DNA of 63,099 nucleotides, filler included, from a candidate division NPL-UPA2 bacterium Unc8 (GTDB lineage: Bacteria > NPL-UPA2): NCBI GenBank assembly GCA_003574845.1. It is 4 parts of 4 records of this genome, joined end to end, with 100 filler letters (N's around TTAATTAATTAA, not from the genome) between each part and the next. Parts side by side here need not be neighbours in the genome. Positions count along the whole stretch, not along the records: positions 1 to 26,317 come from NDHY01000011.1; 3 more parts are not named here. One strand, 5' to 3'. Of this stretch, positions 1 to 63,099 are shown one piece after another. Below the pieces are notes generated by a model. The model was not told the origin of the DNA. It worked only from the letters and a program-made list of their open reading frames with translations, and made no database searches. The translations under genes were made by a program, and so were the position numbers. Each line of letters begins with the position of its first letter. The first letter of the stretch is position 1.

Positions 1-33
1 TTCAGTTTTGAAACTTATTTTTTGATTGCTCAT
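1..33 (-). CDS. 5' end of an unidentified CDS running off the window (MSNQKISFKTE...)
   Basis: ATG at 33 (minus) preceded by an AGAGGA SD-like motif; frame open to window edge. Confidence 0.5.
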   Translation of the reverse strand, partial: MSNQKISFKTE

Positions 34-130
34 TATATCCTCTTTTAATAAACCCGCCGTTTCGCTTAACTTATTTCTATGCGAATTGAATGCATAATAT
101 TGACCTTTTGCTGTGTATTATGCGAATTGA

Positions 131-212
131 CGGAGGGCGAGGGACTCGAACCCCCATGGGCTTTCACCCGCCTGATTTCAAGTCAGGTGCCTTACCATTA
201 GACTAGCCCTCC
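131..212 (-). tRNA. tRNA-Ser(TGA), long variable arm, CCA not encoded (followed by TCA)
   Basis: Minus strand GGAGGGC...GCCCTCC-G acceptor; anticodon arm CCTGA-CTTGAAA-TCAGG; GGGT-GAAA-GCCC variable arm; TTCGAGT T loop. Confidence 0.95.
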
Positions 213-1483
213 AATATCTTATCCGCTCCTCCCATATAAGTCCTCAGGGGTTCCGGGATAGTAACGCTTCCGTCTGCCTGCTGGTAAGTTTCAAGGAAAG
301 CGACAACCATTCGTGCCAGGGCAACTCCTGAGCCGTTAAGAGTGTGAACATATTTTAATTTTCCGCCGCCTTCAGGTCGGTAGCGGATGCCTGCCCGCAT
401 GGCTTGAAAATCGGAAAAACTACTACAGGAAGAGACTTCCAGATACCGCCCTTCTCCGGCAGCCCAGACCTCAATATCATAACATCTGCTCGCCGCAAAG
501 CTCAATTCTGCGGTGCAGAGCCTGACAACCCGATAATGTAGTCCTAATAATTGTAACACTTCTTCAGCATCCTTAAGCAGCAATTCCAACTCATCTTCCG
601 AGGTCTCCGGTTTAACAAATTTGACGAGCTCTATCTTATCAAATTGATGTATTCGTATTAGCCCCTTTGTTTCCTTGCCATAAGAACCGGCTTCCCTGCG
701 AAAGCACGGCGTATAAGCACAGTAATAAAGGGGGAGTTCTGAGTCGCTTAAAACCTCGCCGACGTGTATGTTGGTGAGCGGAACCTCAGCGGTTGGGATG
801 AGAAAAAGGTCATCTTTTTCACAGATATACATATCATCTTCAAGAAGGGGGAGTTGCCCGGTTCCCGTCAGGCAGCCTCTTTTAACAATGAAAGGTGGAG
901 AGACTTCAATATAATTATGCTTTGTCGTATGTAAGTCCAGCATAAAGTTAATCAGCGCTCTTTCCAGCTTTGCCCCCAGGCCGTAGTAAAGAGCAAAGCC
1001 ACTTCCAGAGATTTTTGCCACACGCTCAAAATCAATAATTTTAAGGGACTTTGCAATTTCATAATGGGAGCGGGGCGCAAAATCAAACCTTGGCGGCTCT
1101 CCCCAGGAGCGCACCTCAACATTATCTTCGGAGCCATCACCTACGGGGACGGATTGGTGAGGTATGTTTGGGATAAGAATTGCAAGCTCTTCCTGCTCTC
1201 TTACTATTTCCTTTATGTTATTTTCCAATTCCTTGAACTCTTGAGAGGCTACTCTTATCTCAGCTATTTTTTTGTCTGCATCGGGAGCAGATGCTTGTTT
1301 GAGCTTCCCAACCTCTTCAGAGATAAGGTTACGCTGACGCCTTTGTTCTTCCACCTGCAGGAGCAGTTTTTTCTTTTCCTCATCCAGAACAAGAAGCTTA
1401 TCTATATCAACTTTCATTCCCCGATCACGCAGAGATTTCTTGACCACCTCCACATTCTCTCTGATGAATTTAATATCCAGCAT
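203..1483 (-). CDS. serS: Serine--tRNA ligase
   Basis: MLDIKFIREN start, coiled-coil arm, LIPTAEVP, FRREAGSYG, EVSSCS, HTLNGSGVA motifs; stop TAG lies inside tRNA-Ser. Confidence 0.98.
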   Translation of the reverse strand: MLDIKFIRENVEVVKKSLRDRGMKVDIDKLLVLDEEKKKLLLQVEEQRRQRNLISEEVGKLKQASAPDADKKIAEIRVASQEFKELENNIKEIVREQEELAILIPNIPHQSVPVGDGSEDNVEVRSWGEPPRFDFAPRSHYEIAKSLKIIDFERVAKISGSGFALYYGLGAKLERALINFMLDLHTTKHNYIEVSPPFIVKRGCLTGTGQLPLLEDDMYICEKDDLFLIPTAEVPLTNIHVGEVLSDSELPLYYCAYTPCFRREAGSYGKETKGLIRIHQFDKIELVKFVKPETSEDELELLLKDAEEVLQLLGLHYRVVRLCTAELSFAASRCYDIEVWAAGEGRYLEVSSCSSFSDFQAMRAGIRYRPEGGGKLKYVHTLNGSGVALARMVVAFLETYQQADGSVTIPEPLRTYMGGADKILEG

Positions 1484-1522
1484 GGTTACATTTTCCTCTC
1501 CAGGACTAACAGCCTACAGCCT

Positions 1523-2971
1523 TTATCCTTTAATTACTCCAAGGGGTTTCATTTTAGCTACTCTGCGGGAAATGCCTGCCTGGTGAACAACATCAATAAC
1601 ATCATTTATATCTTTATAAGCTTCAGGGAGCTCCTCGGCCAGGGTATTTCTCCCTTCTGTTCTTACTACAACTCCTTTTTTCTCCATCTCCTGATGAATC
1701 GCTCTTCCCTTTGCAGCTTTAATTGCTCTTGTGCGACTCATCACCCGACCGGCGCCATGACAGGTGCTGCCAAAGGTTTCAGTCATCGCCACCTCTGTTC
1801 CCACAAGAAGGTATGACGCTCTTCCCATATCCCCGGGAATAATCACCGGCTGACCACAGGCTTTATATCTTACCGGAAGCTCGGGGTGCCCTGGTGGGAA
1901 TGCTCGGGTTGCTCCCTTGCGATGGATAAAGAGTTTCTTTTTGGTTCCACCAACGGTATGTTCTTCAAATTTCCCGATGTTATGCGCTACATCATAAATT
2001 AAGCCCATCCCCAACTCACCCGGGGTGGCATCAAATACATTTGCAAAAATTTCCCTTGTCAGATGGAGCAGATATTGCCGATTAGCCCAGGCATAGTTTG
2101 CCGCCGCCGCCATTGCGGCAAAATAATCTTTTCCTTCGGGAGAATTAATGGGAACACAGGCGAGTTGTCTGTCCGGAAGTTCAATCCCATACTTATGAAC
2201 TGCTCCTCCGATTATCCGCAAATAGTCATCGCAGACCTGATAGCCAAGCCCCCGTGAGCCTGAATGAATCATTACTGTTATTGCCCCTTTTTCAATGCCA
2301 AAAACGCGGGCAATCTCAGGTTCATAAATTTCTTCCACAATTTGCACTTCAAGAAAATGATTACCCGAGCCAAGAGTCCCTTGCTGCTTGGCGCCTCTTT
2401 CCATTGCTCGCTGACTCACTTTTGTTGAATCCGCCCCGGCAAGCCGTCCTTTCTCCTCGGTGAACTCAATGTCCTCAGCAGTTCCATAGCCTCTTTCTAC
2501 CATCCATTGCGCTCCCTTATGCAGCACTTCTGCTCCTTCCCGGCGGTTTAATTTTAACTTTCCGCGTGAGCCAACGCCAGAGGGAATGCGGGAAAAGAGA
2601 GTCTCTATTAGCAATCTCATCTTATCTTTTATATCTTTTTCCCGCAAATTAGTCCGCAGCATCCGAACCCCACAATTTATGTCGTACCCGATTCCCCCGG
2701 GAGAGATGACTCCATCTTCAATATCAACCGCTGCCACCCCACCAATAGCAAAACCATAGCCCCAGTGAATGTCGGGCATAGCCAGAGAGTAGTTGACGAT
2801 GCCGGGGAGGTGAGCTACATTGACAACCTGTTTCAGCGGCTCTTCCTCCATTGCTTGCAATAGTTTCTCATTGGCATAGACCAGTCCCGGCACGCGCATA
2901 CCAGGAGCAAGGCTTTCCGGAATCCGCCAGCGATAATCATCAATTTTTTCTAAAGATTTTTTTTCTGCCAT
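1523..2971 (-). CDS. rtcB: RtcB RNA-splicing/repair ligase (long, archaeal-like form)
   Basis: MPDIHWGYGFAIGG, GYDINCGVR, GTLGSGNHFLE, HSGSRGLG, HRKGATRA, STCHGAGR, EELPEAYK motifs. Confidence 0.97.
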   Translation of the reverse strand: MAEKKSLEKIDDYRWRIPESLAPGMRVPGLVYANEKLLQAMEEEPLKQVVNVAHLPGIVNYSLAMPDIHWGYGFAIGGVAAVDIEDGVISPGGIGYDINCGVRMLRTNLREKDIKDKMRLLIETLFSRIPSGVGSRGKLKLNRREGAEVLHKGAQWMVERGYGTAEDIEFTEEKGRLAGADSTKVSQRAMERGAKQQGTLGSGNHFLEVQIVEEIYEPEIARVFGIEKGAITVMIHSGSRGLGYQVCDDYLRIIGGAVHKYGIELPDRQLACVPINSPEGKDYFAAMAAAANYAWANRQYLLHLTREIFANVFDATPGELGMGLIYDVAHNIGKFEEHTVGGTKKKLFIHRKGATRAFPPGHPELPVRYKACGQPVIIPGDMGRASYLLVGTEVAMTETFGSTCHGAGRVMSRTRAIKAAKGRAIHQEMEKKGVVVRTEGRNTLAEELPEAYKDINDVIDVVHQAGISRRVAKMKPLGVIKG

Positions 2972-2995
2972 TTTACTTATCGCCTCAGGAACAGC

Positions 2996-3412
2996 TTAAA
3001 CATCAAATATCACTTCAGTTTGATAGCCTGCTGTATTTTTTTCTATCCTCAGATTATGATAAGTAGCTGCTTTAATTTCGGTTTTTAATTTGTGGCGCTT
3101 CGGGTTGAACTTCTCACCCGATACCTCAACTGAAAGGCATTTGCTATTCACTTTTATAATCTTGAATTTGGCAGGAAGAAACTCTTTGCTCACAAAGAGG
3201 TAAATAAGTTCATTCAAGAAGCAAACAAGCAGTTCTTCTATGTCGGCTGCCTTGACGAACAGTGAATGTTTCAGCTTAGAATCAATTGCGCAAGACTCAA
3301 CCATTATGTCAAGCATAGCATAGGCAGCATTGATGAAAATGTCTTCTTTCCTCTTGCCAGAGATTCGAATACCTATGTCTGCGGTATGTTCAATGAGCTC
3401 ATAATTTTTCAC
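2996..3412 (-). CDS. Archease (RtcB activator)
   Basis: N-terminal EHTADIG and C-terminal EIKAATYH...FDV motifs; directly upstream of rtcB; start overlaps gyrA stop (GTGA). Confidence 0.95.
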
Positions 3413-5901
3413 TTCTTGCTTTTCTTTTTTATTATTATTTTGTTACTCTTTTTCTGGCCATTATTCTTATTCTCTTCTTCTTCTTTGATTACTCTCACTA
3501 CGCCTACCACCCGATCATTGGGCTGCATTTTAATCAGTCTTACCCCGCGAGTATTGCGGCTCAGGATGCGGCGAGGGGTAGGTATCCTGATAGCTTTTCC
3601 TTGAGAACTAATAAGAATAACTTCATCGTCAATGCTTACTCCCTCAGTGCCAACAACGCGTCCATTGCGCTCTGAGGTATTGATATTAATTAAGCCTTTC
3701 CCCCCGCGATGCTGCAATCTGTATTCTGAGAACAAACTACGTTTTCCATATCCATTTTCAGTTACAGAAAGAATAGTGCCTTCTTCAGAGGCAATTTCCA
3801 TGCTGACGACCTTATCGTCAGAGGCAAGCCGAATCCCCCTCACTCCCCGCGCTGTTCGACCAACCACCCGCACCTCCTCTTCGGGAAATCTGATAGCTTT
3901 TCCTGAGGCTGTAGCGATGAAGAGCTTTTCGTTTCCAGAGGTCAGTTTAACATTCACCAGGTAATCGCCATCATCAAGATTAATGGCAATTATTCCGCCT
4001 TTCCTGATATGTCCATAGAGGGCAAGATTGACTCTTTTAATTACTGCCTGCTCTGTAACCATTACAATAAAACGCCCCTCATCAAAATTTCTTATTGGTA
4101 GGAGCGCAGTTACTTTTTCATCTGGATTAAGTTTGAGAAGATTAACAACTGCCATCCCCTTAGAAACTCTTCCTGCCTGAGGCAGCTCATACACCTTAAG
4201 ACGATGTACCCTTCCCTTATCGGTAAAAAACAGAAGGTTGTCATGAGTTGAGGCAATGAAAAGACCTGTGATAAAATCCTCATCCTTTGTAACAACTCCG
4301 ATTACTCCCGTCCCGCCACGTTGCTGCTGTCGATAGGTGGATACAGGAAGACGCTTGACATACCCGGCATGACTGATTGTAATTACCATATTTTCTTCGG
4401 CAATAAGGTCTTCAATTGAAAAATCCGCTCTTTCTTCCTGAATATCAGTCCTTCTCTTATCACCATATTTCTTTTTTACTTCTAAAAGCTCGTCTTTGAT
4501 AATGTCAAGGATTTGACGCGGGCTGGCAAGAATTCCCTGCAACCTCGCCATCTTTTTAATTAGCTCAATGTACTCATCGTTTATCTTCTGACGCTCCAGG
4601 CCGGTGAGACGCTGGAGTTTCATATCAAGTATTGCCTGCGCCTGCTCGCTGGTCAGTCTAAACTTGAGAATGAGCTTTTCGCGAGCCTCATCAACAGCAG
4701 CAGACTCTTTAATTGCCTTAACTACAGCGTCAAGATTGTCCAGCGCAATTCTCAGTCCTTCCAGGAGATGCGCTCTCTTTTCAGCCCTGGAGAGTTCATA
4801 TTGAGTGCGCCGCCGCACGACTTCCTGTCGGTGTTTAAGATACAGTTCAAGGCATTCTTTAAGATTCAGCAGGCGAGGACGACCATCACAGATAGCCAGC
4901 ATATTAACACCGATAAACGACTGCATCTGCGTATGTTTATACAGCTTATTGAGCACAATCTCACCATTCTCACCGCGACGAAGCTCTATCACAATGCGCA
5001 TGCCATCCTTGTCCGATTCATCTCGCAGTGCTGAAATTCCCTCAATTTTCTTTTCTTTCATCAGGGAAGCAATGTCCATCAGAAGATTTGCTTTATTTAC
5101 CTGATATGGAATTTCGGTAACGATGATTCTTTCTTTTCCGCCTTCTATCTCATCTATTGAAGCACGTCCCCAGAGCTTAATCTGCCCTTTTCCAGTTGCA
5201 TAGGCATCTTTTATTCCACTTTTTCCAAAGATGATACCGCCGGCAGGAAAGTCAGGCCCGGTAACTACTTCCCCTAACTCATCAATGCTCACTTCAGGCT
5301 CATCAATTAATCTCACCACTCCATCTACAACCTCGGATAGGTTATGAGGAGGGATGTTGGTAGCCACGCCCACGGCAATTCCAGAGGTGCCGTTCACCAG
5401 CAAATTTGGAATACGCGCAGGAAGAAATTTTGGCTCCTGAAGTGTGCCATCAAAGTTAGGGGTAAAATCAACCGTCTCCATCTCTATGTCAGCAAGGAGT
5501 GCCTCGCTCAACGGAGACATTCTCACCTCTGTATAACGCATTGCTGCGGCAGCATCTCCATCTACAGAGCCAAAGTTCCCTTGACCATCAATCATCGGAT
5601 AACGACAGGAAAAATTCTGTGCCATTCTTACCATAGAGTCATAGACGGCAGTATCCCCATGTGGATGATACTTTCCAAGAACCTCCCCAACCACACGCGC
5701 CGATTTCTTATAGGCACGATTACTCGCCATCCCTAAATCCTGCATTGCATACAGTATTCGCCGATGCACTGGCTTAAGCCCGTCTCGGACATCAGGAAGC
5801 GCTCTTCCCACGATGACACTCATTGCATAATCAAGATAAGACGCTTTCATCTCATCTTCAATGTAAACCGGCACTACTTTAGATTTTTCTTGTATAGCCA
5901 T
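3409..5901 (-). CDS. gyrA: DNA gyrase subunit A
   Basis: [30 protein letters not shown] catalytic Tyr, GyrA-box-like QQRGGTG, C-terminal pinwheel repeats. Confidence 0.98.
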
Positions 5902-5915
5902 TTTTCTCCATTTTT

Positions 5916-9572
<3,657 letters not shown>

Positions 9573-9602
9573 TTAAAATTATGACTAATAAAACTTTTGA
9601 CA

Positions 9603-9632
9603 ATTATCTCATATTATTACTGTATTCGTCAA
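9603..9632 (-). promoter_or_regulatory. Candidate sigma70 promoter for the gyrB operon
   Basis: TTGACG-18 nt-GATAAT with a TG extended -10, upstream of the gyrB GTG. Confidence 0.45.
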
Positions 9633-9720
9633 CAAAATCTGTTGCGTCCCTGAAAAAAGACAATTGGCATATAATCTGCTAAAATACTTAATTACAGAAT
9701 ATAAAAGATAAGGACAGAAG

Positions 9721-12700
9721 TTGGATTTTCCTCGCATTCTAACAGTGGCGGCATCGGCAGGCTCCGGCAAGACCTATGCTCTATCCGAGAGGTATACGAC
9801 GCTTCTTCTTGAGCCCACCATAGGAGCTCTCCCGCGCAACATCCTGGCGATTACTTTTACGAAGGCGGCAACAGAAGAGATGAAAGGCAGGATAATCTCT
9901 TCCCTTAAAGAAACAGCGTTGAGTAACTCTCCCATTAGGCGCTCCGCCAACGAAAAGGTAGAAGAACTTCTTATTAAATACTCAGACTTTAAAGTGCAAA
10001 CCATTGATTCTTTTTTAGCGGCAATAGTTAAGTCTTCTGCGCTGGAATTGGGTCTCTCCCCACAGCTTGAAGTAATTCCCGAATCTATCTCTCACCTCAA
10101 TCTTGTTCTTGATGAGCTTTTCTCGCATATCCGACCGGGCTCACAGGGAAAGGATAAAGAAATAACAGGTCGTTTTCTCTCACTTCTCAATGAATTGCTT
10201 CAAACAGACCCGGAAATTGGCTGGGACATAAGGCAAGTAATATTGAAAAATATCAGTGAGTTGAAACAGAGAACCTCAAGAGGACAAAGATTAAAAGAAA
10301 TGTTCTCTTATGAGGATGCGGCAAGAAAACGGAAGGAGATAAAAAAATCCATCAAGGCTTTTCTCAACGATTACGGAGATGTACTTATTTTCAAAGAGCA
10401 CTTTACTCGTGCCGCTCACAGATTGCTTAAGGAAAAAGAATTTCAGCCCTGGGAGAGCAAGATGCTCTTGAAAGAAAGTATAACGGAGCTTTGCAAGAAA
10501 AACTCTCTCACCTCAGGCATCCCTCAGGAAGAGTGGGAAGGAATCCAGAGAAATATCTCTTCTCTTGCCGAAATAACGGCGCATTGTCATTTTGCCCCGT
10601 TTGTCAGCTTTTTTACCCTGTTTGAAGAAACAATGAGAGCGCTTAAAAACCGCCAGCGCATTGTTTTTGTTGAAGAGCTAAGTGCTCAGCTTAAAGCATT
10701 TCTTACTGCAGGCGGAGCAGTGCCGGAGATTTATTTTCATCTTGGCGACAGGATTTCTCATTTCCTCATAGATGAATTTCAGGATACAAGCCGCCTCCAG
10801 TGGGAAAGCCTCTTTCCCCTTATTGAAGAAGCACTATCCAGAGGCGGCTCGCTCTTTTATGTCGGAGATAAAAAGCAGTCTATCTATGGCTTCAGAGGAG
10901 GAGAAAGCGCTCTCTTTAATGAGGCGAAAGGTGCCTTTCCAAGCGTAGAGAAGGAAAATATTGAGGAAAGATTCCCGGAGATAAATTACCGTAGTCGCAA
11001 AAACATCATTTCTTTCATCAATAAAACCTTCTCTATTGAAAACCTTACCCTGTGGACGGAGCACTCCGGGATAAGTGAGCAGCTCCCCGAATTCTCTGTC
11101 GTAACCTATGCCCACTCCAGGCAAAAAGCTTTCCGGGGAAAGGAAGGGGGATTGGTCAGGGTAGAAAAAATCTCTCCCGGAGAACCTTTAGGAAGAGAGG
11201 AGCTGGATACAAAGCTCGGAGAGCGCCTCATTGAGTTGATTCGGGACGATATAACTCACCGTTTTTCTCCACGAGACATTGCCATACTGGTCAGAAAAAA
11301 TACCGAGGTGTCCTGGATAACCAGAACCCTGAGTAGCGTCGGCATACCAATAGCTTCCGAGAAAACACTTAATATCTCTTCAAACTGTCTGGTGCAGGAA
11401 ATAATTAGCCTGCTGACATTTCTGAACTCTCCTCCCGATAATCTTTCGTTTGCCTGCTTCATATCGGGAGATGTTTTTCTTAAGGCAACCGCCCTTACTC
11501 GTGAAGATATTTTCTCCTTTCTGCTCCACAATCGCAAAAGCAGGAGCCCTCTCTATGTCACCTTCCGAGACACATTCCCTGAGGTATGGGAAAAATTCTT
11601 AGCGGAATGCTTTCAGGCAGTCGGGTTTCTGCCTCCGTACGACCTCCTCTGTCGTATCTTTAGAGGATACGATGTATTTCAAAATTTCCCTGACGATGAG
11701 GGGTTTTTTTATCAGCTTCTTGAGGCAATTAAGATAAGTGAAGGAGAAGGAAATTGCACTCTTGAGGCATTTCTTAACCTCTGGCACTCCGGCGAAGAAA
11801 AAAAAGAAGGCTTCCAGGTTATTTTGCCTGAATATACCGATGCCATCAAAGTAATGACAATTCACAAGGCAAAGGGGCTGGGTTTCCCGGTAGTGATTAT
11901 TCCATTTGCCTATCTGGATAATAAATCAATTCAGGAGGTTTATGGTGAAGAAAGAGACAGCTTCATTCCCTATCGCCTGCGACGAAATTATATGAGCGCC
12001 TCTCCGATGCTTAAAAAACTTTACCGGGAAGAGCTTACCATGCAACTGCTAAATGAAATAAATGCTTTTTATGTCGCTGTGAGCCGTGCCGAGAGCGAGC
12101 TTTACATCTTTCTGCCTGAATATAGGAGCATGGCAGGGAAGCTTCTCCCGCCGATTATTACCACAGAATCAGTGCTGGAATCAGGCTGTCCGCTTTCTCT
12201 CACCGCACCGACTCCTAAAAAAAAGAAAGTGCCTCCTTCCCCTGCTCACATCAGCGAGTGGCAGGAGAAACTTCACCGCACCCATATCAAGGAGCATGAA
12301 CTAACTCCTTTTAGGGGAAAAGGAGCTCGGGAAAGAGGGATTTTTACTCACAAATTTTTAGCCAGAATAATAAAGCTATCTAAAAACTGGGAAGAGGAAA
12401 TAGAAGAACTCCTCCCTCAGTTAGCCGAAGGAGAGAAAGAAATAGTTCCACTCACAAAGCGCCTTCTCGGCAAAAAGGAATTTAAAAGGTGGTTTTTTCT
12501 CCCGGACGATGTTCAGGTCTTTTGCGAAAAAGAGATAGTGGACACCTACGGCGCAGCTCATCGAGTAGACCGCCTGTTAGTATCTGTGAGGAGCGCCGTG
12601 GTTATTGAATTTAAGTACGGGGAACCGCGCTCTGATGAACACAAAGAGCAGGTAATTACTTATCTGAAACTTTTGGATGAGGTCTTCCCGGATAAAAATA

Positions 12701-12762
12701 TTGAAGGCTGGCTGGTCTATGTAGATGAGATGAAACAGGAAAAAATTTTATGGGCAGGATAA
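9721..12762 (+). CDS. addA: AddA-like UvrD-family helicase with C-terminal PD-(D/E)XK nuclease
   Basis: ASAGSGKT, ITFT, IDEFQDT, VGDKKQSIYGFRG, NYRS, MTIHKAKGL, YVAVSRA; C-terminal RVDRL...IEFKYG. Confidence 0.85.
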   Translation: MDFPRILTVAASAGSGKTYALSERYTTLLLEPTIGALPRNILAITFTKAATEEMKGRIISSLKETALSNSPIRRSANEKVEELLIKYSDFKVQTIDSFLAAIVKSSALELGLSPQLEVIPESISHLNLVLDELFSHIRPGSQGKDKEITGRFLSLLNELLQTDPEIGWDIRQVILKNISELKQRTSRGQRLKEMFSYEDAARKRKEIKKSIKAFLNDYGDVLIFKEHFTRAAHRLLKEKEFQPWESKMLLKESITELCKKNSLTSGIPQEEWEGIQRNISSLAEITAHCHFAPFVSFFTLFEETMRALKNRQRIVFVEELSAQLKAFLTAGGAVPEIYFHLGDRISHFLIDEFQDTSRLQWESLFPLIEEALSRGGSLFYVGDKKQSIYGFRGGESALFNEAKGAFPSVEKENIEERFPEINYRSRKNIISFINKTFSIENLTLWTEHSGISEQLPEFSVVTYAHSRQKAFRGKEGGLVRVEKISPGEPLGREELDTKLGERLIELIRDDITHRFSPRDIAILVRKNTEVSWITRTLSSVGIPIASEKTLNISSNCLVQEIISLLTFLNSPPDNLSFACFISGDVFLKATALTREDIFSFLLHNRKSRSPLYVTFRDTFPEVWEKFLAECFQAVGFLPPYDLLCRIFRGYDVFQNFPDDEGFFYQLLEAIKISEGEGNCTLEAFLNLWHSGEEKKEGFQVILPEYTDAIKVMTIHKAKGLGFPVVIIPFAYLDNKSIQEVYGEERDSFIPYRLRRNYMSASPMLKKLYREELTMQLLNEINAFYVAVSRAESELYIFLPEYRSMAGKLLPPIITTESVLESGCPLSLTAPTPKKKKVPPSPAHISEWQEKLHRTHIKEHELTPFRGKGARERGIFTHKFLARIIKLSKNWEEEIEELLPQLAEGEKEIVPLTKRLLGKKEFKRWFFLPDDVQVFCEKEIVDTYGAAHRVDRLLVSVRSAVVIEFKYGEPRSDEHKEQVITYLKLLDEVFPDKNIEGWLVYVDEMKQEKILWAG

Positions 12763-15566
12763 TTGAGATTCCTTTTTCACAGGATATTATTGAATTTGTT
12801 GCCGAGAAACTGCTTAAAGAGGAAAAGAGCGATTTTTCTTCGGTAACCGTTGTGTTCCCTCACCAACGTCCCGCTTTCTATCTCCGCCGAATACTATCCT
12901 CACGAATCGGGCGTTCGTTCTTCCCGCCACAAATATTATCAATGGATGAATTCATGTCCACTCTTGCCGAAAAGACGGCTCCCGGTCTTACCAGAATAGA
13001 TAATCTGGATAGTGCTTATCTGCTGTTCCAGATAGTGTCAAAAATCCCGGGAAGTCCCTGGCAAAAAAACTCTTCCTCCTTCAGTGAGTTCTTATTCTGG
13101 GGACTGAAGATTGAGCAGGTAATCGGAGAACTTGACATTGAACTCATAAAGGATGCAAAACTTAAAGAGATTGGCATAGTTGGGGACTGGGGACAGGATG
13201 TCTCCAAAAATACGCAACATCTTCTTGGGTGCCTGAAAGAGATCAGGCAGGCGTTTCATGCTATGTGTGAGGAGCAAAAATTAACTACCAGGAGCCGGGA
13301 TTATGCCCGCGCCGCTCGTAACATCGCCGAAAACAACACAAAGCAATTTCCAACTATCTACTTTGTCGGTATTTTTGCCATGACAGGGGCGGAAAAAGCA
13401 GTTATCCGCTCTTTTCTCTCACACCGGCAGACATACTTCCTGCGCCAGAACGATGGAAGCAGCTGGAAACCATTTGAAGAAATGGATGGCTGGGCAGAAA
13501 AAGAAATCATCGCAGAGACATTTTCCTCAGAAATATTTCTCCACAGCGCTTTTAACATTCATTCCGAGATAGTAGGATTAGGAGACATTTTAATGAAAAA
13601 AGAAGTCAATTATAAAGAGACAGCTATCGTTTTGCCCGAGCCGGCAACGCTTATCCCGCTTCTCTCTGGAGTAATGACTTCACTTAATACAGATTATAAC
13701 ATTACGATGGGCTACCCGATAAGCAGGACGCCATTATACACCTTATTAGACCTATCCATGAAACTTGAGGAAACCAGATATGAAGATACGCACTCCTCAC
13801 GAGACTATCTTTCCCTGCTGATGCATCCTCTCGTCAAGAATTTTGGATATGTGATTGAGCCGACTCATATGCGGATTCTTGCTCATTCAGTAGAAGAATC
13901 GCTTCTCCAGGGCAAAACACTAATAAAATTGAGCGAGATTGAGCAAAACGATGAAATTTTTATCCGTGCTGCCCAAATGACAGAGAAAGAAGTTCCACTC
14001 CAGAACTTCAGGGATGCTTTAAGAAACATTCACGAGATTTTTATCAGAAAAATGAGCGGGGTTAAAACCCTTAATCATTTAGGAAGGGTTTTAGAAGAAA
14101 TCCTCACTCTTCTGCTCCGCCACAGCCCGGCGGCTCATTATCCATTCTCAGGAGAATTCTTCCATGGTTTTTTTCTTCTTTCCGACAAGCTCAGAAACTT
14201 CTTACTAAAGGACGAAGAATTCAGGGAATCAGGAGAATTATTTGAGCTTTTTCGCCACCTGACAGGAACGGAACGCATCTCTTTTCAGGGTATTCCGCTG
14301 AAAGGCTTGCAAGTCCTGGGATTGCTTGAAGCAAGATGCTTAAATTTCAAACAGGTCTTTCTCCTTGATTCTAATGAAGGTGTTCTCTCATCCGCCGCGT
14401 CCGAAGACTCGCTTCTGCCTCTTTCTCTAAGAGCGGCGCTGGGACTGCCGCTTCATTATCAGAGAGAAGAAATTTACCGTTATCATTTTCACTCTCTTAT
14501 TTCTTCAGCCCGGGAAGCGCACATCTTCTATTGTGACACGCAAAAGCAGCCTCGCAGCCATTTCATAGAAAAATTGGTCTGGGAAAGAGAAAAAAATGCC
14601 GGCAAAATCGGTTTCATAAAAGCCAGAGCGGTAGCGCTAAATGCCCTGCCGCGCCCTTTTTCCCCTTTTGAGATTTCCAAAACCCGGGAAATACTGAATA
14701 TTCTTCAGGGAATGAACTTTTCATCGGCTAAGCTAAATTCTTATCTCCTGTGCCCCGCCTCCTTCTATTTTGCCAGCGTTTTAGGTCTTAAAGAAAAAGA
14801 CAAAACATCATCTAAATTGGATGCTACTCTTATCGGCACTATTCTTCATAAAGTCCTGGAACAGCTCTACCGACCTCTCATTATGGAGAAGATAGTTTTG
14901 GGAGAGGCGGAATACTCACACCTTGAAAAAAGTCTGCCTGAAGTCCTCGGCAGCGTTTTTTCCGAAGCTTTCGGGGAACTGCGGGGGGAGCATTATCTCC
15001 TGAAAGAAATGGCTCTCAGCCGTCTGAAGAGATACATTTTGCTGGAGAAGCAAAGGTCCGCTGTCGGCATCAACATAATCTCTGTTGAAGAGCACCTATC
15101 CTGCTCCCTGAAACTAAAAAACAGTGTTACCGTTCAATTAATCGGCCGCGCCGATCGTATTGACCATCACGGGCAAGAGCGTATGATAGTGGATTACAAA
15201 TCAGGAAAAAATTTAGAGCGGCATTCCTTCAAAGCATTTAATTTTTACAATAGCAGGAGCGAGATGAAAAGAAAAATAAAATCCATCCAGCTTCCTCTTT
15301 ATGTTTTTCTATATCATCAGGTTTATCTCGTTCCGTATGAGGATATAAATTCAAAGCTAATCTCCCTTCGCACTGGAGGAGAGCAGATATTTTTTAATCA
15401 AGAAGTGAATAGGCAGAAATTTATGAAAGGAGTTTTCCTGCCGGTACTGGACAGCCTTATCCAGGAAATCTTTAACCCGGAAATTCCTTTTGTCCGCGAC
15501 GACACCGATGAAAAAATCTGTGAGTACTGCCCCTTTCCCACCCTCTGCCGCAAAGTAAGAAGCTAA
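12750..15566 (+). CDS. addB: AddB-like subunit: inactive helicase fold plus Fe-S PD-(D/E)XK nuclease
   Basis: Overlaps addA; YLLCP ... GRADRID ... IVDYKSG ... QLPLY ... ICEYCPFPTLC four-Cys iron-staple pattern. Confidence 0.8.
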   Translation: MGRIIEIPFSQDIIEFVAEKLLKEEKSDFSSVTVVFPHQRPAFYLRRILSSRIGRSFFPPQILSMDEFMSTLAEKTAPGLTRIDNLDSAYLLFQIVSKIPGSPWQKNSSSFSEFLFWGLKIEQVIGELDIELIKDAKLKEIGIVGDWGQDVSKNTQHLLGCLKEIRQAFHAMCEEQKLTTRSRDYARAARNIAENNTKQFPTIYFVGIFAMTGAEKAVIRSFLSHRQTYFLRQNDGSSWKPFEEMDGWAEKEIIAETFSSEIFLHSAFNIHSEIVGLGDILMKKEVNYKETAIVLPEPATLIPLLSGVMTSLNTDYNITMGYPISRTPLYTLLDLSMKLEETRYEDTHSSRDYLSLLMHPLVKNFGYVIEPTHMRILAHSVEESLLQGKTLIKLSEIEQNDEIFIRAAQMTEKEVPLQNFRDALRNIHEIFIRKMSGVKTLNHLGRVLEEILTLLLRHSPAAHYPFSGEFFHGFFLLSDKLRNFLLKDEEFRESGELFELFRHLTGTERISFQGIPLKGLQVLGLLEARCLNFKQVFLLDSNEGVLSSAASEDSLLPLSLRAALGLPLHYQREEIYRYHFHSLISSAREAHIFYCDTQKQPRSHFIEKLVWEREKNAGKIGFIKARAVALNALPRPFSPFEISKTREILNILQGMNFSSAKLNSYLLCPASFYFASVLGLKEKDKTSSKLDATLIGTILHKVLEQLYRPLIMEKIVLGEAEYSHLEKSLPEVLGSVFSEAFGELRGEHYLLKEMALSRLKRYILLEKQRSAVGINIISVEEHLSCSLKLKNSVTVQLIGRADRIDHHGQERMIVDYKSGKNLERHSFKAFNFYNSRSEMKRKIKSIQLPLYVFLYHQVYLVPYEDINSKLISLRTGGEQIFFNQEVNRQKFMKGVFLPVLDSLIQEIFNPEIPFVRDDTDEKICEYCPFPTLCRKVRS

Positions 15567-15637
15567 CTATTCAGGAGTCAGGAGCCAGAAGCCAGAAGCC
15601 AGAATTCAGAAGCCAGGAGCCAGAATCCAGGAGTCAG
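15564..15637 (+). repeat. Heptamer array (CAGRAGY/CAGAATY) starting at a TAACTATTCAG terminal motif
   Basis: About nine imperfect 7-mers; the TAA of the motif is the addB stop codon. Confidence 0.85.
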
Positions 15638-15679
15638 AGAGGAAATGGGGTCAGGAGCCTTTTTTTCAAGCTAAACCCA

Positions 15680-15940
15680 TTATTGTGTCCTCTCCTGTGT
15701 ACTCTCCCAAATTTCGTACCATATGTCACGAGTAATTTCTTCCACTTCTTTATTAAGAATGTCTCTTGCTGCGTCTTTAGCTATCACTTCCATAGACACA
15801 ACATAACTTTGTCCATGACCAGCATCAATTCTTTTTACATGATAGGTTCTTTTTCCGTCGTGACTCTTAACTGTTTTTTCCAGTACTTCTGGCTCAGCCT
15901 CGCTTCTCTTTGCTTGTCTTGGCCTAGGAATATTATCCAT
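15680..15940 (-). CDS. Hypothetical protein, 86 aa
   Basis: ATG with strong GAGGGGGTG SD; no recognisable motif; lies between GGGGTCAGG (15647) and CCTGACCCC (16000). Confidence 0.6.
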   Translation of the reverse strand: MDNIPRPRQAKRSEAEPEVLEKTVKSHDGKRTYHVKRIDAGHGQSYVVSMEVIAKDAARDILNKEVEEITRDIWYEIWESTQERTQ

Positions 15941-15987
15941 AAAGATTCACCCCCTCTTGCACTTTTGTTCTTTTCTTAGGTTTTTAA

Positions 15988-16007
15988 CAAGTGTGGAGAC
16001 CTGACCC
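15988..16007. repeat. Left copy of 20-bp inverted repeat CAAGTGTGGAGACCTGACCC
   Basis: Exact reverse complement at 17708-17727; near-complete third copy at 59614-59632. Confidence 0.9.
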
Positions 16008-16019
16008 CGTTATTTTCTT

Positions 16020-16119
16020 TGGCGCGAAACTTGAAAAGAGCGACAAACCTTTATCCAAAAACCACCAAACCTCAAAAAACCAACAAGAGTAAGCGGTCAG
16101 GTTGACCGAATGGTTATAT
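16020..16119 (-). other. Truncated integron attC site (left arm only) after the methyltransferase gene
   Basis: Minus strand: stop, then GCATATAAC (exact complement of GTTATATGC at the cassette start), then CATTCGGTCAACCTGACCGC; no matching right arm before the 20-bp repeat. Confidence 0.6.
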
Positions 16120-16125
16120 GCGATT

Positions 16126-16995
16126 TTATTTTTTTTCTGCTACAATAATATCTTGATAACTAACAAAACTATTTCTACCACACCAAGAGCCATAATGAAT
16201 AGGTTGAATTAAATTTAATCCATTTTTGTTTAATAGTTCTTTTATATAATCTTCATTAAATCCTATCGCACTTTCTGGAATATTTTTATCTTTTGCAAAT
16301 GAATTATTATCTATTTTATAAATAAGATTCTGAGTTGACTCCTTATTTTTTATTAGTGCAATTGATTCTGCATTCATTAAAAAAAAAGTAATTAAACACC
16401 TACACCTAGTTTTCATAACTCTTGATATTTCTTCTAAATATCTATTAATATCTTGGGTGTGCATGTGTGTGAAAACTGAAGTTAAAAACACAAAATCAAA
16501 AAAGTTATCGTTATAGTTAAATTTATAATCTGATGATTTTTCAACTCCCTTTGGATTATACATTTTATTATATATATCAGAATGTTCATAATTAAAATTT
16601 GGATATATGTTGGTAATATTCTTTTTACACCAGTTTATTCCCATTTCTACAATATCAAAACCATAATATTCTCCCTCATTCGACAAATATTCGGTTAAAG
16701 GTACAGACATTCTTCCAATCCCACATCCGACGTCAAGAACTTTATGATTCGACTTTAACTCTCCAAACTCCTTAAAGTATCCCAAAAATTCATCGCCAAT
16801 TTTTTGATAATCACCGTCACCTATAAAAATCATACGTCTCGGCGGTATTAACGGATTTTTATTACCTTTCAATACATCATAATAGTCCAATACTATATAT
16901 ATAATCGATTTAGTAATTCTATATATAGGTTTTAATATTAATTTAAAGGATTTAGAAATTTTGTTCACGATATCTCCATTTAATTTATTTAGCAT
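16126..16995 (-). CDS. Class I SAM-dependent methyltransferase (gene cassette)
   Basis: VLDVGCGIGR motif I, YYGFDI, FDFVFLTSVFTH; very AT-rich; ATG begins within the attC R' core GTTATATG. Confidence 0.9.
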   Translation of the reverse strand: MLNKLNGDIVNKISKSFKLILKPIYRITKSIIYIVLDYYDVLKGNKNPLIPPRRMIFIGDGDYQKIGDEFLGYFKEFGELKSNHKVLDVGCGIGRMSVPLTEYLSNEGEYYGFDIVEMGINWCKKNITNIYPNFNYEHSDIYNKMYNPKGVEKSSDYKFNYNDNFFDFVFLTSVFTHMHTQDINRYLEEISRVMKTRCRCLITFFLMNAESIALIKNKESTQNLIYKIDNNSFAKDKNIPESAIGFNEDYIKELLNKNGLNLIQPIHYGSWCGRNSFVSYQDIIVAEKK

Positions 16996-17060
16996 ATAAC
17001 GCTAGAACTCACCCGCCATCCGCCTCAGGCGGATTGATCGGGTGCAGTGATTTGTTATCT
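16994..17060 (-). other. Integron attC recombination site (67 bp)
   Basis: Minus strand AGATAAC-AAATC-ACTGCACCCG...ATCCGCCTGAGGCGGAT...CGGGTGAGT-TCTAGC-GTTATAT: AAC/GTT cores, L boxes with one unpaired base, central hairpin. Confidence 0.8.
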
Positions 17061-17066
17061 TCCTGA

Positions 17067-17430
17067 TTATCGACCGTGACACACGCCTAGCTTTGAAGAG
17101 ATCACCCGAAGTTTCCTGTCAAGAGTCCAGATCGGAACCCAAAACAGAACAGCCGAGGCAAGTAGATGTACATCAATATAGCCAAGCCCCCTCCCCATCA
17201 AATCATTGCTCTCCAGGAATTGCAGCACTTCCTGAGTGCTCAGCTTGATCCGCTACGGGCAGTGAGTGCAACAACGACAGTATCTCAGACCTATTCCTGA
17301 GATTCCCGCACGCGAGCTCTCCAATGATGAAAGGGTGAGATACTACATCACCGTCATTCAATAGGGACACCAGCCGTGGATTGCCTTCTCGCAGGTGAGA
17401 CACCCACACAGAAGTATCAACGAGAACCAT
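17067..17430 (-). pseudogene. vapC: VapC (PIN domain) toxin, frameshifted
   Basis: MVLVDTSVW...GELACG N-half; removing one base near 17235 restores QEVLQFLESNDLMGRGLGYIDVHLLASA...IWTLDRKL to a TAA at 17067. Confidence 0.85.
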
Positions 17431-17629
17431 GAAATCTGCCCCCTGGTCTTCTGCGACGTATTGCTCTCAGTCCCTTCTCAGTCGCTCCAAGCTTCGCCAG
17501 CCTCCTGCTGCTTTCCCAGCCGATCAGGGCCTCCAAGCCAAGTCTGACCAGAGAAGTCTTTTCTTTGACGCCCGTCAACTTAGAGGCTTTCTCAATCAGC
17601 CTGTCTTCAATGTTCAACGTCGTTCTCAT
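17417..17629 (-). CDS. vapB: VapB-type antitoxin
   Basis: MRTTLNIEDRLIEKASKLTGVKEKTSLV ribbon-helix-helix-like N-terminus; GGAGG SD; overlaps the vapC start. Confidence 0.88.
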   Translation of the reverse strand: MRTTLNIEDRLIEKASKLTGVKEKTSLVRLGLEALIGWESSRRLAKLGATEKGLRAIRRRRPGGRFHGSR

Positions 17630-17667
17630 CGCCACCACCTCCAGTCATATGTAATACTATGTGTATT

Positions 17668-17696
17668 ATTATGCATCATTCATGCATATTTGTCAA
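17668..17696 (-). promoter_or_regulatory. vapBC promoter with overlapping palindromic operator
   Basis: TTGACA-17 nt-CATAAT; TATGCAT-N5-ATGCATA palindrome at 17670-17688. Confidence 0.7.
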
Positions 17697-17707
17697 TAAT
17701 AACAGCA

Positions 17708-17727
17708 GGGTCAGGTCTCCACACTTG
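17708..17727. repeat. Right copy of 20-bp inverted repeat (GGGTCAGGTCTCCACACTTG)
   Basis: Exact reverse complement of 15988-16007. Confidence 0.9.
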
Positions 17728-17784
17728 ACATATTACGACCGTAAAAATAATTATTCCCTTTTCTTCTTTTGTTCTCTTTTTCTG

Positions 17785-17925
17785 CACCAGAGCACCAGTT
17801 AAACTGTAAAAATCAAATTGCAAATTTTTTCCTCTAATCCGTTCTCCATTTTTCATTTTTCATTTTGTATTTTCTTTGTGCCTCTGTGCCTCTCTAATAG
17901 CCTTCAGCCTTCAGCATTCAGTCTA
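17785..17925. repeat. Composite short-repeat block (CACCAG, TTTTTCA, TGTGCCTC, CCTTCAG modules)
   Basis: Shares GCCTCTGTGCCTCTCTAATAGC with the 59443 block; overlaps the 3' end of the biotin carboxylase gene. Confidence 0.75.
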
Positions 17926-19373
17926 CAGGTAGTAACCGCTGCAACAGCGGCGGCCATTTTCCTTTTATTTCCAAAAACCGATTCTATCTTTCCAGTTAAT
18001 GAATCGTTTTCCTCAATTATTCTTTCCATTTCTTGATAGAGACCATCCTGTTCTTCAATAAAGTGGGTGCTCAATTCTCCCTTTTGAAAGACTTCGTTGC
18101 TCATTACCGCCTTGTGGAACGGAATGTTTGTCTTCACCCCAACAATAACATATTCATAAAGCGCTCTCTTCATGCGCTCTATTGCCTCAGAGCGGTTTCT
18201 TCCCCAGGCAATCAGTTTGGAAATCATTGAATCATAGAAAGAAGGGATAGTATAGAAGGTGTGCACTCCGCTATCTACCCTGATGCCTACTCCACCCGGG
18301 GAGCGATATCCACTAAGCTTACCCGGACAGGGAACAAAATTGTTTAGCGGGTCCTCAGCATTAATTCGGCATTCCACTGCCCAACCGTTGATTTTGATGT
18401 CTTCCTGCTTAATTTTTAGCGGCAAGTCAGAGGCAATGCGCAGTTGCTCTTTGACCAGATCAACATTGGTTACCATCTCGGTTGTTGGGTGTTCTACCTG
18501 TATGCGGGTGTTCATCTCCAGAAAGTAGAAACTTCCATCAGCATAGATAAATTCCACTGTGCCGGCATTGGTATAATCTATTGTCCTGGCTACCTGAATA
18601 GCAATCTTGCCAATCTCTTCACGCAGTTTTTCCGTCATTATTGGAGACGGAGCCTCTTCCACCAACTTCTGATGCCTTCTTTGTATAGAACACTCTCTTT
18701 CTCCAAGATGAATGATATTACCAAATTTGTCAGCGAGAACCTGGAATTCAATATGCCGCGGCCGCACCAGATATTTTTCTAAAAATAGCCCATCATCTCC
18801 AAAAGCCGAATATGCAATTGACCGGATAGCAATAATTGCTGATTCAAGCTCTCCTGAGTCATGAACAATTTTCATTCCAATTCCACCGCCACCAGCCGCT
18901 GCCTTTACAATAATCGGATAGCCAACCTTTGCAGCTACCTGCCTCGCTTCTTCAATTTTTTCTATCCTCCCTGAGCCAGGAGTAACAGGAATGCCTGCTT
19001 CCGACATTGTTTTTCGGGCAACAATCTTATTGCCCATCAGTTCAATTGCCCGACTGGATGGTCCAATGAACTTAATTCCTTCCCTCTCACAGGAATAGGC
19101 AAAATTAGGATTTTCAGACAGGAAGCCATAGCCGGGATGAATACCATCTACCTGAGCTTCCCTGGCAATGGCTATTATTTTCTTAATATTCAGATAGCTT
19201 TCCAGCGGATGCGAGGAGCCCAGGCAGAATCCCTCATCAGCATATTTGGCATGCAGAGCGTTCCTGTCTGCCTCTGAATAGACGGAAACTGTCTTAATGC
19301 TCAGTTCACGGCAGGCGCGCATCACCCGAATAGCAATTTCACCACGATTAGCTATCAGAACTTTCTTTAACAT
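17904..19373 (-). CDS. Biotin carboxylase subunit (AccC/pyruvate carboxylase subunit A type)
   Basis: [65 protein letters not shown]. Confidence 0.93.
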
Positions 19374-19449
19374 TTACCCCGCTTCTTTTGAATTTGACTG
19401 AATAGTGAAGTTCATGGTATCATAATACGATTAAATTTCAGAAATATCA

Positions 19450-20997
19450 ATGGAAAAATTCTACATTACTACGGCGATTGACTATCCATCAGGACCACCG
19501 CATCTTGGCCATGCTTATGAAAAAATCTGTGCTGATGCAGTTGCCCGCTGGCAGCGCCTGAAGAAAAAGGATGTATTCTTCCTCACCGGGACGGATGAGC
19601 ATGGACAGAAGATAGCAAAGTATGCTCAACGTGCCGGGAAAAATCCGAAAGAGTTTGTTGATGAGACCTCGCAAAAGTTCATCCAGTTGTGCAGGAAGCT
19701 TAGCATTTCTAATGATGACTTCGTCAGAACCACTGAAGAACGACACAAGGATGTCGCCCGAAACATCTTCATGAAAATCTTTGAAAAAGGAGATATTTAT
19801 AAAGGGTATTATGAAGGGCTTTACTGCACTGATTGCGAGACATTTTACTTAGAAAAAGAGCTGAATGGAGAAAATTGTCCTGTCCATAAAGCAAAGGTGG
19901 AAAAAGTAAAAGAAGAAGGCTATTTCTTTAGAGCGGGACAATATCGGGAGCGTGTGCAAAGACACATCATTGAAAATCCTGACTTCCTCCTTCCCGGGGT
20001 AAGACGCAATGAGGTGCTAAAAAGGCTTCAGGGGGAGGTGAAAGACCTGAGTATCTCCCGCTCCAGAGTCAGGTGGGGAGTTTCTCTTCCCATAGACCAG
20101 AAGCACGTTATCTATGTCTGGTTTGACGCACTTATCAACTATATTTCAGCCCTTAATTATCCTGATGGAGAGAAATTTAGTAAATACTGGCCGGCAAGTT
20201 TGCACCTAATCGGCAAAGATATTCTCTGGTTTCACGCTTTTATTTGGCCGGCGATACTTATGGCAGCCGACATAGAGCTTCCACAGAGGATGTTCGTGCA
20301 CGGATTTATTAATGTGGGAAAAGAGAAGTTAAGTAAGAGTAAGGGAATAACCATAGACCCGCTGCGGTTGATTGAGATTTATGGAAGTGATGCCTTGCGT
20401 TACTTTCTCTTGAGAGAAGTCTCCTATGGCAAGGACGGAGATTTTTCCGAGGACGCTTTGATAAGAAGAATAAACAGTGACCTTGCCAATGACCTTGGTA
20501 ACTTTGTTTACAGGGTATTAACGATGGTAGCACGATACTGGGATGAGGAGGTTCCATCCCCGGGAAATGAGGAAGACATTGACAGGACATTGAGAGAGCT
20601 CTGCCTGAAGACAGTGTCTGAAGTTGATAAGAAAATTGATAACCTGCAGTTTTCTGAGGCTTTAGCAAGAATCTGGAAACTAATTCAGGCGGCGAATGGA
20701 TACATTGAGGAAACCGCTCCCTGGGCGCTCGCTAAAAACTCTGCCGATAGAGCCCGACTCGGGACAGTGCTTTACTGGCAATTGGAAGCGTTGCGCTTTA
20801 TTGCCACACTCCTCTTTTCCTTCATTCCCGCATCAGCGCTTAAGATATGGCAGCAACTTGGCATGGATGAAGAGCTGATGACTGATGGGCTGGACGGAAT
20901 TAAAAAATGGGGGAAGCTAAAACCCGGTCGTAAAGTCAAGAGAGGAGAACCTCTCTTTCCAAGAATAGAGGCTGCGCCCGTAGCTCAGCCAGGATAG
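19450..20997 (+). CDS. metG: Methionine--tRNA ligase (short form, no C-terminal tRNA-binding domain)
   Basis: YITTAIDY, HLGH, GTDEHG, CTDC..CPVH knuckle, YVWFDAL, KLSKS, LFPRIE; stop lies inside tRNA-Arg. Confidence 0.97.
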   Translation: MEKFYITTAIDYPSGPPHLGHAYEKICADAVARWQRLKKKDVFFLTGTDEHGQKIAKYAQRAGKNPKEFVDETSQKFIQLCRKLSISNDDFVRTTEERHKDVARNIFMKIFEKGDIYKGYYEGLYCTDCETFYLEKELNGENCPVHKAKVEKVKEEGYFFRAGQYRERVQRHIIENPDFLLPGVRRNEVLKRLQGEVKDLSISRSRVRWGVSLPIDQKHVIYVWFDALINYISALNYPDGEKFSKYWPASLHLIGKDILWFHAFIWPAILMAADIELPQRMFVHGFINVGKEKLSKSKGITIDPLRLIEIYGSDALRYFLLREVSYGKDGDFSEDALIRRINSDLANDLGNFVYRVLTMVARYWDEEVPSPGNEEDIDRTLRELCLKTVSEVDKKIDNLQFSEALARIWKLIQAANGYIEETAPWALAKNSADRARLGTVLYWQLEALRFIATLLFSFIPASALKIWQQLGMDEELMTDGLDGIKKWGKLKPGRKVKRGEPLFPRIEAAPVAQPG

Positions 20998-21048
20998 AGC
21001 AGCGGTTTCCTAAACCGCGTGTCAGAGGTTCAAATCCTCTCGGGCGTA
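20974..21048 (+). tRNA. tRNA-Arg(CCT), CCA not encoded
   Basis: GCGCCCG...CGGGCGT-A acceptor; GCGGT-TTCCTAA-ACCGC anticodon arm; AGAGG-TTCAAAT-CCTCT T arm. Confidence 0.95.
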
Positions 21049-21114
21049 TGTTAATTAAGCAGTAGATAGTCAATAGTAAATAGTGAGTGGTAGTAATTGA
21101 TAAAGGAGGAGAAT

Positions 21115-21468
21115 ATGGCAAAAGTAGCAAAAGTTACAAAAGTGACAAAAGTGGCAAAAATATTGCCAAAGAAGTGGACAGAGGAAGAGGATAATTTTAT
21201 TAAAGAAAATTACCTCAGGATGGACAAGAAGGCATTAGCCAGGAATTTCGGGGTTACACTCAAGTCCATAGAGGGAAAGATTAGAAGAATGAAGCCCAAA
21301 AAACCAAAGTTGACAGAGAAAAGGACAGAGAAAAGTGAGAAGAAGGAGAGGCTCCTCATCCACCAGAATGTAAGATGCCGAACCTGCTTTCTTATAGATG
21401 GTTATACAGAAGTAGAGGAAAACTGCCGCTATTGTGGGGCGAAACTTTTTAAGATTGATGTGATTTAA
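21115..21468 (+). CDS. Small basic protein: Myb/SANT-like HTH plus C-terminal CxxC-CxxC zinc ribbon
   Basis: AAGGAGG SD before ATG 21115; KWTEEEDNFIKENY...LARNFGVTLKSIEGKIRRM; CRTC-x12-CRYC. Confidence 0.75.
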   Translation: MAKVAKVTKVTKVAKILPKKWTEEEDNFIKENYLRMDKKALARNFGVTLKSIEGKIRRMKPKKPKLTEKRTEKSEKKERLLIHQNVRCRTCFLIDGYTEVEENCRYCGAKLFKIDVI

Positions 21469-21477
21469 CATGAAAAT

Positions 21478-22782
21478 ATGACAGGAGAGATAAGAATATC
21501 CCCTCGCGAGGGATTGAGAGGGAAAATCAAAGTTCCCGGAGATAAATCCATTGCTCACCGGGCAGTGATGGTTGCTTCCATTGCCACAGGTCGCTCCGAG
21601 ATTATCGGATTCCCTGAAAATGAAGATTGCCTGAGCACCATCAGAATCTTTCAGGCACTCGGTGTTCAGATTGAAATCACAGGTGACAGGCTAATCATTA
21701 ATGGCAAGGGATTGGGGGGGCTCTCTGAACCGGAAAATGTTCTTGATGCAGGAAATTCAGGGACGACGTTGCGGCTTCTTTTAGGGATTCTTTCCGGTCA
21801 GGATTTTTGCTCTATCATCACTGGAGATGAAAGCCTGAGAAGGAGGCCAATGCGCCGTGTGGTAGAGCCTCTATCCCGGATGGGAGCAGAAATTATCGGA
21901 CGAGGAGAAGAAAACCTTGCTCCAATTGCCATTAAAGGAAAAAAACTGGCGCCCATCAATTATCTCTCTCCTATTGCCAGCGCTCAGGTCAAGTCATCAA
22001 TACTTCTGGCTGGACTGTATGCTGAAGGCGAGACCTCTGTAGAAGAGCCAGCAAAGTCGCGGGACCATACTGAGAGGATGTTGAGACTATTTGGAGCTGA
22101 GATGAAAAATGATGGGCTAAAGGTAGCTGTAAAGGGGCGGGCAAAGCTGGTCGGAAGGGAATTTAGAATCCCTGGAGATATATCATCAGCGTCGTTCTTT
22201 TTAGTTGCAGCGGCTATCTTGCCCAACTCTGAGATTACCATTACAGAAGTAGGGATAAACCCCACGCGTAAGGCAGTGTTGGATGTGTTGGAGGAAATGG
22301 GGGTAAAGGTAAATCTCACCAATGTCAGAGAAGGCATACCTGAGCCAGTGGCTGATATAACCGTAAGAAGTGCAAAGCCCTTAAAACCAGTCAACCTCAA
22401 GGGAGAGATGGTTATTAGAATAATTGATGAGATTCCCATTCTAACTGTCGTTGCCTCCCTGGCTGATGGAGAGTCTTCAATCCTGGGAGCAGGAGAGCTG
22501 AGAGTTAAGGAAACAGACCGCATCAGGGCATTAAGAGTAAACTTGACCAGGCTGGGTGTAAGAGTGAGAGAAGTTAGTGATGGGTTGATAATTCAGGGAG
22601 GAAGCCATCTTCAGGAAAGAGATAGCCTTGACAGTTATGGCGACCATAGAATAGCGATGGCAATGATTATTGCTGCTATGGCGTCAAAAAAAGGGGCAAC
22701 TGTCTTAAACACTGATTGTATCAATACCTCTTTTCCTCAATTTATGAACATATTAAATACCTGTAATTACTCAGGTGGATAG
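21478..22782 (+). CDS. aroA: EPSP synthase (class II type)
   Basis: PGDKSIAHR, DAGNSGTT, RPM, SAQVKS, RDHTE, IDEIP, RVKETDR, DHRIAM. Confidence 0.97.
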   Translation: MTGEIRISPREGLRGKIKVPGDKSIAHRAVMVASIATGRSEIIGFPENEDCLSTIRIFQALGVQIEITGDRLIINGKGLGGLSEPENVLDAGNSGTTLRLLLGILSGQDFCSIITGDESLRRRPMRRVVEPLSRMGAEIIGRGEENLAPIAIKGKKLAPINYLSPIASAQVKSSILLAGLYAEGETSVEEPAKSRDHTERMLRLFGAEMKNDGLKVAVKGRAKLVGREFRIPGDISSASFFLVAAAILPNSEITITEVGINPTRKAVLDVLEEMGVKVNLTNVREGIPEPVADITVRSAKPLKPVNLKGEMVIRIIDEIPILTVVASLADGESSILGAGELRVKETDRIRALRVNLTRLGVRVREVSDGLIIQGGSHLQERDSLDSYGDHRIAMAMIIAAMASKKGATVLNTDCINTSFPQFMNILNTCNYSGG

Positions 22783-22890
22783 GCTGTAGACTGCAAGGGT
22801 TCAGAATTCTGACTTCTGAATTCTGACTCCTGACTTCTGACTTCTGGCTTCTGACTCCTGAGTAGTTTTGACTGGTGCACTGGTAACCAG
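22763..22890. repeat. Heptamer array (TTCTGAC/TCCTGAC) enclosed by inverted termini GTAATTACTCAGG / CCTGAGTAGTT
   Basis: Termini at 22763-22775 and 22857-22867; the element encodes the last aroA codons and stop. Confidence 0.8.
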
Positions 22891-22902
22891 TAGAGGGGAA
22901 TT

Positions 22903-23646
22903 ATGTCGGGACATTCTAAATGGGCAGGGATAAAACATAAGAAAGCTATCGTTGACGCCAAGCGGGGAAAGTTATTTACCAGGCTAATCAAGGAAATAAC
23001 GGTAGCTGCAAAACAAGGAGGTGGCGACCCGGGAGCCAATCCGCGCTTGAGAGCAGCGATACAGAACGCCCGCGATGCCAATATGCCGGCGACAAACATT
23101 GAACGGGCAATCAAGAAAGGAACCGGAGAGCTACCAGGAGTTCACTATGAAGAGATGACCATTGAAGGCTACGGCCCCAGCGGAGTAGCAATTATGGCTG
23201 AGATTTTAACAGATAATCGCAACCGAACCCTATCCGAAATAAGGCATCTTTTTACAAAATATGACGGAAATATCGGGGAGAACGGGTGTGTCGCCTGGCT
23301 ATTTCACAAAAAAGGAGTTTTGACCTTCTCCGCCAAAGATTATAGTGAAGACGATCTTATGGAGCTCAGTATTGAAGCAGGGGCAGAGGATTTCAAAAAC
23401 GACGGGGACACTTTTGTAGTTACATCATCGCCGAAGGACTTCGCCAAATTAAAGGAGATGCTTATTGCCAATGGAATTACACCAACAGTTGCAGAAGTTA
23501 CAATGATTCCAAAGAACACAATTAAGGTTGATGGAAAAGATGCAAAGCAAACTCTTCGCATAGTAGAAGCACTGGAAGAACATGACGATGTCCAGCACAC
23601 TTACTCCAATTTTGACATACCTGACGAGTTATTAGAGGAAGAGTAA
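22903..23646 (+). CDS. yebC: YebC/PmpR family protein
   Basis: MSGHSKWAGIKHKK, EGYGPSG, TDNRNRT, DDVQ; upstream of ruvCAB. Confidence 0.97.
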   Translation: MSGHSKWAGIKHKKAIVDAKRGKLFTRLIKEITVAAKQGGGDPGANPRLRAAIQNARDANMPATNIERAIKKGTGELPGVHYEEMTIEGYGPSGVAIMAEILTDNRNRTLSEIRHLFTKYDGNIGENGCVAWLFHKKGVLTFSAKDYSEDDLMELSIEAGAEDFKNDGDTFVVTSSPKDFAKLKEMLIANGITPTVAEVTMIPKNTIKVDGKDAKQTLRIVEALEEHDDVQHTYSNFDIPDELLEEE

Positions 23647-24138
23647 ATGAGGGTATTAGGGATTGACCCGGGAACAGTGGTTCTCGGATATGGAGTAGTG
23701 GAAGAAAAAGCAGGAAGCCGCATTCTGAAGCTTGTTACTACAGGTGTAATCACGACCTCGGCAGAGTTAACCTTTCCGGAGCGTCTGCACCATATATCCC
23801 GGGAAGTAACACAGCTTATCAAAGAACAGCGCCCTGACTCAATGGCAGTGGAGGAGCCATTTCTTGCCAAAAACGCAAAGATGGCGCTGCAGATGGGAAA
23901 GGTCCTCGGCGTAGTAATAGTGGCAGGAGTCAATGCTGGATTAGAGATTACCGGCTATAGCCCATTAGAGATGAAACAAGCAATCGTTGGCTATGGCAGG
24001 GCAGAAAAAAAGCAGGTGCAAGAAATGGTAAAGGTCATTCTTCATCTAAATGAAATCCCACGACTTGATGACGCTGCCGATGCCCTCGGGATTGCTATCT
24101 GCCATCTTCATACTGTACAAAGTAGCAGAGGCACATAG
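23647..24138 (+). CDS. ruvC: Holliday junction resolvase RuvC
   Basis: LGIDPG, GYGRAEKKQV, DDAADALGIAICH. Confidence 0.97.
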   Translation: MRVLGIDPGTVVLGYGVVEEKAGSRILKLVTTGVITTSAELTFPERLHHISREVTQLIKEQRPDSMAVEEPFLAKNAKMALQMGKVLGVVIVAGVNAGLEITGYSPLEMKQAIVGYGRAEKKQVQEMVKVILHLNEIPRLDDAADALGIAICHLHTVQSSRGT

Positions 24139-24376
24139 GCACACAGGCATAAAGGCTGAAGAGATAAATTCAAAAATCAAAAGTCAAAATTACAATGCAA
24201 AATTCAAAATTTAAAGTTGATTTAAAAAACTTTTAACTTTTAACTTGCACTTTTGCCTTTTAACTTTTAAATTAGTTCTTAAATTAGTGATTGGTGACCA
24301 GTTACCATTTACCATTTACCATTCACCAATTTGGTTTACGGTTCACAGTTCTGTATTCTGACTCCTGAGCAGTTAC
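24121..24376. repeat. Composite, partly self-complementary short-repeat block between ruvC and ruvA
   Basis: AGGCACA 8-mers, A-rich TCAAAA heptads facing TTTTAAC heptads, TTACCAT heptads, ends CTGACTCCTGAGCAGTTAC. Confidence 0.85.
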
Positions 24377-24381
24377 AAATT

Positions 24382-24981
24382 ATGATTGACTTCCTTAAAG
24401 GTAAAATAGAGACAAAGTTTCCCACCTATGTCATCTTAGAAGTTGGTGGAGTAGGATATGGAGTGCATATTCCTATTTCTACTTATAACTTCCTGCCAGG
24501 GGTGAACGAACAGGTTACTCTTCATACATTCCTTTATGTGCGTGAGGATTGCCTTCATCTTTATGGTTTTTACTCCAATGAGGAAAAGGAATTGTTTGAA
24601 ATGCTTATCTCTACTTCTGGAGTTGGACCACGAGTAGCGCTGAGAATGCTTTCTGCGACCCCCGTTTCCCGGATTAAAGAGGCAATCAATGAGGAAGATA
24701 TTCCTCAACTAATGACAATCCCGGGGGTTGGCAAAAAAACGGCTCAAAGGTTGGTCATTGAATTAAAGGAGAAAATAGGAGTCTCACTCACTGCTAAGAA
24801 AACCGAAGAGACAGCACGCGCCCCTGATGAGATAGAGTTAATAAATGACGCAATCTCTGCTCTTGTCTCGCTTGGCTGCAAAAGAGTTGCGGCGGTAAAG
24901 GTAGTGAAAGAAAGATACGTTGCGGCAGAACAGGCGCTCACGCTGGAGGAACTGATTAAGGAGGCGTTAAAATACCTGTGA
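24382..24981 (+). CDS. ruvA: Holliday junction branch migration protein RuvA
   Basis: [35 protein letters not shown]; true start at ATG 24382 rather than 24331. Confidence 0.96.
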
Positions 24982-25976
24982 AGGAAAATATTGTTACGCC
25001 ACAGCGGATGGGAGAGGATGAGGTATTTGATGTCCAACTTCGCCCACAGTCACTTGATGAATTTATTGGGCAAGAGAAGCTAAAAGAAAGACTAAGTATT
25101 TTTATTGAGGCGGCCCGCGGGCGCGATGAGGGGCTTGACCATGTCCTGCTTTATGGACCTCCCGGGTTAGGAAAGACAACCCTTGCCAACATCATTGCCA
25201 GGGAAATGAGAGCAAATATAAACTCCACTTCTGGCCCGGTAATTGAGAAACCAATTGATTTATCAGCCATTCTGAGCCATCTTCAGAAAGGAGATATCCT
25301 CTTCCTTGATGAGGTACACCGCCTGAACTATACAGTTGAAGAAATCCTCTACCCGGCAATGGAGGAGTACAAGCTGGACATTATGATTGGCAAGGGCCCG
25401 GGTGCCAGGTCTATAAAGCTTGACTTGCCTCGTTATACATTAATAGGAGCGACGACGCGGGCAGGGCTTCTAACTCCACCTTTGCGAGCAAGATTTGGCA
25501 TTGTTATCCGACTTGGATATTACAATACCGAGGAGATGGAGCGCATTGTGAAGCGCTCAGCAGAGATTCTTCAGATTAAAATTGACAACGAAGGCGCTCT
25601 TGAAATTGCCAGAAGGTCACGCGGGACCCCACGTATTGCCAATAGACTCCTGCGCCGTGTCCGAGACTATGCTCAGGTGAGAGCGGACAATATAATTCTG
25701 CAAGAGGTTGCCAATAAGGCGCTCAGGATGCTGGAAGTTGACGAGCATGGACTTGATGATATGGATAAAATGATTCTCTCAACAATAGTCAAAAAATTTA
25801 ACGGCGGTCCCGTAGGTGTAAACAGCCTTTCAGTAGCAGTTGGCGAGGAAGCAGACACAATCAAGGAAGTGTATGAGCCCTATCTTATTCAGGAGGGTTA
25901 CCTGGACCGCACTTCCTCCGGAAGGCGAGCAACAAAAAAGGCATATGAGTGCCTCAATCTCCCCTACAAACAGTAA
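24978..25976 (+). CDS. ruvB: Holliday junction helicase RuvB
   Basis: [39 protein letters not shown]. Confidence 0.98.
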
Positions 25977-26116
25977 AGAAAGGTTTCAAAATATCAAGGT
26001 GTCTATTTTCCCCTTGACCCATTTCACTCCTTCTGATATTTTCTAAACAATAAATACAAAGTGCAGAGTGCAAATTACTACCTACTCATTTTACCCGAAC
26101 AGAGTGAGGGTTAGCT

Positions 26117-26206
26117 GGAGAAGTGCCCGAGTGGCTTAAGGGGCGTGCCTGGAGAGCACGTGTGGGTTTATGCTCACCCCGGGTTCGAATCCCGGCTTCT
26201 CCGCCA
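26117..26206 (+). tRNA. tRNA-Ser(GGA), CCA encoded
   Basis: GGAGAAG...CTTCTCC-GCCA; CGTGC-CTGGAGA-GCACG anticodon arm; long variable arm; GTTCGAATC. Confidence 0.95.
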
Positions 26207-26317
26207 TTCAGGAAACTGGGGGGAATTGGCGAGAATTCCCCCCCCACACCCCCCTTCCGCCCGCCTCGCCTTGAATCCGAGCGGAAAAGCAAACTGCCAA
26301 AGAACCTGTGAAAAATG

Positions 26318-26417
26318 NNNNNNNNNNNNNNNNNNNNNNNNNNNNNNNNNNNNNNNNNNNNTTAATTAATTAANNNNNNNNNNNNNNNNNNNNNNNNNNN
26401 NNNNNNNNNNNNNNNNN
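26318..26417. other. Artificial contig linker / assembly gap
   Basis: N run containing the six-frame stop spacer TTAATTAATTAA. Confidence 0.97.
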
Positions 26418-26610
26418 AACTTAACCGACGAGCCCGCCAGTCAAAAAACCAAGGATTATAATCAGAAAAGAATTTGCCGCCAAACCCCAGTAGCAGAAAC
26501 TTCGTTTCGCTACGGGGCAGGGAAAAACTTGAAATCGTCCAATCCGAAAGGGTCGCTTCTGCGGGTAGTCTATGGACTATGGTCTATAGTCTTACTGAGG
26601 GATAGCTTGT

Positions 26611-28173
26611 ATGAGTTATATTGTTTTAGCAAGAAAGTGGCGACCTCAGAGCTTTGCTGAGGTAATAGGACAGGAGCATGTATCCCGCACGTTGACAAAT
26701 GCGATTCTCAACGATAAGGTGGCTCATGCCTATGCCTTTGCCGGGCCAAGAGGAATAGGGAAAACAACCACCGCAAGGCTCTTATCAAAGTCACTCAACT
26801 GCGAGGAGGGGATAACAGTCAAGCCCTGCAATAACTGCTCATCCTGCCAGGAGATTGCAAATGGGATAAGCCTTGACGTTTTAGAAATAGACGGAGCTTC
26901 CAACCGCGGCATAGATAACATCAGGGCATTGAAAGATAATGTTAGGCTTGTTCCTAGCCGCGACCGCTTCAAAATCTATATCATTGATGAAGTGCACATG
27001 CTCACTACCGAGGCCTTTAATGCCCTGCTCAAGACACTGGAAGAACCGCCGGTACATGTCAAGTTCATGCTGGCAACAACAATGGCACATAAAGTGCCGC
27101 TAACAATCCTGTCACGCTGCCAGAAATTTGATTTTAAGAGAATTGGCGCCCCTGAACTGGTCAAAAGGTTACAGTTCATTGCTGAAGAGGAAAAACTGGA
27201 TGTGGAGGAATCAGCTTTCTTTGCCATTGCTTATGGGGCAGATGGAAGCATGAGGGACGCCCTATCTATCCTTGACCAGTTAGCATTATTCTCTGAGGGG
27301 AAGATAAAAGAAGATGAGGTAAAAGCAGTTCTCGGAGTCGTTGCTACAGAAAGCCTCTTCTCAATTACTGATGCAATAATCTCTGGAGATAGATTAAAAG
27401 GCATAGAGATTATCAACGCCGTCATTGATTACGGAAAGGACCTTCACCTTTTTTTCAAGAGTTTGATTCAGCATTTTAGAAATATAATTGTTGCCAATCT
27501 CGGGATGGGTGAGGCCGGACTCATTGACCTTCCCCCGGAAAGCCTGAAGAAACTGAAAAGCCAGGCAATGCAGTTCACTATGGAAGAGGCAGAGAAAGCA
27601 ATCGCTATACTTGCTGATGCCGAGGAAAGATTGAGAAAAGTGGGAGGCGGGCAAATATCGCTGGAATTAGCCATTCTCAAATTAATTGAAATAAAAGGAA
27701 TTCCTCCTAAAGCCCCCTCCCCAGAAAAACTTAAACCGTTACCCGAAAGTTCTCCGCCTACAGCAGCTTCAGAAGAACCCGGCGAGAAAACAACGTTGTC
27801 ACTGGAAAGTGTGCTAAAAAATTGGCCGCTTGTGCTGGAAAAGATAAAAAATGAGAAAATATCAGTCTGGACTTTCCTGAAAGAGGGAAAGCTAACAAAA
27901 CTGAGCAATGAAATAATAACAATTACTTTTCCAGGCAAGCTTTTATTCTACAAGGAGTCACTTGAGCGCCCGGCGACACAACGGTTCGTTGAAAAAGTGT
28001 TGGTGGATGTATTTGCTCGCAGGCTGGGTATTAAATGCATTATTTCAGAGGAAAAGCAAAGCGACATCAAAGAAAAAAGTGTAAGCGATGTTCCCGATGA
28101 AAGGGTCAAGACTATTCTTAATATATTCAATGGTCAAATTGTAGAAGCTAATGAACATAAATTAAATGTATAG
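26611..28173 (+). CDS. dnaX: DNA polymerase III subunit gamma/tau
   Basis: LARKWRP, GPRGIGKTT, Zn Cys cluster, IDEVHML, LSRCQ. Confidence 0.98.
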   Translation: MSYIVLARKWRPQSFAEVIGQEHVSRTLTNAILNDKVAHAYAFAGPRGIGKTTTARLLSKSLNCEEGITVKPCNNCSSCQEIANGISLDVLEIDGASNRGIDNIRALKDNVRLVPSRDRFKIYIIDEVHMLTTEAFNALLKTLEEPPVHVKFMLATTMAHKVPLTILSRCQKFDFKRIGAPELVKRLQFIAEEEKLDVEESAFFAIAYGADGSMRDALSILDQLALFSEGKIKEDEVKAVLGVVATESLFSITDAIISGDRLKGIEIINAVIDYGKDLHLFFKSLIQHFRNIIVANLGMGEAGLIDLPPESLKKLKSQAMQFTMEEAEKAIAILADAEERLRKVGGGQISLELAILKLIEIKGIPPKAPSPEKLKPLPESSPPTAASEEPGEKTTLSLESVLKNWPLVLEKIKNEKISVWTFLKEGKLTKLSNEIITITFPGKLLFYKESLERPATQRFVEKVLVDVFARRLGIKCIISEEKQSDIKEKSVSDVPDERVKTILNIFNGQIVEANEHKLNV

Positions 28174-28196
28174 GAATTTCAAGGAGGGGACGCCAA

Positions 28197-28535
28197 ATGT
28201 ACGACTTCAACATAAGTAAGTTATTCAACTATGGGAAAGAGATTCAAAAAAACATGGCTAAAATTAAGAATGAGCTTAAAACGATGACAATTGAATCAAC
28301 AGCCGGTGGTGGCATGGTCACCGTCATTGTAAATGGAGAAGGACACATTCTATCACTAAAAATAGACCCGACAGTTGTGGACCCCAATGACATTGAGATG
28401 ATAGAAGACCTCGTTACTTCTGCCGTAAATGATGGACTACGTAGAGCACATGAGGCAATGACCGAGAAGATGGAGAAAATTACCAGAGAAATGAGTATCC
28501 CGAAGCTCGGGTCATTGTTAGGAGCAGGAGATTAA
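28197..28535 (+). CDS. ybaB: YbaB/EbfC nucleoid-associated protein
   Basis: AGGGMVTV, IEDLVTSAVND; dnaX-ybaB-recR synteny. Confidence 0.95.
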   Translation: MYDFNISKLFNYGKEIQKNMAKIKNELKTMTIESTAGGGMVTVIVNGEGHILSLKIDPTVVDPNDIEMIEDLVTSAVNDGLRRAHEAMTEKMEKITREMSIPKLGSLLGAGD

Positions 28536-28536
28536 T

Positions 28537-29142
28537 ATGTACTCCTACCCGGATTCTTTTTCACGAGTTATAGAGAACCTATCGCGCCTTCCCGGAATAG
28601 GGTACAGAACTGCTGAGCGGCTGGCTATTTTTCTCTTCAAGAGCCCGCCGGAAAAAGTAGGAGAATTAGCCACTGCCATCGCCGAACTTAAGAAAAGAGT
28701 AAGTTACTGCAAATTGTGCGGAAATTTTACTTCAAATGAGCTTTGTTCAATTTGTTCAAGTGCTAAACGAGACCATTCAATAATTTGCGTTGTTGAAGAA
28801 GCAAAAGACATCATTGCCATAGAGAAAGCAAATCAGTATCGTGGGCTATACCACGTTCTCAAGGGGGCAATTTCTCCTCTTGACGGAATAGGTCCGGATG
28901 ACCTTGCCATAGGAGAGCTTATGGAGCGAGTAAAGGATGGTAGCATAAAAGAAGTGATTTTGGCTACCAATACCAGCGCCGAAGGAGAAACTACGGCAAA
29001 TTACCTGTGTCAGCAGCTAAAACCATCAAGAGCAAAACTTACCAGGATTGCCTGCGGAATCCCGGTTGGCAGTAGCCTGGAATACATAGATGAAATTACA
29101 CTTGGAAAATCTCTCACCGCCAGAGTAGAAATGACAGGTTAA
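28537..29142 (+). CDS. recR: Recombination mediator RecR
   Basis: LPGIGYRTAERL, C4 zinc finger, ICVVE, YHVLKG, EGETTA. Confidence 0.97.
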   Translation: MYSYPDSFSRVIENLSRLPGIGYRTAERLAIFLFKSPPEKVGELATAIAELKKRVSYCKLCGNFTSNELCSICSSAKRDHSIICVVEEAKDIIAIEKANQYRGLYHVLKGAISPLDGIGPDDLAIGELMERVKDGSIKEVILATNTSAEGETTANYLCQQLKPSRAKLTRIACGIPVGSSLEYIDEITLGKSLTARVEMTG

Positions 29143-29159
29143 CATTCAGAGCCAACCAT

Positions 29160-29232
29160 TCCCCGGTAGCTCAGTTGGTAGAGCAGGTGGCTGTTAACCA
29201 CCGCGCCGCAAGTTCGAGTCTTGCCCGGGGAG
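29160..29232 (+). tRNA. tRNA-Asn(GTT), CCA not encoded
   Basis: TCCCCGG...CCGGGGA-G; GGTGG-CTGTTAA-CCACC; GTTCGAGTC. Confidence 0.95.
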
Positions 29233-29308
29233 TTAGCATTTTCAGATACGAACTTATTTTCAAATCAGGGGACACAATACTATTTCCCTTTCTTCCTGCG
29301 TTCCATTT

Positions 29309-29728
29309 TTAACTTATTTGCGAAGCGAGATATTTGCTCAGTTCTTCAAACCGCTCTTTATTCCTATTGTAAAAAGGAAGTAACCTGTGGTATTCTTTTA
29401 CCTTCTGCGCATCCTTTATTTCCCTAATTTGGATGCTCTTAGGAAGTCGCTTCTTGACATTGTGATAGGCGCCGATGAAAATGATTCCTGTCTCACCGTG
29501 ATTTAGGGTCTCATCTATTCTTCTGGCAATAAATTTATCTCTTCTGCTCAGAAGTCTATTTTTGGTCAATTTATATTTCATAAATGCGATTAATTTCTGT
29601 GCAGTTGACTTAGCCTGTGTTATGGCAACCAATCTATCTCGTTCTTTCTTAACAAGTTTAAAATCTTCTGTCTTAACTAAAATAGCCCCTCTTTGAAGGA
29701 GCCTTGAGACTAGCTGGTAATTTTTACT
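29309..29728 (-). pseudogene. 5'-truncated fragment of a hypothetical protein
   Basis: Frame stays open upstream of the called TTG (SKNYQLVSRLLQRGAILVKTEDFKLV...) to a stop at 29750 with no ATG/SD; RDKFIARRI...IFIGAYH looks like a real protein C-terminus. Confidence 0.55.
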
Positions 29729-29813
29729 TAACGCCTTTGTTTTACCAATTTATTGTACAGGGGCAAGGACATAATTTCATATAGATTTTTGATGAGGCAA
29801 TTCGTGGGCAATC

Positions 29814-30122
29814 CTACTTGCTGCGGGTATGGATATAAAGAGCAATGAGGGCGCCAACGAGGGTAGAAAGAGTTAACCTTGTGCTAATTCCAAATGTAAA
29901 GTTAAGAATATGAAGATTGATTTCTCGCGGCGCAAGCTCGGGGGTAATGCCTTCAATGAAGAGTTGGTGAATGATACTTGCCTTATCGGTAAAAAAGACT
30001 CCGATTATCTCTCCTGCAGTGGTTCCGATGAGTGTTCCAATAATTAAGGCAAGCAACAGAAACCAGTTATTATTTTTTCTTCCAGTTTTAGCTTTTGTTG
30101 CTCTCACTAACCTCCTATACAT
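29814..30122 (-). CDS. Small membrane protein (DUF4321-like)
   Basis: Two hydrophobic segments LALIIGTLIG...GEII and INLHILNFTFGIS...LVGALIALYI; GGAGG SD before ATG 30122. Confidence 0.65.
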   Translation of the reverse strand: MYRRLVRATKAKTGRKNNNWFLLLALIIGTLIGTTAGEIIGVFFTDKASIIHQLFIEGITPELAPREINLHILNFTFGISTRLTLSTLVGALIALYIHTRSK

Positions 30123-30913
30123 ATCATCGCCTCCTTTGTTGTAATTACCTTTTTTGGGCATTCTTCAACACAGAGATAGCACTGATTGCACTTTTCGTAG
30201 TCAATCCTGGCTAAGTAATCCTCAAGCATTATTGCCTCCTGAGGACAGACCTTGACACACTTTCCACATCCAATACAACCCACCTCACACACTTTTGTCA
30301 CTTCTCTGCCTCTACTGTGTAAGCTGCAGGTAATGAGAGGCTCTTCTTTCTCTGAAAAAAGACGCAACACTCCCTTAGGGCAACTTTTTATACACTTTCC
30401 ACATCCAACGCAGAGTTCCGGAGAGATTAGAGGGAGACCATCTTTTCCCATCATAATTGCTCCAAAAGAGCAGGCTTTGCGGCAACTTCCCAGATGAATA
30501 CATCCTGATTGACAGGAGCCATTTCCTCCGAAAAGAAGTGAAAGAGGTTGACAATCGCTTATTCCCTGGTAAATAAATCTCTCTCCTGTTTTATCTCTCC
30601 CGCCACGGCAAAGAAGGACAGCAACTTGTCTCTCCCTGGCCTCTACATTCACTTCAAAAAGCTCTCCAAGAGAATGTGAGACCTCCGAGCCGCCTGCCAG
30701 GCAACCACCAACATCTGTCTTTTTGCTGACGAGCTCGTCAGCAAAAAGCTGGCAACTTGCTTTGCCACAGGCACCGCAGTTTGTTCCCGGAAGTATCTTA
30801 AGAACTTTCTCAAGAACAGGGTCAATTTTGATTGAGAACTTCCTTGAAGCCAGCACCAGCCCAATAGCGAAGAGAATGCCCAATCCCGTCAAACTTAGTA
30901 TTGCTGGTAACAT
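30107..30913 (-). CDS. rnfB: RnfB-type electron transport subunit (membrane anchor, Fe-S domain, polyferredoxin)
   Basis: N-terminal TM, LPGTNCGACGKASC, several CxxCxxCxxxCP motifs. Confidence 0.88.
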   Translation of the reverse strand: MLPAILSLTGLGILFAIGLVLASRKFSIKIDPVLEKVLKILPGTNCGACGKASCQLFADELVSKKTDVGGCLAGGSEVSHSLGELFEVNVEARERQVAVLLCRGGRDKTGERFIYQGISDCQPLSLLFGGNGSCQSGCIHLGSCRKACSFGAIMMGKDGLPLISPELCVGCGKCIKSCPKGVLRLFSEKEEPLITCSLHSRGREVTKVCEVGCIGCGKCVKVCPQEAIMLEDYLARIDYEKCNQCYLCVEECPKKVITTKEAMICIGG

Positions 30914-30931
30914 AATGACTACCTGATATAA

Positions 30932-30960
30932 AGCCTACTACACCCCAAAAATCCCGTCAA
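30932..30960 (-). promoter_or_regulatory. Candidate sigma70 promoter for rnfB
   Basis: TTGACG-17 nt-TAGGCT just upstream of the start codon. Confidence 0.45.
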
Positions 30961-30964
30961 GAAA

Positions 30965-31200
30965 AATTGGTCAATAGTCAATGGTCAATGGTCTATGGTC
31001 TATGGTCTATGGTCAATGGTCTATGGTCTATGGTCAATGGTGAATGAGGGTCAGGAGTCAGGAGTCAGAATCCAGAAGCCAGAATTCTGGACTGTGAACT
31101 GCCTGCCTGTGCGGTTGCACGCAGACAGGTGGACTGTGGACTGTGAACTATGGACTGTATTTGAACCGTGAACCAAATTGGTGATTATTGACTATTGACT
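30965..31200. repeat. Nested heptamer block downstream of ftsZ
   Basis: About ten TGGTC(A/T)A units, TCAGGAG/CCAGAAG units, CTGTG(A/G)A units interrupted by a 28-nt hairpin (31102-31129), AACCAAATTGGTGA, closing ATTGACTATTGAC. Confidence 0.88.
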
Positions 31201-31210
31201 GCTGCTCTGG

Positions 31211-32338
31211 CTACTTTTTCCATCTTAAAAAGGTGGGAATGTCAAATTCATCACTACTATGCGAGTCTTGAGCAAAAAGTCCCAGGGGAAGCATAGATGT
31301 TTCTTGCTTGGGCCGCCACAGTTGAGAAGAAGAGCGGCGTTCTTCCATATCAAACTTCAGGCTTAACTGTTCCTCACTATCTTTATCCTTAAGTCCTGTT
31401 GCCAGAATGGTAACTCCTATCTCTTCTTTTTTCCTCTCATCAACAATAGCCCCAAATATAACATTTGCATGGGTGTCAGTTGCTTCATAGACAGCTGTGG
31501 CAACCTCCTTAACTTCCTTTATAATGAGGTCTTCCCCGCCAGTGATATTTATAAGCACTCCTCTTGCTCCCTGTATGTTCTTGTTTTCTAATAGCGGGCT
31601 GTTCATTGCTTTCTCTACCGCTACCTGTACCCGGTCAATCCCTCTGCCCATTCCAACGGCAAGGGCCGCCCTTCCACCCTCAGCAATAACTGTTCTCACA
31701 TCTGCAAGGTCCAGATTGATCATCCCTGGCACTGTGATGAGGTCTGAGATTGACCTTACACCCTGAAACAGAGCCTCATCAGCTACTCTAAAGGCGCTAG
31801 TGATAGATGCACCATCCAGAGAAGAAAAAAGGCTTTGATTGGAAATGGAGATGAGAGTATCTACTTTTCTTTTAATCTCCTTAATTGCTCCTTCTGCCCG
31901 CAAACTCCGTCTGTATGCTTCAAAAGGAAACGGCTTTATAACTATGGCTATTGTGAGAGCGCCTGCCTCCCTTGCTATCTCGGCAATAACAGGAGCAGCT
32001 CCCGTTCCCGTGCCACCACCCAGACCAGCAGTTATAAAGATAATATCAGCGCCGCGCAGCGCCTCACTAATCACATCACGATCTTCATTGGCTGAGTTTC
32101 TCCCAATCTCCGGGTCAGAACCAGAGCCGAGTCCATGCGTAATCTTTGCTCCAATTTGAATCTTATGAGGAGCTGCGCATCTTTGCAAAGCCTGAATATC
32201 AGTGTTTATAGCAATGTGTTCTATGCCATCTAATCCCAGCCTTATCATGTTACTGAGGGCATTGCCTCCGCATCCACCGACGCCGACAACTTTTATGTCA
32301 ACTTCACTGTAAAATTCTTCTTCAAGATTTAACATCAC
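31211..32338 (-). CDS. ftsZ: Cell division protein FtsZ
   Basis: GVGGCGGNA, NTD, GGGTGTG, INLDLADV, C-terminal DIPTFLR. Confidence 0.98.
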   Translation of the reverse strand: MMLNLEEEFYSEVDIKVVGVGGCGGNALSNMIRLGLDGIEHIAINTDIQALQRCAAPHKIQIGAKITHGLGSGSDPEIGRNSANEDRDVISEALRGADIIFITAGLGGGTGTGAAPVIAEIAREAGALTIAIVIKPFPFEAYRRSLRAEGAIKEIKRKVDTLISISNQSLFSSLDGASITSAFRVADEALFQGVRSISDLITVPGMINLDLADVRTVIAEGGRAALAVGMGRGIDRVQVAVEKAMNSPLLENKNIQGARGVLINITGGEDLIIKEVKEVATAVYEATDTHANVIFGAIVDERKKEEIGVTILATGLKDKDSEEQLSLKFDMEERRSSSQLWRPKQETSMLPLGLFAQDSHSSDEFDIPTFLRWKK

Positions 32339-32350
32339 TATTCTCCTTTT

Positions 32351-33571
32351 TTAGAAGTATTCATCAATCCACTCTTTCATTCTCAGAGCTACTTTGCTAA
32401 AGAGATTTCTCCCGCCAAACTTTGCCGCCTTTTCTTTCCGTCGGGAAGAAAGTCCATAATGAAGTAATCCTACTGCCGTTGCATAGATGGGACCATCCCC
32501 GATATTTTCCAGTCCCATTATTTTTTTATTAGGCACTCCTATTCTCACCGGAAGCTTAAATATTTGCTCTGCCATTTCTGGCAGCCCCATAAGTAAGGAA
32601 GCTCCCCCGGTTAGCACCACTTCTTCTGACATAGAACGATATGAGCTACTTCCTTCACTCTCTCTCTTGACAATGGTCAAAAGCTCCTCAATTCTTGGCC
32701 CAATAATCTCGCATAAGAGTGATGATGGAAGTCTCCCCCGGTGAGGATGTTCAAAGAATTCATCTCTCCTGAGAAGTGAAGGAAGAGCGCATCCATGAGC
32801 TTTTTTCAGCTCCTCAGCCTTATCAAACTGAATACGCAATCCTACGGCAATATCATTGGTAACATGGTTTCCGCCAATCGCTAACACCTCGCTATGACAG
32901 ACGGCTCCTCCCCTAAAAATAATCATATCGGTGGTTCCACCTCCCATATCAACGAGGAGAACTCCCCTGCGCTTCTCTTCCGCGCTTAAAACTGCCTCTC
33001 CGGAAGCAAGTGGGCCAAGAACAACATCCTCAACTTCAAATCCTGCTTTGTTTATGGATTTAATTATGTTTTGTGCTGACGCTACTGCCCCGGTAATAAT
33101 ATACACCCTTACCTTTAACTGGCTAGCTGACATTCCCACCGGGTCATCAACTCCGTCCTGATTATCAATGATAAATTCACGAGGGATAGTATGAATGACT
33201 TCCCTATCAGTTGGCATTGCCACTGTGCTGGCGGACTTGATTACCCGCTCAACATCCTTTTTAGTAATTTCCCTTGAACTTTTTGATATCTCTATTATTC
33301 CCTGGCTATTAAGCCCTTTAATGTGTCCACCGGCAATTCCCGTGAATATCTTTGTCACTTCCACTCCTGAGGCTGCCTCAGCCTTTTCTACTACTCTTTC
33401 TATTGAATCTGAGGTGCTTTTTAAGTCAATAATAATCCCTTTCCGCAAGCCATTGGACGGAGTTAGCCCTGTTCCGATAATTTTAATTTTATCATCATCT
33501 CTTTTACCAATCATGGCACAGATTTTTGTTGTGCCAATGTCCAGTCCAACAATAAATTCTTTCTCTTTCAT
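32351..33571 (-). CDS. ftsA: Cell division protein FtsA
   Basis: GLDIGTTKI, DMGGGTT, VLTGGASL, YATAVGL, C-terminal amphipathic helix. Confidence 0.97.
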   Translation of the reverse strand: MKEKEFIVGLDIGTTKICAMIGKRDDDKIKIIGTGLTPSNGLRKGIIIDLKSTSDSIERVVEKAEAASGVEVTKIFTGIAGGHIKGLNSQGIIEISKSSREITKKDVERVIKSASTVAMPTDREVIHTIPREFIIDNQDGVDDPVGMSASQLKVRVYIITGAVASAQNIIKSINKAGFEVEDVVLGPLASGEAVLSAEEKRRGVLLVDMGGGTTDMIIFRGGAVCHSEVLAIGGNHVTNDIAVGLRIQFDKAEELKKAHGCALPSLLRRDEFFEHPHRGRLPSSLLCEIIGPRIEELLTIVKRESEGSSSYRSMSEEVVLTGGASLLMGLPEMAEQIFKLPVRIGVPNKKIMGLENIGDGPIYATAVGLLHYGLSSRRKEKAAKFGGRNLFSKVALRMKEWIDEYF

Positions 33572-34353
33572 CGCAATTTAATAACGGGATGAGCAAAACG
33601 CATATCTATGTATTCTGCTTTTTCACCTCTTTGGTGAATATCAGAAACAATAAGTGCTGCATCTGCAAGTCTTCGCTCCCATTGCTCCTCTTCAAAGAAT
33701 ATCTTTGTCTCCTCAGTCTTGAGCAATAAGTGTCGTCCGCTCAAATCTATCTCAGAGAAGGTAATTTCAGCATATTCAATAATATCAAGCGCTAATTGCA
33801 GCCTGTCTTGTGTTAGGCGAGCTCCTTCTTTTATTTTTGCCTTATCAATTCCAGTAATATGTGGAAGCTTGCCTCCTGAAAAATCTGAAAAAAAGAGAAA
33901 TCCCTCCCGGTCAATGAGATATAGCCTATCCTTACCTTCCACAGAGGCAATTCCCCTCCTCTCATCAATGATAACGAAAACCCTTCTGGGAAGAACGCGA
34001 CGAACAGTGGCACTCCTGATAATATAATAAGCTTCCAGATGCTGAACTATTTCTTTTGGGCTTACATTAAATATATTTTCTCCTAACTTAATCCCAGCCA
34101 TATTTTCAAGCTCCTCTCTTTCAAGAGAAACCATTCCTTTAAAATCTATTTCCTCAATCTGAAAGTAAGAGGATGTCACTGCAAAACGTTCAATCTTTTC
34201 TATGCCAAAAATAAGTCCCACTAAAAAAAGCACCATCAAAAGGAGTTTTCCAATTTTCTTAACAAGCTTTTTTCTTCTTTCTCTTATCCTGCTTTTAGCT
34301 TGCTCTCTTTTTTTTACCCGAGTATTCTTCTTTATTTTGCCTCGCCTTCCCAA
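33568..34353 (-). CDS. ftsQ: Cell division protein FtsQ/DivIB
   Basis: Basic N-tail, single TM, POTRA-like region, YIDMRF C-terminus; position between ddl and ftsA. Confidence 0.88.
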   Translation of the reverse strand: MGRRGKIKKNTRVKKREQAKSRIRERRKKLVKKIGKLLLMVLFLVGLIFGIEKIERFAVTSSYFQIEEIDFKGMVSLEREELENMAGIKLGENIFNVSPKEIVQHLEAYYIIRSATVRRVLPRRVFVIIDERRGIASVEGKDRLYLIDREGFLFFSDFSGGKLPHITGIDKAKIKEGARLTQDRLQLALDIIEYAEITFSEIDLSGRHLLLKTEETKIFFEEEQWERRLADAALIVSDIHQRGEKAEYIDMRFAHPVIKLR

Positions 34354-34373
34354 AGGTACAACTCCCCTAAATT

Positions 34374-35330
34374 CTAAACTCTAAATTCTGACTTCTGACT
34401 CTCGATCCCCGATCCCCCGTGAACAGTCTTTGTGCCCCTGAGGGCAATCTCAATAATTTTCTGGCACAGTTCAGGAAAATCAATTCCTGCTGCTTCGGCG
34501 GCAGCAGGAAAAAGAGAGACATCGGTCAAGCCAGGAATTGTATTGACCTCAAGAACGTAAGTCTCACCCCCACTTAATATCAAATCAACTCTGGAGAACC
34601 CACTACACCCAAGAACACTGTGTGACTGAAGAGAAATTTCCTGAACTCTATGATAGATTTCTTCCTCAAGAGGAGCTGGAATAATAAATTCATGCAGTTC
34701 AGCGGTGTACTTTGCCTCAAAATCAAAAAAATCACGCTTTGAGCGAATCTCAACTACTGGCAACGCAGTTCCATTGAGAATGCCAACAGTAATTTCCTTT
34801 CCTTTGACATATCTCTCAATAAGAACCCTTGAATCATACTTTATCGCTTTTTCAAGAGCAGGCTGAAACTCTTTTTCCTCTTTGACAATGGAAATTCCAA
34901 TTGCAGAACCTCCCCGCGCCGGCTTCACAACCAATGGCACCTCCATATGCCACCCCTTCACTCTACTTCCATTGGTTCCATTTAAAATATAAAAGTCCGG
35001 AGTTGGTATGTTTTCTTTCAGGAAAATTTCCTTGGCACAAACTTTGTCAAATGCGACTCTGCTTGCCTCTACTCCCGAGCCCGTGTAGGGAATGTTTAAT
35101 TTCTCTAAAAGAGATTGAACTACGCCGTCTTCCCCATATTTCCCATGCAGAGCAATAAAGGCAACGTCTATGTCTTTTTTCTTAATGGCGCGATTCCAAT
35201 TATCAGCTGCGTCCAGTGATATTACTTCCATTCCCTTTTTCATTAATGCATGTATCACTGCTTTTCCAGAGCGAAGGGATATCTCCCGCTCGCTGGATTT
35301 TCCTCCCATGAGTACTGCAACGCGCATCAT
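34374..35330 (-). CDS. ddl: D-alanine--D-alanine ligase
   Basis: GGKSSEREISL, LHGKYGEDG, FDFEAKY, LEVNTIPG; last ~19 residues encoded by repeat modules. Confidence 0.97.
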   Translation of the reverse strand: MMRVAVLMGGKSSEREISLRSGKAVIHALMKKGMEVISLDAADNWNRAIKKKDIDVAFIALHGKYGEDGVVQSLLEKLNIPYTGSGVEASRVAFDKVCAKEIFLKENIPTPDFYILNGTNGSRVKGWHMEVPLVVKPARGGSAIGISIVKEEKEFQPALEKAIKYDSRVLIERYVKGKEITVGILNGTALPVVEIRSKRDFFDFEAKYTAELHEFIIPAPLEEEIYHRVQEISLQSHSVLGCSGFSRVDLILSGGETYVLEVNTIPGLTDVSLFPAAAEAAGIDFPELCQKIIEIALRGTKTVHGGSGIESQKSEFRV

Positions 35331-36230
35331 TTAGACTATCTCAATCTCAAGTTCTAACTTAACTCCATGCTTCTGAAAGACAGTGAGCTGTATTTTATCA
35401 ATTAAACTGAGTATGTCAGCAGCCGTCGCTGTTCCTAAATTGACAATAAAATTTGCATGGCGATAAGAAACCTCAGCATCTCCTACCCGCAACTCTTTGA
35501 GTCCGCACTGCTCAATAAGTTCTCCGGCAGAGGGACCTGTCGGCGGATTTTTGAATATTGAACCAGCGCTAAGCTGAGAAATAGGCTGAGTCATTCCTTT
35601 TTCAAGAATAACCTCTTTGAGCATGGACAAAGTTTTTAACGCTTCTCTCTTTTGAAGACGTATCTCCGTCTCAAGGATAATTCCCCTTCCCATCAAGTTA
35701 CTACGGCGATAGCTGAATTCAAGATTATCTCTCTCAAGACGGATAGTATCTCCTTCTAAATTCATAACCTCAACCCAGTTTACAAGAGGCCCTATTGAGC
35801 CATCCTTTCCCCCGGCGTTCATCATAAGAGCGCCTCCCACGGTCCCGGGGATGCCGGCAGCAAACTCCAGCCCTCCAAGGTCATGACGAGCGCTCTCAGA
35901 TATGAGAGTAGGCAGGGAAACGCCTGCTTCTGCTACTACCCTTTTCTCCTTAAATACCAGCTTCTGAAAATGTGGGGTCTCAAGGTTAATAACCACACCG
36001 GAAAAGCCGCTATCTTTGACAAGCAGATTACTTCCTTTACCAAACACTTTAAGTGAAAGAGCTTCTTTCTTGATGACCTGTAATAGTTTTTTCAGGTCTT
36101 CCTTATCCGATGGCTCAACCCAGCAAGCAGCAGAACCTCCAATACGCAAAGAGGTCCGTCGCTTGAGCGGCTCATCATAGCTCACTTTTCCTTTAATCAA
36201 ATTTTTAAGCTCTGAGTTTATCAACAACAT
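35331..36230 (-). CDS. murB: UDP-N-acetylmuramate dehydrogenase
   Basis: GKGSNLL, GIPGTVGGA, FSYRRS, SAGSIFKNP, HANF, LELEI. Confidence 0.97.
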   Translation of the reverse strand: MLLINSELKNLIKGKVSYDEPLKRRTSLRIGGSAACWVEPSDKEDLKKLLQVIKKEALSLKVFGKGSNLLVKDSGFSGVVINLETPHFQKLVFKEKRVVAEAGVSLPTLISESARHDLGGLEFAAGIPGTVGGALMMNAGGKDGSIGPLVNWVEVMNLEGDTIRLERDNLEFSYRRSNLMGRGIILETEIRLQKREALKTLSMLKEVILEKGMTQPISQLSAGSIFKNPPTGPSAGELIEQCGLKELRVGDAEVSYRHANFIVNLGTATAADILSLIDKIQLTVFQKHGVKLELEIEIV

Positions 36231-37587
36231 TCTCCTTTAATCGTCTCATCATTTCCTCGCTCAACTCAGTAATATCTCCTGCTCCAATGGTAATAAGAAG
36301 ATCGCCGGGTTTAATAATTTTCATTAAGTAGTTTCCGATTTCTAACCTGTTACTGATGAAGATTTTTTCTTTTTGCTTAATGAGGTCAAAAATGGTGCGG
36401 CCGGTCACTCCCTTGATTTCTTTCTCGCCAGCACTGTAAACCTCAGTAACAACCAAAAAATCCGCCTCGGTGAAAGAATCAGCAAAGCTCTCTTTCAGAG
36501 AGTTTGTCCTTGTAAAGCGATGAGGTTGAAACACGGCAATTATTCTTCTCCTTAACTTCTGTGCCGTACTCAGCACTGCCTTGATTTCAGTGGGATGATG
36601 AGCATAATCATCTATGAGCATGACTCCCTCCACCTCGCCTTTTAGCTCAAACCGTCGCCGAACGCCGCTAAAACAGGCAAGAGCAAGAGCAAGAGCACCA
36701 AAAGAGATTCCCATTCTTATTCCGACAGCAACTGCCGCCAGAGAGTTGTAAACATTATGCATTCCTGGAATATGAAGCCTTATATCACCCAGAGTTTTTC
36801 CATGATAGAAAGCATGATATTGAGACCCAACCTCACTAAGAACAATCTCCTGTGCCGTAAGATCGGCTTCATCATTGTCAACACCATACACTAAAAGATC
36901 AGACGCTATCTTTCTGTCTCCCATGAGCACTTTCTTAACTACGCTGGAACTACAGATAATGGTGCCATCAGCAGGAACATTCCTGCTAAACTTTTCAAAG
37001 GTAGTAATGACCTCCTTCAGGTCTCCATAATAATCAAGGTGGTCTGCTTCAACATTGGTAATAACTGCTATTTCAGGCGAGAGCATTAGAAATGACCCGT
37101 CACTTTCGTCAGCCTCAGCTACCAGATATTTACTCCGCCCCAGCCTGGCATTTCCGCCAAGATCATTTGATTCGCCACCAATAATAACAGTTGGGTCCTT
37201 GCCAGCAGCCACCAGCATAAAAGCAATCATTGATGACGTTATTGTCTTTCCATGTGACCCGGCGATGGCAATCCCCAATTTTTCCTGCATCAGCTCTGCG
37301 AGAGCTTCTCCTCTCTTTATAATTCTTAGTTTTTTCTCCCGGGCAGCCACAAGCTCCGGATTATCTGAGAGAACAGCCGAAGAAAAGATAACCAATTCCG
37401 CTTTTTCTATGTTTTCCCTATGATGTCCAATATAAATTTGAATGCCTCGCTGACGCAGCCTGCTGGTGATATTGCTTTTCTTGAGGTCAGAACCACTAAC
37501 AGCGTGCCCTTTCTCAAAGAGCAATTGGGCAATTCCACTCATTCCCGCCCCACCAATTCCAACAAAATGGATATTTTTCTCAAACAC
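36205..37587 (-). CDS. murC: UDP-N-acetylmuramate--L-alanine ligase
   Basis: HFVGIGGAGMSG, GSHGKT, EADESD, DDYAHHPTE, FQPHRFTR. Confidence 0.98.
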   Translation of the reverse strand: MFEKNIHFVGIGGAGMSGIAQLLFEKGHAVSGSDLKKSNITSRLRQRGIQIYIGHHRENIEKAELVIFSSAVLSDNPELVAAREKKLRIIKRGEALAELMQEKLGIAIAGSHGKTITSSMIAFMLVAAGKDPTVIIGGESNDLGGNARLGRSKYLVAEADESDGSFLMLSPEIAVITNVEADHLDYYGDLKEVITTFEKFSRNVPADGTIICSSSVVKKVLMGDRKIASDLLVYGVDNDEADLTAQEIVLSEVGSQYHAFYHGKTLGDIRLHIPGMHNVYNSLAAVAVGIRMGISFGALALALACFSGVRRRFELKGEVEGVMLIDDYAHHPTEIKAVLSTAQKLRRRIIAVFQPHRFTRTNSLKESFADSFTEADFLVVTEVYSAGEKEIKGVTGRTIFDLIKQKEKIFISNRLEIGNYLMKIIKPGDLLITIGAGDITELSEEMMRRLKENVVDKLRA

Positions 37588-37597
37588 TCTTTTTACC

Positions 37598-37747
37598 TAA
37601 ACAGCTTTCAGTTTTCAGCATTCAGAAACAATGTGCTAAATAGCTATCAGCTATCAGCTATCAGCTCTTGTGCCTCTGTGCCTTTGTGCCTTTGTGCCTT
37701 TGTGCCTTTCTCTTTACTCTCTACTTACCACTTACCACTTACCACTT
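37598..37747. repeat. Composite short-repeat block between murG and murC
   Basis: TTTCAG, GCTATCA x3, TGTGCCT(T/C) x5, CTTACCA x3 modules; contains TTCAGAAACAATGTGC, a piece of the 63-bp dispersed repeat. Confidence 0.88.
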
Positions 37748-38818
37748 ATACCCAGCCAGCTTCTCCACTCTCTCCGCCACTAACTCTGCAGCCAGAGGCA
37801 TTCCAGCTCCCTTTGTCTTCTTTGCCATGCAAGCGAGCTTCTCCTCATCCTGAATTAGGTCCAGAATAAGTTCTGTTAATTTCTTTCCATTCAGCTCTGC
37901 ATCCTCAACTAAAACAGCTCCTCCTTTATTTTCAAGCCATCGCGCATTTTCTAACTGATGCGCACCAGCATGAGGATAAGGGACAAGAATTGCCGGCAAG
38001 CCTGCCGCGGTTATCTCTGATAGAGTCGTTGCGCCTGCTCGGGCAACAACAAGGGATGCGCAACTATAAAACTCTTCCACGCAGTGAGAAAAAGCATACA
38101 CCTCAGCAGCAAGCCCTGCCTTTTCATACTTGCTTTTCATAAAAGAAAAATCGCTGTCTCCTGTCAGGTGAACTATTTTTTTATTTCCCATCTTTCCCTG
38201 TAAATAGTTAGCTGCTTCAGCCATTGCCATATTCAAGTGATGCGACCCCAAACTCCCCCCCATAATTAATATTATATCTTTTGGCTTCAATTTTCCTCTT
38301 CTGACCTTTAATATCTCTTTTCGTACAGGATTCCCCGTAAGTATTACCCTTGAGGAAGAAAAGAACGGCTTTGATTCCTCAAAGCTAATAGCTACCTCAT
38401 TAACAAATTTAGAAAGGAGGCGATTGGTTACCCCCGGATGCAAGTTTTGCTCATGAATGAGAGTGGGAAATCTGAGCAAAGAAGCAGAAAGGAGAAATGG
38501 CCCACAAAGATAACCCCCCATTCCTACTACAACATCAGGTCGGAATCTCGCCAGTATAAAGAACGATTTTAGAAACCCAATTATACTACTTGCCATGCCA
38601 AGGATGCTCCCCCACAAAGACTTTCCTATAATCCCAGCACCCGATATGGAAAAGTATAGAAACCCCCTTTGCGGAATAATATTAGATTCTAATCCTTCTT
38701 TTCTCCCAATGAAAGCTATTTCTACATCCGGGTTTCTTTTGCGTAAAGTCTCAGCTATAACCAACCCGGGGAAAAGATGCCCTCCTGTACCTCCAGCGAC
38801 AATCACAACTTTCATCAC
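37739..38818 (-). CDS. murG: MurG glycosyltransferase
   Basis: GGTGGHLFP, GMGGY, HEQN, GNPVR, GGSLG, RAGATT, HQLENA. Confidence 0.97.
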   Translation of the reverse strand: MMKVVIVAGGTGGHLFPGLVIAETLRKRNPDVEIAFIGRKEGLESNIIPQRGFLYFSISGAGIIGKSLWGSILGMASSIIGFLKSFFILARFRPDVVVGMGGYLCGPFLLSASLLRFPTLIHEQNLHPGVTNRLLSKFVNEVAISFEESKPFFSSSRVILTGNPVRKEILKVRRGKLKPKDIILIMGGSLGSHHLNMAMAEAANYLQGKMGNKKIVHLTGDSDFSFMKSKYEKAGLAAEVYAFSHCVEEFYSCASLVVARAGATTLSEITAAGLPAILVPYPHAGAHQLENARWLENKGGAVLVEDAELNGKKLTELILDLIQDEEKLACMAKKTKGAGMPLAAELVAERVEKLAGYKW

Positions 38819-38920
38819 TCTCTACTCTATACTAAATAGCTGTCAGCTATCAGCTCTTGTGTCTGTGTGCCTTTGTGCCTTCTTTCAACATGTTTTAATC
38901 TTTAGTTTTTGATTTTGTGC
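38819..38920. repeat. Short composite repeat block between ftsW and murG
   Basis: CTAAATAGCTGTCAGCTATCAGCTCTTGTG shared with the 37598 block. Confidence 0.75.
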
Positions 38921-40003
38921 TGAGGTGCTGCTTCGTGAGACATTGAGCAACAATCCTACCCCTGCCATAGTAGTCACAAGCGAGGAGCCTCCAAAACTGA
39001 TAAATGGAAGAGAAATCCCCATTGTTGGCAAAGACCCCGTAGCCACCCCAATATTTATTGCCGCCTGAAGCCCAATTATCATAGTAATTCCTATTGACAG
39101 AAGATAGCCAAAGAGATCCGGAGCACTCCAGGCAATTTTAATCCCAATCCAGATAAACAGAATAAACAGGACCATAATTGCCCCAGTTCCTATAAGTCCT
39201 ATTTCTTCTCCAATAATGGAGAATATGAAATCTGTATGGGAAGCTGGAAGGAAAAACAATTTCTGCTGCGATCTCCCAAGTCCAACGCCCCACAATCCCC
39301 CCGAGCCAAGAGCAAGAAGCGATTGAATAATCTGATATCCAACCCCTGAAGGGTCACTCCAGGGATCAAGAAATGCAAGTATTCTTCTTCTTCTGAATGC
39401 AATGTCAAAAACTAAAAAATAAAGTACGGGAATAAATGAGATAGCTGTTCCCACCAGGTAACTAATTTTTACTCCACCGACGAAAAGCATAATGAAGGAA
39501 ACCATCACGAGCAGGAGTGCGGTCCCCAGGTTAGGCTGAAAAATAACCAACCCCCCAACCAGCATAATAACCAGAACAGGTGGAAGAAATCCATGCAATT
39601 TTCCAAGACACTTTTGTTTGTCGGCAAGGTATCTGGCAAGATATACAATGAGAAAGAGCTTTACAATCTCTACGGGCTGAAAGCTAAACCCACCAAGGAG
39701 AAGCCATCTCCTTGCCCCCCCGGCTTCTCTGCCAAACTGTGGGAAAAGGACAAGGACAAGCAAGAAAACTCCAAGCACAAGCAATGGTTTATTTATCTTT
39801 CTTAAAAGGTCATATTTGATTCGCATGGCAGCAAAAAGCGCCAGGGAACCTACCACTACCCAGAGAAGCTGTCTCCTGAAAAAGAAAAAGGGGTCTCCCA
39901 TACTTTGTTCAGCAAAGATAGCAGTAGTACTGTAAATGCTAATCAATCCACATCCAATAAGGATGAGAGTAATTATGGATATGAGATAAGTTTCTCTATT
40001 CAC
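38885..40003 (-). CDS. ftsW: FtsW (SEDS family)
   Basis: GARRW, FQPVE, GYQIIQS, GSGG, HTDFIF, PFISFGGSS. Confidence 0.96.
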   Translation of the reverse strand: MNRETYLISIITLILIGCGLISIYSTTAIFAEQSMGDPFFFFRRQLLWVVVGSLALFAAMRIKYDLLRKINKPLLVLGVFLLVLVLFPQFGREAGGARRWLLLGGFSFQPVEIVKLFLIVYLARYLADKQKCLGKLHGFLPPVLVIMLVGGLVIFQPNLGTALLLVMVSFIMLFVGGVKISYLVGTAISFIPVLYFLVFDIAFRRRRILAFLDPWSDPSGVGYQIIQSLLALGSGGLWGVGLGRSQQKLFFLPASHTDFIFSIIGEEIGLIGTGAIMVLFILFIWIGIKIAWSAPDLFGYLLSIGITMIIGLQAAINIGVATGSLPTMGISLPFISFGGSSLVTTMAGVGLLLNVSRSSTSAQNQKLKIKTC

Positions 40004-41367
40004 AGATCTCTCACCATTTTTTTAAATGCTTCTCCTCTTTCCTCAAAGTTGGCGAACATATCAAGGCTGGAACACCCGGGAGAGAGAAGCACCGTGTCTC
40101 CCTCATTAGCCAGTGAATGTGCCAGCCTCACTGCTTCATTCAGAGAATCAACTCTCTTCACCTGAACCGCTTCCATTAGCGCCTTCTCCATCACATCAGT
40201 CGCCTCACCGAGAAGAATTGCTACTTTTACCTTTGCCGCCGCCAATTCCGTCAGGCAAGAAAAGTCCGCTCCTTTGCCCCTTCCGCCGGCAATGAGAATT
40301 ATCGGAGAAGAGATACTCTCAAGTGATTTGAGCACAGCCCCCACATTTGTGCCTTTGGAATCATTAATGAAACGAACCCCGGCAACCTCTCTGACAAATT
40401 CTACGCGGTGTTCTAAACCCGAAAATCTCCGCAAAACGTTGCCAATGTCCTTGCTGTCAACTCCGTAGATAATGGCGGCAGTGACGGCAGCAAGGACGTT
40501 TTCCCGATTATGAACTCCATGAAGTTTTATCTCGTCACAGGAGAGAATAGCTTTCTCTTTTCCGTCAAAACGAGAGTACACCCATCCATCTTTCACAAAT
40601 GTCCCCTCGGACAGCTCATTCCTCTGGCTAAATTTAATGACCCTTGCTTTCGTTGGAGCCATCCTCACCAGAGGGTCGTCATCATTAAGCAAAGCATAGT
40701 CATCTGCGCTCTGATTCCTGAAGAGCTCCAGCTCTGCCTGAGTATAATTGTCAAAAGAATTATTGTATCTATCAAGGTGATCTGGAGTAATATTGAGTAG
40801 AATGGCAATCCAGGGTCTGAAGCTCTTAATCGTTTCTAATTGAAAACTGCTCACTTCTACTACCACCAGGTCAAAAGGCGTTAACTCATCCACGAAATCA
40901 CACAAGGGATAACCAATGTTACCTGCAATAAGGGCAGGCTTCCCTGCCCTTTTAAAAATCTCTACAAGGAGAGTGACTGTAGTTGACTTTCCATTCGTCC
41001 CTCCAATGGCAATCAATGGAGCCCTGCAAAAGCAAGCCGCAAGCTCAAGCTCGCTAATGACAGGAACTCCACGTCTGCGAGCATGAGAGATGGGAGCCGC
41101 TTGTTGGGGGACACCAGGGCTGACGACAACAAGGCTTGCCTCATCAATTAGAGATAGACTATGCCTTCCTGTCTCCACCTCAATTCCTTCATCTAACAAC
41201 AGTTTGGCGCGTTCACCTATTTCATTATTCCCTTGAGAGACCTCGCTGACCTTGACGCGCGCTCCTTTCTTCTTGAGAAGGCGCGCCGCCGCCAGGCCAC
41301 TCCTGCCCAGACCAATCACGACAACGTTCCCGCCAATGCCATTACAAACAGAAGTAATTTCCTTCAT
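40000..41367 (-). CDS. murD: MurD ligase
   Basis: GLGRSG, SPGVP, GTNGKSTT, EVSSFQL, DHLDRY, NDSKGTN, LLSPGCSSLDMF. Confidence 0.97.
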   Translation of the reverse strand: MKEITSVCNGIGGNVVVIGLGRSGLAAARLLKKKGARVKVSEVSQGNNEIGERAKLLLDEGIEVETGRHSLSLIDEASLVVVSPGVPQQAAPISHARRRGVPVISELELAACFCRAPLIAIGGTNGKSTTVTLLVEIFKRAGKPALIAGNIGYPLCDFVDELTPFDLVVVEVSSFQLETIKSFRPWIAILLNITPDHLDRYNNSFDNYTQAELELFRNQSADDYALLNDDDPLVRMAPTKARVIKFSQRNELSEGTFVKDGWVYSRFDGKEKAILSCDEIKLHGVHNRENVLAAVTAAIIYGVDSKDIGNVLRRFSGLEHRVEFVREVAGVRFINDSKGTNVGAVLKSLESISSPIILIAGGRGKGADFSCLTELAAAKVKVAILLGEATDVMEKALMEAVQVKRVDSLNEAVRLAHSLANEGDTVLLSPGCSSLDMFANFEERGEAFKKMVRDL

Positions 41368-42467
41368 TATAGTCTTAAGCTACTCAGTCCAAGAACAACA
41401 AAAATTATTGCTATAATCCAAAATCTGATTATTATTTTGGACTCTGGCCATCCTTTAAGTTCAAAGTGATGATGAAGTGGAGCCACCAAGAACACTCTCT
41501 TTTTTCGCCAGCGGTAGGATACGACCTGTATGATTACGGAAAGTGCTTCCAATACGAATATTCCGCCAATTATTAAGAGAAGAAGCTCCTGCTTGGTAAT
41601 AACGGCAATGATACTAAGCAATCCTCCTAAGGCAAGGGAGCCGGTATTTCCCATAAATATCTGAGCCGGGAATGCATTAAACCAGAGAAACCCAAGTGCT
41701 GCTCCCACCATTGCTACTGAAACAATGGAAAGTTCCCCGGCACCAGAAACACTAACTATCCCAAGGTGCGCACTGAAGACAGCATGTCCCGCGACATAAC
41801 TCACTACTCCATAGCTTAATATCGCGAGGGCAATGCAGCCAATAGCGAGCCCATCAAGTCCATCAGCGAGGTTAACTGCATTGGAAGTAGCTACAATTAC
41901 CAGCGCTACAAAGGGGATGTAGAGAACTCCCAGAGGTAGGAACATACCTCCGGAGAAAGGCAGTGTAAGAGAAGTCCCATGCTCGGGGGAGACGGGATAA
42001 AAATAAAGATAAAATCCAATGGCAAGTCCAAGAGCAACCTGCCAGAAGAGCTTTGCCCTAACCGTAAGTCCGCCGGAGAGGCGACCAGTGAGCTTGAGTG
42101 CATCATCAGCAAACCCCAATATTCCCAGCCAGACAGTTACCAGAAGAGCAAGGTGGACATACCTGTTTGTGAGGTCTCCGAAGAGAATAATGGCAATGAT
42201 AATTGAGGCAAGGATAAAGAGGCCTCCCATTGTAGGAATTTTTCCCTTCTCTTTATGAAGGTCTTGCAAGAGAAGAGGACAATCTTCCTTTTTGACCTTC
42301 TCTAAGACCCTCAGGCGTTGAAGCTTACGGATAAAGAAAGGACCAAGAATAAAACTCAAAGCAAAGGCAGTTATTGCAGCCATAGCCGCTCTGGCGGTGA
42401 TTGCACGGAAGATATTTGCGAGAGGAAATGTCTCAATTAAATATGGGTAAAGATGATAAAACATCAA
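41367..42467 (-). CDS. mraY: Phospho-MurNAc-pentapeptide transferase
   Basis: PTMGG, GFADD, NAVNLADGLDGL, FMGNTGS, APLHHHFE. Confidence 0.97.
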   Translation of the reverse strand: MMFYHLYPYLIETFPLANIFRAITARAAMAAITAFALSFILGPFFIRKLQRLRVLEKVKKEDCPLLLQDLHKEKGKIPTMGGLFILASIIIAIILFGDLTNRYVHLALLVTVWLGILGFADDALKLTGRLSGGLTVRAKLFWQVALGLAIGFYLYFYPVSPEHGTSLTLPFSGGMFLPLGVLYIPFVALVIVATSNAVNLADGLDGLAIGCIALAILSYGVVSYVAGHAVFSAHLGIVSVSGAGELSIVSVAMVGAALGFLWFNAFPAQIFMGNTGSLALGGLLSIIAVITKQELLLLIIGGIFVLEALSVIIQVVSYRWRKKRVFLVAPLHHHFELKGWPESKIIIRFWIIAIIFVVLGLSSLRL

Positions 42468-43794
42468 CGATTTTCTCCATCTGCAGTGCTCGTGAACCCT
42501 TCACAAGGATTAAATCATCCGATTTAATAATTCTTGCTATCTTTTTCTCTGCCTCTTCAGTAGTGCTACAGATAAAAACCTCTTTGCCATGACCGGATGC
42601 CTCCTCAGCAATATGAGCTGCCTCATTTCCAACGGTAACCAATACATCAATCGGAGAAGAAGCAAGAAGTTTTCCTACATTGCGGTGGGCAATATTGCTC
42701 CATACCCCAAGCTCTAACATATCCCCCAGGATAGCTACTCTTCTCCCTCGGGCTGGAACACTGGCAAGAACATTAATTGCTATCTTCATTGATTCTGGAT
42801 TAGCATTATAGGCATCGTTAATAATTTTCAGGGTGCCTTTTGAGAGAATCTCCATCCGCATCGGAGAGGGACGAAACTTTTCTATCCCTCTTTTAATTTC
42901 TTCAAGGCTCATTCCAAAAACGGTGGCAGCAGCAGCAGCAGCAAGAGCATTATAAGGATTCCCATGGCCGGGGACCGAAAGCTTAATTTCAACGGCATCA
43001 TTAAGTATGAAGGAAGTTGCCCATCCTGAATCTTTAGTTATTTTTCCTTGAAAATCAGCCCGTTCTTTTATCCCAAAGGTAACTACTTTTCCTTTCGCTT
43101 TCCGAAAAAATAAATCCTTTTTTGCATCGTCAACATTAACAATTGAAATGCCATCCTCTCCCATAGTCTCAAGCAACTCACCACGCGAGGAGGCAATTTC
43201 ATCAAAAGAATTAAAAAATCTTAGGTGCGCATGACCCGTATTGGTAATTATTCCTGCTGTTGGACGAGAAAGAGCCGCAAGACGGGAAATTCCTCCCCGA
43301 TTATTCATCTCTATTTCCATTACCGCTATCTGATGTTCGCCAGAAAGACGCAAAAGTGTCAACGGAACCCCAATCTCGTTGTTAAAGCTCTTCTCAGATG
43401 AGAGAACTTTCATTCTTTGAGAGAAAATCCTGCTTAATATATCTTTAGTTGTCGTCTTCCCATTTGAGCCGGCAATTGCCACAATCGGGATTTCAAACTT
43501 TCTCCGATGGAAATGCGCAATATCCTGCAGCGCTTTAACAGTATCGCCAACATAGATAATTGATTCTTTACCCTTAACTTTTATCTTTCTGGAAATAACT
43601 ATCCCAACTGCTCCTTTGCGAAGCGCCTCAGCTATAAAATTGTGCCCGTCATACCGCTCTCCTTTAATGGCAAGGAAAATATCTCCTTTTTCAATGGTCC
43701 TGGAATCAATGGAGAGCTCTCCAATCCTTGCTGTGGGATTTCCCTGAAGTAAAACACCTCCACTTGCTTTAAGAATATCTTCAACCGTTAGCAT
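42433..43794 (-). CDS. murF: MurF ligase
   Basis: IDSR, GSNGKTTTK, NNEIGVP, DAYNANP, LGDMLELG, VKGSR. Confidence 0.97.
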   Translation of the reverse strand: MLTVEDILKASGGVLLQGNPTARIGELSIDSRTIEKGDIFLAIKGERYDGHNFIAEALRKGAVGIVISRKIKVKGKESIIYVGDTVKALQDIAHFHRRKFEIPIVAIAGSNGKTTTKDILSRIFSQRMKVLSSEKSFNNEIGVPLTLLRLSGEHQIAVMEIEMNNRGGISRLAALSRPTAGIITNTGHAHLRFFNSFDEIASSRGELLETMGEDGISIVNVDDAKKDLFFRKAKGKVVTFGIKERADFQGKITKDSGWATSFILNDAVEIKLSVPGHGNPYNALAAAAAATVFGMSLEEIKRGIEKFRPSPMRMEILSKGTLKIINDAYNANPESMKIAINVLASVPARGRRVAILGDMLELGVWSNIAHRNVGKLLASSPIDVLVTVGNEAAHIAEEASGHGKEVFICSTTEEAEKKIARIIKSDDLILVKGSRALQMEKIVDVLSSLPIFN

Positions 43795-45265
43795 TTTTAT
43801 CCCTTAACAACCGACGCACCACATCGCAATCATTAAAAGCAACAACTCTATCGCCAAAGACCTGATAGTCCTCATGCCCCTTACCGGCAATAATTACCAT
43901 ATCGCCGCCTTTAGCACGGGAGAGCCCCTCTTTAATTGCGAAAAGCCTATCAATAACCACGCTGTATCTCCGCCTCCTAAAACCAGATTTAATATCTTCT
44001 ATGATTTGCATTGGGTCCTCGCCATAAGGATTGTCCGATGTAATAATAGAGTAACTCCCATAACGGGAAGCAATTCTTCCCATTAATGACCTCTTCCCTC
44101 TGTCCCGCTCTCCGGCAGCTCCAAAGACAATGATAATACTTCCTTTCGTCATTCTCCCCGCCATCTGAAGAAGAGAAAGGAATGCCTGCGGAGTATGGGC
44201 AAAATCAACCATCACTTTAAAATCCTGTCCTTCATCAATAATCTGAAATCTTCCTGGAACCGGCTCTGCCCTCCGAAGAGCATCGCAAATCAGTTCAATA
44301 TTCAGCCCTTCTTCTATTCCAACTCCAATTGCCGCAAGAGCATTATACATATTTACTTTGCCAATTAACTTCATCTGAACATCACAGGATGCTGTCGGAG
44401 TGTCAACATGAAATGAGAGTCCGGAAAGAGTAGAATTTATCTTAGAGGCTCTAATGTGAGCGCCCCTTTTTGTTCCATAGGTCATTACTCTGGCGCTGGT
44501 CTGCAGCTTTAGGCGGCGTCCGTAGCGGTCGTCAATATTTATCAATGCTAATTTGTCCTTTTCAAGCGAGCGAATAAGTCTGAGCTCTGCCTCAAGATAG
44601 GAAGAAAGTGTTTTATGGTAGTCAAGGTGGTCGCGGCCAAAGTTGGTAAATATACCTGTATCAAAATTAGTTGCCCATATCCGATGCTGACTGACAGCAT
44701 GAGAGGACACTTCAAGAACGGCATATTTACAATTTATTGCAACCATCTCGGAGAGCATCCGCTGCAGATCCAGAGACTCGGGAGAAGTAAGTCCTGCCGG
44801 AAGCACTCTTTCCCCCCAGCGGTAGTTAATTGTTCCAATAACGCCTACTCCAAAACCTGCCCCTTTAAGAACTGATTCAATAAGATAGGTTGTGGTTGTT
44901 TTTCCATCAGTCCCCCCAACTCCGATTACTTTCAATTTAAGAGAGGGGTTTTGGTAAAAATTGGCGCTTATTTGAGCAAGAGCAATTCTTGCATTTGAAA
45001 CAATAATGCGTGCAATCTCCGCTCTACTCTCTACTTCTTCCTCTCCCAATATTGCCACGGCTCCTTTCTGAACAGCTTCATAATTGAACTCATGGCCATC
45101 TAATTTTTCTCCTCGCACACAGATAAATAGATATCCTTTTTCCACTTTGCGCGAATCATAGGCAATTCCTGAAATATCTATTTCCTGATTTCCATGAATT
45201 AACTTTATTTCTACACTTTTTAGCAGCTCTTTTAGTTTTATAATTCTTTTATTATTTTCCTGCAT
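43781..45265 (-). CDS. murE: MurE ligase
   Basis: YDSR, GTDGKTTT, EVSSH, DHLDYH, VDFAHTP, DNPY, AGKGHE. Confidence 0.97.
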   Translation of the reverse strand: MQENNKRIIKLKELLKSVEIKLIHGNQEIDISGIAYDSRKVEKGYLFICVRGEKLDGHEFNYEAVQKGAVAILGEEEVESRAEIARIIVSNARIALAQISANFYQNPSLKLKVIGVGGTDGKTTTTYLIESVLKGAGFGVGVIGTINYRWGERVLPAGLTSPESLDLQRMLSEMVAINCKYAVLEVSSHAVSQHRIWATNFDTGIFTNFGRDHLDYHKTLSSYLEAELRLIRSLEKDKLALINIDDRYGRRLKLQTSARVMTYGTKRGAHIRASKINSTLSGLSFHVDTPTASCDVQMKLIGKVNMYNALAAIGVGIEEGLNIELICDALRRAEPVPGRFQIIDEGQDFKVMVDFAHTPQAFLSLLQMAGRMTKGSIIIVFGAAGERDRGKRSLMGRIASRYGSYSIITSDNPYGEDPMQIIEDIKSGFRRRRYSVVIDRLFAIKEGLSRAKGGDMVIIAGKGHEDYQVFGDRVVAFNDCDVVRRLLRDKNANG

Positions 45266-46940
45266 TCATCTTTCCTGTTACTCTTAAATAAGACATTGTT
45301 TGCTCGGCTACTCTCTGAAAGAGCTCAGCTGCCACAACTCCACTGCGGCGATCATATTGTGGCTCATCAATGACAACGACAATAGCAACCTCAGGGCGCT
45401 CAGCAGGAAGATATCCAATAAAAAGAAGAGTAAAGTGGGTATCTGAAAATCTTCCATCAATAAACTTCTGCGCAGTTCCTGTTTTACCTGCCACCTGATA
45501 GCCGCTAACCGCTGCTCTTCTTGCTGTTCCCCGTTCAACAACATCAACCATAATATTAGTGAGCTGGTCGGCAGTACCTGCTGAAATTATCCTTTTTGAA
45601 GAAGAGCTGAATTTCTTTATTGGATATCCTTCGTCGTCAACGACAGAGATAGCAAGACGCGGCCTGATAAGAACTCCCCCATTGGCAATAGCAGAGGTAG
45701 CTGCAGCTAATTGAACGGAAGTAACGCCAATCCCCTGTCCAAATGAAATCGTACCCATACAAATTTCTGACCATTTAAGAGAAGAACGCAGTATTCCTCT
45801 TATCTCCCCCGGAAAGTCTACTCCTGTGAGAGAGCCGAAACCAAATAAGCGAATATAACGATAAAGTGTCTCTCTCCCTAACGTCCTGGCAATTTTTGCA
45901 GCACCAATATTGCTTGATACTTCAACTACCTCGCTGAAAGTAAGCCACCCGCGAGGATTCACATCACTGATTATGTGACTACCAAATTGATAAAAACCAT
46001 GCTCAACAAATATTTTGTCATTGGGATTATATGCTCCTTCTTCCAGGGCTGCCGCCGCTGTGAACACCTTAAAAGTAGAGCCAGGTTCAAATAAATCTGT
46101 AATTGCCCGATTTCTGCGCTTTTGTGGCTGATAAGCATGGAACTGATTCGGGTCAAAGAAAGGGTAATTTGCCATAGCCAGTATCTCCCCGCTAAACGGG
46201 TCAATAACTATAATGGAGCCGGCACGGGCGCCATATCTCTGTATGGTTGCATTTAGCTCTCTTTCAACAATGTGCTGAACAACTACATCTATTGTCAAGA
46301 TTAGGTGATGACCACGTGACGGAGAAAGATTTTCTGCAAAAAATGGGATTATCTCTCTGCCACGACCATCAACTGTAAGGTAGTGCCATCCACTCTCTCC
46401 TCGCAGGTATCGGTCATAATAAAATTCTCCCCCCTCTAATCCAACTTCATCAATATTAACAAATCCTAAAATATGAGAAGCTAACTCTCTGTGTGGGTAG
46501 AATCGCTTTGCTTCTTTAAGATATCCAACCCCCTTAAGGTTTAGCTCTCTTACCTTCTCTCCTTTTCCACTATCCATCCCCCTCGCCAGCCAGACAAATG
46601 GCTGATTAGACCTCAGCATCCTGCGAATTTCATCCGGAGGAATTCCAAGAAGCGGCGAGAGCTTTGCAGATGTTTCTGCTACACACTCAATCTGCCACGG
46701 ATGGGCATAAATAGAATCAACGGAGACATTAAGAGCTAATAGCTTTCCTCTCCTATCGGAGATGGTTCCACGCCCAGGGGAAAGAGCTACTTTGCTATTA
46801 TGCTGCCTTTGTGCTTTATCATAAAGAACAGAAGCTCTGATAATTTGAATCTGGTAGAGCTGATACAGGAGACCGGTAAAAACTGAGACAACAAAGGAAA
46901 GAACAATAATTGTCCGAAAGCGGTGCCACTTCGTAATCAC
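45252..46940 (-). CDS. ftsI: Class B penicillin-binding protein FtsI
   Basis: RGTISDR, EPGSTFK (SxxK), SSN (SxN), KTGTAQ. Confidence 0.95.
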   Translation of the reverse strand: MITKWHRFRTIIVLSFVVSVFTGLLYQLYQIQIIRASVLYDKAQRQHNSKVALSPGRGTISDRRGKLLALNVSVDSIYAHPWQIECVAETSAKLSPLLGIPPDEIRRMLRSNQPFVWLARGMDSGKGEKVRELNLKGVGYLKEAKRFYPHRELASHILGFVNIDEVGLEGGEFYYDRYLRGESGWHYLTVDGRGREIIPFFAENLSPSRGHHLILTIDVVVQHIVERELNATIQRYGARAGSIIVIDPFSGEILAMANYPFFDPNQFHAYQPQKRRNRAITDLFEPGSTFKVFTAAAALEEGAYNPNDKIFVEHGFYQFGSHIISDVNPRGWLTFSEVVEVSSNIGAAKIARTLGRETLYRYIRLFGFGSLTGVDFPGEIRGILRSSLKWSEICMGTISFGQGIGVTSVQLAAATSAIANGGVLIRPRLAISVVDDEGYPIKKFSSSSKRIISAGTADQLTNIMVDVVERGTARRAAVSGYQVAGKTGTAQKFIDGRFSDTHFTLLFIGYLPAERPEVAIVVVIDEPQYDRRSGVVAAELFQRVAEQTMSYLRVTGKMNAGK

Positions 46941-46950
46941 TGTTACTCCT

Positions 46951-47241
46951 TTAAGGCCTGTTTATTTCTCTAACAGGCTCTCTACTGCGAACAAGCTCCA
47001 ATTCCCGGAGGGCAATCTTCTCAATACGGTCAGGAGAACGCAAACGAGAAGACTCTAAAAAAAGAGCGCTCTCCTCCTCCCTTAGCTCAGCTTGTTGCTG
47101 CATCATTTCCCTGAGTAGATATCTAACTCTAAGCAGTTCTGTTCTCTGCCACAAATAAAATAGAGTCATAGAAACTAAAACTGCTATAATTGTCAGGTGC
47201 TTCCATACAAGCAGGCTTTTCTTCTTTCTTTTCTTTCTCAT
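46951..47241 (-). CDS. ftsL: Cell division protein FtsL
   Basis: Basic N-tail, TM, coiled coil, SPDRIEKIA; position between rsmH and ftsI. Confidence 0.85.
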   Translation of the reverse strand: MRKKRKKKSLLVWKHLTIIAVLVSMTLFYLWQRTELLRVRYLLREMMQQQAELREEESALFLESSRLRSPDRIEKIALRELELVRSREPVREINRP

Positions 47242-48158
47242 AGCCGCTCTACTATTCGCAACTTTGCTCCACGAGAACGAGGATTCCTAACTACCTCCTC
47301 TCTGGACGGACGGATAAGAGAAGAGAGGATTTTTACTATTTTTTCCTCACTCCCACAGCAACATACTGGAAAGGATGAAGGGCAATGGCATGAACGCGCC
47401 CACCCCAAAAAGGTGTGCTTGACAATGCGGTCTTCAAGAGAGTGATAAGAAATAACAACAAAGCGACCACCGGATTTAAGGAATTTGAGCCCGCTTTCCA
47501 GTCCACCTTGCAACAGCTCAAGTTCATTATTGACGGCAATTCTCAGTGCCTGGAATGTCTTTGTTGCAGGATGAGTTCTTCTTTTCCTTAAAGGGATAAC
47601 CCCAGAAATTATCCTGGCAAGTTGCGTGGTGGTTTCAATCTTTCTCTTTTTTCTATATTTTACTATAGCCTTAACAATCAAGCCGGCAAGTCTCTCTTCA
47701 CCAAACTTTCGCAAAATGCTCGCTAACTCTCGCGAGGAAAAATTATTTACAAGATGAGATGCCGTAACCGAACTTCCTTCCTGCATCCGCATGTCAAGAG
47801 GCCCTTCAAGTCTAAAGCTAAATCCCCGTTTCGGGTTACTCAGCTGGGAAGAGGAAACGCCGAGGTCAAGCAAAAATCCATCCACTTTTTCAATCCCCAG
47901 CTTCGGTAAAATACTTTCTACCTTCCTAAAATTACCATGAACAAGGGTAAGGATATCCTTATATTTTTTTAGTCTTTGCCCGGCACATCTAATTGCACTT
48001 GCATCCCGGTCAATCCCTATCAATCTTCCTCCTGAACCAAGCTGTCGGAGAATTGCTTCAGCGTGTCCTCCATCCCCAACAGTGCCATCAACATAGATGC
48101 CATCTTTTTTCAAATTAAGCAGCTTGACTATCTCATTAACCAATACTGGAACATGCAT
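47238..48158 (-). CDS. rsmH: 16S rRNA m4C1402 methyltransferase
   Basis: HVPVL, DGTVGDGGH, DLGVSS, LDMRM, FQALRIAVN, ISYHSLEDR, NPRSRGAKLR. Confidence 0.98.
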   Translation of the reverse strand: MHVPVLVNEIVKLLNLKKDGIYVDGTVGDGGHAEAILRQLGSGGRLIGIDRDASAIRCAGQRLKKYKDILTLVHGNFRKVESILPKLGIEKVDGFLLDLGVSSSQLSNPKRGFSFRLEGPLDMRMQEGSSVTASHLVNNFSSRELASILRKFGEERLAGLIVKAIVKYRKKRKIETTTQLARIISGVIPLRKRRTHPATKTFQALRIAVNNELELLQGGLESGLKFLKSGGRFVVISYHSLEDRIVKHTFLGWARSCHCPSSFPVCCCGSEEKIVKILSSLIRPSREEVVRNPRSRGAKLRIVERL

Positions 48159-48179
48159 TGTTTCAGTGCACCTAATGTT

Positions 48180-48623
48180 TTAGTCTATCTTGAGTTCCAG
48201 CCTTTCAGCCATCTCTTCAAATGTTTTCTCGTGTTCCTCCCGATACTTGCTCCAGGAGGTTGTATCCCATATTTCAAAGCGGGAGGAGGTGCCAATGATA
48301 GTTACTTCCTTTGTAATGCCAGCATAAGCAAGCAAGTTTTCCGAAACATTGATTCTCCCCTGTCGGTCGCAAGAGCAAAAATTTGCTCCACTATAAAATA
48401 GGCGACTGACAGTGCGAGAGTTAATTTTGTGAGGGGAGAAAGATTTCAGGTTTTGCTCATATTCCCGCCACTCATCAGGCGGAAAAACAAAAAGACACTT
48501 TTCATAACCTCTGGTTACAACAAGTGCCTCAATGCCTTTTTCCTTAAGCAGACTACGGAATTTTGCCGGGATAGTAAGTCTTCCTTTTTTATCTACTGCA
48601 TGCTTATATTCTCCATAAAACAT
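48180..48623 (-). CDS. mraZ: Division/cell wall transcriptional repressor MraZ
   Basis: MFYGEY, DKKGRL, DRQGRI, FEIWD. Confidence 0.97.
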   Translation of the reverse strand: MFYGEYKHAVDKKGRLTIPAKFRSLLKEKGIEALVVTRGYEKCLFVFPPDEWREYEQNLKSFSPHKINSRTVSRLFYSGANFCSCDRQGRINVSENLLAYAGITKEVTIIGTSSRFEIWDTTSWSKYREEHEKTFEEMAERLELKID

Positions 48624-48650
48624 AAGTTAATCCCAGATTACTATCCTTCT

Positions 48651-48710
48651 ACCACTTTCACCCACTTTCACCCATAATGTAGATGTACCACGCCATTCAA
48701 ATCCTGTCAA
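48651..48710 (-). promoter_or_regulatory. dcw promoter and MraZ-binding direct repeats
   Basis: Minus strand TTGACA-17 nt-TACATC, followed by ATGGG/GTGGG/GTGGT boxes at 10-nt period. Confidence 0.75.
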
Positions 48711-48775
48711 GTTTTTTAATTCTTTTTCTTTTTGTATTGATTCTTTTTCTCTTTATCGTCTAAAACAAAGAGAGA

Positions 48776-48838
48776 AGTAGCGGTGCGATCCCGATTTGCA
48801 TCGGGGCATGCTTATCGCACATTGTTTCTGAAGGCTGA
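48776..48838 (+). repeat. 63-bp dispersed palindromic repeat, copy 1
   Basis: AGTAGCGGTGCGATCCCGATTTGCATCGGGGCATGCTTATCGCACATTGTTTCTGAAGGCTGA; one mismatch to 58423-58485. Confidence 0.9.
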
Positions 48839-48966
48839 TAGCTGATAGCTATTTAGTAGAGAGTAGAGAGAGAAGAAATTGGAAATTAGAAATTGGTGTT
48901 CTGATGCACTGGTGCACTATTTTGAAAAGGGTTCAAGGGTTCAAGAGTTCACGGTTCACGGAAATA

Positions 48967-49020
48967 TGGTCCATCCCCACGCGTGTGGGGAACTCAGCAT
49001 ATTGATGCTTCCAAGGATAG
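48967..49020 (-). CRISPR. Single type I-E-like repeat plus partial spacer at contig end (probable trailer end of an array)
   Basis: Minus strand GAGTTCCCCACACGCGTGGGGATGGACCA (29 nt, 48967-48995), CCCCAC/GTGGGG hairpin; 25 nt of unique sequence, then the gap; no cas genes in window. Confidence 0.65.
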
Positions 49021-49120
49021 NNNNNNNNNNNNNNNNNNNNNNNNNNNNNNNNNNNNNNNNNNNNTTAATTAATTAANNNNNNNNNNNNNNNNNNNNNNNN
49101 NNNNNNNNNNNNNNNNNNNN
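49021..49120. other. Artificial contig linker / assembly gap
   Basis: N run with TTAATTAATTAA. Confidence 0.97.
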
Positions 49121-49170
49121 TAGGACATTTCTATTTTGTTATAAGAGGACATTATCATTTTGCTACAACA
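49121..49170 (-). mobile_element. Terminal repeat of an insertion sequence (TGT end; IS1202/ISNCY-like)
   Basis: Minus strand TGT-N5-CAAA-N5-AATGTCCT with an internal second copy; same pattern at 61340; both abut gaps. Confidence 0.6.
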
Positions 49171-49433
49171 GAAAAAAATACTGAATATCTTGAAGTTTCA
49201 GCAGTAAGCGGCACCCAATAGACAAGGAGAGGAAGAGCAGTATAACCTTTTACCGTCGGTAAGAGAGTTGCCAATGGCTTTATTATCAGATGAGGGAGGA
49301 GAGCATAATAATAGTAGAAGACAACAAAGCAAATATTACCATTACCAGCGGGAGTGAGAGAAAGATTAAATGTTTGATTTTTTTATGAAGTTATGTTATA
49401 AATAATTAGTTATGCTATCTCTATTCAAGGCAA

Positions 49434-50900
49434 GTGAGGGAAGATACATTGGTTTCAAATGAGCAATGTCGGATTACAGTAGCGCGGGGTGATGGCATTG
49501 GGCCTGAAATTATGGAGGCTGCTTTGCACATCCTCACTGAAGCAGGCGCGCGCATTCGTCCTGAATTTATTGAAATAGGAGAAAGGGTTTACTCCTCAGG
49601 CCATACTTCCGGAATCACTCCGGAATCATGGGCAATATTGCGCCGCAATAAGATTTTTTTCAAAGCACCGATCACTACGCCGCAGGGAGGAGGGTTTAAA
49701 AGCCTCAATGTAACAGTGCGTAAGACATTAGGTCTTTATGCTAACGTGCGTCCTGCAGTTTCTTATCATCCTTTTATTAAAAATAAACATTCGAATATGA
49801 ACATCATCATCGTGCGCGAAAATGAGGAGGACCTCTATGCTGGAATTGAACATCGCCAGACCAACCAGGTCTATCAGTGTCTCAAGCTTATCACTCGCCC
49901 TGGCTGTGAGAAGATTATCCGCTTTGCCTTTGAGCATGCCCGCCGATATGGCAGAAAGAAAGTAAGCTGCTTCACCAAAGACAACATTATGAAGCTTACA
50001 GATGGGCTTTTTCATAAGGTCTTTAATGAAATTGGTGAGCTTTACTCTGATATTGAAAAAGAGCACTGGATTGTAGACATTGGCATTGCCAAGCTCGCTG
50101 ACACGCCGGAGATGTTTGATGTCCTCGTAATGCCCAATCTTTATGGTGATATCGCCTCGGATATGGCAGCTCAGATTGCCGGCAGCGTTGGTTTATCAGG
50201 CTCAGCAAACATTGGAACGGAATGCGCAATGTTTGAAGCAATTCACGGCAGTGCTCCCCGCAGGGCAGGCAAAGGCATTGCCAATCCATCCGGGCTTATT
50301 CACGCAGCAATTCTTATGCTACTTCATATTGGACAAAACGCAGTAGCGGAACGAATTCACAATGCCTGGCTAAAAACAATTGAAGATGGAATTTATACCT
50401 ATGATATTGCTAAGGGGCAAGCCTCTGTGGGAACGATGGAATTTGCTTATAAGATAGTAGAGCGACTTGGCGAAAAACCGACTACGCTTAAGCCGGTTAG
50501 CTATCCACAATCTATAACTCCAATTACTATCAGTACCTCCGTAGAAATAACAATTAGGGAAAAACAGCAACTTATCGGCACTGATGTATTTATCAGAAAT
50601 GATACAATAAGCGCAAGTGAATTAGGACAACAACTAACACAAGCTGTCAAACCTGAATTTCAGCTTATTATGATTACTAACCGGGGAATAAAAGTTTACC
50701 CGGGCGGATTCCCGGAAACTTTTTGCACTGACCACTGGCGATGCAGATTTCAAATGGCAGATGAGACCTCAAAGTGCACTCCTCAGGCAATTCGCAATTT
50801 ATTAGAATTGATTGAAGGGGCAGGACTCTTCTGGATTAAGCTGGAAAATCTTTATACATTTGATGGTAAACCAGGTTTTTCACTTGGCCAGGGACAATAA
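49434..50900 (+). CDS. icd: NADP-dependent isocitrate dehydrogenase with C-terminal extension
   Basis: GDGIGPEI, KAPITTP, KSLNVTVRK, RENEEDLYAG, KDNIMK, NLYGD, FEAIHGSAP, FCTDHWRCRF; start may be TTG 49449. Confidence 0.95.
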   Translation: MREDTLVSNEQCRITVARGDGIGPEIMEAALHILTEAGARIRPEFIEIGERVYSSGHTSGITPESWAILRRNKIFFKAPITTPQGGGFKSLNVTVRKTLGLYANVRPAVSYHPFIKNKHSNMNIIIVRENEEDLYAGIEHRQTNQVYQCLKLITRPGCEKIIRFAFEHARRYGRKKVSCFTKDNIMKLTDGLFHKVFNEIGELYSDIEKEHWIVDIGIAKLADTPEMFDVLVMPNLYGDIASDMAAQIAGSVGLSGSANIGTECAMFEAIHGSAPRRAGKGIANPSGLIHAAILMLLHIGQNAVAERIHNAWLKTIEDGIYTYDIAKGQASVGTMEFAYKIVERLGEKPTTLKPVSYPQSITPITISTSVEITIREKQQLIGTDVFIRNDTISASELGQQLTQAVKPEFQLIMITNRGIKVYPGGFPETFCTDHWRCRFQMADETSKCTPQAIRNLLELIEGAGLFWIKLENLYTFDGKPGFSLGQGQ

Positions 50901-50921
50901 TCAAGAATTAATCAGGAAAAT

Positions 50922-52232
50922 ATGAAAAGAAATGATGTTAGTGATGTTATGGTAAAAATAGTCTCACTTTGCAAGCGGCGGGGATATATCTTTCAGTCAA
51001 GTGAGATATATGACGGACTGGCAAGCTGCTGGGACTATGGTCCTTTGGGAGTGGAACTAAAAAGAAATATCAAGGGCCTGTGGTGGAGAGCAATGACGCA
51101 GCTACGCAGTGATATAGAAGGACTGGATGCAAGCATTATGATGCATCCTAATGTGTGGGAGGCATCAGGTCACCTAAAAGGATTTACCGACCTGCTTGCA
51201 GATTGCAAAGACTGTAAGCACCGCTTTAAAGTTACTGAGACCCAGGAGAACAGGACATGCCCTGATTGTGGCGGCGAGCTGACAGAGGCAAGACATTTTA
51301 ATCTAATGTTCAAGACTCACATGGGGCCCGTAGAAAAGAAGGGAACAATCATCTATCTTCGCCCGGAAACTGCACAGGGAATTTATGTTAACTTCCTGAA
51401 TGTTCAGGCAGTATCCCGCCGCAAACTTCCATTTGGTATTGCTCAAATTGGCAAGGCTTTTCGCAATGAGATTACACCGGGAAATTTCATATTTCGCACC
51501 CGGGAATTTGAGCAGATGGAAATGCAGTACTTCGTGAAAAAGAATGAGGCTGAGGAATGGCTGGAGAGCTGGAAAGAAGAGCGGATGAGGTGGTATCACA
51601 CACTTGGAATAAAAGCCTCAGCGTTACGGCTTCATAAGCACACACAAGATGAACTCCCCCACTACGCATCCTGCGCCTACGACATAGAGCATAAGTTCCC
51701 GTTCGGATGGCAGGAGTTAGAAGGGATTCATAACCGCACAGATTACGACCTGACGCGTCACAGCAAACATTCAGGAAAGGACCTTTCTTATTTTGAGACA
51801 GAATCAAAAGAGAGATTTATTCCATACATTATTGAGACCTCAGCTGGGGTGGATCGGACGCTCCTTGCCTGCCTGACTGATGCCTACGCTGAAGAAGAAG
51901 ACAGAGTGGTATTACGACTTTCTCCGCAGATAGCACCGATAAAGGTAGGAATTTTTCCACTGGTTAAGCGGGATGGAATGCCTGAGATTGCCCAAAAAAT
52001 TGAGGAAACATTGCGTCCGCACTTCAAAGTCTTCTACGATGAAGTTAGTTCGGTCGGGCGGCGTTATCGCCGCCAGGATGAGATTGGCACTCCATACTGT
52101 GTGACCGTAGATTCAGAAACTTTAAAAAACAATACCGTAACTTTAAGAGAAAGGGACAGTATGATACAGATAAGGTTAAGGATAAATGAGGTAATAGAGA
52201 AAGCTAAGAAGCTAATTGGTGGAGAAATTTAG
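50922..52232 (+). CDS. glyQS: Glycine--tRNA ligase, homodimeric type
   Basis: LCKRRG, WDYGPLG, LRPETAQG, FRNEITP, REFEQME, RRYRRQDEIGTP. Confidence 0.97.
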   Translation: MKRNDVSDVMVKIVSLCKRRGYIFQSSEIYDGLASCWDYGPLGVELKRNIKGLWWRAMTQLRSDIEGLDASIMMHPNVWEASGHLKGFTDLLADCKDCKHRFKVTETQENRTCPDCGGELTEARHFNLMFKTHMGPVEKKGTIIYLRPETAQGIYVNFLNVQAVSRRKLPFGIAQIGKAFRNEITPGNFIFRTREFEQMEMQYFVKKNEAEEWLESWKEERMRWYHTLGIKASALRLHKHTQDELPHYASCAYDIEHKFPFGWQELEGIHNRTDYDLTRHSKHSGKDLSYFETESKERFIPYIIETSAGVDRTLLACLTDAYAEEEDRVVLRLSPQIAPIKVGIFPLVKRDGMPEIAQKIEETLRPHFKVFYDEVSSVGRRYRRQDEIGTPYCVTVDSETLKNNTVTLRERDSMIQIRLRINEVIEKAKKLIGGEI

Positions 52233-52288
52233 ATTTTAGATTTTAGGTCTCAGGTTTTATTAGTATTAGAAGAAAGGAATTGAGCTAA

Positions 52289-54988
52289 ATGAAAAAAAAC
52301 ATATATCTCTTTGGACCTGGTATGGGAGAAGGAAACGCCGGAATGAAGGAACTTTTAGGTGGGAAAGGAGCAAATCTTGCCGAGATGTCCAATTTAGGGA
52401 TACCCGTTCCTCCCGGATTTACGATTACAACAGAGGTCTGTACTTACTATGTGCAACACCGAAAATATCCTTCTGATTTAGGAAATGAAGTTGAACAAGC
52501 ACTAAAACGCGTAGAAAAAGCGATGGGAGCAAAGTTTGGCGACCCGGAGAGTCCCCTTCTTCTATCTGTCCGCTCTGGAGCAAGAGCATCAATGCCAGGA
52601 ATGATGGAAACCATACTTAATGTTGGCATTACTGAGGAAACCATTCCCGGACTCATCAAAAAAAGCGGGAATGAACGATTTGTCTACGATGCCTACCGAC
52701 GTCTGATTATGATGTATTCCGATGTCGTTCTTGAGAAAGCACAGGGGATAGACCCGGAAGAGCATGGCATCAGAAAGCAGTTTGAAAGGGAAATAGAGGA
52801 GACAAAGAAAAGAAAAGGGCTAAAAGATGATACCGAGCTAAGCACTGAAGACCTCCGGCAACTTTGCCAAACATTCAAAGCAAAACTTAAAGAAGTATTA
52901 AAAGTTGATTTCCCTGGTGACCCGACTGAGCAACTGTGGGAAAGCATCAGAGCAGTATTTAAATCCTGGATGGGAAAGAGAGCAATCTCTTATCGCAACA
53001 TTGAAGACATTCCTGATGATTGGGGAACAGCAGTGAATGTGCAGGCAATGGTGTTTGGCAATATGGGAGAAAACAGTGCCACCGGTGTTGCTTTTACAAG
53101 GGACCCTGCAACAGGAGATAAGATTTTCTATGGCGAGTTTCTCCCTAATGCTCAGGGAGAAGATGTCGTAGCAGGAATCAGGACGCCACAACCGCTGAAT
53201 GAGGCAACAAAAGCCGTCTTAGCAAATGAGCTTTCATCTATGGAAGAAACGATGCCTCAAATCTATGAGGAGCTTAATAGCTTACAGAAAAAGTTGGAGA
53301 CCCATTATCGCGATATGCAGGATATTGAATTTACCGTCCAGGAAGGAAAACTTTTTATTCTTCAGACCCGGACAGGAAAACGCGGTGGAGCCGCTGCTAT
53401 CAAAATTGCGGTAGATATGTGTGAAGAAGGATTAATATCCCAGAAAGAAGCGCTGTTGCAGGTAAAACCGGAACAGATTAGTGATCTTCTCCACCCAATG
53501 GTCTCACCCAAAGCTGAAAGAACAGCAACAAAACTCGCTGATGGCTTGCCGGCAGGACCAGGAGGCGCCGTCGGGCAGATTGTTTTTACTGCTGACGATG
53601 CCGAAACCCAGTCAAAGGAAGGAAAAAAAGTCATTCTCGTACGCGCTGAGACCAGCCCGGAGGATGTGCACGGGATGCACGTAGCTGAGGGAGTCCTCAC
53701 CTCTACAGGGGGAATAACAAGTCATGCTGCCTTAGTAGCAAGAGGATGGGGCAAGTGCTGCATTGTTGGCTGTAGTGCACTTAACATTGATGTAAGTACG
53801 CGCACAGTCAAAGTTGGCGGAAAAACCCTGAAAGAAGGAGACTGGATTACACTCAATGGAACAAAAGGAACGGTCTATGCGGAAACGCTTCCTCTATTTC
53901 CAGCCGACCCGGAAAAAAATCTTTCTTACAAGAAACTTATGATATGGGCAGATGAGATTAGAGGGCTTAAGGTGAGAGCGAACGCCGACACATCTGAAGA
54001 TGCTAAATTGTCAAGAAAATTCGGCGCCGTTGGTATTGGACTCTGCCGTACTGAACATATGTTTTTCGGGCCTGAAAGAATCAAATTAGTACGGGAAATG
54101 ATATTAGCTGATAACAAAGAAATGCGTCAGAAGGCGTTAGGAAAGCTGCTCCCTTACCAAAAAGAAGATTTCATTATGATCTTCAGGGCAATGAACGGTA
54201 TGCCGGTTACCATTCGCACCCTTGACCCGCCATTACATGAATTTCTACCCCACAATAAGTCTGCTCAGGCGGAAATGGCAAAACAGATGAGAATTTCTCC
54301 GGAGGCACTCAGGGAAAAAGTAGAACTTCTTTCAGAAGTAAATCCAATGTTAGGACACCGGGGATGCCGATTAGGAATCACTTACCCGGAGATAACAGAA
54401 ATGCAGGTACAGGCAATTATGGAAGCCGCCTGCGAACTCACCAAAAAAGGTATCAAGGTTCTTCCGGAGATAATGATCCCACTGGTGGGAACAAAGGAAG
54501 AGCTTCATAACCAGAGAGAAATTGTAGTAAGAATTGCCGAAGTTACAAAGAAAAAATATGGTGTGGATGTGAACTATTTAATAGGGACAATGATTGAGAT
54601 TCCGCGCGCTGCAGTAGTCGCCGATGAAATTGCTGAGTTCGCAGATTTTTTCTCCTTTGGAACAAATGACCTCACTCAGTTGACATTTGGTTATAGCCGT
54701 GACGATGTAGTAAAATTCTTACCTGATTATCTTGAAAACAAGATTCTTGCCAATGACCCATTTCAGACAATTGACAGGAAAGGAGTAGGGGAACTGATGA
54801 AAATTGGTATTCAGCGCGGACGCTTAAAGAAACCAAATCTTAAAATTGGTATCTGTGGTGAACATGGTGGAGACCCGAAATCAATTGCCTTTTGCCACCA
54901 GATTGGAATAGACTATGTCAGTTGTTCTACATATCGCATCCCAATTGCACGACTCACGGCAGCACAAGCCAACATAAATAGTCAGTAA
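52289..54988 (+). CDS. ppdK: Pyruvate, phosphate dikinase
   Basis: GGKGANL, SVRSGA..SMPGMM, GEDVVAG, GITSHAA phospho-His, GLCRTEHM, SFGTNDLTQ, GICGEHGG. Confidence 0.98.
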   Translation: MKKNIYLFGPGMGEGNAGMKELLGGKGANLAEMSNLGIPVPPGFTITTEVCTYYVQHRKYPSDLGNEVEQALKRVEKAMGAKFGDPESPLLLSVRSGARASMPGMMETILNVGITEETIPGLIKKSGNERFVYDAYRRLIMMYSDVVLEKAQGIDPEEHGIRKQFEREIEETKKRKGLKDDTELSTEDLRQLCQTFKAKLKEVLKVDFPGDPTEQLWESIRAVFKSWMGKRAISYRNIEDIPDDWGTAVNVQAMVFGNMGENSATGVAFTRDPATGDKIFYGEFLPNAQGEDVVAGIRTPQPLNEATKAVLANELSSMEETMPQIYEELNSLQKKLETHYRDMQDIEFTVQEGKLFILQTRTGKRGGAAAIKIAVDMCEEGLISQKEALLQVKPEQISDLLHPMVSPKAERTATKLADGLPAGPGGAVGQIVFTADDAETQSKEGKKVILVRAETSPEDVHGMHVAEGVLTSTGGITSHAALVARGWGKCCIVGCSALNIDVSTRTVKVGGKTLKEGDWITLNGTKGTVYAETLPLFPADPEKNLSYKKLMIWADEIRGLKVRANADTSEDAKLSRKFGAVGIGLCRTEHMFFGPERIKLVREMILADNKEMRQKALGKLLPYQKEDFIMIFRAMNGMPVTIRTLDPPLHEFLPHNKSAQAEMAKQMRISPEALREKVELLSEVNPMLGHRGCRLGITYPEITEMQVQAIMEAACELTKKGIKVLPEIMIPLVGTKEELHNQREIVVRIAEVTKKKYGVDVNYLIGTMIEIPRAAVVADEIAEFADFFSFGTNDLTQLTFGYSRDDVVKFLPDYLENKILANDPFQTIDRKGVGELMKIGIQRGRLKKPNLKIGICGEHGGDPKSIAFCHQIGIDYVSCSTYRIPIARLTAAQANINSQ

Positions 54989-55007
54989 AAAGGTTCAGGA
55001 AAAAAGG

Positions 55008-55787
55008 ATGACAAACGGGGTAAAAGAATTTCCAATATTACGAATTAACAGGGAAAGCAGACAGGAAATTAAAGATAAACTTGCTCAGGAATATGCTTTT
55101 ACCATCATTTTGAACAACCAGGAATTGGTAACACTGCTCTGCTCTCCGATGAATTTGAAGTATTTGGCTGTTGGTTTTCTTTTCTCCGAAGGCTTTGTAA
55201 AAAATAAAGAAGAAGTTAAGAAAATGACACTTAATGAACAAAGAGGCGTGGCATATATGGAAACCAGTGAGACGATAGAGCCTGCCAGAGATTTATTTAA
55301 ACGGCTCATAACCTCAAGTTGTGGAAGAGGAGTTACTTTTTATAGCACTGCTGACGCTCAGAGCGCAGCAAGGGTAAGCTCCCGGATGAAAATATCAGCT
55401 AACGAGGTTTTTGCACTAATAAATGAATTCCAACTTCGTTCTCGTATATATAGAGAAACGGGTGGGGTTCACGGCTCCGCCCTGTGTGATACAAAGAACA
55501 TTTTAGTCTTTAGCGAAGATATAGGAAGACACAATGCCATTGATAAAGTCTTCGGTGAGTGTATCTTGAAAAACATATCGGTAGCTGACAGAATAATAAT
55601 TACCAGTGGCAGGATTTCTTCGGAAGCTCTACTTAAAGTAGTTAGAAGAAACATATCTATAGTTGCCTCTATATCCGCTGCCACCGACATGGCAGTAAAT
55701 TTAGCTGCTGATTTAGGCGTGACCCTTATTGGATTTGTCAGGGGAAGGAGAATGAATGTTTATACCAACAGCTGGAGAGTATCTTGA
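55008..55787 (+). CDS. fdhD: Formate dehydrogenase accessory sulfurtransferase FdhD
   Basis: LAVGFLFSEG, SSCG, TGGVH, EDIGRHNAIDK, SGRISSE, LIGFVRG. Confidence 0.95.
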   Translation: MTNGVKEFPILRINRESRQEIKDKLAQEYAFTIILNNQELVTLLCSPMNLKYLAVGFLFSEGFVKNKEEVKKMTLNEQRGVAYMETSETIEPARDLFKRLITSSCGRGVTFYSTADAQSAARVSSRMKISANEVFALINEFQLRSRIYRETGGVHGSALCDTKNILVFSEDIGRHNAIDKVFGECILKNISVADRIIITSGRISSEALLKVVRRNISIVASISAATDMAVNLAADLGVTLIGFVRGRRMNVYTNSWRVS

Positions 55788-56710
55788 TAGAAGCGAATCA
55801 GCACAATGCTGAATTAATAGAACGCATTCTGCGCCTCAAGAGACAAAGGAATGCCATCATTCTGGCTCATAACTATCAACTTGGCGAGGTTCAGGACATT
55901 GCCGATTTTGTGGGTGATTCTCTTGGGCTGAGTCGGACCGCAGCCAAAACTGAGGCTGATGTAGTTGTATTTTGCGGTGTGCACTTTATGGCAGAGATCG
56001 TCTCCATCCTTTGTCCGGACAAAATATCTTTGCTTCCTGATGCAAATGCTGGCTGCCCCATGGCTGATATGATTACTGCTGAGCGCTTGCGAGAGGAGAA
56101 AAAGCATCATCCAGGAGCAACAGTAGTCTGTTATATCAATTCCAGTGCTGCAGTTAAGGCAGAATCAGACATTTGCTGCACCTCTGCCAATGCAGTCAGG
56201 GTCGTTGAAAGTTTAGATGCCGAAGAGATATTATTTATCCCCGATCAATACCTGAGTCATTATATTTCCACCAAAGTTAGAAAGCGGATAATCCCCTGGC
56301 CCGGCTTTTGCTCTACCCACATCAGAATACAGCCACAGGATATCATTACATTAAGGCAAGAGCACACACAAGCTAAGGTGCTCATTCATCCAGAGTGTAG
56401 ACCGGAAGTAATCGCCCTCGCTGATGAAGTCTTAAGCACTGGTGGAATGTGCAGGTTTGCCAATGAGACTGAGACCAGGGAGCTAATCATAGGAACAGAG
56501 ATTGGAATAATACACAGACTGAGAAAAGAGAATCATGATAAGAAATTTATCCCGGCTTCTGACCAGGCAATCTGCCCAAGAATGAAACTAATTACACTGG
56601 AAAACATCCTCTGGGCACTGGAAGAGATGACTACAGAGATTAAAGTTCCAGAAGAAGTCCGCCTTAAAGCTAAAGCCGCTGTAGATAAGATGTTAGAGAG
56701 TAGCATTTGA
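55784..56710 (+). CDS. nadA: Quinolinate synthase
   Basis: LAHNYQ, GDSL, FCGVHFMAE, AGCPMA, YINS, HPEC, CPRMK. Confidence 0.97.
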   Translation: MIEANQHNAELIERILRLKRQRNAIILAHNYQLGEVQDIADFVGDSLGLSRTAAKTEADVVVFCGVHFMAEIVSILCPDKISLLPDANAGCPMADMITAERLREEKKHHPGATVVCYINSSAAVKAESDICCTSANAVRVVESLDAEEILFIPDQYLSHYISTKVRKRIIPWPGFCSTHIRIQPQDIITLRQEHTQAKVLIHPECRPEVIALADEVLSTGGMCRFANETETRELIIGTEIGIIHRLRKENHDKKFIPASDQAICPRMKLITLENILWALEEMTTEIKVPEEVRLKAKAAVDKMLESSI

Positions 56711-56778
56711 AGACACAAAGTGGCAACTGAAGGCTGAAGGCTGAAACATTTAGAGTTTAGAATTTATTTACTGGTAAG
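56710..56778. repeat. Short composite repeat block between nadA and iscS
   Basis: ACACAAAG, CTGAAGG x2-3, TTTAGA(G/A) x2, ACTGGTAA modules. Confidence 0.65.
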
Positions 56779-56781
56779 TAA

Positions 56782-57948
56782 ATGAGACGGATATATCTTG
56801 ATTATGCGGCTACTACGCCGACGCATCCTGAGGTGGTAAAGGCAATGCTCCCCTACTTTACTGATGTCTTCGGTAATCCGTCAAGCATCTATTCCTATGG
56901 GCAAGAGGCAAAAGGGGCTATAGAAGAGGCGAGGAGCAAGGTTGCCGACCTTATTGGTGCCCAGAGCGAGGAGTTGGTCTTTACCAGCGGGGGGACCGAG
57001 GCAGATAACTTTGCCATAAAGGGTGTTGCTTATACTAACGAGCATAAGGGGAATCACATCATTACCACTCCCATTGAACACCATGCCGGGATGGAGACGT
57101 GCAAGTCCTTAGAGAGGAGGGGGGTCAGGGTAACCTACCTCCCGGTAGATGAGCATGGCTTAGTTGACCCTGACAATGTCAGAAGGGCTATCACCGATAA
57201 AACCATCCTTATTTCGGTAATGCATGCCAACAACGAAATGGGCACCATAGAGCCGATAGCTGAGATAGGTAAGATTGCCAGAGAAGCAAGAATCTATTTT
57301 CATACTGACGCGGTGCAGACGGTAGGGCATATCCCGGTAGATGTGAATGAACTGGGGGTGGATTTACTCTCTATGTCAGCACACAAGTTGTATGGCCCCA
57401 AGGGGGTTGGAGCACTGTATGTCAGAGGAGGCACCAAACTACTTCCCTTTATGCACGGAGGGGAGCAGGAGCGGAGGCGGCGGGCGAGCACTGAGAATGT
57501 CCCCGGAATTGTGGGCTTTGGCAGAGCGATAGAGCTCGCCAAACAGGAAATGGATGAGGAAGCGGAGCGGCTGACTTATCTTCGTGACCAGCTCATTAAA
57601 GGTCTCCTGGAGCGAATTGACCACATCCGCCTAAATGGTCATCTCACAAAAAGGCTGCTCAACAATGTCAATGTAAGCGTTGATTTCGTAGAAGGGGAAT
57701 CAATGCTCCTAAATCTTGACCTGGAGGGCATTTGTGCTTCTACCGGCTCAGCCTGTAGTTCATCAAGCCTTGAGCCATCTTATGTGTTGCTTGCGCTGGG
57801 CCTATCTCCAGAGCTTGCACACGGCTCCTTGCGCTTTACCCTCGGTCGAGAGAATACCTCTAAAGATATAGACTACGTTTTAGAGGTTCTGCCAAAAATC
57901 GTCGCCAAATTGCGAGCTATGTCGCCGCTTTTGAAAAGCCGTAGATAG
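56782..57948 (+). CDS. iscS: Cysteine desulfurase (IscS/NifS)
   Basis: [31 protein letters not shown]. Confidence 0.96.
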
Positions 57949-57959
57949 AAGAGGAAAAC

Positions 57960-58394
57960 ATGCGTGATGTCTTGTCGCTATATAGTGAGAAGGTGATGGA
58001 GCACTTCAAGAACCCGAGGAATGTGGGGGAGATAGAAAATCCCGATGGCATCGGACATGTGGGCAACCCGGTGTGCGGTGATATAATGGAGCTTTACATC
58101 AAGGTCAAGGATGAAGTCATCGTGGATGCCAAGTTCAAGACTTTCGGATGCGGCGCCGCGATTGCCACCTCAAGCATGGTGACGGAGTTGGTGAAGGGAA
58201 AGACTGTGGAGGGGGCACTCAAAATCTCTAACCATGCTGTGGCAGAAGCACTGGGCGGACTTCCACCTATAAAGATGCATTGTTCACTTCTTGCTGAGGA
58301 AGCGCTTAAATCAGCTATTGAGGATTACCTAACTAAAAGCAAAAAGGGGAAGGCACGAAGGCACAAAGAAAATGCAAAGTGCAAAATACAGTGA
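57960..58394 (+). CDS. iscU: Fe-S scaffold protein (IscU/NifU N-terminal type)
   Basis: YSEKVMEHF, GNPVCGD, FGCGAAIA, LPPIKMHC; tail encoded by repeat modules. Confidence 0.95.
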   Translation: MRDVLSLYSEKVMEHFKNPRNVGEIENPDGIGHVGNPVCGDIMELYIKVKDEVIVDAKFKTFGCGAAIATSSMVTELVKGKTVEGALKISNHAVAEALGGLPPIKMHCSLLAEEALKSAIEDYLTKSKKGKARRHKENAKCKIQ

Positions 58395-58422
58395 TTAGTG
58401 ATTGGCGACCAGTTACCAACAG

Positions 58423-58485
58423 AGTAGCGGTGCGACCCCGATTTGCATCGGGGCATGCTTATCGCACATTGTTTCTGAAGGCTGA
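58423..58485 (+). repeat. 63-bp dispersed palindromic repeat, copy 2, within a composite block spanning about 58350-58520
   Basis: One mismatch to 48776-48838. Confidence 0.9.
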
Positions 58486-58518
58486 ATGCTGAAGGCTGTT
58501 AAACTGGTGACTGGTGCT

Positions 58519-59442
58519 CTAATATCGGGCGGCGCCAACAAGCTCGGCTATATCTTCTATCCCCTCTTTTTTCATGAATTGCTCTATTCCCTCTAAAATA
58601 TCAAGTGGCGCTCTGGGATTAGTAAAGATAGCTGTGCCGACCTGAACAGCACTTGCCCCGGCCATTATAAACTCTATGGCATCGCTGGCGGTAGTGATGC
58701 CGCCGCAACCGATGACTGGCACATCTACCGCACCAGCTACTTTATATACCATATGTAATGCCACCGGCTTTATCGCTGGTCCAGATAGACCTCCGATTAT
58801 GTTGCCTAATAAGGGTCTACGCATAATTATATCTATAGCCATACCTCTAAGCGTGTTGATTAAGGATATAGCATCGGCACCGGCTTCAGCCACCGCCATA
58901 GCTATCTCAGCTATATCACTGGTGTTTATGGTTAGCTTGACCAATACCGGCAGGGAGGTAGCTGTTTTGACGGCGGCGGTTACTTCGGCGGCTGATTTGG
59001 GATTGGCTCCAAACTCAGCCCCGCCAGCTTTAATATTGGGGCAACTGATATTTACTTCAATAGCCCTAATTCCAGCTACTCCATCCAGTTCATTAGCTAT
59101 CCTGGCATATTCGTCAATGGTCTCGCCGGCAATATTAACAATGACCGGCACCTGCCAGCTTGCCCAGAGCGGCGCTTTTTCTTTAATCAAGGCGTTAACA
59201 CCAATATTCTGTAGCCCAATTGAATTGAGCAGTCCAGAGGCTGTTTCAACTATTCGTGGCTGAGGGTTACCATCCTTATGATTAAGGGTAGTTCCTTTGC
59301 ATACGATAGCCCCTAACTTTTGAATATCAAATAAACGGCTATACTCTGTGCCATAACCAAAGGTGCCCGATGCCGTCATCACCGGGTTGGTTAGTAGTAA
59401 ACCCTGTTTATTTTTTGGAGCCAATTGAACTGAAAGATTCAT
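58519..59442 (-). CDS. pyrD: Dihydroorotate dehydrogenase, family 1B catalytic subunit
   Basis: ASGTFGYG, GNPQPR, NSIGLQN, NISCPN, GGLSGPAIKP, GCGGI. Confidence 0.96.
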   Translation of the reverse strand: MNLSVQLAPKNKQGLLLTNPVMTASGTFGYGTEYSRLFDIQKLGAIVCKGTTLNHKDGNPQPRIVETASGLLNSIGLQNIGVNALIKEKAPLWASWQVPVIVNIAGETIDEYARIANELDGVAGIRAIEVNISCPNIKAGGAEFGANPKSAAEVTAAVKTATSLPVLVKLTINTSDIAEIAMAVAEAGADAISLINTLRGMAIDIIMRRPLLGNIIGGLSGPAIKPVALHMVYKVAGAVDVPVIGCGGITTASDAIEFIMAGASAVQVGTAIFTNPRAPLDILEGIEQFMKKEGIEDIAELVGAARY

Positions 59443-59632
59443 CGCCTCTGTGCCTCTCTAATAGCTTTCAGCATTCAGCTGTCAGCTATCAGCTTTCCAA
59501 TTTTCAATTTTCAATTTCTAATTTTCAATTTTGCATTGTAATTTTGAGTTTTGAGTTTGTTTCGAGTTTCGAGTTTAGAGTTTAGTATTTAGAGTTTAAG
59601 CTTCTCTGTGTGGAGTGTGGAGACCTGACCCC
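59443..59632. repeat. Composite short-repeat block between murJ and pyrD, ending in a GTGTGGAGACCTGACCCC copy
   Basis: TTCAGC, TTTTCAA, TTT(T/C/A)GAG heptads; 59527-59547 is the exact reverse complement of 24184-24204. Confidence 0.88.
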
Positions 59633-59636
59633 TCTA

Positions 59637-61163
59637 TTATTTATTCCTTCTCACCATTACCCCTACTTCCTCAAGCTTCAAGAGGAGAGAGACTCCTATG
59701 AAGAAAGCCGCTCCGGCAGCGATTGGAATAAGCACTGCTAAAACCTCATTGGCAAACATTCCCATAAGTATGTGGCATAAGAACATCATTATAGCAGTTA
59801 TTGGAATAATTTTAAAGAGAGAGTTAAGGATTTTCTTTCCATCAACTCCGCCAATTCTCCTGTTAAGCAGGAAAACGAGAATGAACATATTTATGACCGC
59901 TGAGATAGAAGTGGCGAGAGCAAGCCCTCCAAGCCCAAGAGGAAACATAAGAATAATGTTGAGCGCTACATTAGAAACCATAGCAACAATAGCTGCCCGG
60001 AGCGGTGTTTTCATATCCTGAAGAGAGTAAAATGTTTTGCTCAGGATATGAACTGCCCCGTAAGCAAACAATCCTATTGAATAGAAAAGAAGTGCAGTTG
60101 CCGTAATCTCAGTAGCTGTAGCATCAAAAGCTCCTCTTTCAAAGAGTAAACTGATAATTGGCTTTCTCAGGACAATCAACCCTGCTGAAGCAGGAATAAG
60201 AAGGGTAAGCGCCGTGCGAAATGAAAATGAGAACATTTGGCGTAGCTTTGCAATTTCTCCTTTTGCAGCATAGCCGGCAAGGCGGGGAAAAGTAGCAGTA
60301 GCAATGGCAGTGGAGAAGATAGCAATTGGAACCTGCACTATCCACACCCCATAAGTAAGGGCAGATATTGCTCCCTCTCCTACGATAAAGGCAAAGGAAG
60401 CACAAATGCGGTCAACAACGATATTTATCTGATAGATGGCAAGTCCTAAAGTTGCCGGAACTGCCAAAAAAAAGAGTTTTTTTATTTTCGGATGATTAAA
60501 AATTAATCTGAATTGCATCCCCTTCGCTCTTAATATCGGAAGCTGAATGAGAAGCTGCCCTACTCCTCCAAGAATAACCGAAACTGACAGAATTATAATT
60601 CCGGTCCTGCTTTCAGGAGCAATAAAGAAAAAGAGAGCGGCAATCATAAAGAGATTAAGAATAATCGGAGTGATTGCAGGGATAGCAAAATGCCGCAGGG
60701 AATTGAGAATACCCATACCAAGAGTGGCAAGTCCGATAAAGAAGATGTACGGAAACATTATCCGCAGCAGGTCTGTGGTAATAGCAGCGCTTTCTGCGTC
60801 AAAACCCGGAACCAGGAGCCTGGTAACAATCGGAGCAAGTAAAACTCCCAGGCCGCTGATAATAAAGAGAGACGCCATCAGGACATTAGTCACTGCACTT
60901 GCCATTCCCCAGGCAGAGCTACTCCCATCTTTCTCCATGCATTCTGTAAATACCGGGATAAAAGCGGCTTGCAGCCCGCCTTCGCCAAACAATCTTCTCA
61001 TCACATTCGGAATTTGAAAAGCAATAAAAAAGGCATCGGCAAAGACCCCGACACCAAAATATTTAGCAATTAATACTGTCCTTACAAGCCCCAAAATGCG
61101 GCTTGCCAGTGTTGCCAACCCAATCCCGCCAGCCAGCCTCGTCAGTTTACCTCTGCCTGGCAC
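59637..61163 (-). CDS. murJ: Lipid II flippase MurJ (MviN)
   Basis: SRILGLVR, ADAF, PNVMRRLFGEG, AFIP, FERGAF, FYSLQDMKTP, GLALATS. Confidence 0.96.
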   Translation of the reverse strand: MPGRGKLTRLAGGIGLATLASRILGLVRTVLIAKYFGVGVFADAFFIAFQIPNVMRRLFGEGGLQAAFIPVFTECMEKDGSSSAWGMASAVTNVLMASLFIISGLGVLLAPIVTRLLVPGFDAESAAITTDLLRIMFPYIFFIGLATLGMGILNSLRHFAIPAITPIILNLFMIAALFFFIAPESRTGIIILSVSVILGGVGQLLIQLPILRAKGMQFRLIFNHPKIKKLFFLAVPATLGLAIYQINIVVDRICASFAFIVGEGAISALTYGVWIVQVPIAIFSTAIATATFPRLAGYAAKGEIAKLRQMFSFSFRTALTLLIPASAGLIVLRKPIISLLFERGAFDATATEITATALLFYSIGLFAYGAVHILSKTFYSLQDMKTPLRAAIVAMVSNVALNIILMFPLGLGGLALATSISAVINMFILVFLLNRRIGGVDGKKILNSLFKIIPITAIMMFLCHILMGMFANEVLAVLIPIAAGAAFFIGVSLLLKLEEVGVMVRRNK

Positions 61164-61339
61164 TTCCTTGAGTCCTTCTTCCTCAAATCAAAATCAGACA
61201 TTAAATGCATTAAAATGCTTCAGACCTTCTAAAGGAAAAATCCCTTTAAAAAATGTTTCACCCGGGATTGTAGAGCCAGGAAAAGCTACAACTAATTATA
61301 GAGAGTCTTAAAGGCAATGTCAATGTCTTTCTTAATAGG

Positions 61340-61379
61340 TGTCAAGACAAATTTAAAATGTCCTATTCTTAGCAAATTT
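61340..61379 (+). mobile_element. Terminal repeat of an insertion sequence (TGT end), truncated by the gap
   Basis: TGTCAAGACAAATTTAAAATGTCCTATTCTTAGCAAATTT matches the pattern at 49121-49170. Confidence 0.6.
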
Positions 61380-61479
61380 NNNNNNNNNNNNNNNNNNNNN
61401 NNNNNNNNNNNNNNNNNNNNNNNTTAATTAATTAANNNNNNNNNNNNNNNNNNNNNNNNNNNNNNNNNNNNNNNNNNNN
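61380..61479. other. Artificial contig linker / assembly gap
   Basis: N run with TTAATTAATTAA. Confidence 0.97.
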
Positions 61480-61686
61480 GCTCGCAATGACTGGAAGGGG
61501 CTCGCAATGACAGGAAGGGGCAGGCAATGACGCTCTCCTGTGTCATTGCGAGGAGCGACAGCGACGTGGCAATCCATTAGATTGCTTCGCTACCGCTCGC
61601 AATGACAGGAAGGGGCTCGCAATGACAGGAAGGGGCAGGCAATGACGCTCTCCTATGTCATTGCGAGGTGCAACCGAAGCAATCTC
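61480..61686. repeat. Cluster of GTCATTGCGAG/CTCGCAATGAC palindromic (REP-like) repeats
   Basis: 74-nt unit duplicated at 115-nt period (61480-61553, 61595-61668); GCAATC/GATTGC inner arms. Confidence 0.88.
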
Positions 61687-61694
61687 CAAGCAAT

Positions 61695-63026
61695 CTACAA
61701 AATGCGCGGGGTAACAAAGATAATAAGCTCAGTAGTAATATTGGCTTCTTCAGGCCTTTCCACTCTGGTGAAAAAATGCCTGATGATAGGAATGTACCCA
61801 AGAATTGGAACGCGAGAGATTCTCTGTGCCTCTTTAGTCTGAATTAACCCGCCGATGGCTAATGTCTCACCACTTCTTACCGTAACCCGAACATCTGTTT
61901 CCTTGGTTCTTAAGACAGGCACAGTAAGTCCTCCGGGAAAAGTAATAATCTCAGCAACCTCACTCACCTCCGGTTTCAGGTGCATAACAATTTCATCTCT
62001 ACCTCGCCTGACGACAGGAGTAACATTTAGAATTACTCCGGAGTCAAGGAACTCATAGCCGGTTATCTCCCACATCCCTGTTGCTTCAATGAATGCCATT
62101 GTGGGAATGGGATGCCTGATGGCAGTGGTTATCGTTGCCTTCTCATTGCTGAGAGTGGTAATGGTGGGTGAGGAGAGTACCTCAGCCTGAGCTTCAGTTA
62201 TCAGCATGCGAAACACTGCCCGGAAAGCATCGGCAGTGAGAAGACCAAAGACAAATGCCCGGGGGTCTGCTGTCGGAATCTGGGTTATGCCAAAATCAGG
62301 AAGGGTAAAGTCTGTCTCAAATGGGAAGGTAATCGGGGTAACTCCGCCTCTGGCGATACCTCCTTCTATATTCCATTCTATTCCTACATCTGCGCCCTCT
62401 CTGTGGATAATCTCTAGTATCCTGACCTCAATGGCAATCTGAGGGACCTCGGCGTCCAGCTCCCTGATTACCCTTTCCATCATTAATAGATGGGTCGGGG
62501 TATCGGTAATAATCAGAGCGCCTACTTTTTCATTCACAGCCACTTTCCCTCCTGGCGAGAGCATGTGCTTGATGGATGCGTGCGTATCGGCAATATCGGC
62601 AAATTCAAGAAAAAATGTCCTTGTCCCCAGCCTCTCTGGCATGAGATCCCCTTTTCTGGCCACCATAATGACATTTTCTCGTTTCGAAAAAGCAAATCCA
62701 TGGGTCTCAAGGATTATGCTTAGAGCAGTTATCCAGGGAACATCTCTGAGAGTAATGGTTATGTTTCCTACTACATCGGGAGCGGGGATTATATTGACAT
62801 TTGCGTGGTCAGCGATGAGACGAAGGACATCTCTGATATCAGTATCTCTGACCTCAATGGTAATTGGGTCTCCGATTTCCCAGATTGGATGAAAAATTAT
62901 TCCTTCTTCAACAACCCCGGGTCTCTTTTCCTCTAACGGCACAGGTCTCTCCTCGGGACCTCTTGATAGAGCAACTGGAGAGAAAAAGATGATGACGAGA
63001 AAAAGAGACAACATTATTTTTTTCAT
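61695..63026 (-). CDS. Outer-membrane secretin (PilQ/GspD family)
   Basis: Signal peptide, STN-like DIRDVLRLIA...LRDVPW, N3 domain, LSSPTITT, GETLAIGGL, RVPILGYIPII, ELIIFVTPRI. Confidence 0.93.
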   Translation of the reverse strand: MKKIMLSLFLVIIFFSPVALSRGPEERPVPLEEKRPGVVEEGIIFHPIWEIGDPITIEVRDTDIRDVLRLIADHANVNIIPAPDVVGNITITLRDVPWITALSIILETHGFAFSKRENVIMVARKGDLMPERLGTRTFFLEFADIADTHASIKHMLSPGGKVAVNEKVGALIITDTPTHLLMMERVIRELDAEVPQIAIEVRILEIIHREGADVGIEWNIEGGIARGGVTPITFPFETDFTLPDFGITQIPTADPRAFVFGLLTADAFRAVFRMLITEAQAEVLSSPTITTLSNEKATITTAIRHPIPTMAFIEATGMWEITGYEFLDSGVILNVTPVVRRGRDEIVMHLKPEVSEVAEIITFPGGLTVPVLRTKETDVRVTVRSGETLAIGGLIQTKEAQRISRVPILGYIPIIRHFFTRVERPEEANITTELIIFVTPRIL

Positions 63027-63050
63027 ACCTTACCTCCTGTTAAATTCAAA

Positions 63051-63083
63051 GATTGCCGCGTCGCTGTCGCTCCTCGCAATGAC
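63051..63083. repeat. REP-like unit upstream of the secretin gene
   Basis: Reverse complement of 61542-61574 with one mismatch over 33 bp. Confidence 0.85.
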
Positions 63084-63099
63084 TAAGAGCGTGTTATTG

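Follow-up and report, generated by a model that had tools for sequence, protein, structure and literature searches.

In the compact genomes of animal mitochondria, tRNAs punctuate the transcripts and overlap the ends of coding regions, much as at the bacterial locus described here; the genomes there belong to organelles that have an RNase P of their own, and the stops are completed by polyadenylation. In bacteria, the available text of Mukai 2021 (PMC8124441) reports selB open reading frames (ORFs) that contain the tRNA-Sec gene selC or end inside it, the stop codon lying inside the tRNA in Dyella, in Luteibacter and in one Nitrospirae lineage. The accessible sections of that paper present it as the first to report a tRNA nested within an ORF of bacteria and cite, in the discussion, the tRNA/protein gene overlaps of animal mitochondria. 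For E. coli secG-leuU, the part of the study by Mohanty and Kushner considered here (PMC2241853) describes a single RNase P cut that separates mRNA and tRNA, and a half-life of under 30 s for the secG mRNA after this separation. Beyond these two papers, no report of a synthetase ORF overlapping or ending in a tRNA gene was found in the literature, and general counts of CDS/tRNA overlaps in prokaryotes were likewise not found in the literature searched. The locus presented here belongs to a bacterium of the NPL-UPA2 group, whose first described genome has a size of about 1 Mb according to the available text of its genome paper (PMC6305446), in which the word "overlap" was not found.

The window, i.e. 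the whole stretch of DNA that was analysed, comprises 63,099 nucleotides of the candidate division NPL-UPA2 bacterium Unc8, filler between its four parts included. Its serS gene, coding for seryl-tRNA synthetase (SerRS), occupies 203..1483 on the minus strand and yields a protein of 426 aa (ORF list and translation), which a profile search assigns to TIGR00414 (E 2.3e-150, residues 1-417 matched) and which ends in ...YMGGADKILEG. The 3' end of serS, read along the minus strand, is ...GGA GCG GAT AAG ATA TTG GAG GGC TAG, with the stop codon at 205..203. On the same strand, 131..212 holds an 82-nt tRNA-Ser(UGA), found as a full-length match to Rfam RF00005 (model positions 1-71) with 58.9 bits against a cut-off of 29; ARAGORN also calls a tRNA-Ser with anticodon tga, at 213..129, its ends being 1-2 nt wider than those of Rfam. 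In this tRNA the 7-bp acceptor stem is perfectly paired, the variable arm is long and the discriminator is G131; CCA is not encoded. According to the sequence and the Rfam alignment, serS and tRNA-Ser share the 10 nt at 203..212 (minus strand), so that positions 1-10 of the tRNA comprise the final base of the codon for Leu424, followed by Glu425, Gly426 and TAG. Position +1 of the tRNA (G212) is thus the third base of the Leu424 codon, and the serS stop is U8-A9-G10 of the tRNA, read in the same direction. The earlier note had placed the serS stop within the cognate tRNA-Ser, with 203-212 as tRNA positions 1-10, and the sequence, Rfam and ARAGORN bear this out; that SerRS acts on this tRNA is assigned by family only (TIGR00414; anticodon UGA). 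TAG is an ordinary stop in this host, where it ends 11 of 37 ORFs of at least 250 aa. No T-box leader was found upstream of serS, the tRNA being the sole Rfam match in 1..3000 at E values up to 1. The gene order on the minus strand (1523-5901 onward) is gyrA, a PRK00407-family small protein, an RtcB-family RNA ligase, serS and tRNA-Ser, with gaps of -4, 24 and 39 nt along the run from gyrA to serS; an RtcB-family RNA-repair ligase hence lies directly upstream of the serS-tRNA-Ser unit.

A junction of this kind could be an assembly or consensus error, in which the assembler has collapsed a genuine stop and spacer. An allele carrying a 28-nt palindrome at this site does exist, and such a palindrome can be skipped by assemblers or polymerases. 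The spacer-less junction is, however, present not only in the window. Contig L081, 99.975% identical to the window over 3984 nt, has the same serS/tRNA-Ser junction and differs by a single indel, located in the downstream spacer and away from the junction. When Logan contigs of four runs (X2, X3, X4 and X5) were compared with window positions 1..2000, the junction was unchanged in a 15.6-kb contig of the DNA run X2 and in a separately assembled 3.1-kb contig of the RNA run X4, and the gene caller gives 426-aa SerRS products on several contigs. The spacer-bearing allele moreover carries linked differences at 218 and 224, which points to two haplotypes. The spacer-less junction is real and no assembly error, an origin that we regard as extremely improbable.

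The second allele was found in X3 (DNA) and X5 (RNA), two runs of one sample, which have 28 extra letters between 213 and 214 (minus strand). Reading by hand shows a TAG straight after Ile423, the last two letters of which open the insert. Counted by hand, the insert and its flanks fold into a hairpin whose stem has 13 pairs and one mismatch and whose loop has 5 nt; it ends at the base that precedes tRNA-Ser +1. The two linked changes, C>T at 218 and at 224 on the plus strand, are synonymous; the strain is more than 99% identical to the window, and its SerRS has 423 aa. Support at the protein level comes from P0124 (423 aa, ...GGADKI), a member of the same 90% SerRS cluster from an 8066-nt contig that is equally long as the X3 contig. 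Within that cluster, P0001 is the window SerRS with R131 and the end ...ILEG, P0002 has K131 and ...ILEG, and P0123 has K131 and ...ISEG, which corresponds to the overlap with C for T at tRNA position -1; P0122, about 90% identical, ends in ...ITVPA. The overlap allele thus occurs on two protein backgrounds, K131 and R131, and outside the window it is found in three of the five compared assemblies and runs (L081, X2 and X4, against X3 and X5). The serS/tRNA-Ser overlap is a polymorphism, i.e. an indel variant within a species. As to the concern of the earlier note that a stop might be missing just upstream of the tRNA, the junction itself holds in L081, X2 and X4, but a strain of more than 99% identity does stop before 212.

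The direction of the change is read differently from two kinds of sequence comparison. Outgroups by gene order would favour a loss of the 28-nt hairpin by deletion, whereas rooting by residue 131, which is K in the outgroups P0122 and P0003, would favour a gain of the hairpin and hence an overlap that is older in the species. The two linked differences beside the indel may hint at a recombination patch. A repeated mobile element as identity of the hairpin received no support from motif counts over the 63 kb searched: a 10-nt motif from the hairpin has no exact copy in the window, 11 matches against 9.7 expected when one mismatch is allowed, and two stray matches in 160 loci.

On the other side of the tRNA, window positions 1-130, the DNA 3' of tRNA-Ser, vary between strains. 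The X2 and X3 contigs diverge from the window at about 67 and about 60, respectively; in all four runs positions 1-40 also lie on a short contig with a 5-18x higher depth and a different continuation, and directly at the tRNA-Ser 3' end there is a direct repeat of 12 nt (78-89 and 119-130). This region looks like a hotspot of integration or rearrangement. Beyond the window start, L081 carries at 3960-4104 an ORF of about 40 codons with a good ribosome-binding site, followed by a second ORF of which only the beginning lies on the contig; its first 17 residues bear a tentative resemblance to the N-terminus of DNA methyltransferases.

To see how the overlap is distributed, serS loci of relatives were compared, in genome, metagenome and phylum sets that partly share organisms. 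Among 166 other serS loci there is not one that overlaps a tRNA. The overlap is absent from all 80 genome loci (SerRS 55-68% identical); in three of these a tRNA-Ser(UGA) follows serS in the same orientation, separated by 70, 15 and 78 nt, the first two distances being those of L001 and L031. Nor was it found in 79 other metagenome loci, two of which have a flank too short to judge, and here tRNA-Ser(UGA) follows serS in two cases, with spacers of 78 and 39 nt. Across 12 genomes of the phylum of G001, none of the eight complete serS 3' flanks overlaps a tRNA and one has tRNA-Ser(UGA) downstream, namely that of G001 itself, the source of L001. For three relatives known as proteins only, the SerRS tails are ...ITVPA (90% identity), ...ISKE (85%) and ...LEMRN (81%). 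Since the three frames of the tRNA-Ser 5' end give ...EG, ...GGLV or an 11-residue tail and cannot encode these ends, the respective serS genes must stop outside such a tRNA. The usual SerRS tail in the clade, ...ISKG, is equal in length to the ...ILEG of the window; hence the enzyme should be unaffected, being neither unusually extended nor shortened. The overlap and its stop position are accordingly not conserved across related species, the outcome of the comparison with related genomes suggested in the earlier note: no relative shares the overlap, and a strain of more than 99% identity carries the 28-nt allele instead.

The stop codon itself is a regular part of the tRNA. In seven of seven relatives with this tRNA type the 5' end of tRNA-Ser(UGA) reads GGAGGG(C/T)TAG, both where the tRNA follows serS (L001, L031) and where it heads a tRNA cluster (L163-L167). 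As the TAG is found in the tRNA whether or not serS is nearby, it must predate the overlap. The tRNA-Ser(UGA) of the phylum (window, L001, L031, L163-L167) has a 4-bp D stem and a short D loop; the more distant ones of L036 and L151 have U8-G9-G10, i.e. TGG at positions 8-10. Among the distinct tRNAs of the fetched loci, about 14-15 of 36 carry TAG at these positions. With TAG being this common there, a frame that enters a tRNA will stop early as a rule. Frames of at least 100 codons that end inside a tRNA are nevertheless rare, with two cases in 94 distinct contexts (180 sources), both of them in the window.

How the tRNA is transcribed was approached by a consensus scan. The nearest promoter-like site on the same strand, TTGAGC-18-TATGAT at 476..505 (minus strand), lies inside serS, 264 nt before tRNA-Ser +1; within the 260 nt upstream of the tRNA there is no promoter-like site, and neither the last 480 nt of serS nor the tRNA holds a terminator-like site. 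Neither serS allele leaves room for a promoter before the tRNA. In L163, L164 and L166, inspection by eye reveals, a short way before the tRNA, a TTGACA box that resembles a promoter element and is accompanied by a -10-like hexamer; for L164, which served as control, the scan returns TTGACA-17-TAGTAT, with its end 6 nt ahead of +1 of the same tRNA. Contigs from the RNA libraries span the junction (X4 at 74..2000, X5 at 1..901), which is no proof of a single transcript, as DNA carry-over is possible; the depths of the RNA runs and the stretches without cover were taken from contigs and are uninformative on expression or RNA ends. Most likely, tRNA-Ser is the 3' end of the serS message.

In the predicted fold of the window allele (ViennaRNA minimum free energy, MFE, and pair probabilities), the 3' trailer at 122..131 (minus strand) pairs with serS codons 420-423. 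Predicted pairs join 216-218 with 129-131 and 221-226 with 122-127, lengthening the acceptor stem, and this putative leader-trailer helix (216-226/122-131) has pair probabilities of 0.6-0.97. Both sites that differ between the alleles are paired with the trailer in this fold, 218 with a probability of 0.89 and 224 with 0.97, and each C>T change would break one predicted pair. Selection acting on the structure of the RNA could explain why both linked differences coincide with predicted leader-trailer pairs.

Taken together, we favour, at a probability of roughly 60%, the reading that the overlap is a tolerated indel within a species, in a lineage that packs its genes tightly and transcribes tRNAs together with the synthetase genes ahead of them. 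In the 28-nt allele serS stops after Ile423, with the hairpin separating this stop from tRNA-Ser. In the window allele, which does not have the 28 nt, the frame adds Leu-Glu-Gly and then stops at U8-A9-G10. In this reading the tRNA lacks its own promoter and would arise as the 3' part of the serS transcript, and the cut by RNase P at G212 would end the productive life of that message. Both RNase P cleavage and trans-translation, on which the proposed cut and rescue steps draw, are established, and secG-leuU offers a precedent. Because every serS mRNA that bears the stop carries nucleotides 1-10 of the tRNA, a cut at +1 leaves a non-stop message, which would end two bases into the Leu424 codon. 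SerRS would then be supplied by ribosomes that reach the stop ahead of the cut, and may also come from rescued non-stop complexes, with a product ending at or next to Ile423. Such a product would be about the same as the normal 423-aa SerRS of the other allele, so that only tagging by tmRNA would cost enzyme.

The window is indeed densely packed: by a crude measure ORFs cover 91%, and the gaps have a median of 22 nt; this density, together with an older overlap of metG and tRNA-Arg, indicates that such fusions are tolerated here. For serS, the simplest account of the cognate pairing is that it is a legacy of an older adjacency of serS and tRNA-Ser. Several observations speak against the tolerated indel. 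Rooting by residue 131 would make the overlap the older state, and both linked differences beside the indel lie on predicted leader-trailer pairs. The overlap allele is not rare and has persisted and diversified (K131 and R131, the ISEG variant), and both overlaps of the window are found at synthetase genes, which is unexpected if fusions are random.

In this second case, metG, coding for methionyl-tRNA synthetase (MetRS), occupies 19450..20997 on the plus strand (515 aa; TIGR00398, E 5.2e-154, residues 4-507 matched) and its product ends in ...LFPRIEAAPVAQPG. A tRNA-Arg(CCU) follows at 20974..21048 on the same strand (63.5 bits in Rfam; anticodon cct in ARAGORN). The sequence gives an overlap of 24 nt at 20974..20997 (plus strand), in which the metG stop TAG is positions 22-24 of the tRNA, so that the last 7-8 codons and the stop lie within the tRNA and its first 21 nt encode the tail APVAQPG; +1 of the tRNA is the first base of metG codon ~508. 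The tRNA is non-cognate for MetRS. In genome G013, whose MetRS is 90% identical, the junction is identical and the DNA beyond the tRNA is unrelated. A tRNA-encoded tail, APVAQ(P/S/L)G, is present in four of seven MetRS relatives at 85-90% identity and lacking in three; among the matches listed, those at 63% identity or below all end near ...LFPRI, and no tRNA follows metG in nine other genomes of the phylum. Conservation of an overlap across species is thus found at the non-cognate pair metG/tRNA-Arg, and judged by these sequence comparisons this overlap is older and better conserved than that at serS. A promoter-like site (TTGACT-18-TATCAT, 10/12) precedes metG at 19394..19423 on the plus strand, and the consensus scan found none inside metG on that strand. 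The MFE fold of the metG/tRNA-Arg region (20935-21085) pairs upstream coding sequence with the T arm and shows no cloverleaf (z -3.6), whereas the cloverleaf is retained in the fold of the G013 region (z -0.5); no inference is drawn from this contrast between predicted folds. A genome-wide habit of tRNA-ORF fusion was considered and rejected, as in G013, the closest genome, an ORF is fused to only one of the 27 tRNAs that could be evaluated, three more lying at contig ends.

These two overlaps could be taken as a design of the lineage that does not depend on cognate pairing, in which the tRNA replaces a terminator, RNase P sets the 3' end and the lifetime of the synthetase mRNA, and synthetase output is tied to the overall capacity for tRNA processing. 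Of the four tRNA genes in the window two are joined to synthetase ORFs, which is seen nowhere else among the 94 contexts, the metG fusion is conserved at 86-90% identity with an identical junction in G013, and the promoter-like site lies before metG with none inside; all three findings would fit this explanation. With one fused tRNA in the 27 of G013 that could be evaluated, three of the seven close MetRS relatives without the tRNA-encoded tail, a serS fusion that is polymorphic and two cases that are too few for statistics, we nevertheless hold such a design to be unlikely. A bolder reading is that in this candidate phylum of small genomes essential synthetase genes have ceded their stops and terminators to tRNAs, metG long ago and serS in a change that is still segregating, that every release of a tRNA by RNase P leaves a non-stop synthetase mRNA, and that rescue ties synthetase supply to the flux of tRNA processing; it strikes us as quite unlikely.

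A different proposal is a feedback specific to the cognate pair, as put forward in the earlier note. Maturation of tRNA-Ser and completion of SerRS would then be mutually exclusive on each transcript and selection would keep the overlap; fast tRNA processing would lower SerRS through tagging by tmRNA, and heavy translation would delay the tRNA. The geometry does force a competition if serS and tRNA-Ser are co-transcribed, the overlap allele has been retained across several samples and on both protein backgrounds, and the same model has been proposed for selB/selC in the available text of PMC8124441. Against it stand the polymorphism of the overlap in a population of more than 99% identity, its absence from all other relatives examined, and the conserved sibling overlap, which joins MetRS to a non-cognate tRNA-Arg. 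The fact that the conserved fusion is non-cognate argues against cognate feedback as the reason why such fusions persist. Of the claim of competition and feedback, the geometric part and the logic shared with the selB/selC paper therefore stand, and the polymorphism, the lack of overlap in other relatives and the metG case weigh against the rest. Feedback follows logically from the arrangement, but as an evolved trait it is unsupported, and we consider a selected coupler of this type very unlikely.

Whichever explanation applies, the tolerated indel that we prefer included, the loci have consequences of their own. If the tRNA is cut from the serS or metG message, an essential enzyme would routinely be translated from mRNAs that lose their stop, and the loci would be natural substrates for a race between termination, tRNA 5' maturation and ribosome rescue. 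The host is an uncultured groundwater bacterium, and as both serS alleles come from the same groundwater studies, these hold a built-in control; if a coupling between synthetase and tRNA were true, the two serS alleles would amount to an on/off experiment set up by nature. If the overlap is a tolerated accident, it would still mean that such fusions are viable in free-living bacteria, beyond organelles and phages. For annotation, gene callers and tRNA finders are each correct here, and pipelines that forbid an overlap of CDS and tRNA would truncate or drop one of the two.

Compared to the known systems, the serS case differs from that of mitochondria in that it concerns a bacterial genome and a complete TAG. 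With secG-leuU, as far as the text consulted describes it (PMC2241853), it shares an mRNA that has a tRNA directly behind it, and the lack of a promoter or terminator between ORF and tRNA is likewise seen at serS, there with zero spacer. The secG stop, however, lies upstream of the cut, with a 14-nt spacer, and no non-stop message arises, so that by the same source secG-leuU resembles the 28-nt allele more than the allele of the window. In selB/selC, as given in the available text of PMC8124441, ORF and tRNA also overlap on the same strand and the protein binds that very tRNA. Its model, in which tRNA processing yields a non-stop mRNA and protein and tRNA become alternatives, is bioinformatic only, as is the analysis here, and the idea of a non-stop feedback is therefore one already proposed for selB/selC in that text. 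Differences concern the partner, an elongation factor there and a synthetase here, and the position of the stop, which in selB falls at tRNA positions 46-48 or beyond the tRNA and in serS at positions 8-10. Finally, the selB/selC trait is conserved across species in the account available, whereas the serS overlap is polymorphic within one.
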